The notes under the pieces: model-generated
Database searches by the model: none
Seen by the model: the letters and a program-made list of their open reading frames with translations, nothing else
Told to the model about the DNA's origin: nothing
From: a virus
Lineage: Duplodnaviria; Caudoviricetes
Virus record (IMG/VR): IMGVR_UViG_2061766007_004032
Direction: 5' to 3' (one strand)
Length of the DNA stretch: 64,000 nucleotides
Made by a program: the position numbers and the translations under genes
Shown here: piece by piece, positions 1 through 64,000 of the stretch
How the letters are laid out: every line of letters begins with the position of its first letter
Numbering within the stretch: position 1 is the first letter of the stretch

Positions 1-47
1 GATGAATTGGTCGTCAAAACGAAGTGACGGTTGGTTAAATTTCCCGT

Positions 48-293
48 ATGACGTATAACGGTAAAGAAGTATCCCCGCACGCGAAGTGCTGTCTCAACTG
101 CGGGGCATTTGACGAGAGGACCGGGTTTTGCAGGAGGCACCCCCCAAAACCGATTCCGATGCAGTACGTCAAAAGCCCGCAGTACTATATCCCGGTGTTC
201 CCGAAAATAGCGATGCCGCACGTGGACTGGTGCGCCGACGGGCTGTTCGATAATGCGGGGGAAGAGTGTCCGCACGACCTGGAGATGATATGA
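48..293 (+). CDS. small Cys-rich hypothetical protein
   Basis: 81-aa ORF with CxxC...C...WC pattern; TGA stop overlaps the next ATG (ATGA). Confidence 0.7.
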   Translation: MTYNGKEVSPHAKCCLNCGAFDERTGFCRRHPPKPIPMQYVKSPQYYIPVFPKIAMPHVDWCADGLFDNAGEECPHDLEMI

Positions 294-670
294 AGGTAAC
301 CAGAAACATTCTCGACAACGACAAGGTCATAGTCCACCTGGAGTACACCAACCAGGAGCTCCAGCAGGTCCGCCAGGATTGCCTCGAAAGGTCCATGCGC
401 CGGGCGATGGACAAGCAAATAAAGAACGAGGAACTGAGACTGAAGAGAGCGGAAACCACCGAGAAAATCCGACAGCAGTTGGAGGAGCGGAACGCGAAAT
501 CCCAACCCCAGGTTTACGAGCTGACAGACGAGGACTACGAGGAAATTTTCTACTGGGGGGAAGAGGAGGAATCCGAAGAATACAAGGAATAGGAAGAGAT
601 TCCCTCGGGGGAGCAGAAAGAGAAAGAACCCCCGAAGGAAGAGGCACCCCCCTCCAAAGAGTCCAAATGA
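290..670 (+). CDS. acidic coiled-coil hypothetical protein (1 TAG read through at 590)
   Basis: Reading through TAG 590-592 continues the Glu/Lys/Pro-rich tail to TGA 668-670, directly before a terminator hairpin. Confidence 0.75.
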
Positions 671-695
671 CGCGGCTTTCGCCGCGTTTTTTTTT
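670..695 (+). terminator. intrinsic terminator
   Basis: ACGCGGC-TTTC-GCCGCGT followed by a T run. Confidence 0.8.
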
Positions 696-704
696 GTATA
701 ATAT
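696..704 (+). promoter_or_regulatory. GTATAATAT promoter motif (-10-like)
   Basis: Same 9-mer lies upstream of genes at 11977-11985(-), 22454-22462(+), 32847-32855(-), 37648-37656(-), 40397-40405(-) and 43982-43990(-). Confidence 0.7.
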
Positions 705-709
705 TTTTT

Positions 710-1585
710 GTGGAAAACAGCGAGAAAATAGACGCCGTCATAACATACGTGGATAATTCCGACCCGGTGTGGCTGGAAAATTTTCTGAAATACTGCGACT
801 CTTCCGACACCCCGAGATACAGACCATACGGGACTCTCCCCCTTTTTGTAAGGGGGATACGGAAATTCATGCCCTTCGTGGGAAAGATTTTCCTCGTTGT
901 CTCCAACCCGGAACAGGTACCCGCTGAGCTGGGCGGAAAGGTCGAAGTCGTTCTCCACAAAAGCATAATTCCCGAAAAATACCTCCCGACATTCAACTCC
1001 ACCACTATCGAGATGTTTCTCCACAAAATACCCGGTCTCTCAGAAAGGTACGTGTATTTCAACGACGACATGTTCCCAGTCGGGAAGCTTTCCGAGACGG
1101 ACTTCTTTAGGGGTGGGAAACCCGTTTACTTCAAGATGTGCGGCGACGAAAGGGGTACAATCTGGACGAGGCAGATTTACAACAGCTACCGTTTGGCGAA
1201 GCGGGTTTCCGGGTATAGCGCGGACGAGCACGGGGTCGGCGGAGGGAAATACTTTTACGTCCGGCACTCACCGACCCCGCTACTGAAATCCGACTGCGAG
1301 GAAATCTTCTCTGCGGCGGAAAAGGACATTCTGTACAGCCTGACCAAACTGAGGGAGCCGTTCAACTTCACACAGTACCTCTTCTCGGATTACTCGATGA
1401 TGAAGGGGAATTACGCCAGCGGGGGCTTCCCGTTCGCGTTCTATACGGTTTTGGAGCTGGACGCTCTGGAAGAGGACCTGAAAAGCGGGAAAAGCCTCGC
1501 GGTGTGCGTCAACGACGCCGACACCCCAGACAACGAGAGAACGGGAAAACGCCTCCGCGAGATTCTGTCCTTGAAAATGGATTAA
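710..1585 (+). CDS. Stealth-family hexose-1-phosphate transferase (capsular polysaccharide phosphotransferase-like)
   Basis: CR1 motif IDAVITYVDNSDPVW and CR2 motif PTFNSTTIEMFLHKIPGLSERYVYFNDDMF. Confidence 0.9.
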   Translation: MENSEKIDAVITYVDNSDPVWLENFLKYCDSSDTPRYRPYGTLPLFVRGIRKFMPFVGKIFLVVSNPEQVPAELGGKVEVVLHKSIIPEKYLPTFNSTTIEMFLHKIPGLSERYVYFNDDMFPVGKLSETDFFRGGKPVYFKMCGDERGTIWTRQIYNSYRLAKRVSGYSADEHGVGGGKYFYVRHSPTPLLKSDCEEIFSAAEKDILYSLTKLREPFNFTQYLFSDYSMMKGNYASGGFPFAFYTVLELDALEEDLKSGKSLAVCVNDADTPDNERTGKRLREILSLKMD

Positions 1586-1590
1586 AAAAA

Positions 1591-2280
1591 ATGATTCCGA
1601 AAAACCTTATATTCTGCTGGGTCGGGAAAGATGTTCCCGAGTACGCCAAATTCGCGATGGATACCTTCGGGGAAATGAACCCCGGGTTTAAACTAATTTT
1701 CGTCCACGAGCCGGACATCGAAAATCTCCAAAACCCCGACGCGAGGAAATGCATGTCGCTGGTGAAGTCCAAGCGCGGCAACATTTACCGGCACATAACG
1801 AACCGACCATTCGCGAAAAGCGTCATGAGCAAATTTAAGGGGGGAGAGACAACCGCGTTCACGGACGCGCTGAGGATTTTCCTCGTGAACAAATACGGCG
1901 GGATTTACCTCGACACGGACACGTTTCCTGTGAAACCTTTTGACAGCGAACTACTGTCGAGGGATTTCGCCGTCATAAATTTTCCGAATAGCGGTACAAA
2001 CGCGTATTACGACATTTTTTTCTTCGGGTGTGAGCCCGGTTTTGTGGGAAAGGGATTGGTGGGCGTCAAGGACAGGAAGGTGCACGAGTGGGTGTTCGAC
2101 CCGTGCGTCCGGCAGATATACTACCCGCTGGACATAAGCAGATGCTCGAAAACCAAGGCGGAAAAGCTCGGGAAAAAGTTCCGCGAGGGAACCTTAACCG
2201 TTGGCGAGACGCTGATGGAAAAAGATTATATCCCGAACTACTACATCGACCATTTCCGGTTCGGAAGCTGGAGAAGATAA
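1591..2280 (+). CDS. GT32-like DXD glycosyltransferase
   Basis: MIPKNLIFCWVG start and DALRIFLVNKYGGIYLDTD motif. Confidence 0.88.
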   Translation: MIPKNLIFCWVGKDVPEYAKFAMDTFGEMNPGFKLIFVHEPDIENLQNPDARKCMSLVKSKRGNIYRHITNRPFAKSVMSKFKGGETTAFTDALRIFLVNKYGGIYLDTDTFPVKPFDSELLSRDFAVINFPNSGTNAYYDIFFFGCEPGFVGKGLVGVKDRKVHEWVFDPCVRQIYYPLDISRCSKTKAEKLGKKFREGTLTVGETLMEKDYIPNYYIDHFRFGSWRR

Positions 2281-3717
2281 TTAAAGGACTCCAACCTCCG
2301 GTCCGCAAGTAAACGGAACGGAACCGAGATTCTCGAAAAACTGACCGGAAACGTTGTCGTAAAATTTTCCGACGTCTTCTACCTTGACCGGAACCAAATC
2401 CAAAACCAGTGTATCGTTGTGCTTTATCTGAAAACCATACATTCTCACGTTCGCGGTCGAATTGAATAACACCATCGTCCCGGTATCCTCTGTGCCACTT
2501 GGAGCAGTTAGAGTAACGGACTGAAGTTGAGTTCCCGATGTTGAAAATATCGTGAGAGATTGGTATTTGAGATGGACAACCTTTCTGGTCGATAGGTCTA
2601 TGGTTGCAGTGGTTTGGGAACTAGCCTATCTCCTATAGCCGAAATAATATTTGTTAGCGGTTGTTTGATAATGAATGAATCTCGTCGCCGCCGCGGATTC
2701 CGAAGTATAGGTTCCAAAATACCGAGCCCAATTTGATGTGGGTGCGCCCATAACCTACATATCGGCTATAATCTCAAAATTATTATCGGTTATTTTTATT
2801 CCGGTATCCACTCTCGTACCAGAACCGGAACTGTAAAGATACTCAACCTGGATTACCTGTGGGGGAGTGGGTCCGGAAGATGAACCGCTTGAAGAACCGG
2901 AACCGCTTGAAGAACCGGAACCGGAAGACGGTGTGTGCGGATTTATTACAACGATGCCTTCCTGACAATAACACACAACCATGTGTGTTATTCCCTACCT
3001 GTCAATTCCGATTTTCATTTCGAGTGCGTGTTGGGTCACCCAAGTCGTTGTCTGCCCGTAAAAACGGACCGTTTCCAAACCGGCACAATCGATAAAGGTG
3101 TCCGTCGTATCGAAATAACAGTCTTTGCCGAAACTCATCGATTCGACCGCATCTATAGTCATTCCATTGGCAAGATTACTGCTCAGCGTCGAAGAGTCTA
3201 TCGCCGTGGTAATCCACCTTATGGTGTAGTTCCCAGCTCCGTCCGCCATAACCACGCTATAGTCGGTCCTCGCGGAGCCGGAACCGCTTCCCTGCGAATT
3301 TCCGTTAACGACGATGATTCCGTCGTTACAGTATACCACCACCATGTGCGTCTTTCCCTACGGGTTGACGCCTATTTTCCAAGTCTGTATTTTGTCCTGG
3401 ACGAAACTCACCGTGTAAAGGCTTCCCTCGAGCTTTATGTACTCGATGCTGTCGCAGTAAAGGAAAATCCCGTCGCTCGGGTCGAGGGTTATCCCGCTCG
3501 GAAACACGATAGAGGCTATTTTCTCCTCCTCGCCACGGATGTTGTCGGCGAGCGTCTGTTGGGTGAAGTCGGTTTGCGCGGTGTAAGTGAAGGCTTCCCC
3601 GTAACCGTCGGTGTATGTCAGTTTAACCCTCCGCGGGTTTCCCGGTCTCTGGTCCACGAGAATCTGTTTCACGCTGTCCTGGGGCTCGCCCAAAAAATAC
3701 GCTATGTTGACCGCCAT
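2281..3717 (-). CDS. virion/tail-associated protein with duplicated N-terminal module, Ser/Gly linkers and C-terminal lectin-like beta domain (4 TAG read through)
   Basis: Four track ORFs are in one frame joined by TAGs at 3358, 2995, 2755 and 2625; repeated module KIGxxx*GxTHMVVxYCxxGIxVxN; ends TAA. Confidence 0.75.
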
Positions 3718-3729
3718 CGGAACCCCCGG

Positions 3730-6700
3730 TTAGTTAATCTGCTTCGCGTTCGCCACATACGCGCTCGGCATTATCTGCGTGAACGACATCATCGTGTAAA
3801 CGGTTGCGGTCGCGTCGCAGTTAATTACCGGAATGTTGCCGTCGTCTGTGAAAACGTTTATCCCCGTCGTAACGCTCAGCGTCGGCGCGGAAGCCATTCC
3901 CGGGCACTCGAATATGATAACAAAATCGTTAACCTCGCCGCTTACGCTGGGCGGCAACGGGATAACCACCTTACCGGTGATGCCGGAGTCGACGCTGACG
4001 TGGGTTATGGTGTTGGTTTTAACGCTTATTGTCTGGTTGCCGCTGGCCAGCGTCCCGCTGTCCTCCACGAGTGTGTACTGCGTCGCGGAGGAAAGCGTGC
4101 TGACCGCGTCGTCGAAATCGTTCTTTCCGACAAAATCCTGCTGAATCTGCCACATCGGCATCGCGTCGTCCAACTCCTCGGCCTCGGCAACGTTAGCGAC
4201 CCTCGCGCCGTACATATCGTTGTACTCCGCGCTCGTGACGTAAAGCGTGTTAGAGAGAATCTGGTTGTTGGCGAGAAGTGATTGGTAATCCGACAGCGCG
4301 ATGTGCATCATGTTCACGTTATCGAAGTTCCCGTCCACGGAAACCGCGCTCTTTTTGGAAATCGCCTGGGTAACCGTAACCCGCTCGAAGTAAGACGAGG
4401 TGTTCGCCCACGTTCCCGACGCGTGGTCCGCCTTACAGATATAATACTGTTGGGTCGCCGGATAAAACACCATCGTCCCCTCTTTGTACGCCTGTGAGGT
4501 CAGAAAATCTGGCGGACGCTCATAATTGGAAATCAGTGTGTTGAGATACGACGGGGATGTGGCGTACCCGATTCCGTACGTGCTGGAAAGGTTGGACGAC
4601 GTGTAGCTGGTCAAAACCATGACCAGACCGGACTTGTCTGTGGTACCCTTATTGGGTAGCAACGCCACCCAGTTGGTGCCGTCAAACTCAAACCCAATCG
4701 TCTGCCCGCCGTACCAGATGCTCTTGTTGAAGTTGTAATCGGTTGTGGAACCGTTGATTTTAACATCCACCGCCCCGGCGGAGTTGACGTTCAGCTGGAG
4801 GGTGCTCGTACCCGTGTGGGCGTAGGTAAACTGCACGAACACTATCCGACCCTTGGCGTTGCCGGGGAAGGACGGGCAAGAGATTACCTTGGTGTTGGCG
4901 GAAGCCGCCGTCGAGCACGTCCCGAAATAAACCTCGGCGTCTCTTGAGCTGAGGTACGCCGAGATGGAGTCCACCTCGGTTTTAGTGTAATAGTCAGAGA
5001 GCGACTGGTGTGAGGTAAGGAAATCGCCAGAAAGGCTCTGGAACACGGGGTCCGTTTCCGTGAAAGATGTCAGCATTTTGTGGTTCAGGACCGAAATCGC
5101 GTCGCCAATCCTGAAAACCTCGAATTTGCTAGAAACCGTGTTCCAGTCCTGGTTCCCGGGAACAGCTTCCTTACACCGATAAACCTGTCCATTGTACTCA
5201 ACCATGTCATCGATTGAATACGCAACATCTGAAAGCCACGTCGTCGGATAGACCTTCTGGGAGACCGCGTTGCTGACGTAGTTGTCCCTGGCGGTGAGAA
5301 TCGCGGAAATCGAGCTGATTGTCGCGGTCAGGTTTCCCGACATGGTGGTGCTCAGCCATCGGTCGTTCGAGGTCAGGCGGTTGAACACGTTAGTGGTCAG
5401 CGTTGAGCTCAGCCACGTTTTGTCCTGACTGTAAGCCGTCGAGTCCACCTTCGCGGTCAGGAGTGTCCCGCTGATATAGTCCATCCCGCCGGTCAGAACC
5501 GAGGAAACGGAATCGACTATCGAGGTGACCTCCCCTTTGCTGTAAAAGTTGGTCAGCGTTTCCGGAATGGCGGTGATGGTGTTGCTAAGAAACTGAATCC
5601 CGGCGTTGAGTGTCGACGAGACAGAGCTTATCGTCGCCGTCAGGTTTCCCGACATGGTGGTGCTCAGCCATCGGTCGTTGGCAGTCAGTTTCCCGCTCAG
5701 CGTCTGAATCTCGCTTTTATTGTAATAGTTGGTCAGCGACTGGTGCGAGGTCAGCATCATTCCCTTGTACATATTGAGAATGTCCCCTATCGGGTATTCC
5801 GAGAAACTGGTTGACACCTCGGACCATTCCCCAGCCGTGAGGACGTTGGACTGACAGACGTACATTTTGCCGTCAACCGTCACGCAGTCGCCGATGTTGT
5901 ACGTTGAAGACTGGCTGAATTCCTGGGTTGCATTTATCTTGAGCAGTAGTTCGTTCGAGACCGAGCTGATTGTGCTCGTCAGGTTCCCGGACATGGTCGT
6001 GCTGAGCCAGTCGTCGTTCGCTGTGAGTTTTCCGCTGAGGGTCTGAATCTCGCTCTTGGTGTAATAGTTGGTCAACGACTGGTGGGACGTGAGAAACTGG
6101 CTGGAAAGGCTTTTGAATACGGGGTCCGTTTCCGCGGTAATCATCGCCCCGCTGACATAGGAAATCTCGTCGGAAAGCCTGGAGTTTATCGAGTTTATCG
6201 AGTCGCCGAGGCTTTTCTATGTGAAATTGGAAGAGGTGTCTGCCCACGTCCCGGTGCTGTCGGAGGAGCACTGGTAAACCATTCCCGCCGTCAGGACGCA
6301 GTCCCCGACCTTATACTGGGTCAAGGAGTTGAAGGCGGTCGGATAAACGAACCCGGTCAGCGTGTTGAACACGGAATATCCGGTTTCCGCTCCACTGGCT
6401 CGTGCCGCCGTTATCTGCGTCGTGAGAAGTTTCACGGTTCCCTGGTACGCGGAGGTTGCCGAAGGCGGGGAAACTACGTGGAAGTATGTCCCGTCGTACG
6501 CGATGGGGACAATCTGGTTTGCGTACCACATTCTCACGGTTGGTTTGGTGGTTCCGTACCAGTAGAGGTTTTTGGCCGAGTCGGGCAGACCGTTTACCGA
6601 AATCAAAGGCGTCGCGGCTGAATTCGTGACCGTGAATTTGGTAATGAAAATCTACCCAGCGGAAAGCTGTCTTATCCCGTCGCAGGAAATCACTTTCGTG

Positions 6701-6912
6701 GCGGTTGCTGAAGGCGTGGAACAACTTGCGAAGAAAACGTTCTCATTGTCTATGAACGGAGTGTTCAAATACGTATCGCCGGTTCCGAGCTTCATGCTCG
6801 TCCCGACGGGGGTTTGCACAAAAATCAGCTCGTTTGAACTTAAAGTCGGATTGACACTCTCCCAATTCGCCTCGGTGTCGGTTCTCTGGATAATCCTAGC
6901 TTTAATCGACAT
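3730..6912 (-). CDS. long tail fibre-like protein, 1060 aa (2 TAG read through)
   Basis: Mtd-N-like start (IIQRTDTEANWESVNPTL..NE), Ser/Thr-rich coiled-coil repeats, ETDPVF motifs, four CBM5/12-like modules; TAGs at 6652 and 6217 join three ORFs. Confidence 0.8.
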
Positions 6913-8305
6913 GTCTTTACCTGGAAATTGACTCTCTTTTTATTTACGTGTCGAGAAGGAAAGGAACGGGAAAAACAAAAAAAGAATCCTCCTTTCGGAG
7001 GATTCTTTTTCTATTGTTTAGGTTCGGAACGGGGATTATCAACTTACTTGGATATCTCAGTTGCTGTTACCGTTTCCGAGTGCGTTTCCGCAGTCGAACT
7101 CGAATATGTCTGAACTCAGCTAGGACATGTATGTCGGCACAATCGCGCCGGACGGTATCCGTGCCGAAATAACGTTGCCGTTAACGTAGGTTTCGACACC
7201 CTCCATGGTCCAGCCCTCGGACGTAATCGAGCCTGGGTCGCCGCTCTTCGAGATACCGGTGTAGATATCCACCAGGTCGGACATCGCGGTGGAAATAATC
7301 GTGTGGTCCGTGTTGTTGAGCGTTAGCAACAGATATTTCACGCCGTCAATCACCGACACAGCGGCGTTGTTTACGAACACGTCGTGCGGAATGGAGATTT
7401 GCCCAACCGAAGTCTCGTTCTGATATACCGTGTACACGTTGGACGAGGTTTCGGTTGTTACCGGACCGGAAATCGTCACCTTGGAGGATGTAATCGCGGC
7501 CTCGCGTGCGGCGGTAATCTGTGCCGTAAGCGTGTTGTACTTGTTCCCAACGTCAGTTTCAATCGCGCTTGACACGGAGCTTATCACCGAGGTCAGGTTT
7601 CCGGACAGGGTCGGGAGAGCGGTGCCGCTGATGTAGTTGATATCGGCGGTAAGTTTCGCGACGTTTCCAGTAATCCCGGTAATGAGGGTGCCGCTGATGT
7701 AGTTCACATCGGACCTAAGCGAGGTGATGGAGTTGTTCAGCGTCGCGGAAACGGAGCTAATCGTGCTCGTCAGGTTTCCGGAAACGTTTTTAACGTACGT
7801 CCCGCTCAGATAAGTCGCCGCGTTTTCGATGTTGTTGTTCAGGTCGGTACTTACGTTCCCGAGCGCGACCTGTATGCTGGAGTTTATCGCGGAAATGGCG
7901 TCGCCGACGGTAATCCGGCTCACCTTACTCGAAATCGTCTCCCAACTCTGGTTTCCGGGAAGACTCTGGTTGCACTGGTAGACGTTGCCGTTATAAGTAA
8001 ACAGAGAGCCCGCGTCGTAAGAATTGGTAGAAAGCCACTGCGACGGCAGTAGATTGTCGTTGATTTGGTCGCTGAGATATTTATCCTGTGCGGTCAGAAC
8101 CGAGGAAACCGAATTAATGGTTGCGGTGAGACTGCCCGACATGGTCGTGCTGAGCCAGTTGTCGTTCGAGGTCAGTCGGTTGAACACATTGGTGGTCAGC
8201 GTTGAGCTCAGCCAGTCGTCGTTCGCCGTCAGAGTCGCGGAAACGGAGCTAATCGTGCTCGTCAGGTTCCCGGACATGGTCGTGCTGAGCCAGTTGTCGT
8301 TCGCC
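5325..8305. repeat. dispersed family of ~40-85-bp coding repeats shared by the two fibre genes
   Basis: GTCAGGTT(T/C)CC(C/G)GACATGGT(G/C)GTGCT(C/G)AGCCA core near 5327, 5639, 5978, 8261 and a variant at 8130. Confidence 0.8.
6981..7010. terminator. bidirectional intrinsic terminator
   Basis: AAAGAATCCTCC-TTTC-GGAGGATTCTTT flanked by A and T runs. Confidence 0.85.
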
Positions 8306-8763
8306 GTCAGGGTCGCGGAAACCGTGCTCATGACGTTGGTCAGCGCGTTGGAAAGGTTGGGAATCGTGGTCAGATTGATAGTGTCAATCGTTCCGCTGAG
8401 GAAATTGATTGCCGCCTGTTGGGAACCGACGTCGAGCTTCGCGATTTCCGCCGAAATGCTTTCGGGTTTCGCGACGAGGACCGTGTTTCCGGTGTCTTCT
8501 GCGGCGTTGAAAGCGGAAAGGTCGACCCTCTTTATCTTTACGTCCTAGAAGAGAGTCCCGTCAACGGACAGATTGGTGTCGACATAGGGAAGGGTGGTGA
8601 AATTGTGCGTTCCATCACCGATTTTCATGCGCCACACAGGATTGGACAAATCATTATTGATTGCCACTAGGGCGACTTCACCGGCTTTCAGAACGGTGTT
8701 CCCGTTTGCGGTCCAGGCGGACAGCGTGTCGCGGCGAAGTTGGATAGAAGTTTTAATAGCCAT
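7057..8763 (-). CDS. tail fibre-like protein, paralogue of 3730..6912 (2 TAG read through)
   Basis: Mtd-N-like start IQLRRDT..W...VLKAGE..MKIGDG; same ANDxWLSTTMSGNLT repeats; TAGs at 8545 and 7120; TGA stop. Confidence 0.8.
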
Positions 8764-8828
8764 TCAAGTTGTTCTCCAAATCAAGCTCGTTTTTATTTAC
8801 GGTCGGGAGACATCAATGACTGAATTTT

Positions 8829-9008
8829 TCACAAAAGATACGTTATTTTTTGGGAATTTTCCTGTTCCTCGGTCTTTTCGGGACGGAGACAGGCGCAAAT
8901 CGGGCACTGGTCGTTCGCGTATTCCTTAACCTGGAACTGGCAGTACCCCCAGATAAGTTCGCAGGTTCTCGGGTTGTCTGATTGGGCGTATTTGCAAAAA
9001 GCTTCCAT
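8829..9008 (-). CDS. 59-aa Cys-rich protein (below ORF-track cutoff)
   Basis: MEAFCKYAQSDNPRTCELIWGYCQF...CPICACLR; ATG 7 nt after a GTAAATA motif. Confidence 0.6.
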   Translation of the reverse strand: MEAFCKYAQSDNPRTCELIWGYCQFQVKEYANDQCPICACLRPEKTEEQENSQKITYLL

Positions 9009-9015
9009 TTCCCGT

Positions 9016-9022
9016 TATTTAC
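9016..9022 (-). promoter_or_regulatory. GTAAATA late-promoter motif
   Basis: Variant of T4 late TATAAATA; recurs upstream of structural genes near 6941, 8794, 22390, 24819, 27502, 30242, 39115, 49411 and 51040. Confidence 0.7.
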
Positions 9023-9570
9023 GGTTTTCGGGGAAGGAAAATTTCCTAAATCAGAGGGTACCCCTCAAAAACCTTGGACGGCTTTCTGGTTTTTCTGGTG
9101 ACTCTGAAATCCCCGATAATCCCGAATTTTTTGAAAAAAACCTTCGGTTCGAGCTTATAGACGTAAAAACCCTCTTTTTGCCAAACCCATTTCTAGTCTA
9201 TCGAAAATGAACGCTGATTTCGGTTGAAAGAGCCTTTGACGTCAACGTAAATGTAGTTGTTTTCGTCCCCGAACGGGACTTTGAACTCGTTTCTCAGGTT
9301 TTCCGCCCCGGGGTTGAACCTTATCAGGAAATCCGGGCTGTAAACGTGGTCCCGGAAAAGTGTTTTCTCCCTTTTCCCCGAACGGTAGGTCGCCTTTTTG
9401 GAAAGCGTGAACGTTCTCGGCTGATACCAGAACTCCTCGACTATCCCGAGTTTCTGGGCTTCGAGAAGCCACTAATAAACGAGAACCTCTTCGTTACTGT
9501 CCACGCGGACGTTTTCTTCCGTTCTGTCGTCGAAAACCGAGAACTGACTGTTTTTGTTCTTACCTGGCAT
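9019..9570 (-). CDS. PD-(D/E)XK endonuclease, DUF1064-like (3 TAG read through; absent from ORF track)
   Basis: DSNEE...WYQPRTFTL...VYSPDF...YVDVKG motifs in a 183-aa frame ending TAA. Confidence 0.8.
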
Positions 9571-10249
9571 TTACCATCCTCCTGACGTACTGGATTACCT
9601 CCCCGCCGACCGGGGACGAGAAAACCGACCTCAGAATCTCGGTTTTTCCTCTCGAGTACTTATCGACCGCGTCGTTTATTTCGGAAACGCACCTCGCGTC
9701 GCCGAGGTTTCTGTCCTTCGGGAGGTTCCTCACTTTCGCGCCGTACTCCCATTTCAGAATCTTGAACACGGAATAGCTGTCCAGGCTTCTGTTTTTAACC
9801 AGAAACGCGTTTCCCCTTCCGAACGGGTCGCTTTTTCTGAAAAGCGAGTTGAACACGTTCTCAGAGAGGGAATTGAACATTCCGAGGTCGATTTTTATGT
9901 CCTTTTCTTTCAAGACAAACTTTATCTCCGGTTTCGAGGCAATCGCGGACCGGAGCCTCGCCGGGAAAACCCCGCCCGTTGAATTTTTCAGAAGAATGTT
10001 GTCCGCCGGGTAGCATGAGCCGATTACGATAAGGAAATCCCTTCCGGATTCGGTGTATTCCGGAACCAGACCCGAAACCGCCTCCTTGAAATAAAGTGAG
10101 AATTTTTTCTCAAGGGAGGACTCGGAAGCCCGCGACGAAAATATGTAGGTTCCGTCATCCCCCCTCGAAAAACTGTCGCCGTATTCCCCGAAAAACCTCA
10201 AAAAGCACATGTCGAGGACGTTTTTGTGGAAAATCGCGTGGAGCTTCAC
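9560..10249 (-). CDS. hypothetical protein
   Basis: 229-aa ORF translationally coupled (GTGA) to upstream gene. Confidence 0.65.
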   Translation of the reverse strand: MKLHAIFHKNVLDMCFLRFFGEYGDSFSRGDDGTYIFSSRASESSLEKKFSLYFKEAVSGLVPEYTESGRDFLIVIGSCYPADNILLKNSTGGVFPARLRSAIASKPEIKFVLKEKDIKIDLGMFNSLSENVFNSLFRKSDPFGRGNAFLVKNRSLDSYSVFKILKWEYGAKVRNLPKDRNLGDARCVSEINDAVDKYSRGKTEILRSVFSSPVGGEVIQYVRRMVNAR

Positions 10250-11193
10250 AAGACAAACCCGTAGTCCAGAACATCCCTCCGCTCGCTCTCGAAATCCAGT
10301 TTCTCGTCGAGCATTCTCGACACCCTTTTCTTGAGAGACTTCGGGATTTTTTTGAAATTTATGAGATATGCGTTGAGCTTGAACCTCTCAGTCGCGGACA
10401 AATCCTTCCTCAGCATCGTGTTCAGCCTTCCGCGGTCCATAACCAAATCGAACGACTTCTTGTCTCCGTACTTCGGGAAAACGTTCCTTATGTTGTCCGA
10501 AACGTCGCCGCGGATGACTTTCCAGAGGACAAACTCGCTTCTCGAGAGAACCACGTTGTTGATTCCGGGAACAGTTCTCATAACCCGTTCCCCCCAGCAG
10601 TTATACTGCTCAACGTCTTTCAGCTGGAGAAAATCCCGGTCGGAAGAAAATAAAACCCTCAGCATGTAATCCGGGTACTTTTCCATTATGACGGCGACGA
10701 TGTCGTCGCACTCGCACGATTTGTCGCCGACGATTCTGCACCCGGCTCTCTCCACGCCTATTTCCTCGTAAATGACGTTTTGGATATAATCCTTGATGGC
10801 GAACACGTCGTATCTTTTCTTTTGTGCCCTCCTCTGGGCCTTGTACAGCGGGTACGCCTTCTTCCGGAAATTGTCGGACAGCTTGCCATCCAGCGCGAAC
10901 ACAAAATCCACCCCGCTGGCGCAGTCGACGCAGTCGCGGTGGTTGTCCCTGACAATCTGCTTCAGGTAGTCGAACTTCCTCTGGACGCTCTCACTGAGCC
11001 GACGTTTGAATGAGTTGTAGTTCAACAGGTTCGGAAGATTCTCCTGGTCGGTGTCCTTCGCTTCGCGGAGCACCGTGGACGCCTCCGCGGCGTTTTCCCT
11101 TTCCCAGTTCGAGACCGCGTTGTTGATGCAGACGTACTCGAAATTCGATGAGTCTATCACGACCAGTATCCTGGTTGACCTGTCGAACATCAC
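10246..11193 (-). CDS. rnh: T4 RNase H-like 5'-3' exonuclease / flap endonuclease
   Basis: VIDSSN, FRKKAYPLYKAQR, ECDDIVA, SSDRDFLQL and RGDVSDNI motifs. Confidence 0.88.
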   Translation of the reverse strand: MMFDRSTRILVVIDSSNFEYVCINNAVSNWERENAAEASTVLREAKDTDQENLPNLLNYNSFKRRLSESVQRKFDYLKQIVRDNHRDCVDCASGVDFVFALDGKLSDNFRKKAYPLYKAQRRAQKKRYDVFAIKDYIQNVIYEEIGVERAGCRIVGDKSCECDDIVAVIMEKYPDYMLRVLFSSDRDFLQLKDVEQYNCWGERVMRTVPGINNVVLSRSEFVLWKVIRGDVSDNIRNVFPKYGDKKSFDLVMDRGRLNTMLRKDLSATERFKLNAYLINFKKIPKSLKKRVSRMLDEKLDFESERRDVLDYGFVL

Positions 11194-11972
11194 AGTCCCT
11201 CACTTAGGAGCCGCTTCATGGCTCTGACCTCGTCCGGGTAGTTCGACCTTATGTCCTGATTCTTGACGCACCAGGAAAGGTACTGCGGGTCGTCCGCGGC
11301 TTCCGAGATTTTCCTGCCCTTGTATTTTCCGAAGGAGAAAAATTCGGCATCACGCTCCTTTTTCATAAAATCGAAAGCCTCTCCCACCGAACGAATCCCC
11401 TCCCTCTCCATAACCTTTCTGAGAATCGTCCTGGTCGCGAAAATGTTGTTGCCCATACTTCTGTCTATGTCCATGTTCCCGATTCCGAAATATTCCATAA
11501 CCGACTTGGTGCTGTGGTTGCCTATCTCGGTTATCGGGACGGATATTATACAGAGTTTCATGACGTCGAGAAGCGTCCCCGGATGAAAATCGACCCTTTT
11601 TTTAAAAAGCCTCTCGAAGGTGGAGTTAAGTACCCTGAGGTCGTAGTTTACGTGGTTATATCCTATAATAGGGACGTTTTTCTCGGAAAACGCCCTCAGA
11701 ATGCCGAATATGCGGACCATCGATTCCGCGAGGCTTTTGTATTCCGTGTCTTTTTCCCATTCACCCTAGGAAAAACCGTGGAGCGCGGTCCCATTCGGGA
11801 GGATTTTTTCGTCGGGGATTATCTTCATCTCGAGGTACTTTTTGTCGGGGTCGGAGTCCGAAAGAAAATCCCTCTCGCCGATTATTTCGCACCCGAAGCG
11901 GACCGGGCAGTTGTTCGAACCGTACAAATCGTTCTCGGTCGTAAAAACGTCTATAAATGCAATTTTGTCCAC
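11190..11972 (-). CDS. DnaQ/DEDD-fold exonuclease-like protein, catalytic motifs degenerate (1 TAG read through)
   Basis: IAFIDVFTT, ALHGFS, IIGYNHVNYDLRVL, LLDVMKL and C-terminal FSFGKYKG..DPQYLSW; TAG at 11766. Confidence 0.75.
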
Positions 11973-11979
11973 GGATATA

Positions 11980-12891
11980 TTATACGCGGGGAGCATCCGA
12001 GATAATATTCTTAAACATCGGAGTCAAAATCTTTTCGTAGAACTCGTCGACGCCGACTCTGAAAACCCCCCTGAGCATGTGCCTTTCACCGTTCAAAACG
12101 TACTGTCCGGACCGTTTAACCCGGTCGAAGAAACCGGACTTAACGCAAACGGAATATTTTTTCAACGCGCCGAGCCTTTCCGCAAATTTTGAATAGAGAA
12201 TCGTCCCGGAATTCGGAAAATAATTCTGGATTATCTCCATCTCTTTTCGTCCGTCTTCAATGTGGTCGAAAATCCTGCTTCTGTCATGGACGACGACGCA
12301 TATCGGTTTCTGTTTGAAACGGGTCTTGAACAATTCGGAAACGAAATTTTCGTCGATTCCGTATGGGACGCTGACACAGTGTTCCATAAGGGAAATGATA
12401 TTCTTAATCTTTTCCTGGGTTTCGGTTTCAATTGTTTTCGGGCGGACAATCATCGTTCCGGCGGCGAAACAGTGTTTGTTTTTCAAAAACTGTCTCGTTT
12501 CGAAAACCAAAAGGCAGAACTGCGGCCTGTCCTGGAGATATTCGATTTCTGAGAAATATTTTTCGATTGGGTAGTCTCCCTCAGCGGAAACCGCGATGTC
12601 GGATTCGTTGTCGAAAAAAGCCTCGAACCGCCAGAACATGCCGTTCAACCCGCTGTTTCTCCGGTGGATTCCGTAGATTATCCCGGAATCGTCTATCCGC
12701 TCCTGTCTTAGAATGTCCTTGATGACCTTCAGCGTGAAGTCATCCGTGTGGATTTTTATGAAAACGTTTTTGCCTTTCAGACCGCTTTTGTTGTAGGTGT
12801 CGATATTGTCGCACATTCTGAGAATGTACGACAACGAATTGTCGACGTTGTCCGAGGAGAAAATCGAATAGTGGAAACAGATTCTTTCCAT
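11980..12891 (-). CDS. putative glycosyltransferase-like protein
   Basis: GMFWRF...EGD...YGIDENF pattern; likely start MERICF at 12891. Confidence 0.45.
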   Translation of the reverse strand: MERICFHYSIFSSDNVDNSLSYILRMCDNIDTYNKSGLKGKNVFIKIHTDDFTLKVIKDILRQERIDDSGIIYGIHRRNSGLNGMFWRFEAFFDNESDIAVSAEGDYPIEKYFSEIEYLQDRPQFCLLVFETRQFLKNKHCFAAGTMIVRPKTIETETQEKIKNIISLMEHCVSVPYGIDENFVSELFKTRFKQKPICVVVHDRSRIFDHIEDGRKEMEIIQNYFPNSGTILYSKFAERLGALKKYSVCVKSGFFDRVKRSGQYVLNGERHMLRGVFRVGVDEFYEKILTPMFKNIISDAPRV

Positions 12892-12893
12892 AA

Positions 12894-15800
12894 TCAGTCC
12901 GTGTAGATGAACGTGTCGGCCCGTTTCTCGCGAATCGCCTTCATCGTGTTCCGGATTACCTTCTTGGTCTTCTTTATGTCCTCGACCGTGCATTTGTCCG
13001 GTTTGCCAACCTTTCTGAAAATTTCATCGCTCGGCATTTCCAGGTACTTGTTCAGAATCTGGAGGCATTTTCTCAGGAAACGCTGTACGATTGACAAATT
13101 GTTCAGCATCTCGTTGGTCTCGATTGGGGTGCAGTACTGGAGCTTCGGGTTGAGGTCGAGGTTGTACGAGCGGAATCCGCGGTTGTCGTCGTCTTCCTCA
13201 AACATCGTCAGCGAGAGACCGTAGGTGTAGTCGTTGTGTGTGAAGCGGCATCTCGCGCATAGTGAGTTTCTCTTCCAGTCGGCCCACTGGGACCACTTGA
13301 ATTCCTTGCCGATTTCTGGGAAGCAGTAGAACCCCTCGTCCTCGGTGTGCTTGATTCCGAAGTCGGAGAAGGAGACAATTTTTCTCCCGGAGTTCGTGTA
13401 AATCTGCTCGCCAGCGGCGTTCTTCCCGCGGGAACGGGACTTGTCAATGTTTCCCTTTCGAAACTCGCCGCCCTCGGCGACCGGCTTAACCGGGAGATAG
13501 TTTACCCTCTTCTCTCTCACCCCGGAGAGGAGTTTCGAGAAGAACGGGTCGCTTTCGGGCCAGAGTTCGAAAAGCCTGGAGCACATCTTCTTGCAGAAAA
13601 CGGTCCTGAAGAACTCCTGCATCTGGAGGGGGGTCAGCTTCTCGGTACCGTTCACCCTTGAGTCCCACTCCACGCCGTTGGTGTCCAGGAATATCTCCAC
13701 CGTGTCGCCGTTCTTGAGTCCGAACACGACATCGACCGCCTTATCCGGGTAATTTTTTGGGGTGTACGGCTTTTCGTCGGTCCCGTCTTCCTCGGAAACC
13801 TGCATGTTGTAGGCGACTATTCCAATCTCGGAATCGGATATGGTCCGGTCGTCCAGATGGATGTCCGGGCGGTCCCCGTCCTCCTCGTCGATTCGTTTCG
13901 GCTCAATGTCGATATTCTTTTCCATAGATTCACCCGCGTCGGTCGTTGCTTCTGATGGCCTGTTTCTCTCAATCATTCTCATTGTTTCCTGGGGGATTTT
14001 TTTCGAGTCAAAAACATCTTTGAAAAACTCAACGTTGTTTCCAAATGTCACTTCTTCGATGTTTGGACATTCATAAAAAGTTTCGTTCATAACCAAACAT
14101 TTATCTTTTTCCGACTGAATGTCTACTGTAGTCAATTGACTGCAAGAACGAAAAGCCCCCACATCAACAATGTACACATTTTTTGGAATTACAACACTCG
14201 TTAATCCGCAATACGCGAACGCCTCTATACCTATCACTCCTACGGATTCCGGAATCGATATATCTTTTAAATTATCACATCTAAAAAACATGTAAATTGG
14301 AATTTCCTTTATCCCGTCGGGAATTCTGATACTCGATAATTTCTCACAGCCCTCAAACGCATACGCATCAATAGATACAACGCTATTTGGAATAAATACG
14401 CTCGTTAAATTTTCACAATATCCAAAGGCATTGTTTCCTATTTTGGTCAGTCCGTCGGGAAGAATAATATTTTTCACTTTGGACGAGTAAAACGCATATT
14501 TCCCGATACTCTTCACATTTTTGGGGATGATTATCTCGTCTACGCGAGAAAACGCAAACGCCTACGGTTCGATTTCTGTAAAATCGTCCGTTTCAACGAG
14601 TTTCCCGTTTTCGGATTTAAAGAATTTTCCGTTTATAAACGCGACATTGTATTTTATTTTTATAACACTGGCGATTTTTCCATCGATTAATTTCTTATAC
14701 ATCGGAAAAATATTAACGTCAGATGGGGAGTAGTTGTATTTTCGCTTAACGATTTGTTCACTATTCTCGTCGAACAAAACCCGGATACAACCAAATTGCT
14801 GAGCAAACCCGTCTTCCGGTTGCTGGTATTCTTCGACATATTTATTCCAAATCTCTTCCTGAGAGTACGGCTTAAACGTCTCGTAGAAATTCACACCGAA
14901 AAACTCGGAAATCTGTTTCGTGTCCATCATGTTGTCGTTGGCACCCTGTTCATGATTCCACCGGCACGTACAGGTGTTCAGCGAACCGTCGTCGTTAACC
15001 CCAACAGCAATCATCGATTTGCCGTATGTGTCCATCGGGCACCCGTCGCCCTCTTTTTTCGGGACTTTCTCAAACCCGTCCGCCAGACAGAAATAAAATC
15101 TCCCCAGTCCGCCGCCGGTGTAGTTGTTGTACATGTTTTCGTCATGCGCCACACACCACGAGACGTATTTCCCGTATTTCTCGGCTTCTTCAAAACTGTC
15201 TATCGGGACAATCCTATAGTCCGCGTTTTTTATGAGCTTGAGTTTTCTCAACTCATCTTTGTCGGAATCGAGCTCTTTTGAAACGGAAGTTTTGAACTTG
15301 TCGTTGATTTCTTCCGCCGTCAAACCGTTAAAGTTGTTGTCGTATTCGTCGGCGTGGGACGTTGCCAGAATCTTGAGGGTTTTGTTAAGCTGGGACATGG
15401 TCCGCTGGAGATTTCGCGGGTCGGACTGAAAATCGAAATAGATTCTGGTTACCCCGAGAAGGAATTTGCAGTCCGCCAGTCTCGAACTCGGAACCATGTT
15501 CCTGATTTCCTGTGTCAGAACCCTCGGGGTTATTACCGTGCCGTCTTCGAGTTTCTGACCTATGACCTCCGGGTGATTGTCCTTAATCCACTTTTCGCAT
15601 TTGTTTATGTTTTTCCCCTCTTTGTCCTCGACCAAAAGCGACTCGAACACCGTCGAGTCGCGGCGGATTTCCTCGCCGGTTTGAGCGGGACCGCCGTTTT
15701 TCCCGCAAAGAATCCCGCAGATTTTCGCAAACGTGGCGTCGGTGACGAAAGACGGGAAATAGTCCCTCAGGAACTTTTTCTCGTCTATTTTCCCTCTGGC

Positions 15801-18800
15801 GTCGGAAGCCGAATACCCGGGGATTTCGACGTGGAAACTGGTTTCCGCCGGGGGGAGGATTCTCACGCCGTTGCTTTTGAAGAAACCCGTGTCGATTTGG
15901 TCAAACCTTCTGTCGTCCCCGCCCTTGTCGGACACGCCAAGGATTACGTCGCAGTCTTTCAGCAGTGATATCTTTCTCAACGCGCTCTTAATCGGGTTCG
16001 CGTCGCTCCCGAGTTCGGCGCGGACGTTTTTCAGCCCCGAATCCCCCAGGCAGAGGTTTATGATTTTTGCCGCGTCCGCCGGGGAAATCGTTCCGCCGAG
16101 ACGGGTTTTCCTTTCGGATTCTTCCCCGGGTTTGGAAACCACGACGACCACGTCGTCGCAAATGTCCGCGTAATGCTCGACCATTTCCATGTGGTGCTTC
16201 CCGAACGGTCTGAAAGAGCCCGGAATGAACGCCACGGTTTTTCTTTTCCCACCCGACTCGCCAAATACGGCTTCTTCCTTACCCATGATATCCTAAATCC
16301 TCTTTTTTGTCTCTTCGGACAGCTTCGGACATTTCTTAAACGCGAATTGTTCGATTTTTTTCACGCTGTCCGGTATTATAACGTCGCGAAGGTTGTCGCA
16401 ATGATAGAACGCTGTTTTTTCTATTTCTTCCACCCCATCCTTTATTTCTACGGTTTCAATCCCATCACACCAGAAGAAAGATGACTGCGGTATCTTTTTC
16501 AGGCTTCCCGGAATGGTTATGTCCGTTAACTTGTAGCAGTGGTTGAAAACCGCGTTCCCCATAACTTCCAGTGATTCCGGAAGGGTCACCCTTTCCAGTT
16601 CCTGACAGTCGGCGAACGCCGAGTCCCCTATATACCGAACACCGTTCGGTATGTCCAGCTCCCTAAGGGCACACCTTTCGAAAGCGCAGTCACCGATATT
16701 ATTCACCGTGTCGGGAATTTCTATTTCCCTGAGATATTCGCACCCGCTAAACGTATATTCATCTATGTTTTTGACTCCGCGACCGATTTTGACAGACTTG
16801 AGCCTGGTTGCGAGCTGGAAAGCCGAGTGTCCGAGCCACGCTACGGAATCCGGGATGACAACGCTATTTAAAAATTCGCACCGCATGAAAGCCATCGGAC
16901 CGATGATGGTTACGCCGTCCGGAATCACCAATTCCCTGATTTTGCACCCATAAAACGCCCCATCCCAAATTGTTTTCAGGTCTTTCGGGAAAATGACGCG
17001 TTCCAAATTCTTGCATTTGGCGAACATTTCCTTGGGTATTTTGGTAAAGTAATCCGGGATGTTTATCTGTGTGATAGACTCCGCGTATTTCCGGACAAGT
17101 TTGTAAAACTGGTCCGGGTCCTTGGCCTCGGAAATCTTTTTGTTTACGGAATCGCTGACATCTGTTCGAATCTGCTATTTGAAAATCTTCTCACACTCGT
17201 TGCCGTATTTCAAATTGTAAAGTTCGGTGTTTTCGTCGTTTCTGTCGAGAATCGGGTTTCTGAAATCGGAATCCGCCTGCCCGATGAGGAGCTCATTTCC
17301 CCTTCCAACCATTTTATTGTAGATTTTTATAACGGTCGGGTCAGACAGGTCCCCGACGGAAAACTCGACATCCTTCGGAAATCTCTCGAGGAACCAGTAT
17401 TGTGTGTAGTCTTCCCCAAAACCCTCAGAATAGTCGTCCCAGTGGTTCTTGGAATGCGTGCAGTAGGGGGTTTGGTCGGTCGGGTCTCCCCACACGTCGC
17501 CGCGCCCCAGAGTCTTCGCGTTCTACCAGAGGTGATACACGAATTTGTTGGTGGTTTCGTATCCACGGGTCGCCCAACACATAACGTTGGTCGTAAACGC
17601 GAGAAGCCTGATGTCCTTTCTGTCGTTTTCGTCGAGTTTGTATTTCTCGTTTCCTGTCGGAATTTCCGACTTGGAATACAGCTCGTCGCCCATAGCGGAA
17701 ATGACCCGTCTCGCGCCGTCAAAACGCCTGATTCTGTCAAAATCCTTGAGCGGGTCGACCCGGACTTTCTTCCCGTCCTCGGTTCCCACCTCTACCCTTT
17801 TTCCGACCATGTCGGACTGCCTGAAAATCTCCGCGTACTTTTCGTAGGTCTTCAGGTCGTCGAGGATGTTGTCAAGGTTGTCAACGAAAGTAGTTTTAAG
17901 CGTTTTCTCGTCGGTTCCTAATTTCCTCTCGTTCCGGTACCAGCGGATTATCCTGTCCGCGTGGCGGCGTTTCTTGTCCAGTTTTTCCCTGATGGCTCTC
18001 TCGATGCCGTCATCCGGGTTTTCCGGGATAGTCATTCCCTCGTCGACCACAGACTCCGAAACAACGTCGGAACCCGACATAACCGGGAACCTTTTCTCGC
18101 TGTCGAACGAGCACTCGTACTTCTCTTCCCCGCTTTTTTCCTAATCGGCGAGAATCTTAACGTCGCAGACTATGTTGTAATAATAGCGGTCGTTTTTCTT
18201 CAGTTTCTTCTCAATGCCTTTTGCGCGGAACTGGATTCTCCCGACGCGGTAAGCCTCCTCGAGAGTTTTCAGCTCCTTCCCGTCCTTTGTCTTCAGACCG
18301 AGCGGGTTGTATTCCCGGTCGACGATATAAAGCTCGTCGCCGACCTGGATGTAGTACACCGGCTCTTTCTTGGCGGAGGCGTAATAGTCGGAAATCGTTT
18401 TCCCGAAACCGTCCAGCGGGATTTTGTCGGTGATGAACTGGACGTCGTTGTCGGTGTCGTCGACGCTTCCGCTGGCTTTCCACGCCTTTATCAGTTTCGG
18501 GGTTATGTCCTTCGGAAGAACGACGTCGTCCTTCTTCAGATACTCTTTACAAAAGGAGACGAACTTTTTGGAGCCGCTTTCCAGCTTTTCGAGATAAAAC
18601 TCGGTCAGTGGATTTTCCTCCCTTGTTGTGGTGCAGGACCATTTCCCGTCGCGATACTTGAAGCTGGGGCCGCCCAGGTTGGCGTATTTGTTCTTTTTCA
18701 CCTCTATCCAGACGCGGTTCCCGCTCTTCTCGTTCTCGACGTAAACGTCGGAGTAGAATTTCGTGTCCGTCCCGGAATAGCGGGAAACTTTCATACCGCC

Positions 18801-18899
18801 CTTTCCGCCGATTTTCAGGAATTTCTCTATGTTGTCCCTTATTTCGGTCTCGAACTTGTCGGACTCGGTCTCGGAAGTCTTCAGTCCCTCGCAAATCAT
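12894..18899 (-). CDS. 2001-aa multidomain protein: PD-(D/E)XK nuclease, two BspA/LRR_5 arrays, HIGH-type nucleotidyltransferase-like domain and unknown domains (5 TAG read through)
   Basis: Six track ORFs in one frame joined by TAGs at 18141, 17523, 17175, 16293 and 14562; ends TGA. Confidence 0.85.
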
Positions 18900-21046
18900 T
18901 TATCGGTGTCCTTCGGTTGGGTTTTCGTCTCTTTGAAAAGGTTTTGGGCTATTACGGAGGGCTCGCTTATCAGGCTGAATCCGTAATCTGTCAGCGACAA
19001 CTCGCTGTACTCCGCCATCTCGGTCCAGCTGTGGTATCTGGCGTCGGCGGCTCTCTTCGGGTAGAACCTTATGTCGAGGTTCAATGCCGTGGCGTCTTCA
19101 ACGCACACCTGGACTACGATGTCGGTAGTGTTGTTGATTTCCTCTATCTGGGGGACGCCTTTAAATCCGAGCGGGTTTTTGCCCTTGTTCAGCTGGTAAA
19201 GGTCGGCGGCGACCTGGACGTACCGCGTGTGCTTCAGCTCGTCGTAATACCTGACTATATCCCCGAGCACCGCTTCTTTTACCGCCGCGTCCAACAGTGA
19301 CAGCTGGTTTTTGTTGTCCGACGTGATGCGGAAGCTGAAAATCGTGTAGTTGTTCTCGGAGGTGGGGTATTCCGCGCCGTCGGTTCCTGTCCGTTTGTGT
19401 CTGTCGGTCGAGATGAAAATCTTGTACAGCGAGCTGAACTTGTCAAAGGCGTCCATCATCTTGACCGAGTTCACCTTTTCCCTGAGGACACCCTTCTCGC
19501 CGCAGAGCCGCGTAATCTTTTTCTCGATTTTCCTCGCGGTCTGCTCGTATTTCCCGGAATCCTCCCCGCTGAGCGATGCGCGGATATATTCGGACAGAAG
19601 GTACTTGTATCTTCTCGTCCACTCGAGGATGTAGAAGTTAAAAACCTTGGACATTTCCACAAAACCGCCCGGAAGCGAGTTCAGCTTGGAGAGGTCGATT
19701 TCGAGACCGTTTTCGCCGCCGCTTTTTTTCCTTTTTTCGACAAGCTCCCTTATGTCGTCGGCGCACTGCGAGATGTTCAGCGCGAGCTGTTTCAGCCCGT
19801 CCCCAACCTTCTTCATAACCAGGTTGGTCAGATGCTTGTTGAAATCTTCGGTAAACCCGCTCTCGGACGGGTCCCCCTACTGGCGCACGATTTTGACGTT
19901 CTCCACCTTCCCGTTTTCAACGGTGAACGTTGAGACCGTGTTGAATTTCAGATACTTGGACTTGTAGTAGTTCAGTTTTACCTCGACGAAAAAACACCTG
20001 TCGGGCCTTTCACTGACCATTTTCCCGATTTCTTTTTTATCCTGGGTGGCATCCCCGTCAAGCGAGACAAAAACGTCGGAGTGCTTATCCCCGCCGACAT
20101 TTACCGCGTAGGTTTTTTCCGGACCGCCGCCGAGTTTCTCCCTCAGCGCGTCGTTCAGTTTCTGGGCAACCTCCTTCTCCCGCTTCTGCCACCGCGCTTC
20201 CTCTTTGCTTTTGGACTCCTTCAAGGTTTTTCTGGACTTTTCCTTGGTCGAGGGAAGCGACGTTTTCTGTGAAAACTCTTTTCTAAGGGCTCTGACCCTT
20301 TCTTCGGTCTCGGCGACCGTTGAACCGGGAAGCGTGATACTGCCGTCTAGAATCGGGAACGACACCTTAACCGAGGCTCCATCCTGCTCCAGCGTGCAGA
20401 CCTCCATAGCCAGAATGTTGTCCAGTTTGTCGACAAATTCCTGGTCGGTCTTGGTGAACAGCTTTTTCCTCGACCTGTTGCTCGCCAAGTGGTTCCCGAG
20501 CGTGTTGAGAATCCTTTCGAACGTATTATGCGGGTTCAGAAGGTCTTTGAGAAGCTCCCTGAAACCCTTTTTGGACAAATATTCCCTTTTTTCCGCCCAT
20601 CCCCAGTTCTCGGAAGGATGGATTAGTGTGTTTTTATAAAGCTGGTTCGACCGCGATATGAGGGTGTTAAGGTCGGTCGGGCTTTTCTTGTCATAACCGC
20701 CGCCGGACTTGCTCTTTACAGAAAAGTCGGTGAACCTCAGGCACTCCTTGCCTTTTCTGTCGGTGGTGGCGACGAAATTCACGGTGATGACGTAATTCCG
20801 CTTGTAAACTTTGTCCACGTACACCTTCTGTCCTCTCGGGAACTTTTTCTAAACGGGTCCGGAATACAGTTTCGCCATCAGCTCGGCGACGCTGAGCGGC
20901 GGCGCAGAACTGGCTTCCTCATCCTCGTCCCCCTCTTCCTTGCCGTTTTCGGAATCGGGGGAATCCGGTTCCTGTCGCTCCTATTCGGATTCGAGAAGTG
21001 ACGACCCATTTTCAAAGAAAAACTCTTTGAAAGAAATAATGTCCAT
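18896..21046 (-). CDS. 716-aa putative internal head protein with PD-(D/E)XK nuclease domain (3 TAG read through)
   Basis: Starts MDIISFKEFFFE...LLESE; HSDVFV...FFVEVKLN motif; TGA overlaps next ATG. Confidence 0.75.
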
Positions 21047-21054
21047 TGTCCGAC

Positions 21055-22359
21055 TCATTTCTTAAGAAGGTGCATAATCTGGTTTATCTGTCCGAACTGC
21101 CCGACGATTTTGTAGCATTTGCCGGTTTTACCGATTTTAATCACGACGCCCTCACTGGGGAAGTAATTGTCCTTCCAGTCGTTCAGCTTCTTCATGTTGC
21201 GGTTGAAGAGGCGGAGCTTGTCGCTGGTCAGCTTCCCGTTGTCCCTCTCAATCTCGCTAATCACGCTCTCGAGCTCGAGAACCAGCTTTTGCGAGGTTTT
21301 TGCCGGGTCGGCGGAAAGAAAGCCCATAAGATTCCTCATAAGGAGCGTCCCCGCCTTAGAGACGAGTTGTTCGACCGGGCGCATGATTTCCTCATTCATC
21401 TGGTCCCTCCCCCCGTCCAGTGTCTCTATGACCTTCTTGTACTCCTTCGAGTGGACGTTGACCCCGGCTCGCTTCGCGAACGTACAGATGTCGGCTTTGG
21501 TCGGGCGTTTGTGGGACATGTGGTTTAGGCGGTCTGCCAGCTCGCGGACGAACGGGCAGTCCGTGTCGACGCAGATATTGTTGTGGTTGCAGACGTTGAT
21601 GATGTAGCGTTTCAGACGCTGGTTCGCATAGTCCTGAATCGTTGTGTTTAGCGAAAACCCGTCCAGAATCTTGTCAAAATCCTCAAGAAGTGTATCCAGA
21701 GCCTTTTTCGCGTTGACCGAGTCTTTGATTCTGAGAAGGTTCTGTTCGGTTATCTCGAACATTTCCTGGACAAGCGCGTTGTTCCTCTTTAACGTTTCGT
21801 AAAGCCACTTCGCGGAATCGCGGTCCTCGGAAATCTTATTGAACTTCGGGTCGAATACGTCAATTCCGTTAATCTGGAGGAAACACTTGTTGCCATAGTC
21901 GAGGATGTTCTTACACGGTGGATAGACAATCTCGATATTGGCGAAGTTCTGCCCGTTGTTGAAAACCTTGTTGAGGTCCGTTGGGTCAATGGTCTTGAGC
22001 GCGGAGCAAAAATCCCTAGCGGAGCGGGTGAAGGCGTCCCTCAGTTTGGGGTTCCCGTCGAAATGGCACCCGAGGTGCTCGAGGTTCATCGGGTTTCGGA
22101 GGCTTTCCTTGTTTCTCGCGTACCCGAACTTCCCGTCCTTGTACGTCACCATCAGGTTCATCCCGTCGATTTTCTCTCGGAGAACAGTTTTTCCTTGGAA
22201 CACGTCCTGGAAAATCTGGCGCATCTCGTTGAAGGTCATCTTCCCATCTTGATATAGGTGTTGGATGCTTCCGCCCGCGCCGCCTTCCAAAAGAAGGTCC
22301 GCATCGTTGAAAGATTCGTTAACAATCCGGAGCAAGTCAAGTCTGTTGTCGCTGTTCAT
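21055..22359 (-). CDS. ligase-like nucleotidyltransferase (KxDG family), putative head-packaged protein
   Basis: EKIDGMN (motif I-like), NIEIV, EGVVIK and YKIVG; N-terminal VNES...LLEGG. Confidence 0.6.
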   Translation of the reverse strand: MNSDNRLDLLRIVNESFNDADLLLEGGAGGSIQHLYQDGKMTFNEMRQIFQDVFQGKTVLREKIDGMNLMVTYKDGKFGYARNKESLRNPMNLEHLGCHFDGNPKLRDAFTRSARDFCSALKTIDPTDLNKVFNNGQNFANIEIVYPPCKNILDYGNKCFLQINGIDVFDPKFNKISEDRDSAKWLYETLKRNNALVQEMFEITEQNLLRIKDSVNAKKALDTLLEDFDKILDGFSLNTTIQDYANQRLKRYIINVCNHNNICVDTDCPFVRELADRLNHMSHKRPTKADICTFAKRAGVNVHSKEYKKVIETLDGGRDQMNEEIMRPVEQLVSKAGTLLMRNLMGFLSADPAKTSQKLVLELESVISEIERDNGKLTSDKLRLFNRNMKKLNDWKDNYFPSEGVVIKIGKTGKCYKIVGQFGQINQIMHLLKK

Positions 22360-22389
22360 AGTAAATTTTCCCAAAGTCCCCGTTCTTCT

Positions 22390-22476
22390 TATTTACGCCC
22401 CCAAAACGGCAAAAAAACCCGATGGAGTAAATAACACCACGTCTAAATTGTCTGTATAATATTTAACATATTATAC
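22390..22476. promoter_or_regulatory. divergent control region with two GTAAATA and two GTATAATAT motifs
   Basis: GTAAATA 22390-22396(-) and 22427-22433(+); GTATAATAT-TTAAC-ATATTATAC palindrome 22454-22476. Confidence 0.65.
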
Positions 22477-22492
22477 GGATTTCATTCGGAAA

Positions 22493-23128
22493 ATGAACAG
22501 CAAAAAGAAACAGCCCGAGAGAAAAGGCAAGTGCGCCCAGCAATAGCACAAAAGGACGAACAACCCGTTCCTCCACAAAAACAAAAAACCGGCGAAATCG
22601 ATTCTCGAAATGACGGATGAAGAGCTGGAAAAAAGAATATAGGAGAAAAAGAGGAGGGACGAGCTGAACAAGGAGCGGTACTACGTCAACAACGCCGACC
22701 TCATTCGCGAGCTGGAGAGATGGCGCGACAGCGGACCGACTTACGAAACGCGGGTAAAACCCTCCGACGATTTGGGGAGAATGTTCCTGGAGTTGGCGAG
22801 AAAGATATCCAACCATTCGAATTTCCGAAACTACACCCTCGAGATGAAACAGGACATGATTGGGCACGCCTGCGAGAAGATGGTCCAGAGCGGGCTGAAA
22901 AACTACAACTTCAAATACACTAACGCGTTCGCCTACTTCTCCCAGACTTGCTTCAACGCCTTCAAAACCTACCTTTCCCAACACTACAAGCAGATTAACC
23001 TGAAAAGAAAATACACCAAGGACGCCATTTTGGAACTGGACGTCCACATGCCGAACTCCGGGATGTCGAAATGCCTCGAAAACCAGTTCACCGGGAACGA
23101 TTTCGACGATTTTTCGGATTTCGACTGA
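22493..23128 (+). CDS. gp55: T4 gp55-like late-transcription sigma factor (2 TAG read through)
   Basis: YYVNNADL, LGRMFLELARKISNHSNFRNYT, DMIG and NAFAYFSQTCFNAF motifs; TAGs at 22544 and 22640. Confidence 0.88.
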
Positions 23129-23144
23129 TTCCGCGGGGGGAAAA

Positions 23145-23723
23145 ATGTCAACCGAGAAAATAAACCAGGCTCTGGGAATCGAGTCCATAGACTCGTTCCT
23201 TTCGTCGCTGAACGTGGACGACGAGAAGATAAGACAGCTCGACGACATCGATACCCAGGTGAGGGGAGACGTTGAGAAAATAGACAAACAGATTTAGAAC
23301 TTCAAGGAATCCGGGATTCAGGGGGTGAACCTGGACGACATAGACAGCTCACTCAGGCACATAAACGAGCTGATTGAGATTTCGAAGGACACGATACGGT
23401 TCGTCTACAACCAACTCACCGACTCGGAACTGGTGGATTCGGAACTGGTCTCGAGCTTCTCGAAGCTCTTGGAGGCGGTCCACATCCAAATCCAGGAATA
23501 CATAAGCCTGTACAAAGACCGCCAGAGCTTTTACTACAAGGTGAGGCTGGCGGCGATAAACCACAGCAACAAGCTCGAACAGATAAGGCTGAAACACAAC
23601 CTGGATTTGGAAAAAATAGAGAAAATCAGGAAAAAGGGCGACAGCGTGGACGTTGAAAACCGGTACACCTATTCACAGGAAGACCTGATAAGCGAGCTCG
23701 ACAAGATGGAGCAATCGCTCTGA
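23145..23723 (+). CDS. helical hypothetical protein, possibly small terminase-like (1 TAG read through)
   Basis: 192-aa frame from ATG 23145; coiled-coil with SQEDLISEL tail; functional guess is weak. Confidence 0.55.
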
Positions 23724-23730
23724 AAAGCCG

Positions 23731-24810
23731 TTATCCCTCGCCGCCGTCGGGGAAGGGATATTCCCAATCGCGATTAACGTCGCCGCCGTTGATATGCATC
23801 AGGTCGTCGCTGATGTTGTCGATGAGGTCGATTCTCCCGTCGACGAACTCCCTCAGACCGCGAACATGGTCCGCGTCGACATCGGTTATCGTGGAAATAT
23901 TGTCCTCTATGTAGGTACAGAGATAACTGTCCAGACCGACAACATCCGACGCGCCGACACTGACCATAGTAGAGACATTTGCCTCGATGAAATCGCTGAG
24001 GTGCTGGTCAAGTCCGGAAACCTGGTCCACGCTGATACTGAGGTCACCCGTCACCGTCTGGTCAATGAAGCTCTCCAAACCGACAACGTCCTCCGCCTTT
24101 ACCTTCATACCATAGGCAATGCACTCCAACGGGATGGAGACCTTCCGTCTCTGGTAATTTTTACAAATACCGTTAAAATCCACTCTGGGGTGGGGGTTAA
24201 AAACATGCTTTCCACCAAAAAATGGCGGTTTCGGCATCGGGTACGGCTAGAAAGACGAGTACTCGGAAAGGAGCCCATACCCATAGTCGCACATGTGCGG
24301 TCTATATACTCCGTCCGGACGTTTCGGGGGGCAACCGTTACCCCCCGGGTTCCTAAAATTTTCAAAAAGGACAAAATTTTCGGGATTTGTGCAAATAAGG
24401 TCTGAACGAGTTGAACCGTTGTAATATTGGAGTCTACGTTTGTCCATGTCCTGTTTACAGAAAACACAGTTGAAACAACAATCCGGGTTTATTTTTTCGT
24501 AATGTATTCTCTTAGCGTAAGACTCTATATCGTCAACCGGGTTGTACTGGAGTGTGACCACCGAATTGTAGTTGGCTACATTCCGCTCAAACTCTCTACA
24601 AGCGTCCTTCAGAAGAATATAGTCGTCTGAAACGTAAATCGGGTCTTCATCTACATCGTTGTAAACCCTAACGGTATACACGTACACGGTTTCCATTGAT
24701 GGGAGGTCTTTTACACTCTTTTCCAATGAGACTGTATACTTTATTTCGTTCTTGTAGTTTTTTATCTCGACAGTCTTCTGAGTTTCTTGAATTCTCGTTC
24801 TGCGTTTCAT
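23731..24810 (-). CDS. late hypothetical protein with CCxxCxxC motif and DVxGL repeats (1 TAG read through)
   Basis: TAG 24247 joins two ORFs; ATG 8 nt after GTAAATA. Confidence 0.65.
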
Positions 24811-24831
24811 ACTGGGATTATTTACAAAAAG

Positions 24832-24861
24832 AAAAAGCCCGGATTTCTCCGGGCTTTTTTT
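24832..24861 (-). terminator. intrinsic terminator after major capsid gene
   Basis: AAAAAGCCCGGA-TTTC-TCCGGGCTTTTT. Confidence 0.85.
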
Positions 24862-24887
24862 ATCAGACTTGTCGTCCAATGCCTTTA

Positions 24888-26453
24888 TCAAGCAAACACG
24901 GTACCGTTCTTCACGGTCGTGTACGGCTGGATGAACTGGCGTTCGCCGTTTGCCCAGTTGTACGGGGAGGTCAGACCCTCGACCATGATGTAGTGGTAGT
25001 AGTTCTTGGCATCCCAGACGCTGTTCATGATGCCGTAACGGGTGCGGGCACCAATCCGAGGGGTCATGGTGAACGGGTCGAGAACGCGTTGCAACTGCAC
25101 CGGGACGTACGGGCAGTAGATGATGCCGTTGTCGGCGGGGTGTGCGCCCTTGTAACCCATGACGATGTAATCGCCGACCGCGAACACGTCGCGGACCAGA
25201 AGTTGCTGACCGTCGTTCAACAGACCGACCTTAGTCAACGCGCCGACGCCGGAATCCGGAACGCTCGGTGTATTCTTCGAGTTCTGGAATGAGACGAACT
25301 TTTCACGGCTCATCTGCTCGAGCAACGCGCAGACGCGAGGCGAAGTCACGACGAAGTTGGCGTGACCGCGACGGGTGCGGATGGCAATCTGGTTGGCTTC
25401 GATGGTAATCTGGGTCAACAGGGTCTGCAAACGTCCCATCTGGTCGAGGCCGTCCGCATACGCGGGGTTCCATGCGGTGACGGAGCCACCGACGATGGCG
25501 GTCTTCACCATCTCGGTGATGAGCTGACGGTCGATTTCCGCGCCGAGCTCGTAGGAAACCAGCTTCACGAACTCAGACTCAACGTCGAAGTTGTGGATGG
25601 CATCCATGTCCTCGGCCAGTTCGGGAGACCAACCAGCACCGAGCTTACGGGTCTTCGCCTCAACCATGGTCTTGAGGAAGTCGAAGCTCACGGTCGGATA
25701 CGAACCGTCCAAGAACGAAGCGTATTCGGAAGCGGTTCCGACTTCGCGACCCTGACCGGTCCAAGGCTTCAGGCCGTCGGTGCCGAGATAGGCTTTCCAC
25801 GCGGCTTCCTTGGTGGGAACGGTGGCTCCGCTGACGGTCTCGCCGGTGAACTCGATTTGGTCGGGGGCGTTCTCGGAGGTCAGCGAGGTCAGGTTGGTCA
25901 GTTCAACGCCGGTGTACCGGGTGTCGGTCGGATTGAAGCCGATTTCGGTCTCGGGAAGTGCCACCTTGGGTTGAAGTTCCGGACGGATGGTGTTGCCCAG
26001 CCAGCCGTCGGAGCCGTACTTGGCGCGGTACGCCAGAGCGTAGCCCACGGGACCGTTCATCGCCTGGACGCCGACCAGCTCATGCGCGATGAGGGACGGG
26101 AACAGACGGCGGACCATCGGCATGATAGCGTTAGGCAGATAGTAGTCGCCGTAATTACCACCCCTGGCGATAGCGTCGCGACCAAAATCGCCCTTCATGA
26201 AGCCGGTAGAATACTTGCCGTTCTTAGAGACCGGACGCGGCTCGCCCAGCGGGCGCGGAGCACCAGCCGCCATGCCGACGCCGGTGGCCTCGGTCAGTAT
26301 GCCAGCGTTTACGAATTCGCGGGCGGTGTTCTCAAGCAACTGCGAGAGGGACTTCTTGACCTCGAAGCTCTGAACCTTCTCGGCTCCGGCTTCGACGATA
26401 GGTGCCCAGCGTCTCATCACAGTTTCGATGTCTTCAATAACTCTCTTAGCCAT
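24888..26453 (-). CDS. gp23: major capsid protein, T4 gp23-like
   Basis: MVRRLFPSLIAHELVGVQAMNGP, VEAKTRKL..WSPELAEDMDAIH, IIYCPYVP and PRIGARTRYG motifs. Confidence 0.97.
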   Translation of the reverse strand: MAKRVIEDIETVMRRWAPIVEAGAEKVQSFEVKKSLSQLLENTAREFVNAGILTEATGVGMAAGAPRPLGEPRPVSKNGKYSTGFMKGDFGRDAIARGGNYGDYYLPNAIMPMVRRLFPSLIAHELVGVQAMNGPVGYALAYRAKYGSDGWLGNTIRPELQPKVALPETEIGFNPTDTRYTGVELTNLTSLTSENAPDQIEFTGETVSGATVPTKEAAWKAYLGTDGLKPWTGQGREVGTASEYASFLDGSYPTVSFDFLKTMVEAKTRKLGAGWSPELAEDMDAIHNFDVESEFVKLVSYELGAEIDRQLITEMVKTAIVGGSVTAWNPAYADGLDQMGRLQTLLTQITIEANQIAIRTRRGHANFVVTSPRVCALLEQMSREKFVSFQNSKNTPSVPDSGVGALTKVGLLNDGQQLLVRDVFAVGDYIVMGYKGAHPADNGIIYCPYVPVQLQRVLDPFTMTPRIGARTRYGIMNSVWDAKNYYHYIMVEGLTSPYNWANGERQFIQPYTTVKNGTVFA

Positions 26454-26479
26454 TTTTCTTTATCCTTTTGTTCTTTGGC

Positions 26480-27466
26480 TTAGTTTTTCGGGGTGATGCG
26501 TTCAAGGATTTCAATCCAGTTCTGCATCATCGACTCGGTGATTTTCACCTCGGCATCCTCTTCGTCAGCCTCGGGTTCCTCTTCCTCACCTTTGTCGGCG
26601 GTCCGAACCGGAATGTTTTCCGTATTTCCCTTTTCCTCATCACCGGTCTTTTCGGAAGTTTCTACCTCGTTCTTTTCCAGAATGTCGGCTATCGCCTCCT
26701 CCAAGTTCTTTTCTTCCTGAATCTGGTCCGCCTCGCGGACAACCTCTTCGTGCACAGACTCAAGGATTTTCTTGAAATTCTTCTCGTCCTCGACCTCTCT
26801 CAAAGACAGTTTCGAAAGGATTTTCCTCGCTTTCCTGGACTCGGCTATCGGAAGGTTCTTCGTCTTTTGCTTGATGATTCCCCTCTTAACGATTTCCTGA
26901 TACCCGTTGGAAAGCTTGTCGGTTTTTTCCGCGGCTTCTTTGAGGATTCTCTTGTATTTACTGACCTGTTTCTTCAGGTCTTCGTTTTCGCTCATCAGCT
27001 TCTCGTCGCGCTCGTCTCTGAGCTGGCTGATTTTCTCCTCGGCGTCGCCGACAACCAGCATCTCCTTTAGCGACTCGAGCAACTGCTCCTGCTTCTGCAT
27101 CCGCTTGTAATCAACGATTTCCTTCTTCGGAAGCACTTTCTCGATGTGTTTTCCGAGATACTTGTCGACGGACTCGATTACGAGGTTGAGGTCCTTCTTG
27201 CGGTCAATCTCGTTCGCCTTCTGAAGAATCATCTTCTGCTTCCTGGCGATGCTCTCGAAAATTTTCCGGAATTCCGCCTCGTTCTGTTTTTCGACAACCT
27301 TCCGGGTCGCCTCTATAGCCCGGTCCCTGGTCTCCGCCAGTTTGGTCTGGAGGTCCAGCATGAACGTGTCCAGACTCTGCTTTTGCGACTCGGTAAGCTT
27401 TACTCCGGCTTGTTCAAACGCCGCGAGCAAGTTGTCGTAGCTTTTTCTTAGTGATTTAATCGTCAT
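26480..27466 (-). CDS. prohead core/scaffold protein, gp22-like
   Basis: Charged coiled-coil directly upstream of capsid gene, VDKYL motif, many hydrophobic-x-ES sites. Confidence 0.8.
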   Translation of the reverse strand: MTIKSLRKSYDNLLAAFEQAGVKLTESQKQSLDTFMLDLQTKLAETRDRAIEATRKVVEKQNEAEFRKIFESIARKQKMILQKANEIDRKKDLNLVIESVDKYLGKHIEKVLPKKEIVDYKRMQKQEQLLESLKEMLVVGDAEEKISQLRDERDEKLMSENEDLKKQVSKYKRILKEAAEKTDKLSNGYQEIVKRGIIKQKTKNLPIAESRKARKILSKLSLREVEDEKNFKKILESVHEEVVREADQIQEEKNLEEAIADILEKNEVETSEKTGDEEKGNTENIPVRTADKGEEEEPEADEEDAEVKITESMMQNWIEILERITPKN

Positions 27467-27567
27467 GATAAAAATCCTATGGTGTGCTTTCCGATTGAAG
27501 TTATTTACGGCTTATTAACAAAAACGGCGTCAAAAAACGCCATTTTTGTTAAAAAATTTTGATTTTT

Positions 27568-29460
27568 TTATCCTAAACCGAGCGGACGCTCCTCGTTTTC
27601 GCCCTCTTTGGGGGCTTCGGGGGGTTCTTCGCCGGGTTCCGGTGCCTCGGGAACCTCGGGCGGTCCCTCTTCCTCCGGAGCCGCGCCCCCTTCCCCGCCA
27701 CCCTCTGTCGGCGTCTCTTCGTCGCCGGAAAGGCGAATCGGGGACTTGAAGTCGAGCGGTCTGTTCTCGTCGGAAATCCTGTCGGCATAGTAATCGGCGA
27801 GTGCGACCAGCTGTTTCTCCTTGATGAGGTTCAGGAAGTTCTGGTCGATTTGCTCGTCGGTCATCTTCAGAATCCGTTTCATCGCGTCGATTTTCGAAAG
27901 CTCGTCTTGGTCGACAACGGACTTGTATGTATCCATCATCGCGGTTACCTTTTTCTGCGTCTGGTAGAGGTCGTAAAGAATCGGGGCGTTGAAATCGATG
28001 CTGAAGTCGGACTCCTTCATCTGATAGGTTTTCCAGAGCCCGACGAGTTTCAGATGGGTGATGAAGCTCCTCTTCAACCCCATAGCCATCTTTCTCTGGA
28101 TTCGGATGACCATTCTCGCCATCGAATATTCCTCGTAAGAGATGGTTTCGTCTCGCTCGAGTGAGTTTTCGGGTGCCTTGTACCTCGAGAACGGGACTTT
28201 AAACGCCTTGAAAAGCCCCCTCAGGAAGAACTCTATGTCCGCGATTTGCTCGTAGTCTGCCGTTGAGCCGACGGATTCTATGGTTGTGCCGTCGTTGGCG
28301 TTCGATTTCCCGAAAAAGTATGTTTCGAGCATCGAAACCGGGTTGTAAACGCTGGTGATGTCTCTCTGCCCGTCGCCGTTGTGGTCGGTCGGCGTGACGA
28401 TTCTTTTTGACTTGAGGTCATTGGCGAAGTTTTTCAGCCTCTGGCGGGCGATTTTGTCCGAGACTCCCCCGGTGTTAATGTTGAACAGTAGCCGTTCCGG
28501 GGCTCTGGTCACGCGGAGAATGACTGCCGCGTCTTTCATCAGGGCAAGCTGGTGGTACGGCTCGCGGCAGTTTTCCATAATCGGGTAGGTTATCAGACCG
28601 TCCTCGGAGGTCTCGCCGAAGGAAATGTAGGTTAACTGCGGCCACAGAAGCGGGATGAGGTTGTTGATGTTGAAGTCGACCATCGGCTGGGGGTTGACCA
28701 TGTTGTTAAACACACACCTCGAGCCGAGACAACTGCTGGAGACGATTTGCTTGAGGTCGACGTTGAGCTGTTCCTTATTAAAGACGATTCCCATCGTCTT
28801 GATGCTGTGCCCGTTGACAATCGTGTCGTAATACTCTGTCGGGAGATACTTAACGCCTATGATTCCGAGCTCTGGTTTATCGGGATTGATGATGTTCTCG
28901 TACGCGAGCTCCCCCTCGACAAGAAGCTTCTTCACCATCCAGAAGGAATCGTCCTTGAACTTGAACAGTTCGATAAACTTGTCGAACTGAAGCTGTAGAA
29001 TGGTCCGCTTCTCGGAGTCGAGGTGTTTTTTGTTGGTCGGGATGGTGAGGCGTATGGACTGCCCGGTCTCGTCCTCGTGGAGAACGTCGTCCGCGATTTC
29101 GGACAGGCAGAAATTGCACTCGGAATACCGCGCCATTGCGCGGTACTGCCGTATTCGCTGAGGCTTGTTGGTGAAAACCGGGACGGCTTGAATCCCGTCG
29201 AAAACCGAGGTGTAATAGTCGTTGGTCTCGAAAACTTCGTCGTCCGGCTGGTATCTCGTGACGACGGACCTTCTGTCGATTATGTCTGCTATGTTGTTCT
29301 ATGCGTTGGAAAACACCCTCAGATTGGGGTTCTTACGTTCGGCTTCCGCGCCGAACGGCCCGCCGTTTTCCTCATCGGGCTACGGTTGGACAAACCGACC
29401 GTGGTTAATAGACTTATTTTTATTGCTGTTCCTGTATCTTCTAAACAGAGTCTCAAACAT
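27568..29460 (-). CDS. gp20: portal protein, T4 gp20-like (2 TAG read through)
   Basis: RIRQYRAMARYSE, LMKDAAVILRVTRAPERLLFNI, DIEFF..LFKAFKVPFSR; N-terminus restored through TAGs at 29380 and 29299. Confidence 0.93.
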
Positions 29461-29482
29461 AATCGTACCTTAACGGAAAAAT

Positions 29483-29509
29483 CCCACGGGGGACTTTTCC
29501 CTCCGTGGG
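29483..29509 (-). terminator. hairpin, probable terminator
   Basis: CCCACGG...CCGTGGG stem followed by a T run on the minus strand. Confidence 0.65.
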
Positions 29510-29520
29510 TTAGAAAAATA

Positions 29521-30210
29521 TTAGGCTACCGAAGGCGAGGTCAGTTTTTCGTTGGGGAGCTTCGCCCCGGCTTCAGCCATCTGATTCCAGAAAAACGTGT
29601 TCACGTAGGCGGGTGTCACGTCCGTTCTGGTTGCCAATTCGCTGAGCTTGCGGTTCAGTTTCTGCCAAAACCCGGTGTTTACCTAAACCACGAGAGTGAG
29701 CGGGGTTTTATCGTCGGTTAGGCAGTCGAATATGACCTCGGTTTCCTGTGCCCCCTGGTTTACTTTTTTCGGCTAGGGGCTCAGGTCGCGGTACTTGTTT
29801 ACTTCAAAGTTTTTTTTTAAGTCTTCCTCTTCAGACTCGTCACACTCTTCGCCGTCGCATTCCTAATCGGAGCATTCCCCATCGGCGCACTCTTTTCCGG
29901 ACTCGGAAACCTCGGACTTAATTTGGGCGGTAACACTCTTAATCAAGCTGGAATCCGCGTTCGGGACCGACTCGTCGCACATCTCTACGGTTTCGTCTTC
30001 GGTCTCGTCGCCCGTGGTCTCGGCGATTTCCCCGTCCGGGGGGATGTCCTCTTCTTCTTCGTCGATGTCGATGTCTTCGCCGTCGATGTCTTCTTCATCC
30101 ATGTCGGTGTCTTCGCTGTCGATTGCCTCGCGGAAGCATTCGTCGGAAAAGCGGTCTTCGTTAATCATTTTGACCCAGGCGTTCATGGTCGATTCGGAAA
30201 TAAAGCTCAT
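29521..30210 (-). CDS. acidic putative internal head protein (3 TAG read through)
   Basis: 229-aa frame ending TAA; N-terminal ISESTMNAWVKMINE; GTAAATA upstream. Confidence 0.7.
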
Positions 30211-30255
30211 AAGAAAATCCTTCTGTTGAAATACTTTAAATTATTTACGAATTTT

Positions 30256-30531
30256 TCAGCGGACGGCTTTTCCGTCCCGTATGAACCTTATCCTTTCCAG
30301 ATAATCCTCGTCCGTCATTTCCGAGACCGGCTTTCCGTCTTTCGAGACCGCCGAGCTTTCCGAAATCAAAACGTTCCTTTCGGTTGGTTTCCTTCTCGAC
30401 TCGGCGACCGCGGTACGGTTCCCGGACTCGAGGACCTTCCTTATTTTGGAAAGCTCGTCGGCTATGCTCTTCAGCTCCGCGGCGATGGTTTTAACGTAAG
30501 ATACCAGAGTCACTTCGTTGGTGTTGGCCAT
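30256..30531 (-). CDS. small hypothetical protein
   Basis: 91-aa ORF with VLES/VAES/ISES sites. Confidence 0.65.
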   Translation of the reverse strand: MANTNEVTLVSYVKTIAAELKSIADELSKIRKVLESGNRTAVAESRRKPTERNVLISESSAVSKDGKPVSEMTDEDYLERIRFIRDGKAVR

Positions 30532-30534
30532 TTT

Positions 30535-30729
30535 TTATCCCCCAATCACTTTCTTGGCTTTCGGCTCTTTCAGCGGGACCGGGGCAAAAGAGGTCAGGTC
30601 GTCCGAAACCCACAGCTTCCTGTCCGTGTCGTAATAATAGAAATTCACCTTTCTCGACAGCTTATCCCAGTCCAAAAAACCCTGGAACTTCTTACCGTCC
30701 GAGACTCTGACCATTGTCACTATATTCAT
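30535..30729 (-). CDS. small hypothetical protein
   Basis: 64 aa from ATG 30729 (MNIVTMVRVSDG); its ATG is part of the TTCAT target of the adjacent element. Confidence 0.65.
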   Translation of the reverse strand: MNIVTMVRVSDGKKFQGFLDWDKLSRKVNFYYYDTDRKLWVSDDLTSFAPVPLKEPKAKKVIGG

Positions 30730-30984
30730 AATATCTTGGCGAAGGAAACGCAACCATCTTTAGTGGTTGCGATGAATTCGCCACTCCTCTTCATCTAATA
30801 TTATACGGCTTTATGCTGTCTTGTATCAATCAGTACTGAATCGGGAATCAACGCCTGCGGAGTTGAAGGCTCTGATTTTGGATGTCGAACATCCAAGATG
30901 AAACCATCGACATTGAAGCAGGAAAATCCGAGGGAAGTTCAACCACCCTCAATCTCAACGGTCTTCAGCCGTTGAGCAGTTGAA
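30730..30984 (+). mobile_element. 255-bp non-autonomous IS200/IS605-family mini-element (no tnpA/tnpB)
   Basis: Left-end hairpin CGCAACCA-TCTTTAG-TGGTTGCG with guide GAAA at +16..+19 and target TCAT; right-end hairpin CTCAACGG-TCTTCAG-CCGTTGAG with guide CAAT at -35..-32 and end TGAA; removing it restores an SD and an ATGA gene overlap. Confidence 0.85.
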
Positions 30985-31000
30985 AATTTCTCCGTATTTC
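30843..31000 (+). ncRNA. putative TnpB omega-RNA (reRNA) scaffold plus flank-derived guide
   Basis: Nested stems CCTGC/GCAGG, GTTGAAGG/CCATCGAC, ATTTTGGATGT/ACATCCAAGAT, GAGGG/CCCTC and terminal hairpin; TCAAC 30848-30852 complementary to GTTGA 30979-30983; boundaries approximate. Confidence 0.7.
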
Positions 31001-32198
31001 TCGCGGAATCCCCCGCTATGAGGAGTGAAACCAACAAATTCGCGGCGTATCCGCACAAAATCAGAACCATAACCGGGAAGAACCCGCTAAACCTGCCCAG
31101 AACGAACGTCGAGCAGAGATAGGCCATCAATGAGGCCATTCCCCACGAAGTTAAACAGAAGCCGTGCCTTTGGGACAGTGTGTCCTTACCGTACCGGCTC
31201 TCGAGGACGCTCGGGAGGACGGCGAAAGCCGCCCCGTACCCGGAGTGGACCAAAATCACGGCAATCGCGGCGGGAACCGCCATCCACCCGATTCCGAAGG
31301 AGAGGAGAATCGGTGCCATGAGAAGAATTTCGAACGCGACAATCGAAACCGTGATTTTCGACCGGTTTTTCAGAAAATCGCTGACCGCCGGGAAAACGAG
31401 ACGCCCGACGCCGTTGAAAATCCCGCACAGCATCATCACGGTTATGACCGCTTCCCCGGAAAGACCCATCTCCCTGAGAACGCTCGCACAGGAGCCGATG
31501 AGAATCAGTCCCATGGAAATGTTCAGGAACATAAAGAGCCAGGTTTTCCCGAAGAACCCGCTTTTAAGCGTGTCGATGTACGAAAACGGGCTTTTTTTCT
31601 GCCTTTTAAGCTTCAAAAGGGCGTATTTCGGCTTGTTGATGAGAAAAGCGGAAAGAAACGCCGGGACAGAATAAATCGCCGCGAGGGAATAAAACATTCC
31701 GGAAATTCCCGCCTTCGGGAAAAGGGTTCCAAAAAGCCACGAGCAGACGGCGGAGCCGAGACCGAAGGTGAAAATCGAAATCGCGGAGAGAATCCCCTTA
31801 TGTTTGGTGGCCGGGAACCAGAGAATCATGTTCTTGTTCGGGGTGACGTATCCGCACCCCTCCGCGGTTCCGGCGAAAAACCCGCACCCAAGGTACATCA
31901 ACCAAATGTTTTTCAGCTGGCAGGCGAGACCGCCGAGAGCCAGACCGACAACAAGAAGCGTCGCGGAAACGGTCGCCGCAAGCCCGATTCTCTTTTCGAC
32001 GAGCGGACCGAAGGTGGCCGCGCCCATCCCGAGGAAGAATATGTTCAGGCAGAACGTGAACTGGGCGGATTTTACCGAACAGCCGATTGCCTCGGCGATA
32101 TGCGGCGTAAAAAGACTCCACGCATAGCAGAACCCGATGCAAAGGGTTAAAAGAACGCAGGGGATTACGGATTTCGAAAGCTTGTACAGAAGTTTCAT
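30939..32198 (-). CDS. MFS transporter, oxalate/formate antiporter (OFA)-like
   Basis: About 12 hydrophobic segments; IGFCYAWSLF, GYVTP....ILWFP and IFNGVGRL motifs. Confidence 0.88.
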   Translation of the reverse strand: MKLLYKLSKSVIPCVLLTLCIGFCYAWSLFTPHIAEAIGCSVKSAQFTFCLNIFFLGMGAATFGPLVEKRIGLAATVSATLLVVGLALGGLACQLKNIWLMYLGCGFFAGTAEGCGYVTPNKNMILWFPATKHKGILSAISIFTFGLGSAVCSWLFGTLFPKAGISGMFYSLAAIYSVPAFLSAFLINKPKYALLKLKRQKKSPFSYIDTLKSGFFGKTWLFMFLNISMGLILIGSCASVLREMGLSGEAVITVMMLCGIFNGVGRLVFPAVSDFLKNRSKITVSIVAFEILLMAPILLSFGIGWMAVPAAIAVILVHSGYGAAFAVLPSVLESRYGKDTLSQRHGFCLTSWGMASLMAYLCSTFVLGRFSGFFPVMVLILCGYAANLLVSLLIAGDSARNTEKFSTAQRLKTVEIEGG

Positions 32199-32250
32199 TC
32201 AATATTACCCCTCTTTTCAACTTCTTCTTTTATGTCTATGGTCTTCATTT

Positions 32251-32841
32251 TTAACCCTTTTTAAATATTTCATCGTACTTTTCTTTTATGAATTCTTTAA
32301 CAATGAATAGAAGACAATATCGCCGGTGTTGCTCGTTGAGATAAAACGGGACTGTCATCAACGTATTTTTCAATTGGGAACCGAGCTCTTTTTCCTTCCA
32401 TATATTCCAGACAAATCTCCCCCCGTAATAAACCCCGACCGCGCCGGGAAGCGGGGATTGCAACGGCTTTCCAATTTCTACCGGAATGTCCACGGAAATT
32501 CTACCCAAAAAGAAATCGTCGGTTTCAACCACAAATCTGGTCTCTACGCTCTTTTCCTTGATTTCGGAAATCAATTCCGAAATCTCGCCCACGTTGGTTA
32601 TCTCCCAAGTGTTAAAAAACACGGATTTTTCGTTTTTAAACACGTACTTTTCTTTGGAACGGTCATACTCAAACACCCGCACCCTGGGAAAATACTCAGA
32701 CTCCGTGGATTGGAAAAATTCCTCAATCCTCTCTTTTGCCGCCTCCAGAGAGTGTGTCATAAAGATGGTTTCGTCCCAATGGGCGCAATGCGGGTCATCC
32801 TCGTTCTCAGAGACGACGGAATAAAGGGTGGGTTTGTCCAT
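32251..32841 (-). CDS. hypothetical protein
   Basis: Start MDKPTL 7 nt after TATAAT; upstream part of the track ORF overlaps polB and is spurious. Confidence 0.7.
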   Translation of the reverse strand: MDKPTLYSVVSENEDDPHCAHWDETIFMTHSLEAAKERIEEFFQSTESEYFPRVRVFEYDRSKEKYVFKNEKSVFFNTWEITNVGEISELISEIKEKSVETRFVVETDDFFLGRISVDIPVEIGKPLQSPLPGAVGVYYGGRFVWNIWKEKELGSQLKNTLMTVPFYLNEQHRRYCLLFIVKEFIKEKYDEIFKKG

Positions 32842-32858
32842 AAAGAATATTATACTTT

Positions 32859-34172
32859 TCACAAATCGTCGATTTCCATCATGTTCATGTTTCTCGGGTC
32901 GAAATTCGGGAAACCGGTCGCGACGAGAAAGTTCCTCAGCGTGTTGATGATGAGCTTTTCCCACATAACGTCGTAGTCGATTTGAAAAATTTCCCCGAAC
33001 TCCTTCGGGTACTGGTCCGGCTTGTACGCGAGAACGTTTATCGCGAACTTGTTCGACGGCTTGACGTACAGGAACCTCACCTTGTCCCCGACCAGAATGT
33101 GGTCGTACAGTTTCCCGAGCCCCATCTTGTCGATAATCTGGTTGTAGAACGTGCAAGCCTTGGCGATGCCCGTTGTTCCCTTCATCATTTCCAGAAATCC
33201 GGTGGACTCCCTCTCGGTGCCGTACCCCTTCCAGAAAGCTATCTCGTCCACACCGAGCCTTATGAACTTTTCGTACGCGGCGGACAGGTATTTCCTGAAA
33301 TCGTCGGATTTCCACCTCTTCGTCAGAACGCCGCCGTAAATGTCGCCGAGAATCTCCTTAACCATCGGCGGAACGTTCCCCTTCTTGAGCTCGATTCCGG
33401 AATACTTGATTTTGTCCACCACCTCCGGACCCTCGGAAACGATTTTCCTGACCCCGTAGTGCTTCTTCGACTCGTAGATTCCCGTGTCGGCTATGTATTC
33501 CAGCGAATACCTCAGCACCCCCGGGTTTTCCGAGCGGTACTTTTCCTTGACAAGGTTCTGGACATAGGGGTTCAGGTCGTTCTCGACAAAATCCTCGACG
33601 TATTTCCACAGCTTCAGCTTCCACTCGTCGGACCAGTCGATTAGGTTTTCCGGGAGGTTGTTCTGACGCCTGAAAAAGTCGGTTATGCAACGGATGGAAA
33701 TGAACTGCGAGTTGTGGACGAGGATGTTGTCCGCGTAAAAGCAGTGCCCGTCGTCGTCGACCTCGATGTCGTAGACCCACTCCTCGGTTTTCCCGGTGTC
33801 ATCGATTTTCGAAATTTCCCCGACCAGCTCGGAATCCGACTTTCTGTCGTAGACGGAGACAAGGTCCCCGACGCGGAGCTCTTTGGCGGCCTTGTTTTCG
33901 AAAAAGTGGTCCGTGTTGTAAACCATGCAGACGTGGTCGGTCGTTACGGTTACGGAATCCTCGCCCCTTTCCGAGGAAACGGTCACCCTAATCATGTTTT
34001 TCACGGTCTTGTGCCTCGAGACGTAGATTATCCTCGAGAAACCGTTTCCGAGCGTCCTGGTTTCCACGTCGCCGCAGTAAATCAGCTCGTAGCCGTTCAT
34101 CTTTATGACTTTTCTCCCCTCGTCGAGTAGGGACTGGTAAAAATCTTCCAGCGAGACGTCTTTTTCTTCCAT
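32859..34172 (-). CDS. DNA polymerase B C-terminal half fused to split-intein C fragment
   Basis: 154-aa HINT fragment followed by SQFI...LEYI...SKKHYG...IKYSGIELKK polB palm/thumb motifs. Confidence 0.92.
   Translation of the reverse strand: MEEKDVSLEDFYQSLLDEGRKVIKMNGYELIYCGDVETRTLGNGFSRIIYVSRHKTVKNMIRVTVSSERGEDSVTVTTDHVCMVYNTDHFFENKAAKELRVGDLVSVYDRKSDSELVGEISKIDDTGKTEEWVYDIEVDDDGHCFYADNILVHNSQFISIRCITDFFRRQNNLPENLIDWSDEWKLKLWKYVEDFVENDLNPYVQNLVKEKYRSENPGVLRYSLEYIADTGIYESKKHYGVRKIVSEGPEVVDKIKYSGIELKKGNVPPMVKEILGDIYGGVLTKRWKSDDFRKYLSAAYEKFIRLGVDEIAFWKGYGTERESTGFLEMMKGTTGIAKACTFYNQIIDKMGLGKLYDHILVGDKVRFLYVKPSNKFAINVLAYKPDQYPKEFGEIFQIDYDVMWEKLIINTLRNFLVATGFPNFDPRNMNMMEIDDL
33711..34172 (-). 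other. split intein C fragment (154 aa)
   Basis: Block B VTVTTDH, block F WVYDIEV, block G ILVHN followed by Ser+1. Confidence 0.92.
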
Positions 34173-34181
34173 GATAATATT

Positions 34182-35468
34182 TTATGATTTCAGAAAATCA
34201 AGGCATTCGGAAATAACCCGCTTCGGGTCTTTATAAAAATCACCTTCCCACACTATCTTAACCTTATAACCGGCTTTCTCGATTGCCTCGATACGTTTTC
34301 GGTTTTTCTCCCATATAAGTTTCGCCGGTCTCGTCAGAATGATATCGTCCTCCCGGTACCTCTTAGGGTTGGCGTGATAAAAATCCCCGTAAAATTCTAT
34401 AACCTTATCAAAAAGGGTATAATCCAGGCTAACCAGCTTATGTTCCCCGCCGATTTCCAAATTCAACGAGAGTTCTCCGTTGTTCTTATCTCCGTATCTT
34501 GAATTTATCCTGGAAATTTCATACATTTCGTCCAATGTGTAAAAAAGCTCCACACTGACCCCGGAATAATTGTTGTTCTTTTTTGTAACGTAAGAAATCC
34601 ACTTCAACGCCCCTTCGTTTTCCCCGTACTTCTTTATGAAATTGTCGTATGTGATTCTTTTGTCTTTGCAGACTCGCCTGTACTCCTCTAAACCTTTCTC
34701 TTTCCCGTATTTTTCGACGAAATACTCAAGTTTGCAACCAGCATACGCCTGTCTTTCACAATAATCCTCCCACATTTTGGTTCCGACCTCGGTCCCGTGC
34801 CTCAAAATAAGATTTTCTTTTGTCACGGCTCGGCTTTGGTTGAATTTATTCCATTCTTCCTCGGTCATTCCCTTCTCACCCATCATATACTCTTTAGAAC
34901 AGGTGTATGCCTGCCTTTTCGTGTATTCTTCGTATTTTTTCCTTCCCTCCACTTCTCCGTGACGCTTTATGAAGGATTCTAGTGACGCGGTATCGAATTT
35001 TCTATGTTCAACCTCAAGCTCTTCGTCGGTTATGTCAAACAAAAGCTTGAAATATTTCGACGGCGACGTCCAAGCCGCCGGTGGGCGAAAAATCCCGCTC
35101 TTAACGTCCTTATACCACGATGATTTTAACGCTCTCTTTGAAATATTTTCAATCTCTGGGAGGTGTTTAAAAAAGCAGTCCCAGCACACCTTTCTGAAAA
35201 ACGTCTTTCCGGACAGTTCCCGCCCCCTGACAAGCCATCTGTTGTGTTCGTTTTCGACATATTGTCGATAAACGCCATTCTTCACAACAACAAGTTTCAA
35301 AATGCTCCTTGTAGCATCTGGTTTGTATCTCACATCAACAATATCGTTGACATCCACCATAAATTTTCCGCACTCCCTGCAATAGAAATCGTTGATTTTC
35401 AAACCGTTATCTTTCCAATAATCAACCAACGTCCAGCCGTTAATTTTCTCAATTTCTTTGAATGTCAT
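34182..35468 (-). CDS. free-standing Vsr/DUF559-like homing endonuclease
   Basis: N-terminal CxxC...CxxC, four FxxxxGxxxG repeats, C-terminal LDY..VIEFYGDFYHANP...GYKVKIVWE; AT-richer than flanks. Confidence 0.85.
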   Translation of the reverse strand: MTFKEIEKINGWTLVDYWKDNGLKINDFYCRECGKFMVDVNDIVDVRYKPDATRSILKLVVVKNGVYRQYVENEHNRWLVRGRELSGKTFFRKVCWDCFFKHLPEIENISKRALKSSWYKDVKSGIFRPPAAWTSPSKYFKLLFDITDEELEVEHRKFDTASLESFIKRHGEVEGRKKYEEYTKRQAYTCSKEYMMGEKGMTEEEWNKFNQSRAVTKENLILRHGTEVGTKMWEDYCERQAYAGCKLEYFVEKYGKEKGLEEYRRVCKDKRITYDNFIKKYGENEGALKWISYVTKKNNNYSGVSVELFYTLDEMYEISRINSRYGDKNNGELSLNLEIGGEHKLVSLDYTLFDKVIEFYGDFYHANPKRYREDDIILTRPAKLIWEKNRKRIEAIEKAGYKVKIVWEGDFYKDPKRVISECLDFLKS

Positions 35469-35541
35469 GGATTTCCTTTAATGGTTATGATTCATATTAT
35501 ATTTACTTTTTAGTGGGGACACAGCTTTTTAAGAAAAGAAA

Positions 35542-37638
35542 TCAGCTTTTTGTGCATATTTTTAGCTAGGATGGGCATTTTCTCACACAAATACTTGTAT
35601 GGGGGGACGCCGTGTCCGTATCGCCTGAAATTAAATATAATAATTTTTTACTATCCCCCAAAACGTCTATCAAATTCGGCGGCGGCGGGAGCGCGAACTC
35701 GCTCCCGAATTTTTTGTTGAAAACTTCCGCGACGTGCAACGCCGCGTTTATGTTGCAGAATTTTCCCGTTCTCGTGATTGTCTGTGCCATGTACAGATTG
35801 TAAATCGGCGAAAAAGCCGTACCGATTATACCGTAAATCGAGTTAATCATGATTTTGAGAGCCTGCTGTCTCGAATCGAGGTACTGTATCAGCTCCTCGG
35901 TTTTCGGGATTTCGCTTTCCGGGACCTCTTTCCTGTGGAGCGACATTTTCAGCCTCCCCATTTCCTTCTTGGTCGCCTTTCTGAGGTTGAAAAAGTGGGT
36001 GCACCACTCCGCGACGACGCCCTTCCGGACGCTGTGCTTGAGGAAGAGCGTGTTGTTTCTCGTGAAGATGCACTTTTCTCTCAAAAGCCCGTCGAGCTTC
36101 TCCCTCGAGACGGTTTTCTGCTCGCCGCTGGCTGAAAGAAGGTAAAACCTTTCTATGCCGGTTTCCGTCTCGAGGTCTATGGGGGGCTCGGTTTTGAACG
36201 CCTCCATGTTTTCCCCTATCGGGTTCCTGGAGATTTTACCGACGTACGTTTCCGGAGAAATGTTCGCGGCGCGGATTGACGACGGGTAGAGGGAGTTGTA
36301 GTCGACCACCGCTATCCCGTCGCGGTATACTGAGGGAACCGGCTCGAAAACGAACGCGCCCTCGAATTTCTCGTTGCTGTCCTTCCTCGACTTGTAGGAG
36401 GTGAAGACGGCTTTCCCCATGTTGGTCCTCGCGAAGGTGACCAGCGAGCCGACCAGGTAGCCGATTGAGGAGTATATGGAGTTGTAGTCGCTCAGACCGC
36501 TCGAGGTTATGGTCCGGGAAAGCTGTATCAGGCGGCATTTCTCCTCGATTCTGCGGAGGAGGTCCACGTCTCGGACGTTGTACTCGTAAAACTTCTGGAA
36601 ATCGTTCTCGTAGAGCGTCTTGAGGTTTCCCTCGTACGCGACTTTCCTTCCGAGACCCTCGGCTTCGCCGACGTTGGAGAGACCGTATCCGCCGTCGAGG
36701 GGGTTCTTGATTTTGAACTTGTCGCGGTAGAGGACGAGCGCGTCGGCGAGGAATATTCCGGATATTTCCGCGAGGATTTCCGCCTGTTTGTTGGCGCGTT
36801 GGTTCTCGGTGTTGTTCTCGCGCACGGAGACCCTCCCGACCGGGGACAGGCGTTTCGTGGTCTCAGAGAGACGCCCCGTTCCGACGTTGTCCGGGTTGCC
36901 GAGGACGCGCTCGACGCGGTTTACGATGTAGGGGATATCGTAGGACTGCGAGTTCCATCCGCAAATCACGTCCGGCGGGTTGTTTTCCATCCACCGCACG
37001 AAATTGAGGAGCATCGAACGCTCGTCGCCGCGGAATTTCCTGATTTCGAACAAATCCCCGGGCATTTCGGTCATCGGGCTCTCGGAGAACTCGCTACTGC
37101 ACTCGCCGGTGGTCCAGGTGTGGTACTTTTTCGTGACCGAGTCGTGGACCGTAATCATGTTTATGGGGTTTCTGGCGGTTTTCGGGGGCTCGAACTGCGC
37201 GGTCATCACTGTCTCGATATCGATGTACTGTATTCTGAGCGGCTGTGTGTTGAAATTTTTGTCGAGCGCGACGGAGTCGAACATTTTGTGGAGAAACTCG
37301 CTCTCGGGTCGGAGGCACTCGACTATGTTCAGCGAGCCGTTGCATGCGTCGACGTACGAGGAGCGGGCTTTGGCGTTCTTGAACGTCCTGGTGTCGACGT
37401 ACCGACCGTAAATGTCCCTTTCCGCGGTTTTCCTTCTGACCGCGTGCTTAATCCACGACCTGTGGGGGCAAATGAAGGTTGCCGGGTTCCCGGCTGGGTC
37501 GTAGCCGAGAAGGATTATCCTCCCGTTTCTGTCCGCGTCGGTCGTGTAGTGGCAGGAACGGTAGCCGTTCCCAATGTAATCCTTCCATTTCTCGAAGGGG
37601 ATATCGGTCAAATCGACCGCTGTGTCGAAAATGCTCAT
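35542..37638 (-). CDS. gp43: DNA polymerase B N-terminal half (gp43-like) fused to split-intein N fragment
   Basis: ExoI YIDIET, ExoII GWNSQSYDIPY, ExoIII YNVRDV, motif A DYNSLYPS, motif B KIMINSIYG and GDTD; TAG at 35566, TGA at 35542. Confidence 0.95.
35545..35613 (-). other. split intein N fragment (15 aa to TAG, 23 aa with read-through)
   Basis: TASPHTSICVRK directly after GDTD resembles intein block A. Confidence 0.8.
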
Positions 37639-37661
37639 GGCTTTGGCATATTATACAAAAA

Positions 37662-37687
37662 AAACCGGGCTGAAAACAGCCCGGTTT
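37662..37687 (-). terminator. intrinsic terminator
   Basis: AAACCGGGCTG-AAAA-CAGCCCGGTTT with T run on the minus strand. Confidence 0.8.
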
Positions 37688-37715
37688 AATTCTTTCTTTT
37701 TTTTTGGGGGGGGGA

Positions 37716-39083
37716 TTAGCCTTCCCAATCGCCGTAGTTGCCGAAGGTTCCGCGCTTGGCGACCCTCACGGTGTGGTCGCCCGCCCTGTAGTTTCCGTAA
37801 ACCTTCTCGGTGTCGTAGACGTAATACTCAATCCAGAAACTGGCGACAATCCAGCGGTATTGGGTGTCGAAAAACGCCTTTCCCGCAATCTCGCCGAACG
37901 GGGTCGAATCTTTCGGGCGTTGGCCGCGGCGATACATCTCGGTTTTCCAGACACCCCACCAGTAAACCGGAAGGGCGTAGCCCTTAATCTGGGACAAACC
38001 CTTCTTGAGGGGCTTGTTGGAGGCGGTTACGCCGCCTTTCCCGCTGAGTTTGGTGTTTTTGGGCGGTCTCGACTCCAGCAACGCGCCGTACGGCATTTCC
38101 ACGAGTTTGTCCGACGAAAGCTCCAGCTTCTCGACGTTCGGATTCCCGTCCTTGTCCAGAATCGGATTCCCGTCCTTGTCGACTTCGGTGACCTCGATTC
38201 CGATGTTCTTTGAGAGCTCGGAAATCCGCTTCACGCGGTCCTCGACGAACTTTTTCCCGGCTTCCATCGAGCCGACGTTCTCCTCCGTGTAAATGGTCAT
38301 GAACTTGAACAGCTTGTCGACCTCGGTCCTCGGTTTGCGGACGATGCGGAAATACTTCGTTTCGCTTCCGAACTTCAGAGTCACAAACTTTTCGAGCTTT
38401 CCGGAAAACTCCTTGCTCGGGGTCCACTTGGAATCGTCCCAAAAGCCGCCGTTCTCTTTCATGTCCGCCTTTTCGCCGACGAAAACGAAGGTCTTCGTCT
38501 TGTTTTCCTTTTCCGCCTCCCGGGCGTTGCCCTCCATCTGGGACATAATTGCGTCGTAAAGGTCTTCGAGCTCGTCTTTGGTTACGGTGTTGTTCTCTTT
38601 GGGGGTGTTGTCTGTGTTGATTACCTCCCCCGTGGCGGGGGTGTCTTCTGCGGAACCCGTGTCGGAAGTTTCGTCGTCGTCACCGTAGTCTTCTTCATTC
38701 TCGTCGCCGCCTTTAACCAGACCCTGGCGGAGTTTCGTGATTTTGTCCGGGGAGGTGTGGAAACCGTAGGTGTATTTCCCCTCGAAGAAACTCCCGTCCT
38801 CCTCCGGCGCGAACGCGATTTCGTTAATCTGCTTGCGGATGTCTTTGTAAATCTTCGGGAACTTGTTGAACAGCCCATAATACTCGTCCTCGGTCATCGC
38901 ATCCGACGGAATCTCGTCGAGACCGGCTCTCTTGCAAATCCTGATGATGTCGACGTATCTCGGCTTTCCCTCCTCGGCTTCGTCTCCGTCCTGAATCGTG
39001 TAACCGTCGTCGTCGACGGTCTAGCTTTCTTCCTCGGTAATGACCCGGGCCATCTTTTTGATGAAATCGTCGATAGTTTCCAT
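37716..39083 (-). CDS. acidic putative internal head protein (1 TAG read through)
   Basis: METIDDFIKKMARVITEEES*...; 455 aa ending TAA; GTAAATA upstream. Confidence 0.7.
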
Positions 39084-39172
39084 AAACTTCCTTGAGAATG
39101 ATTTTCTTTGCCTTTATTTACGAAAAAACCCCGGGCTTGGAAAAACACCGGGGTTGTATTCGGAAGAATGGG

Positions 39173-39391
39173 TCAGTATGTGACCCTGAACGGACCGAAC
39201 ATTTGCGGAATGGTGCAGTTGCAGGTTCCGCTTCCGCCGTTTTTCGGGTTGTTCGGACATTTTTGACACGGGTCCTCGAAAATTCTGTCCATTGATTCGA
39301 AAACGTCGGTCCCGCATTTGGAAAACGTGTACGGGTTTCCCATTTCTCTCTCGAAATTTTCCCCGGTGTTGGAAAAAGCTTTGGCAGTCAT
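39173..39391 (-). CDS. small Cys-rich hypothetical protein
   Basis: PCQKCPNNPKNGGSGTCNC motif. Confidence 0.7.
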   Translation of the reverse strand: MTAKAFSNTGENFEREMGNPYTFSKCGTDVFESMDRIFEDPCQKCPNNPKNGGSGTCNCTIPQMFGPFRVTY

Positions 39392-39534
39392 AATTTTTCT
39401 TCCTCAACGGTGTCGAAACACTCGTCATCCCCATCGTCGTCCAGACTGACCATCTTGCTGAGAACGTGCAGAACGAAACTGGCGGTAGACGCCAGCAAAA
39501 CAACGGACATAACGATAATTTCAACAAAACTCAT
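39388..39534 (-). CDS. 48-aa single-pass membrane protein
   Basis: MSFVEIIVMSVVLLASTASFVLHVL plus acidic tail; coupled to both neighbours. Confidence 0.55.
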   Translation of the reverse strand: MSFVEIIVMSVVLLASTASFVLHVLSKMVSLDDDGDDECFDTVEEEKL

Positions 39535-39807
39535 TTAGATTTCCACCGTACACATCAGGTTGGACAGTTTGAAAAGATAAACCGTCTCATTGGGATTTAC
39601 CTCGATTTCGTCCCCGGTGGAATTCGACATAACCTTATCGCCGACCTTGAAGAAAAACCCCTCCGGAAGGGTTTTCGGGAGGGAGACAATCTCGTAAATG
39701 TCCACGGATTCCCTCTTCACGAGGATACCCCCGGACTCTTCCTTGTGGTCCCCACCGGAGGTTTTTTTGCATACAGCAGAATCGTTTAGTGGGACTAACT
39801 TTCTCAT
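39535..39807 (-). CDS. groES: GroES/Cpn10-like co-chaperonin
   Basis: LVPLND...ESGGILV...FKVGDKV pattern. Confidence 0.75.
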   Translation of the reverse strand: MRKLVPLNDSAVCKKTSGGDHKEESGGILVKRESVDIYEIVSLPKTLPEGFFFKVGDKVMSNSTGDEIEVNPNETVYLFKLSNLMCTVEI

Positions 39808-39808
39808 T

Positions 39809-40381
39809 TTAATCAATTTCCACTTTGCAGACGACCATGTCGTACTTGTAAATGAAAACGTGCTCCGTTCCGACGGTGAAGGAATCCCCTCCCTTGGAAA
39901 TCATGACGTAATCCCCGACCTTGAAAGGGACCTCGATTCCCGGGTCGACGTTCATCGAGACGACCTTCCCGATGTTCAGCTGTTTCTTGTAGTTTGATAC
40001 GAGGATGCCGTCCACGTCCGTGACGAATTCTGGGTTGTCTTGTACAAAAACCCGGTTCCTGAGCGGGGAAAACTTCTTGTTTTCGGAATCGGTCCTGGCT
40101 ATGATGTTAGTATACTTCATGACCGCTACAGGGCTAGTCTTGTAACACTGCGCCAGCCTGTCCGCAACGACGTAGTCGCCCTCCTTCAGACCGTATTCCT
40201 CCGCGGCCTTGTTTCCCACCGCCGTGACCTTGTAAAATCCGAGCCTTTCGTTTCCGTAAGAACTGGTCGGGACAAGAATCCCGTCCACCTCGAAATCGTC
40301 GTGCCGGTCGAGAACCTCGAGAACGACGTATTCCGGTGCCGGGACACATTTTTTGTTGAAATTGATAGTGTCGTTTAGCAT
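39809..40381 (-). CDS. tandem two-domain GroES-like co-chaperonin
   Basis: Two units: P..EYVVLE..VDGILVP..KVTAVG..LKEGDYV and PLRNRVFV..VDGILV..GKVVSM..FKVGDYV. Confidence 0.8.
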   Translation of the reverse strand: MLNDTINFNKKCVPAPEYVVLEVLDRHDDFEVDGILVPTSSYGNERLGFYKVTAVGNKAAEEYGLKEGDYVVADRLAQCYKTSPVAVMKYTNIIARTDSENKKFSPLRNRVFVQDNPEFVTDVDGILVSNYKKQLNIGKVVSMNVDPGIEVPFKVGDYVMISKGGDSFTVGTEHVFIYKYDMVVCKVEID

Positions 40382-40560
40382 AATTTTTATCCTTTTATAT
40401 TATACAAGAAATTCCCGCGATAGATGCAACCCTTCGAAGAGAAAAAGGCTAAAATCAAAGCTTCTCTCTCATTAACCCACGAAAAGCGGAAATTTCAGGT
40501 CTGTCGCGTATTCAAAGTTAAAATACAGAATAACCGCCTCTTGAAAAAACAGAAAACGGT

Positions 40561-41583
40561 TTAAATCACGTCCGCCACGGAATATATCCCGTAATTTTCG
40601 TGGAGAAACCCCCTTAGTTTCGATAACGCGCTCTCTTTCGCCGTGACTATCGTTTTCTGCGGGATGTTGAACATTGTCGAAAGTTTTTTCAGGCTGGCGT
40701 TGCTGTTGTAAAACGTTTCCTCGAGAATCCCCCTCTCCAGTGACGAAATCTCCGGGGACGAGTTTATGAAATCCCTGAGACGGTCGTAAATTTGGGTGCA
40801 CTCGTTCGAGGAAACCGTTTCCACCAGCTCCGGCTGGCGTTTGTAGTCCGGGGAAATCATGTCGTCGAGGTAGTTCTCGAAGGTGAGGGTTTTGTTCACG
40901 CCGTTTTTTACCTTCACCAGCTCGTGAATCGACGTGGAGTTGTTGTCGATTTTGATTCCCTTGTCGTAAAACTCCTGCATCACGTACTTGAAAATCCAGA
41001 ACTGCGCGAACGTGTTGAATTTCACGAAATTCGGGTTCCCGCTCTCGTCGTACTGTATGTCGTGTTTGATAACCGCACGGAGCTCGCCGGTTTTCTTCTT
41101 TCTGAGCGTCCCGTAAACCGTCAGCGGGTTCATTTCCGCGTCGCACACGATTTTCTTCTCTCCGGAGCCTATCAGCTCGGGGTATTTGTCGGGCGGGAGC
41201 TTCGTTTTCGTCACGACCAGTCGGAACGGGTGGAAAATGTTTGACGCCTTGGTCAGGCCGTACAGCCCCTTCGCGTACATGTTGTCGTAATCCCTCGTGT
41301 CCTGGCAATGCTTCGACGAAATGTTGGTTACCGCCTGGAGATTGTGCATCGTGAGGAGCTTTCTCATCTCAGATTCGTTCCCGACCCACTCGAAGTCGCA
41401 CTCGAAATCGTCGTTGAAGCTAATCTTTCCGTTTTCGTCGCGTTTCAGTCGGGCGTAGCTCTCAATCATGGAACGCTCCTCGTCCTTCGTGAAAATCTGG
41501 TACTTCTTATTCAGTTTTCGTTGCTTGCGGATAAAATCCGAGGCCGTCTTGTTGTTCTGAATGATTCCGTTTGAGTTTATCAT
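40561..41583 (-). CDS. sigma70-family RNA polymerase sigma factor with insertions
   Basis: Region 1.2 FTKDEERSM, 2.1 LLTMHNLQAV, 2.2 GLYGLTKA, 2.3 KFNTFAQFWI and region 4 HTH ending ALSKLR; GGAG SD before ATG 41583. Confidence 0.85.
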   Translation of the reverse strand: MINSNGIIQNNKTASDFIRKQRKLNKKYQIFTKDEERSMIESYARLKRDENGKISFNDDFECDFEWVGNESEMRKLLTMHNLQAVTNISSKHCQDTRDYDNMYAKGLYGLTKASNIFHPFRLVVTKTKLPPDKYPELIGSGEKKIVCDAEMNPLTVYGTLRKKKTGELRAVIKHDIQYDESGNPNFVKFNTFAQFWIFKYVMQEFYDKGIKIDNNSTSIHELVKVKNGVNKTLTFENYLDDMISPDYKRQPELVETVSSNECTQIYDRLRDFINSSPEISSLERGILEETFYNSNASLKKLSTMFNIPQKTIVTAKESALSKLRGFLHENYGIYSVADVI

Positions 41584-41610
41584 GGTACTTTTTTCTCCAA
41601 AAACACCCAT

Positions 41611-41639
41611 AATGTAACACAGCTACGGGTTAATGTCAA
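41611..41639 (-). promoter_or_regulatory. host sigma70-type promoter
   Basis: TTGACA-17 nt-TACATT upstream of the sigma gene. Confidence 0.75.
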
Positions 41640-41667
41640 TTTTTTTGACCGAAAAAATGCAAAAAAA

Positions 41668-41694
41668 AAACCGCCTCCGTCGAAGGAAGCGGTT
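41668..41694 (-). terminator. intrinsic terminator
   Basis: AACCGC..TCC/GGA..GCGGTT stem with T run on the minus strand. Confidence 0.6.
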
Positions 41695-41715
41695 CTGTGG
41701 GAGAAAAACGCGGTT

Positions 41716-42537
41716 TCACCCGCAAAGCACCTTCCTGATGTCCTCGAATATCTCGTCCACGTTGAAATCCGCGTGGAAATCATAGTTTCTCTCCTTGAAC
41801 AGCTTGTCCTGGGCGGCGATTTCCGCCGGTTGGAACTTGTAGTCGTCGGATGGGTCGAGATGCCTGAAAACTTTCAGCTCTTCGGGCACCGACGGGTAGA
41901 AATTCATGTAGTAAACGTCCCCAGGCTTCTTGGTGTTCCTCCTTCTGGAGAGAAATTCGATGATGTGATACATCGGGAACGGGAACTCCTCGAGGAATTC
42001 CATATCCTCCTTCGCGGCGAGGGTCGTGTCGAAGCACATCCAGAAGGTGTTCGCGTTCGAGCACCACGCCAGCGTGGTATCTAACACTTTTTTGCAATCC
42101 TCCTCGTCCACCGCCATAAAAACCCTCGGGTTGTACTTCTAGAAAACGTAGTTGCACATGTCGCAGGACGTGTTCAGCCACGATTTCTGCCCCAGCTTGG
42201 ACATCATCTCCTCGATTTTACCGACGAACCGCTCCGCGTCGCCAAAAATCTGGACAGTGTCGTCGATTACGTGAAGAAAACCTTTGAACGCCTCGCCCGA
42301 ATTCTCGGAGGTTACCTTGTTGTAGACCTTCGGGAGGTTGTTCCACATCTTGTCGTCGAAAAATTCGACCGCGACGCCGAGTTTCCGCACGTTTTCCAGC
42401 TTTTCGGCATAATCCTTGTCGTTCTCGAACGAGCCTCTGGCGTAAACGGTTTTTTCCCAGTCGGGTGGAAGGCGTTTGAGGATGTTTTCGGCGATGTCCA
42501 TGCTCCCGTGGGTGTGAATCACTGCTATTTTTCTCAT
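41716..42537 (-). CDS. putative GT-A-like glycosyltransferase (1 TAG read through)
   Basis: TAG 42139 joins two ORFs; FLHVIDD motif; next to a GT-B gene. Confidence 0.55.
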
Positions 42538-42547
42538 TTTTACCCTC

Positions 42548-43903
42548 TTATCTCATTATTTTCGCGCCGCACTTGGTTTCAAAGATGAGTTTTTTCGCCT
42601 CTTCCTCTGCGGCGGCTCTCTTGTGGTCGAAATAAAGCTTCATCGAGCATATCGGTGCCTTCTGGCGGAGCCTGAACATGTCCACCCAGATGTTCAGGTT
42701 GTCCTCGAGCCACCCGTTCTTAATCTTGAAGTCCCCGTCCGGCATCGGCGAGTTCAGCCATCGCCAGTTTTCCTCGATTACCTTCTGATATGCCCCACTT
42801 GATGAGAATTTCAGGCTCATCAGCTTCGCCTTCAGCTCATCCTTGTCGTCAAAAAGGTGCTCTTTTCGCATAACCCCCGAATACGGAAGCATGTTTGACG
42901 CGAAAAGGGGTATACCGGAGGCGCAACACTCGAGATACTTGATGTGCGACTTACACTTGTTGAACTCCATGTCCTTAATCGGCGCGACGATTGCCTGGAG
43001 CTGGAGGTTTTCCATCTTAGATGGGTAGTTAAGAATCGGGACGCCGTCGTGAAACTCGATTTTCTTCGCCTGTATGAGGTCTTTCAGCTTGGGCGGGGCG
43101 TAGCCGAAGAATACCCACTGGAAATCGTTGACCGTTTCCCTAATTATGTCGATTATAAGGTCCATGTCGTCGGTTATGACCTCGGTTTCCTTAAAATCGA
43201 CCACTTTGCCGTCTTGGTTTATCCAGACCTCTTCCCCGGTTTTCCCGTCTTTCTGCTTCCGGCAGGCTTTTCCTTCCCTGTCGACCCTCATACCGTCGAC
43301 GTTGTAGTGCGAAAGGGAGGAGACGATGCCGATTCTCGGTCTTGCCTTGAACTTTTGGAACTGCTTGACCTTTCTTTCGGGGTCGAAACGGTCCCCGAAC
43401 CACCACCTGGGGAGAAGGTTCGGAACCGCGACGATGTTTTCCAGCGGCACGCCGTATTTCTCGTGGTAGTACTTCTTGATGTAGTTCGTCGTGACGACAA
43501 CCAGGTCCGAAACGTTCAGCATGTACCTGATGTTCTCCTGAATCTTGTCGCTCGCGAAAGCCTGCCTCCCCTTATTGAAAAGCGGGATTTCGTCGTAATG
43601 CATCGCGTCGTCGATGGCGTAAATCAGCCACCCACGGTTCTAATCCATGACCGGCTTCAGAAGGTGCCTGACCAAATCGGCGTGTTGGTCGCCAATCCAC
43701 CTCTGGATTGTCACGGAGTTCATCCCGGTGTAGTATTTCGGGTCGATGACCGGCACCTGGGTGTAGGTGTTGAGAATTCCGAGCCCCTGGGCTATACAGT
43801 TTACCTGCGTAATCTGCTAAATGTGCCTCCAGAACCCGGTCCCGGAAACGTCCGCGCAGTAGACGATGTTCCTGAACTGCTGTTGCTGTTGCTGTTGTTG
43901 CAT
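42548..43903 (-). CDS. GT-B (GT4-like) glycosyltransferase (2 TAG read through)
   Basis: ADVSGTGFWRH, IYAIDD, SDLVVVTT, FNKCKSHIKYLE..GIPLFAS motifs; poly-Gln N-terminus. Confidence 0.85.
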
Positions 43904-44013
43904 TAAAATATTTTCCTATAGGAAAACACGCGTAAATCTTCCGTTTTAAAGGTAAAAACAGATAAATCGCGTGTTTTGGAAATATTATACAAAAAAAAAA
44001 AACGTATAATATG

Positions 44014-44307
44014 TTAATTTTGTTCTGAATATGTTGCCTGACAGGTCACGTCGGATGAAATGATTTCGGGAAGACCTTGCCACCCCTCGAAAACGTAACC
44101 CTCGTGGGGGGAAACGAAACCCGTTCCGACGTCGGAGTTGTCTATCCCGTACGTGCAGGTCAAGTTGGAAAGAACATCTCCCCCGAAAATATCGGAATCG
44201 AAGAAAGTCACAGAGTATCTCTCCCCCCAGACCTGTTTTTCGCCGATTTCGATTTTAAGGACGCGCTTGTCCCCGACGCTGAAAGACTTTACATCAGAGA
44301 AATCCAT
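44014..44307 (-). CDS. small virion protein with InlB B-repeat-like domain
   Basis: YSVTFFD...HEGYVFEGW...DVTCQATY. Confidence 0.65.
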   Translation of the reverse strand: MDFSDVKSFSVGDKRVLKIEIGEKQVWGERYSVTFFDSDIFGGDVLSNLTCTYGIDNSDVGTGFVSPHEGYVFEGWQGLPEIISSDVTCQATYSEQN

Positions 44308-44312
44308 TTAAA

Positions 44313-45656
44313 TTACTCCGAATTGGTGTAGACCGCAGACAAATTGGTGTTATCCAGAACCGTTAATGTCCTTGTGGTGGCGGTCAGCGTGGTATTATCT
44401 GCCCAGTGAATAAACGTTTTGTTTGGTAACTCCGGAGCGGAAATCTGCACGCTTTCGCCGTAGAAATAAGTATCGCTCGAGAGGAGAGTCCCGTCATCCT
44501 GGAAAATTCTCAGCTAAAACTGTTCGTTCAACGCAACGACACGCTTGGTTATCGTTTCTGGCTCGTCGTTTTCATTAAGAACGGTGAAAGTCCACGTCTC
44601 AATGTTGTTGGGGTTGATGGAAACCGTAAAAGTATTTCCATTTTTCTCGGATTTTACCGCCAGATACCCGGAAACCTGCGGAAGCGGGTTTCCCTGCACG
44701 ACCAATCCTTCGTTGTTAACATAAACCGGGGTGTTTTCGTTCCCGACAAACTGACCATCGTGACGATAGACCTTGTTTGACCTCGTCAGACCGGAATTTA
44801 TCGCTTCCCACTGTTCGGAATTTAAATCCGCACTCTCAATTTTATGATGGACTTTCCAATAATTGAGATGATATTCAGTTTCATCACCGTTTTCGGGAAT
44901 AACATAACTTACCACCCACTATCCGCCATCGGACAACTCGGGAATACTAGGGTCGGGAATAGTGGAACCGTCGAAAATCACAACATAATCGTTCTGGTCG
45001 GGATGTTCATCTGATATTTGGGATGCGGTAAGACCGTGCCAGGTTTCAAAACTGCCGAGGAACCTCACGTCGCGCTTTTTAACTTCCGCCTGGACATATC
45101 CGACATTGGCGAGAGTATCCGACAATCCCATGTTTTCCTCGGTCGGGTAGGTTTCCTAAAGTTTCTAGAAGAAATCGTTGCAGAGTGACCGCACGGTCAG
45201 GTTGTCAGCGGACAAATCTAGTACGGAGATTTTCTCGGAGTATAACGCGGAGAGTGTGATGTCCGGAGTAATCCGTTTCAGTGCGTCCGAAAGGGCGTAG
45301 GCGTCGGCGGAAACCGGTTTTCCCATCTCGAACGTCATTGAGCTGATTATGTAGGGGGGGGTAGTAGACGCCTGTACGGATGTACTGGGAAGTTCTTCCT
45401 TTCTAACGTAATCGCTCAGATTCTCAACCTTTGAGGAAATATTTTCCAGCCCAACTTTTCCAACTATGTCCGCCACCAGGTCGCCGTACTGGCAGAATTT
45501 GGACATGAAACCGGTTCTGGTCGAAATCTATTCGTTTTTCTGGGAAACCAGAAACAGGTCTTCGTCTTTAAGCTCAACGGTTTTATCTTCCAACTCGGAA
45601 ACCGCGACACAGCTGAGCTTGTCCATTTCCGACGAGATGACGGTGTAAACGTTCAT
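44313..45656 (-). CDS. tail/baseplate-associated protein (5 TAG read through)
   Basis: One frame through TAGs at 45528, 45165, 45156, 44919 and 44514; shared N-terminal module; TAA stop. Confidence 0.7.
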
Positions 45657-45672
45657 TGGTAAAGTCTCCGGT

Positions 45673-46596
45673 TCAGTCGTTTCTCAGAACGTACCCGACG
45701 AACGAGCACGGCTAGTTTTGGATAAATGTCAGCGTATTATACGCCGGGTTCTGGAAACCTGAGTTCATCGTGTTCACGGGGAACCCGGTCATTATTTTCA
45801 ACTGCATATTCTTCTTTACCGGGACGTTGAAGCCGACGTACTGGAGAGCCTGGCTCTTCTGCCCGATAATCCAGGGCTGGATTTGGAGGGCGACCCAACG
45901 CTTCCTCTGGGACTGGATGTCCCCGATGGTGACGTATCCGAAAAGACCAACCCAGGCTTCCTGCGCGGCGACGTTCCCGTTGTCCGCCAGCCAGCCGTAT
46001 ACCACAAGGTTGCCGGTGTGCTTCGCGAACACGGGTCCGGCTTTCTGGTTGCTGTACTGGTCCAGTATAAACTGGGAAGAATCCCTTCCGTCCTGGTCGA
46101 ACCTCCACACCATGAAATTTTCCTCGTCGAAAACCGTGTTCGGAGTGGAGTTTTCGGGGTCCGTGTCAACGTATGTGGTGCTCGGCGAGAGGAAATTGCC
46201 GTAGTCCTGTGAAGTCTCCGACGCCATTTCTCTCGTGATGAAATCGTTGTCGTCGATGTCCGCCAGTTTAAGCGTTTCCGCGTACCCGACCGGATTTCTG
46301 AAAAGCTTTTTCCCGGAAATGGAGACGTTTTCGCCGGAGAGGACGGAATCCACATCCTTCTTAACCTTTCTGAGGCTAATCGGAGGACCGTTGTCGTCCC
46401 CCTCGTTCATTTCGAAGGTCTGCTCGATTTCGGACGAGATGGAGCCGGTCGAGCTCTCTTTTATTTTTCGGAAATCGACAGCGCGACTATCATATTTTCC
46501 GTCCGCAGTGGGGACTTCCACCTCGAACAGGCAGTTGTCTGTCAGCCTATCTTCTTCCCCGAGCCTTGGTAACTGTGAAACCGTTTGTACTATCAT
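45673..46596 (-). CDS. tail-associated protein (1 TAG read through)
   Basis: TAG 45712, TGA 45673; shared N-terminal module. Confidence 0.7.
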
Positions 46597-46602
46597 ATCT
46601 CA

Positions 46603-49389
46603 TTAACACTGATAACCAATAGAGAACATAACTATCCTATCATCGTCAAAAACATTCGCGGAAGCCGTGCCTGTTTGAGAGAACGGGTTGTAAACATAAT
46701 AATTATTTTCCAACGATTGGGTGTTTTCGTCTTTTAACGGTCCGTCCGCACCAAGTAAAAAGAACCGCCTCCCGAGAGACTAAGAAGCGTTGGTAACCCC
46801 AATCGAACCGGTGGTTTGGTTGTTCTTGAGTATCGCGTTGACACAACCACTGATTTCGGCGGCAACTTTACTTTTATCAACCGAACCGTCGGTGAGATAA
46901 GCAGAGACGTTGCCGCTCAGCCTAACCGCCAAGAAATAATCCTTGTCCCCGTCGGGGCTATATTTCAACTTATAAGCGTAAGTTGAACCCGTCTTGGAAT
47001 TCGCCTTAAACCTGGGGGCACTCAGAAACGCGTCGACCGCGATTTCGGTTATGGAGGAATCCAGCGTAACGCTCTTAAGGCTTTGACAATTGAAGAACGT
47101 CCTACTTCCGAGAGAAGTTAACGTGGGCGGCAACTCCACCCCGGATAATTCCCGACATTCAAAGAATGTATAATCGGTCTTATCGGCGTCGGTGGACTCT
47201 ATGTTTGCGCTCTTGAGATTCCTACACTGACAGAACGTGGAAAGAAGACCGCCGTTTTCGATGTGATTGTTGTTGAATGTCACGCTTGTCAATTGCGGAA
47301 GCATGTTTCTTGACGCCGCGCTGATATTTCTGGTACCGGTTGTGTTATTAGCCGAAAGGTACATTTCGGTTCCGAAAGTTGTTAAAGCCGGGTTGGAAAC
47401 CGCCTCGTTCATGAAGAACGTGCAATTTCCGTTCATTGAAACGCACGACGGAATACTCATGGACGACAAACTTACGCAATATGCGAACGCGGAGTCGTCG
47501 ATAGTTACCTGGTATTCACTGTCGGACGTTAATATTGCTCCCGACACGGAAAAAGCCGATGTGTTGGCGTCATAGCTGGTCTTTTGTGTAGCGAAAGTCA
47601 CCCCGGTCAGTGTACACCCGATGTCGGCGTTTGTCACTCCGTTGGAAAACGCGGCGTTGCTTCCCTTTTTATTGTTTCCGAGGCTTGTTACATTAAAGGG
47701 GAAACACCGTATTCTGGTAACGTGTTTTGGTTCCACCCTATATTCGAAGTTCACACACCCGATTTTATCATCTTCGATTCCACCGTCGCCGTTAAAACTG
47801 TTCATGTCCGTTAAAATGGCGGACAAATCGGTTGTGTTCTTGACAAAATGCATCATCATGTCACAATCGTCTGATTCGGGGCCGATGGAACGCTGGACTT
47901 TACCAGAACCGTGGTCTTTCTCATACACGAAGTTGGGTTTATCGGAGGCCACACCCAAAAACGCCATCTGTTTCCTGGATTTTCCGTAATCAGACGCACT
48001 GACCGCGAAATTCCCGCTGGTAACGTTGTAGACGGTGCTTCCTATATTCACGGTTTTACCGATTCCGGAAGGTCTGCCGAGATATTTTCCGTACCCAAAC
48101 CGGTGGTATGTGGTGCTTGTTAAATCGAACCTATTATCGAAAATAGCATCGGAACTGACCAGTGGGTTGAGAACCGTTTCCTCGTCAATGATTTCGTTCA
48201 ATCCCGCTACTTCCGAAGAAATGTCGGAAAGCGACGTGAATTTCAGCAAAGAGAAGTTTCTGTTCCCGGAACCGTCATTTGTTGCGCCGTATTTGTCGTT
48301 AAACACCGAATCCGAGGAAATAAAAACGCAACTTATCTGGTCACTGGTAATCGTGGTATCTTTATTGACATAATAATACCTATCATTAAAATTGTCCGCG
48401 AGAACCGTGGGTTTTGTGGAAGTCTAGTTGAACGGGACCGTTTTGTATGAGTTTCCGAGTGGGAACGTCACGTCACCCTTGGTTTTCCCGACAACAAAAA
48501 CATCACCAGATTGCCACGGCTTTGTGGGAACCAGTTTGTCGGCGTTGACGAAACGACCGCTGGTATTGATAAAACCGCGTTTCGTGATGGGTTTCTCATC
48601 GGAGACGTTTCTCTTGTCGATAGAGGCACGCCACTCGAAAGATTCTGTTCCGAGGGGCTTGTCGTTCATCGTCATAACGATGGAATTCGTACATCTATTG
48701 GAGAAATTGTTGCTTCCGTTGTTACTACAGAAATTGGAAGAGATATACGAGCTGTTTCCGCACTTTTCCAGCAACAGCCTTATTTGCGAACCGGCATAGA
48801 AAAACCCATGGAAATCCAAATCAAAAATAGAACTCCTGAGCGGTTCTTGACAGATGCTCTACCACCCATTTTCGGTAAGAACCTGGAGAGAGGCTATATC
48901 TTTGTAATTTACACCGCTGTTACTGGAATAATTAGCAAGGCTCAAACAGTTAAACGTGATATGGATATACGCGTTGGCGTCGGATTTGAAAGTATAAATT
49001 TCCGATTCCGCGTTCCCGTTAGTAGCACTAATCATCGATGTAAAAGACGACGAAAGCGAGTACACCTTTCCAGAGAACACGTTCTACTGGGTCATCTTTA
49101 TGTTGTTGATTGATTCGTCTATACTTTCCATAAACTCTTCGCCGTCCCCTAAGTTCTGAATGTTGATGTTTGTGAGCTGGTTCTTCAGTATGTCGTTAAC
49201 GATATACTGCCTTATCGTTTCGAGAGTTATGCCCCTCGCATACGACAACGCCTGTTGGGTCAAATCGTTGTTGTTTGTCTCGTGTGAAACAACAAACACA
49301 TCACTACCCTTTACGGTAGTATCGTCTCTTCCGGTGTCCAGATTTAACTTGGTCAGGTCGTCTATGGTCTTTACTTTGATGTTTGACAT
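46603..49389 (-). CDS. 928-aa tail-associated protein with BspA/LRR_5 repeats (4 TAG read through)
   Basis: TAGs at 49084, 48859, 48424 and 46780; IDDSAFAYCVSLSSMSIP-type repeats. Confidence 0.75.
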
Positions 49390-49422
49390 TTGGATTTACC
49401 TTACGAGAATTATTTACGTCTG

Positions 49423-51033
49423 TCAGATGGGGTACCCGGTGGATTTTATCTTCGTCCACGGTTTCAAAACGTTAGCTGTGGTCTATTCCTAATTCATGTC
49501 GTTGTTGAGGTCGTACTGCATCGTTCCGACATACTCGCCGTCAACATCGTTCAAAAGCCTCAGTAGGATGATATCGCTCTCTTCGATGTCTTCCCCATCG
49601 ATTTCCAATTGGAGATACGGGCCGAAAAATTCCGTTTCGTCCTCTTTTAGGTACGGGTTCTGCTGGTCATTTACGATTCCAACTCCCTATAAGTCCAACG
49701 ACAGAAGGTTTTTCTGAACGGTTTCCGTAATCGAGTAGAAATCCGGACTGGGGAAATCTTCTGGATTTTCCGGGGTGGACCAGTCCGCGCCGACGTCGTG
49801 TCTGTAAAGCGGGCCGTTCAGGCTTCCCTGTGCCCACCCGAGAATCCTGTCCCCGACCTTAAAATACTTTCCGTCCCCGTTGTTTGAGGTTAAAACGCCG
49901 TAAGCTATCCTGCTGTCGGCGGAAATATTCTCCCCGAACACAATCGGACCGTACTCGTACACCGCCGGATAACTCACGTTCCCGAAAGAATCTTTCGAGG
50001 AAAGGTTTCCGTAGAAAGTCCCGATAAAAGTCTGATGGTCGCCGTAAACGACGCTCAGAACCGTGTCGGCGGTAATCTCGTATTCCTTAAACTCGCTGAA
50101 TTTTATGCGGTGGGTGGGATTGGAGACGTTGACCACGTAGTTAAAGTATTTTCCGACCTCGACGTTCGAGCTGACCGAATCAATGCTCAGACCGGCTCCG
50201 CCGAAAACGTTCTCCATTGTGGTTCCGGACTGAACCTGGAACACTTTCGAGCCGTAATAGTCCTTTTGAACGTAATAGTAGACGATTGCGACGTAATCGC
50301 TGAGACCGATGGACTCGGTGACATCCCTGACACTCATTCTCAGGGCGTGGAAAACGTTCGGTCTGACCTCTTTCAGCACGAAAACTGCGCGTTCGCCGCC
50401 TCTCACGAGGTTGTCGAAACCGGATTCGGAAACAAACTCCAAATTTTCTTCGGGGCTGTTTCTGTTGAAGAGAACCGCGCAGTCGTTTTGCGCCGACACG
50501 TCTATTATGAAGTGTCTGGAGAACTGGAGATTGCTCAGTTGTGAAGACAGATTGGACTGAAGCTTGAAAATCGCGGTGTCGTTACCATTCTTGCCGATTT
50601 CGCACTGCGAAACGAACGAGTCGCGGATGCTGTAAAAAGCGTTGTCTTCCCCCGGCACGACCGAAAGGCGGTCTATCTTCTGGAAAAACAGCTGTTCCGC
50701 CGAAATTGCCTGGGCTTGGCTCGAAAGCTCGGGAATCTGGTCGATGAGCAATTTTTTTTCGTTGAAATCTGAGCTCAGCTCGTCGAATTTTCCGCTCAGT
50801 TCGGAAAAATCGGAGGAAATCTTCGCGATATCGGCGGTATTCTTCTCTATTTTGCCGGAAAGGTCGCCGACGGAAAGAAAACCGCCGACATGCCCGACAA
50901 GTTCCCCGTAGGAAATCTTCTCGGACACGAACTTGTCGCCGTACTTTCTCGACACTATGAAAAGGTCTTCGGTCGAGAGGCTGTGGGAGGCGGAAAGCTC
51001 CTGAATCGACTGGTCTACTATGAAATGGCTCAT
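49423..51033 (-). CDS. tail-associated protein (3 TAG read through)
   Basis: Shared N-terminal module and coiled-coil; TGA stop; ATG 6 nt after GTAAATA. Confidence 0.7.
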
Positions 51034-51059
51034 TTCGGTTATTTACCGTCGAGTCATTC

Positions 51060-52082
51060 TTAATTGTTAGTGTATTCTTCTGGAATTTCCGTCAGTTTTC
51101 CGGAACACGAGACAAAAAACTCGTCTTTCGCCACCTCTTTTATCTCAATCAGAACCTTCTCACCGCGTTTCAAAACCCCCGAAAGGCGGTCGTCCCCGAA
51201 ACAGAACCTCTGTTTTCCCTCGCTCGCGAAAACGACCCTCGTGTCTGTCCCACAATCCACACAAACGTAAAGGTGCCTGGAATACCCGTCTCTGAACTCG
51301 GGAATTCTAAATTTCGTGACGCTCTGGATGGCGAGAAAATCATTCTTGGCGAAGAGTTTTAGCGTCGTGTATTCGATTTCGGCGTAAACTTTCGAGATGG
51401 CGTCCTTTTTCAGGAACCCGCTTAGGTTTTCCTAGTAGACCGGAATATGTTCCCGGAGATTTTCTATCGGTTCCGTGTCGACATCGTCGATTTGTTTCCC
51501 AAGAACCACGGTTTTTTCAGAAAGGGTCGCGTTTTTCGCGCTAAGTTCCCCGATGTTCCGCGAATTTTCCTCGACGCGCTCCCCCATCTCCCCGAAAGAC
51601 AAATCTGCGGAAAGGCTGTCGAAAACCTGCGTCGCGGAAATATGCTGTGAGTAAAAGAGCGCGTCGGAATTTTCGTCATATTTCGAAATTAGGAAAATTC
51701 CGTCACCGTCGGAAGGGAATGGGGGGGTTGGGTCGAGCTTGCTTATCGGTAGGTCGTCAGAAAGAAACCTCGTCTCGTCCTCAAACTGCTACTGCGCCAT
51801 TAGAACTGGCTGAATCTGCCTGAAAGTCTCGGAATACTCGCGGTTTTCATCCTCCAGTTCCCCGTTTTCCTCCTCGAGCCTCTGGTTCCATTCTCTCAGG
51901 AACCGGTTTTCCTCCCTCAAACGTTCGAGCTCCGCCCCGTAAAACGCGGAAACCACGTTAACCGAGTTATAGACGGAGACGCTGTCATCCCCGGAGGCGT
52001 AATCGGAAATTACCGCTCCCAGTGTTATGAACTGGCTGTCAACAAAACCGTCTGAAAAACTGCTTACCAAAACATCGGACAT
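51060..52082 (-). CDS. tail-associated coiled-coil protein, partial paralogue of 49423..51033 (2 TAG read through)
   Basis: TAGs at 51789 and 51432; similar SRHxxxxV...GExxxxxxKEV C-terminal domain. Confidence 0.7.
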
Positions 52083-52083
52083 C

Positions 52084-53232
52084 TCACACCACACCTATGT
52101 AAACCATTACCGGCATAAAAACGTGCGTCGGCTTGGATTCCACGTCCGGAGATGAGCCGCTCTCCATGGACTTCGCGTTCTCAATCTGCCCGTCCTCGAA
52201 ACTGCCGTTTATCTCGAAATCTATTTTCCCGGTCGGGGTCGAAGAACTTCCAAAACCGCACATATCGTAGTAACCACTGCCGCCGTTTCCGATTGGAAGC
52301 TCATTTATTTTCGGGGTTTTCGGTCTTCCGGAAATCGTTACCCCGAGTATTTCGTGGGAGTGCGGCGCAAGACCGTTGTTGTACCTGACGAATTTCATCG
52401 GGTCTTCCTTCTCCGTGCCGGGGTTCATCCTTAAAAAATTCCTGAGGTCGGGAACCTTAAAGCTCCTCTTCCCGGTTTCCTCCGGTTCTGTACCGTACAG
52501 TCCGAAAGCTTCCTGAAACCTGTTCCCGTCAACCGTGAAAACCGTACCGTTCGGGTAAACCCACCCGTCGAAATCCTCAGAATCGATATCGACGTTAAAA
52601 TTGTCCCCGTATTGCCTGACGACGCTCTCGTCAAACTTGGGTAGTGCGACGAATTTTAACGTTCCCACGTCGAACACGTTAAAGTCGTCTAAGTCGACGG
52701 CGGGAACGTTGATATCAACGGTTTTGACTGTCATTTTCCCGTCCTCGGTCCAGTTGCTGACCTTAACCGTCATTATGTTCCAGTATTTCTGGTTTTCGTC
52801 GCTCAACACATCCCCGATGTTGAAATAATCGTAAACGTCGTCGTGAACGTGGTCGACCAGCGAGTAGTCGTTCCTGTCCTCGAACGCCATGCTCCCGAGA
52901 TTAAGTCCCTTTTTCACCCTTTCAACGGTCTGTGAGCAAAGGTCGTGGTACTCGATTGCGAAAGAGCTCATTTCCCCGGAAAGAAAATCCTTCCTTTCCT
53001 CGTTTAAGAGGAACGCACCGGCTTCCGCCGGGTCCAGCATAATTCTCCCGTCGAAATATTCCCTGAGAATGTAGGCGTCAGAACTCAACGACGAAATCTA
53101 GTCCGCGTGCGCGATTAAAAACAAGTCGTTGTCCCCGATTTTCTTAACTTCTTTGAGCTTCGAAATCGGGGTTCCGCTTAGTTTTTCGGACAGTCCCAGT
53201 TCTTGGTATTTCTGCAAATCTAAATCGGTCAT
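52084..53232 (-). CDS. tail-collar-domain fibre protein (1 TAG read through)
   Basis: VGTLKF...FDGWVYPNG...FKVPDLRNF and PHSH motifs. Confidence 0.8.
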
Positions 53233-54203
53233 ACAGGGACTCCTATGTACATCAGAACCGGGATGTTGAAATGCGTCGGGAAATTTTCACTGTCCACCGC
53301 CTCATTTTTGGTGATGTCGGCTGTTTCCACCTTTACCCCGGACATATCGAACCTAATGTCCGCCTGAATCGTGCCGGTTTTAGAATTTCCGGTGCCGTGG
53401 TGTTTTCCGGAGAAACTGCCGATTGACTTTCCGTAAGTCTTGATGTTTCCGGACAGTGAAAACGTTCCGTCTAAGCTGAACTGGGAAATGTCGTGGGCGT
53501 GGTTCTTCAGCGCGATATTATATGCGACCCTTTTCATCGGGTCTTCGGTTTCCACGAACGGGTTGGCTTTGAGAAAGTCTTGGATTCTCGGAATCCTGAA
53601 TTTCCCCTCGGTCTCCGTTCCGGTCTGAATGGTTTTGAACGCCTCGTAGGCATACGGAAACCTGTTTTTCGAGATTTCTCTCCCGTCTGGGTAAACCCAT
53701 CCGTCGAAATAGTCCGAATTCTCGTCTATCGGTGAAAGTTTGGGGGCGGCGATGAATTTCAGTGTTCCTATCCTTCTTCTCATAACATCCGGGGCGGATA
53801 TCCTCAAAATGCTCGGAATGCAGATGTCTTTGGAAACCCCGTCAACAACGATATGCCCGAGAACTATAACCCTGTCCTCGCTTTCGGGGACCGAATAGTT
53901 TCTGGAATAGTGTGGGAAAACCTCGACCCTGCTGTATCTGCCGAAATGGTTGTGGTCCTTTCTCGCGTAACCGTTTTTATCCTCGGTGGCCATCGTCCCG
54001 AGGTTCATATTCCCGAAAACCGCGCTATAAATCTAATCCCGTAGCATTTTGTAGGTGGTTTTTTGGGATTTATAAAAATTGGACTCCGATTTTCCGTTCA
54101 GTGGAACACTGACTAGAAATTTATCCCTCTCCTGAAGGTCCTTTACCTCCAGCTCCTCCTGAATCGGGCATCCTTCCAGATACTGGACGTCGATGTCGCT
54201 CAT
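53229..54203 (-). CDS. tail-collar-domain fibre protein (1 TAG read through)
   Basis: IGTLKF...FDGWVYPDG...FRIPRI and NHAH motifs. Confidence 0.8.
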
Positions 54204-55153
54204 TTTTTGGCACCCCCGATGTAAATCATGACCGGAATAAGGTTGTGGTTCGGATAAGTCTCGGAACTGTCGGACTGAACCTGTAATTCTCCCGTCGCCG
54301 AGGTTATGTTGATGCTCCCAACCACGAGTTCATACTGGTCTTGGGTCAGATATGAGTTGTTCATCTGCTTGCTACCGCTGTGAATCGAGTTTGAGCCTCC
54401 CGTTTCGTCGTCGTTTGGGGTTACCGGAATCTGTGTGGAAACGTCAAGTTTGACGTCCAGTTCCTCGAACGAATCCTTTCTGATTCCGTGGGTGTGCGCC
54501 GGTATCCCCTCGGTCTTTCCCTCGGTTCTCGTTGTCCCGACCTGGGTCGGCTCGGGATTCGGCTTGAAAAACGCGGAAAGGTTCGGAACACGGAAGGTTG
54601 TGGACGAATCGCTTTCCTTGAACATTTCCCACGCCTCGAGGAACCTCGATTTCTGAAACTCCGAGCCGTCGGGGTAAACCCACCCGTCGAAATTTTCCGA
54701 ATCGATGTCAATGTTCCCCAGACTCGGAACGGCGAGAAACTTCAGCTCGCCGATTCTCGGTTTCTCGATTAGCTTCTCGACGCTCTGCACCGGGGATTTC
54801 ACAACATAGTCTTTTATTTCCCCGTCGGCGTCGCTGACCGTGAGCGTCGCCACGTCCAGATACGTTAAGGACGGGTCTTCGTCTCTCAGATAAACCCTGA
54901 CATTCGAATACTCTTCGTGCCCGTGGTTCTTTCTCGCGTAATCATCCTTGTCCTCGAACGCCATCGACGAAACCATAAGGTTCGCCGACACGGTGGCGTT
55001 TACGCTGTCGACAAAGCTCCCGAATGAGACTTTTTTGGAGAAATGGGCTTCCTTTTTCGGGTTATAGTTCCGCGAAATGACGAGGAAATCCCCGTCATCG
55101 GCCTGTTTTCTTCTTTCAAGTTCGGAAATTCTTCTGCCGTTAAGAACAAGCAT
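54200..55153 (-). CDS. tail-collar-domain fibre protein
   Basis: IGELKF...FDGWVYPDG...FRVPNL and PAHTH motifs. Confidence 0.8.
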   Translation of the reverse strand: MLVLNGRRISELERRKQADDGDFLVISRNYNPKKEAHFSKKVSFGSFVDSVNATVSANLMVSSMAFEDKDDYARKNHGHEEYSNVRVYLRDEDPSLTYLDVATLTVSDADGEIKDYVVKSPVQSVEKLIEKPRIGELKFLAVPSLGNIDIDSENFDGWVYPDGSEFQKSRFLEAWEMFKESDSSTTFRVPNLSAFFKPNPEPTQVGTTRTEGKTEGIPAHTHGIRKDSFEELDVKLDVSTQIPVTPNDDETGGSNSIHSGSKQMNNSYLTQDQYELVVGSINITSATGELQVQSDSSETYPNHNLIPVMIYIGGAKK

Positions 55154-56067
55154 CAGATGCACCTCATGTAAACGTACCCGTCCGACGACACCGAGGGAAG
55201 TTTGAATTTTCCCTCCGAGGAAATAACCGTGTAATACCAGAACCTCCCGGTAGCGTTAACTATCTTCTCTATTTTGTCAGAACCCAATTCCGCCGTGAGA
55301 ATTTTATGTCCGTCGTCGGACTTCTGATATTGCACGCTCAACTGGACTGTATCATCATTACTTAAAACCGTGTAAGTGTCGTTTGACGGCGAAGAGCTGT
55401 TCAAATCTCCGGTTAAGTGTTCGTAAACCTTCGGAAAAGATGTACCGGAAATCCAGTTTCCAGAGCCACTCGAGAGCAGAACATAACCGCAATCCGAACT
55501 AAGCGACTCGTTTTTGTAATCGAGTGAGATTGTGTTAAAAAGCGGGACGTTCGAATCGACGTAGCTTTTGTTCGCGAGCTGGTTTTTCGAAGAAACGGTT
55601 TTATCGCAAAACGGGGTTCCTTTAAACTGGATATTTTGCGTTTGGACCGTTAAATCTCCGTCCGACTTAATGCTGACGCCGTTTTTTCCGGAAATTTGCG
55701 CGGTGTCGCCCGAAAGCCCGACGTTGTTTACCACCGCCTGAAAATCCCCGGAGCCGGAACTGTCCTTGAAAACCCCTACCCCTCCGCTGACCTCTATCCC
55801 GTCGGTGAAAACCGTCTTTAGCTCGACGTTCTGGCTCTTCCCGATGTTCAGAATGTCGTTAAACGTGCCGACCGGGACCGCGAAGGACTGGTATTTCGCC
55901 TGACCGCCCTAATCCGGGTCGGCTTCGGAGCTAATCTTATACGAAAGCTCGACAAATGAGGCGGATATCCTGTCTTTGAAAGCATTCTGGTCCGAAAGAA
56001 CACTGAGATACCCGCTCATTTTCTGAATCTGGAAAATCGGCAAATCTGAAATTTTCTGAATGGACAT
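55153..56067 (-). CDS. tail fibre-like protein (1 TAG read through)
   Basis: MSIQKISDLP start; LANKSYVD fibre motif; TAG near 55909. Confidence 0.7.
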
Positions 56068-56096
56068 GTCTTAAAAAACTCCTAATATATTTAGTC

Positions 56097-58079
56097 TTAC
56101 GGGGTGTCGAACTGTCCCGCTTCGTCTTCATCATCGGGCGGGTCGTCCGGAAATTCGTAATAATCCGTGTTGTCCGCCAGAGGGGTGGTTTGTTTCGGGA
56201 TGTAACCCTTGAAGTTATCCTCTATCTCTTTTTCCAAATCGAGATAGTAGTCCGCGTCTATCGGAACGGAATGAAGGCTCTTAATGTTTTTTAAAACCGT
56301 CCCGTCCTCTTTGTTCCAATAAAAAATGACCGCCGGGATGGAGGTTTTCCCGTCGCTCCACTGGCTTCTGACAAAATACGGCTGGGACGGGATTATGGAA
56401 AACTCCATCATTGAGGTGACGGCTACCGTGCAGAAGAAATACGGCTGTTCCCTGACCCATTCCTGGAATTCCTTGTTGTCGTACACGAGACTTTCGTAGG
56501 TTTTGCACTTCGTGCATCCCCCGATGTCGGAATACTCGACGAAAACCGGGACGTGATTCTGGTCCGCGAACTTTTTCAGCTGTTCCGCGTTGTAATACCA
56601 GACTCCCGGCTTGAAATCGCTGACCTCGTCTTTGTTCACTTCGGGAATATCGTATTCGTCGACCTTCTTGTCGCCGGTCACAGTGAAAAAATGCCCCGAC
56701 TTGGAAATCATCTGGACGGAACTCAGAGGCGAGCCGAGCTTCGTTATATCCTAGACGTAATCCGAGTGAGTTTTGTATATCTCCACGTCAGCCCCGGCAA
56801 AAAACTGCTCGGCTGAAAGTTCCGGGGAAAAACACCTGCTTCCGCGATTCGTCTGCTTTATCTGGGAACTGGTGAATCTCGTAAAATACTCGTTTCCGTC
56901 AGACTTTTTCCAATACAGTGTCATTTTCGCGTATGTTCCGCTCGAACCGGAACTGAAAAACCTCGGGTCCGACTGGTGCGAAATCGTTTTCCAAAAACTG
57001 TACTGGGTTCTCGCATCAGCAAAGACGTAATAAACGAGACTGCTGGTCTGGGAAACGTAATCTTTCCAAGCCTGGCGGTTTAACACCCTTTCCTCTAACG
57101 CCTTGCAAATCGTGCACCCGGAATTCTGGGTCTTGTCGGTTATTATGACCATCGGGATGTTGCGCTTCTGGGCGTCGGACAACGCCTTGTCAAATTCCGC
57201 CTGGGACGTAATGTAGGTCCCGCTGGAAACAACCTGCGTGGAGCTTTTTTGCTCGAAGGTTTTGTCGTCTATGCCGAAAAAGCGTATCGAGGAAACCGAG
57301 CTCCCCCTCAAAAAGTTCGGGTCAATCTACGTGAACGAAGAAATCGACGCCGGGAGGGTTATGCTCTTTAAATTTTCGCACCCGTCGAAAACCGAGGAGC
57401 CGAGATAGTCCATGATTGAGCGGTTGTCGGCGGAATCCTCTATCGTGACGTTTGAAAGACTCGTGCAACCTTTGAACATCTCGCTTCCCATCGACCAAAT
57501 CTGGGAAGGGAAGGTTATGCTCCTCAGAGAGGTGCAGTTCGCGAAAACCCCGTTGTACACGTAGCTGGTTTTGTTTGGAAGCTTTACGTCGGTGAGACTT
57601 TCGCAACCGTCGAACGCGTGTTCGGCGAGAAAAGACGACCTGGTCATCGTTACGGATTTCAAATCCTTGCAGTCCGCGAACGCGTACGCCTCGATTCCTG
57701 TGTCGTAAACCGTTCCGCTCAAATCGAGCGTGATGTTTTTCAGCCCGGTCCCCGCGAAAGCGTGGTCCTCGATTTTCAGAAACGTCTGTGGGCTGGTCCC
57801 GAAGGCGTCGCAACCCGTGAGGTTTCTACAGCCCATAAACGCGCTCGCGTCCACAATCTGGGTGTTGGTCCCGAAGAAAACGTCGGTCACGGAAAGGGAA
57901 TTGACCAGACATTTTTTCCCGACCTCCTCCACCTTGTTTCCGAACCTCACGGAAACCGTCTGGCTCTGAATCGGATTGTCGGTCATGTCCCCGACAATCG
58001 TGATTTTTCTCAGATTGTCGGAGATTTTAATCGTCTTAATCCCGGGAGTGTCGTACCTTTTCTCAATAAAATGCGCCAT
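56097..58079 (-). CDS. BspA/LRR_5 repeat protein with two thioredoxin-like CxxC domains (2 TAG read through)
   Basis: LRR_5 array, then SGCTICKALE and GGCTKCKTYE domains; TAGs at 57327 and 56751. Confidence 0.8.
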
Positions 58080-58080
58080 A

Positions 58081-61000
58081 TCAATCTCCGTAGTCGATTA
58101 CCGTCTGACCCGGGAAAATCTCCTCGGCGGAATCGACGTAAACCGTCGATTTCCCGTCGCTCCGGAACGTTATCTCGGTTCCGTTCACGGTACCGCTCGA
58201 TTCCGTGTCCCAAACCGCGTACAGAACTATCCGGTCCGTGTTGGTGTAAACATCGGTCAAGAACGTGGCGATTCCGGAATCGCCAAACTCCGCGACTCCG
58301 CCAATATCCGTTTTTTGCGTCGACCAACCGGCAAAAGCGAGACCCTTTCTCGAGAAAAGACTCTTGTTCAGCGTTATCGGGACGTCCATCAGAACTTTCT
58401 GTTCGGGCATAACCCCGGAACCCCCGTTCGCGTCGAAAACTATGGTTATGTACCTGGAGTCCTGGATATTCTCCCCGATGTACGTTATCTTTATCGACTG
58501 CTCGTCGGTTCCGAAACAGTAGAAACTGAACACGTTCTGTTTTTTCTCATCGTCGTGCGAATACGGTCCGACAAGTGAGGGCGTTATGAGCGAGTTGAAA
58601 ACCCCGTTCAGGTTTGAATCGGTTTCCGAAATATTTTCCTTATAAACCTTGAGCGGCAACGAACACCCGTTTATTTCCACGCCGAGATATTTCTGAATGT
58701 CGAACACGCTCGCGTTCAGCGTCACGGTTAACGCCGTGAAGTGGCTCCGGATGTCCGAATTCTGAATTCTTTTATCCTACTCGATGAGCGGGTTGTTCTC
58801 GAGATTTCTTCTCGACCTTTGCCTTTCGGAAAACTCGGTGTCTATTCCCGGCGCACCGTAAACCCCATTGAGATAATAGGTGAAGGTCGTGGGAATGTGG
58901 ATGTAAAGCTCGTGAATGCCGCACCCGTAAGTTTTCAGAATGTACTCCGCCTCGACGTTTTTAAATTCGCCGACGAAATTACTGACGTTGGCATTCAGCG
59001 AGCCGGAAGAGTTGTCCCCGAACTCTATGTCGTAGACCAAATCGTTGCGGACGTAAAACTCTTTTTGGTTGTCGGATTTTTCTACCTCGGTCCAGTTCTT
59101 ATCGAGGGTCTCGAGGTCCACCGAAAGGGTTTTCTCGTTTAGAACCGTCATCGGGTCGGCGGAAAGATGGTATTCGCTAAGATGCTTTTCCAAATCGACC
59201 TGGTAACAGGTGTCGAGCGAGCCCGAAAGCTCGGAAACGAACTTCCTCATCTCGAAATCGCTTCTGGTGTCAAAATCGTTGATTAGCTCGTATGAGTACT
59301 CGGTCTTAAACAGCCCGGAATCCGTCGCGACGTAATATTCCGTGCGGTTCCTTATGTTGACGTCGTTTATCGTGTCGTTTTCGAAGGAGAGGAGCTGTTC
59401 CCACGAACCCAAATCACCCGAAGCTCTGAGGGTTCCGCCGTCGGAAGCCACAAAAGTCTCCCCGGGATTGCCGTATTCATGCCGTGTGAGGGTTTTCGCG
59501 TCCCCGAAGAACGGGACAGTGTCAAAAATCCCGTTCTCGTACTTGGTTAAACCCTCTTTTCCGTTTATGAGCCAAAAACCGCTGTCGGACTGGACTGCGC
59601 CGTAGACCGGTGAGGTTTTTTTATCGCTTGCGACCTTGAAAAGGTTTATAACCGCGTATCTGTCAAACGTTTCGATTTTATCCTCGGAAAACACGGCTTT
59701 TTTTCCTCCGACGCCGTAGGCGAGGAACATATCGTCGTCCAACCCGACGGAAAGCTCGGTTCTCTGTCCGTTTTCGTCCAGAAAATACTTTTTTTGGGGG
59801 TTTTCCTCGGTCACTAAAACGAGGTCGGTGCCCTGAATCGGGACTATGTTGGTACAACGGTCCTGGGAATACGTTTCCGAACCGTCCGGATTGCCGAGAT
59901 AACGGTATTCGCCGTTTTTGTAAACGAAACACACCGAATTGGAGGTTTTTCTGACGTTTTCCGGTTCGCTTCCTGAAATTTTGGGTATCGGGGAGGCGTA
60001 ATAGAACCGAAGCGGTCTGGTTTCGGCGTAAACCGCCAGGAAGGCGCGGTTTTCGATTGTCGCCACGGTCGATGTTTTACCGTTTATCCGGACTTCCTGC
60101 AAACTGTCGGCGTAAACCCCGTCCGGAGCCACCGAAACCCACTCGCCGTTCCACCGGTAGGAGTAAAATTCATCCTAACCGTTCTCTTCCGCGCCTTTTA
60201 CTATGACCGTTTCGCCGATTTTTTGCAGTCCGGAAACGATTTTCTGCTTATTTCCACCCAAATCGAGGAAAATGGACGAAAAACCGTTCTAATTGACGAA
60301 TATTTCCCCGTCCTATTTCTGAAAACATACACCGAAATTGGTTTGAAACGCCTTTACCGCGTCATAATCGCAATACGCCAGTTTGGAAATGGTCTTTTCC
60401 CCGTCCAGACTATCGTTTATGTAGCAACCCCGTCCGGTTATGACCACCGTTCCCGAGTAATCGTCGCCGGTTTTCAGGTATTCCCGTATCGTTAGGTCGT
60501 ATGGTCTCTGTCTGAAGGCGTAATTTATGTCCGGAAGAGAAATTGTCTGGTAGGTCCCGCGGTTCGAGAGGAGGGTTTGGCGGTCGGAAGCCCCCCAGTA
60601 GAAAACCGCGTTGTCGGTGTTGATGTAAAACACCCCCTCATACTGGGAATACGAGATTCTAACGTCGTCCGAGTTATCAACGATGCCCTGTTGGGGCGTA
60701 ATATTGACCGAGGACGAAGTTCTCACCGCCAAAAGCCTGTTGAAATCCAGATTTTCGGTCGGATTTCCGTTGTAAAGGTAGTATTTTGTATGCCCGGCGG
60801 GCTTTCTTATTCTGAAAAACAGCGTTCCGAGAACCGACCTCACCCTATCGGCTTCGTAATTGACATAATTAAACAGTTGGCTTCCGTCGGCTATGAAAAC
60901 CTTCCCGTCTGAGGAATAACAGACATATTCTCCCCATTTGCAGACGCCATCAACTGGTTTTCCGTTGTTATTAACCGCCTCTCTATTTTCAAAGCTCACA

Positions 61001-63075
61001 TATCCGCCAGAAACATTTATGTGGTGCTTCCATAAGCCGGAAACGGTGCAGTTGTAGAGATAACCGTCGATTATTTCCGCGTATTGGGAATTTCCGTCTT
61101 CCGAAAACTCCACCTAGCCCTGCTGAAGCGACGAACCTTTTACCAAAAGGGGTTTGTCCTTCCTAATAGCAAGCATAATCCCGTAGTTATCGCTGTAAGA
61201 AACGCTCTCAACGTTGTCAAAATCTTCGTTGTCGACCAGTTTGGTGCCGTATTCTTCCTTAAAATACTGCAACACGGTGCTATTCTTGGTCTTTATGCCT
61301 AAAAAATCGGAATATCCGTAAATCCCGTCCGCCTTGGCGGCGACCCCGATATCCAAAACCCTCGGGTTGGAGTCGATATTCTGCCCCTCCTGGAACGAAA
61401 AGCAGTAAACCCGACCCTAATCGGTCATTATAAAGACGAAATTCTCGGTTTTTGCCATTCCAATAAGCTTTTCCCCGCCCTGGAAACCGGTAAAGTCCCC
61501 GAAAACCTTCAAATAGTCGGATTTTTCGGGGTCCCCGTTCAAAACCGTCGCCTTTTTCTCGGTCAGAACCAGAATCTCCCCCCTAAAGGGGAAAGAATCC
61601 AGTATTTTCCTCGACCCGACGCTGTATTTCTTGTTTTTGCTCAAATCGTAGAGATAACCCCGCGTCTGGACAACCATGTTGCCGTAGTTGTCGAAAATTT
61701 TCTCGATTTTGTCCGGGATAACGCTTTCCACGCGGGAAATCGGGTCAAAATCGGAGATAAACGGGGTCTTTTCGGACTCTTTCTGAACAAAAACCGCCGA
61801 ATAAGCCGAAGTTTCCGTGACATAGTACAGTTTGTTCCCGACAACCGCCAAATCGCGGATATTGTTGTCGGAAAGCACCTTGGAAAGCGAAAAAACGTCG
61901 TCAAGTACGTATATCTCGGTCTCGCTGGCGAGGAAAAGGTACGTCCTGCCGTTTAAAACGGTCGAGTCCATACTCTTGACCGTGAAATTTTCCGGCAATT
62001 TGTCGAAATGTTTGCAAATCTGGTTTCCGAGAAGCTTGTAAACGCCGTTATCGCACCCGAAATAGGCGCAATCGGCGTAAGTCCCGCAGTTGGCGGAGAT
62101 TTTCTCGCCCCGGACCACCTTTTTGGGGTCGGAATAATCGAAATCGGTAACGTAAACGTCAGTTTCGGGCTCGTTCAGTCGGGGTCTGGCGACGATTACC
62201 ACGGTATCGTCCCCGGAAACCTGGAATCTTGGGAACTGACCGTTTAAAACCGTCCTGTAATTGTCGTATTCCCAGCCTTTTCTTCTGAGAAACACGCCTT
62301 TGGAGGTGAAAGCCGCGACATCGTTACCCATCGGCATGATTTTGAATACCTTAGCCTCCGCGTCGTCGCCCACGTCCGACAGTTTAAGCGGAACATACTT
62401 GAAAATCCCACTATGGTCCGAATAACCGTCGTAATCTGCCTCGAAAACGCCCGTCCTGGTTCCGGAAAAGAGGGTTTTTGTGTTTTTTTCGAAGTGTACG
62501 GCGAAATATTCGCCCGAACCGCCGATTTTTTTGGCTGAAATCCCGTCCCCCTCGAAAAACGTGCGGTAAATCCCGTCTTTCGTCGCGAAAAACGCGGTTT
62601 CCCCCTGAATTTCGTAGGAATTCGCGCCGCAGTCTATGAAAACCGTCTTATTCCCGTCCCGGTCGACCCTTATCACGGAATTTTCCGTCCCCACGAATAG
62701 GGAATCCCTGAAAAACGCCGAAAAGACGACCTTCTGACCGGAAACTACCTCCCTCACTTCGGTTCCGAAGGGGTTTTCCTTCTTCCTGTATACCCTGAAG
62801 TCGGTTCCGTCGTCCCTCATGACCTTGAAACCGTCCGGAGCGTTGGATATTTCCGAATCCGAGGCGGATTTTGGACCGATAACCGTTCCCGCGTAGTCCC
62901 TAATCGCGTTCTCGACATACAAATCGTTATCCAACAGCTGTTTTAACGAGTTGTTTATGTTGGAAAAGTTGACGTTCTGGCTAAAATTGTACGAGATGTT
63001 GTCCCCGTAGCGATATGGAAGTCCGGAATACCGTCTGGTTTCGAGGATTTTGTTCTTCTGTCTTACGTTGTTCAT
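58081..63075 (-). CDS. 1664-aa beta-propeller-rich virion protein with C-terminal InlB B-repeat (6 TAG read through)
   Basis: Five track ORFs joined via TAGs at 61417, 61114, 60313, 60289, 60175 and 58777; FxxTxxG(V/I)Y blades; VFDANGGSG..FAGWS. Confidence 0.8.
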
Positions 63076-64000
63076 ACCCTAGACCTCCCGACCAGCTTAC
63101 AATGGAACGAGTTGGAGACCAATCCGCTTCCCGATACCCCCTAGGTGCCGGGTTTCGGGTAGGTAACGCACACCGCCGTGAGCATTTTCGACGACTTGTT
63201 TATAAAAACAATCGAGTTGGAGCCGGGATTAATCGACTTTTGGGAGACATCCCTATCCTGTGAGAGCACGTCGGAGCAGAAAACCATGTAGTTGTTGTCC
63301 CTGAAAATGAACTTCTGGTTGTCAAGCAGGTGCAGGTCGGCGTGGTAGACGTTGACAAAGGGCATCCTGTTGGTCTGTCTTGACGGGCCGAGCTCGATTT
63401 CCCCGGAAGACTGGGCGTTGAATATCTGATAGTCGTTCGGGGTTTGGAAATACTGCTCGTTGTTATTGTAGTCCACGTTCTGTTTGGAAAAAGTGCTCGT
63501 GTTTCTTACGTTAACCGAGTTCGCCTTAAGAATATTGGATGATGCGCCGTCGACGGATTCTGTTCCGGTGTAGGAAAGCCTGAAAATTATGTCGTATTCC
63601 AACAGTCCGTTATCGTATCTTCTAGCAAATCCGCCGAGAATCGAGTCATCCTGCGGAAGAAACTTGGTTTCGTACGGGAAAAGGTGTTTTTTTCTCGACT
63701 GGTCGCGGTTTGAGAGGTCCGTTCTGAGAATTTTTTTGTCTATGGTGGACAAATCCATTCTCCCGTACCGGTGTTCCGCGCTCTGACAATGACCGATAAG
63801 CATCGCGTTTATCTGACGCTTAATCATATTCTCGATTCCGAGCTCCACCAGCGAAACGTACCTGTTCTGGTTACTCCACCCGGACTGATTGAGTTCCGAA
63901 TCGTCTGGCTTCCCATCGGAAAGAAGAACGATTTTCGGTCGGTTGTAGTTCCGGTCCTCGATTGACCTGAGAAGGTAGAGGCTGTCGTTATTCTCCCCGT
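63072..64000 (-). CDS. 3' part of a virion/tail-cluster protein (truncated by window; 1 TAG read through)
   Basis: Frame open to window edge; after TAG 63141 it ends at TGA overlapping the next ATG. Confidence 0.7.

Follow-up and report, generated by a model that had tools for sequence, protein, structure and literature searches.

A gene-less, probably IS200/IS605-type element with a RAGATH-18-like guide-RNA scaffold in a T4-like phage of the cow rumen

Introduction

Palindrome-associated transposable elements (PATEs) are gene-less derivatives of IS200/IS605 elements that "often encode omega RNAs", and these RNAs are acted on in trans (Meers et al. 2023, PMC10055086). (The term comes from work on Haloquadratum, PMC3119063, as that work is cited in PMC10055086.) Here we describe a 255-bp phage element that resembles PATEs in that it has hairpin ends, has no protein gene, has kept an omega RNA, would need TnpA and TnpB in trans, and was inserted without an evident target duplication. 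Unlike PATEs, which lie in bacterial or archaeal chromosomes, it lies in a T4-like phage, it is present as a single copy in the DNA that we saw, and it has a RAGATH-18-type omega RNA.

The guide RNA (reRNA) of ISFba1-type TnpB proteins is built around a RAGATH-18 core, with conserved sequence on either side (about 50 and 60 nt) and then a 20-nt guide (PMC11061315). The transposon-adjacent motif (TAM) of ISFba1-type IS607 systems is AGGAG or GAGGG (Ren et al. 2024, PMC11061315). Our element has much in common with the ISFba1-type reRNA (RF03064): an outer stem, kink-turn-type loops (GGA and UGAA), an inner stem, and a 3' flank of about 60 nt before the guide, all in a scaffold that is largely separable from the protein gene. 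It differs in that it scores below the Rfam cut-off, its inner part is different, it is flanked by TTCAT, its hairpin ends are of the Y1 type, and there is no adjacent tnpB. To our knowledge, guide RNAs of the RAGATH-18 superfamily have so far been published only for the TnpB proteins of IS607 elements.

With IS608 and ISDra2 the element shares subterminal hairpins, insertion 3' of a short T-rich motif, a right end that lies within the guide RNA, and a guide that matches the donor joint. In contrast, neither its ends nor its omega RNA have sequence similarity to those of IS608 or ISDra2, the IS605-orfB models of Rfam do not match it, and its left end forms a hairpin of two tiers in which the loops are fixed. 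The steps of transposition, cleavage and repair that we propose below are taken from the established model for IS608, ISDra2 and ISGst (PMC10055086).

A further likeness is to the free-standing homing endonuclease genes of T-even phages (seg and mob), which have been discussed together with "transposon non-restorative homing" (PMC13565253); a 2026 review has a category for such transposons homing into co-infecting phages. Like seg and mob, our element might spread among co-infecting phages by means of cutting the allele that lacks it. Unlike them, it encodes no nuclease, and for our element the cutting is only proposed.

The kind of element that we report is thus already described, and what we add is modest: the occurrence in a phage for which an empty site is documented, and the combination of a RAGATH-18-like scaffold with Y1-type ends. 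The result is at the level of annotation and involves no new mechanism. It does provide a clean natural case, documented by a filled and an empty allele in sister phages, in which a large lytic-type phage holds a gene-less IS200/IS605 derivative that has kept the ends and the guide RNA alone. It also indicates that RAGATH-18-like guide RNAs, in a family that falls below the Rfam threshold, ride on hairpin-ended phage elements with Y1 transposases. If RNA-only copies are used in trans, then phage-to-phage RNA-guided homing could be tested with a very small construct.

The phage and its MFS transporter gene

The window (the whole stretch of DNA that we analyzed, 64 kb in length) is, as judged from its genes, part of a T4-like phage from the cow rumen. 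Its proteins include a T4-type major capsid protein (Gp23, E = 5e-75) and a T4-type portal, and nearly all of its genes are on the minus strand. Stretches that are identical to the window are found in the JGI contig CowRDRAFT01_c0000037 (71.5 kb), in the ENA/Logan assemblies of PRJNA60251 runs, and in one further assembly.

The portal of the window is a single ORF of 522 amino acids. In a relative with a 315-kb contig, the T4-type portal is present as two ORFs of 294 and 185 amino acids with a gap between them (L074:5720-7285; also L076 and L077), which could reflect an intervening element or a frameshift. Two other ORFs of this phage may be noted: a 437-aa ORF (32859-34172, minus strand) has a sub-threshold match to an intein splicing domain (E = 2.8e-7), and a small HNH-type ORF lies in the neighboring part of the phage contig (L084 17391-17702).

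The element lies between an MFS transporter gene and a small gene. Auxiliary genes for MFS transporters are unusual in T4-like phages, and this one has been kept in several related rumen phages in IMG/VR (64-65% identity) and is syntenic in the 315-kb relative. The small protein has homologues (P0003 and P0004) in syntenic phage loci.

An insertion with a natural empty site

The features at this site are:

30939 to 32198, minus strand: MFS transporter gene (translation; Pfam MFS_1)
30535 to 30729, minus strand: phage gene for a 64-aa protein, downstream of the insertion (translation)
30730 to 30984, plus strand: the whole element, 255 bp and gene-less, very probably a non-autonomous IS200/IS605-type (PATE-like) element; absent from the sister phage L073
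30725 to 30729, plus strand: putative target or transposon-adjacent motif TTCAT, at the left limit of the indel relative to the empty site of L073

The original prediction for this DNA was of a protein-free mini-element of 255 bp, from 30730 to 30984, whose removal would restore the overlap of the two genes. Its letters and coordinates are correct (TTCAT at 30725-30729, GAAA at 30745-30748, and CAAT at 30950-30953), and we checked by hand that if 30730-30984 is deleted in silico, the MFS frame ends with AAA TTA TGA, which overlaps the next ATG, and GGAG comes to lie 7 nt upstream of this start. The predicted empty site does exist. L073, a 1-kb contig from a related rumen phage, encodes a small protein that is 89% identical to the 64-aa protein of the window, and it reads ...GGAGAAAAAAATT|ATGAAC without the 255-bp block: the end of its MFS gene abuts the small gene at ...GGAGAAA(AAAA)TT|ATGAA. 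By this comparison, the block is an insertion relative to the sister phage, and TTCAT|AAT marks the limits of the indel. (It is also possible to place the boundary one base further to the right, after TCATA.) More distant relatives (65% identity, including the 315-kb contig) have a NADAR gene at the site and lack the 255-bp block. Two other relatives of the MFS protein from IMG/VR (L001 and L002) have a different downstream gene, so they are uninformative about the insertion site; neither has a tnpB.

The element ends with ...CAGTTGAA at 30984. Its copies in L007 and L009 are identical to it, while the copy in L008 has three base changes, all within its last 25 nt. L008 shares the element and the left flank with the window, and its homology to the window breaks off exactly after ...TTGAA(A), which fixes the right boundary independently at TTGAA or TTGAAA. 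The different flank from the right end onwards makes this a second right-end junction. Recombination or a chimeric assembly could explain L008; its other flank was not found in the window, in IMG/VR, or in any of the loci that we fetched. Together, the empty site of L073 and the right end in L008 bear out the predicted boundaries, and no ORF of substance was found between them.

Relative to L073, the insertion is precise, is 3' of a short motif, and has no target duplication. Although AAT is present at both junctions, no duplication is needed to explain this, because the left ends of the related elements L040 and L067 have AAT(A/C)TCT as a conserved start (the first bases of our element, AATATCT, correspond to AATCTCT in these).

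The insertion has altered both neighboring genes. The 64-aa gene is no longer preceded by its GGAG ribosome site and no longer overlaps the MFS gene at ATGA. In the MFS gene, the stop and the last 15 codons are now derived from the element, and the first of these codons spans the junction. The protein of the empty-site form would end with ...NTEKL*, and the proteins of MFS relatives end 3-17 residues sooner.

For the phage of the window itself, the exact empty allele is predicted to be TTCAT|AATTTCTCCG. Within the cluster of MFS proteins, we found no element-free allele of the same phage. L073 is the only sister phage that we saw with an empty site, and it would not be a target for the guide because its guide region differs from that of the window.

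A guide-RNA scaffold that ends at the insertion boundary

The right part of the element holds the following features:

30842 to 30924, plus strand: putative core of the guide-RNA (omega RNA or reRNA) scaffold, matched by RAGATH-18 and by our model R1
30925 to 30984, plus strand: putative 3' part of the scaffold, doubling as the transposon right end (layout as in L040 and L067; fold)
30985 to 31004, plus strand: predicted guide portion, AATTTCTCCGTATTTC(TCGC), in the flanking phage DNA; it follows the scaffold end as fixed by L073 and L008

At gathering scores, an Rfam scan that included the IS605-orfB models had no match in the element. With permissive settings, the best match was RAGATH-18 (RF03064) at 30854-30924 on the plus strand, with 24.2 bits and E = 0.046, as compared to a gathering cut-off of 44.9 bits. 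That cut-off was not reached by any tnpB-linked phage relative in the sample that we tested either, which suggests that the phage relatives are an uncatalogued sister group of RAGATH-18.

We identified these relatives by searching IMG/VR with a degenerate pattern for the core, which gave 39 phage loci. Many have a TnpB ORF directly upstream (Pfam domains OrfB_IS605, HTH, and TNB), and this ORF often reads through the RNA core. From ten phage homologues, most of which adjoin a tnpB gene, and without the window, we built a covariance model (R1). Because MAFFT and RNAalifold recovered only the outer stem of the family, the structure was supplied by hand and then refitted with the model. The sole match of R1 in the 64 kb was at 30842-30942 on the plus strand (42.7 bits, E about 6e-11), and canonical RAGATH-18 loci had similar scores (for instance, 39.7 bits for L013). 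In the proposed scan with omega-RNA covariance models, the element falls below the Rfam cut-off for RAGATH-18 and is matched by R1.

The core contains the conserved GGAATCAACG, a CTCTG motif, and kink-turn-type loops (GGA and ATTGAA). Its helices are P1 (CCTGC/GCAGG, 30854-58/30918-22), P2 (GTTGA/TCGAC, 30862-66/30907-11), and the P3 hairpin (30875-85/30889-99). Across 31 aligned relatives, the helix positions were paired in 89.7% of cases, versus 66.2% in shuffles, and there were 154 compensatory cells versus 55 in shuffles, in an alignment that was fitted with the model and so leans towards the structure. Compensatory changes were numerous in P2, P3, and P4. All of the conserved positions of the scaffold, as well as both end hairpins, are intact in the window; in a decayed relative (L036), P2 is broken. 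The frame of the one-time TnpB C-terminus can still be read across the core.

It had been predicted that about 140 nt of the element resembles the 3' part of tnpB and forms an intact omega-RNA scaffold, with a pseudoknot between TCAAC and GTTGA. The scaffold stands, as the right 140-180 nt are of the RAGATH-18 superfamily, but the pseudoknot does not: GTTGA at 30862-30866 is the 5' strand of the covarying helix P2 and pairs instead with TCGAC at 30907-30911.

Downstream of the core are two hairpins, A (30930-34/30946-50) and B (30954-61/30968-76), and the tail CAGTTGAA. This parallels the right ends of L040 and L067, which have two hairpins and then TAGTTCAC; the tail of the window corresponds to the family tail TAGTTCAC/A. 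R1 did not align its own tail to the true end but to AAGTTCAA at 30935-42, and our assignment of the last 42 nt to the scaffold is therefore by analogy to L040 and L067 and from the boundary data. Exactly 60 nt separate the core from the insertion boundary, in agreement with the published 3' flank of about 60 nt for ISFba1-type reRNA. By sequence comparison, then, the right part of the element is a structurally intact guide-RNA member of the RAGATH-18 superfamily that ends exactly at the boundary, and its subterminal hairpin serves at the same time as the final stem-loop of the RNA.

Since the scaffold ends at 30984, the guide reads into the flank, and this flank next to TTCAT is the empty site, as predicted. 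(We adopted a guide length of 16-20 nt from published systems, PMC11061315.) The guide portion is antisense to the 3' end of the MFS gene. That the guide matches the element's own empty site is not special here: it is true of every IS605-type omega RNA by construction.

The left end

30737 to 30783, plus strand: left-end compound hairpin (DNA fold of -15.6 kcal/mol)

Both of the subterminal hairpins that had been proposed from the sequence are real: the left one has z = -5.3 relative to shuffles, and the right one (30954-30976, -9.5 kcal/mol) has z = -4.0. For the whole element region as single-stranded DNA, z = -4.4. The left end is built from an outer stem (TGGCGAA/TTCGCCA) with GGAAA as its 5' loop and ATGAA as its 3' loop, and an inner stem (CGCAACCAT/GTGGTTGCG) with the hairpin loop CTTTA. 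The inner hairpin and hairpin B of the right end are identical at 18 of 24 positions in a gapless local alignment, as expected for two ends that are bound by one transposase.

When we searched upstream of the relatives for sequences that resemble their own right ends, a shared design emerged: an outer stem, a 5' loop G(A/G)AAA, an inner hairpin with TTTA, CTTCA, or TCTTCA as its loop, a 3' loop ATGAA, and the closing strand of the outer stem. The window fits this design exactly (GGAAA ... ATGAA), and the architecture and loop letters are common to L040, L051, L050, L060, L071, and L064. These similarities place the left end of the window in a family of ends from elements with a Y1 (HUH) TnpA and/or a TnpB.

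The motifs that precede the left ends of the relatives, as read by eye, are TTTAT, TTTAC, or TTATC, which have the same general form as TTCAT. The original prediction also had both ends following the pairing rule between guide and cleavage site of IS608. For the left end, in one register that we chose post hoc and with TAMs read by eye, the pairing would be GGAA/TCAT in the window (where the unique G matches the unique C), GAAA/TTAT in L040, L051, L050, and L060, and AAAG/TTAC in L071, and L064 does not fit. The corresponding rule for the right end did not hold consistently. The IS608-like pairing in the window is therefore suggestive only.

Related elements in other phages

Our phage sister group from IMG/VR comprises L036, L038, L040, L049-L051, L057-L060, L062, L064, L067, L068, and L071; it is TnpB-linked, and its elements end in a hairpin and TAGTTCAC. 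In L064 and L071, a Y1 (HUH) TnpA of the IS200 type is encoded next to tnpB, and the TnpA of L064 matches Y1_Tnp with E = 3e-38. This indicates that RAGATH-18-like guide RNAs are also carried by hairpin-ended phage elements of the Y1 type.

Some relatives in other phages have independently lost part or all of tnpB, as we propose for the element of the window. L060, at about 290 bp, is without tnpB but has a left end, scaffold, and right end of the kind seen in the window. L067 (600-1130, minus strand) is an L040-type element with an internal deletion in tnpB that fuses roughly 47 codons of the N-terminus to about 25 from the end of the gene. (The left-end hairpin of L067 has been converted into a long perfect palindrome.) Orphan scaffolds also occur on phage contigs that have tnpB-linked copies: L034 and L066 with L055, and L036 with L059.

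Searches for TnpA, TnpB, and further copies

In the six frames of the 64-kb window, with positive controls run, we found no tnpA or tnpB, not even as fragments; and another 17 kb of the JGI contig had none, for a total of about 81 kb of phage. The original prediction also suggested that there might be further copies of the element or an autonomous parent with the same ends. Neither turned up. We found no second copy in the window, in the extra 17 kb, or in the relatives, and no parent was found by the patterns that we ran against INPHARED, IMG/VR, JGI metagenomes, and GTDB genomes. More specifically, BLAST against INPHARED phages and a search of IMG/VR with the exact right-end hairpin and a two-anchor core pattern gave no further copy or parent. 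An exact 21-mer had no match in the JGI metagenomes, a collection that is also without the window's own contig. A sub-clade pattern, in the metagenomes and IMG/VR, gave only L056 and its kin; a search for relatives of the L040 TnpB returned only that protein; and a search among longer proteins for the C-terminus of a parent TnpB, with the 41-aa remnant frame as the query, did not yield a parent.

A promoter-like site inside the element

30800 to 30829, minus strand: sigma-70-like promoter match (TTGATA, 18 nt, TATAAT), 11 of 12 consensus positions

A scan for consensus promoters found none on the plus strand. The near-consensus match listed above lies on the coding strand of the phage and points at the downstream 64-aa gene. 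It contains the 10-mer GTATAATATT, which occurs five times in the window as compared to 0.02 expected occurrences (696-705 and 22454-22463 on the plus strand; 30797-30806, 32846-32855, and 43981-43990 on the minus strand). These copies are mostly intergenic and follow runs of T, and GTATAATATT is probably the phage's own promoter motif. L040 has a related TTATAC at the equivalent place.

Alternative explanations

We are confident that the block is a non-autonomous IS200/IS605 element of the PATE type that carries an omega RNA. The explanation that we favor, and think probable, is that it is a PATE that arose from a phage-borne parent by deletion of tnpB (and of tnpA, if there was one): the deletion would have left almost nothing between the left-end hairpin module and the guide-RNA scaffold with its right end. 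The element could then have arrived 3' of TTCAT by single-strand "peel and paste" with a TnpA acting in trans, or a sibling phage could have been the source of a copy. Provided that there is plus-strand transcription and that a matching TnpB is supplied by the host, by a co-infecting phage, or by another region of this large phage, the element-free allele would be cut at TTCAT followed by AATTTCTCCGTATTTC, and repair from a copy that bears the element would restore or spread it. We found two other origins much harder to reconcile with the data. A native intergenic region of the phage, with a promoter and small RNA or terminator structures and no insertion, would account for the copy of the phage's recurrent promoter-like motif and for the block being identical in all contigs of the same phage. 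But L073 joins the two genes directly, the distant relatives have the NADAR gene rather than the block, and both halves of the block match transposon-end and guide-RNA families from unrelated phages, so this idea is scarcely tenable; we rejected it because the L073 junction contradicts it. An IS607-type element that was moved by a serine recombinase has to be considered because IS607 TnpB proteins are the only reported partners of RAGATH-18 guide RNAs; RAGATH-18 is the best Rfam match, and the AA at both junctions would be compatible with a 2-nt crossover core. However, the match to RF03064 is far below the cut-off, the flank is TTCAT instead of an AGGAG or GAGGG TAM (IS607-type Bacillus copies, L013 and L019, do have AGGAG), and the two end hairpins resemble one another as well as the ends of elements with a Y1 TnpA. 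Given that flank, and ends that match the kind found in L064 and L071, we place the window with the Y1-type elements and consider an IS607 origin very unlikely; we rejected it too.

If the favored origin is right, the element might still be active, or it might be a deletion derivative that is now neither mobilized nor used as a guide. We give the inert relic a nearly even chance, and our confidence in it overlaps with our confidence in the favored explanation, because the two differ only in present-day activity. A relic could persist because it is harmless, or because the outward promoter-like site helps to express downstream genes whose translational coupling was broken. Consistent with a relic, there is a single copy, about 81 kb of phage has no TnpA or TnpB, a near-consensus promoter-like site (with the recurrent GTATAATATT) lies on the phage coding strand while the scan gave none on the plus strand, and no element-free allele of the same phage is on record. 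Conversely, the scaffold positions and both end hairpins are intact, unlike in the decayed L036; deletion derivatives in three phages all retain the whole scaffold; L008 has a second right-end junction; and most of the phage genome lies outside the DNA that we saw (the relative's contig is 315 kb). On balance, it is possible and somewhat doubtful that the element is able to act today. A bolder version, which we consider improbable, is that the element is an RNA-only selfish element that borrows a TnpB and cuts siblings without the insert, that the flank in L008 is a product of recombination at the cut site, and that the outward promoter compensates for the lost coupling. If that were true, an RNA-only element would cut siblings at the junction of the MFS gene and the small gene, and it would thereby spread by repair or exclude competitors.

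Other observations in related phages and a rumen genome

L049 has a second right-end-like sequence (a hairpin and TAGTTCAC) about 2085 nt upstream of its RNA core, some 2 kb ahead of a tnpB element, which may reflect a tandem or nested insertion beside an older right end. The 179-kb phage contig of L040 encodes a GOLLD RNA (5821-6266, 198.8 bits) and three tRNA genes near the TnpB element. Finally, the rumen metagenome-assembled genome RUG065 contains three orphan scaffolds (L086, L087, and L088) of another RAGATH-like subtype, which end with ...GGAGTGTCA; two of the three lie behind TATAAT-type promoters, and the genome has two matches to OrfB_IS605 elsewhere.
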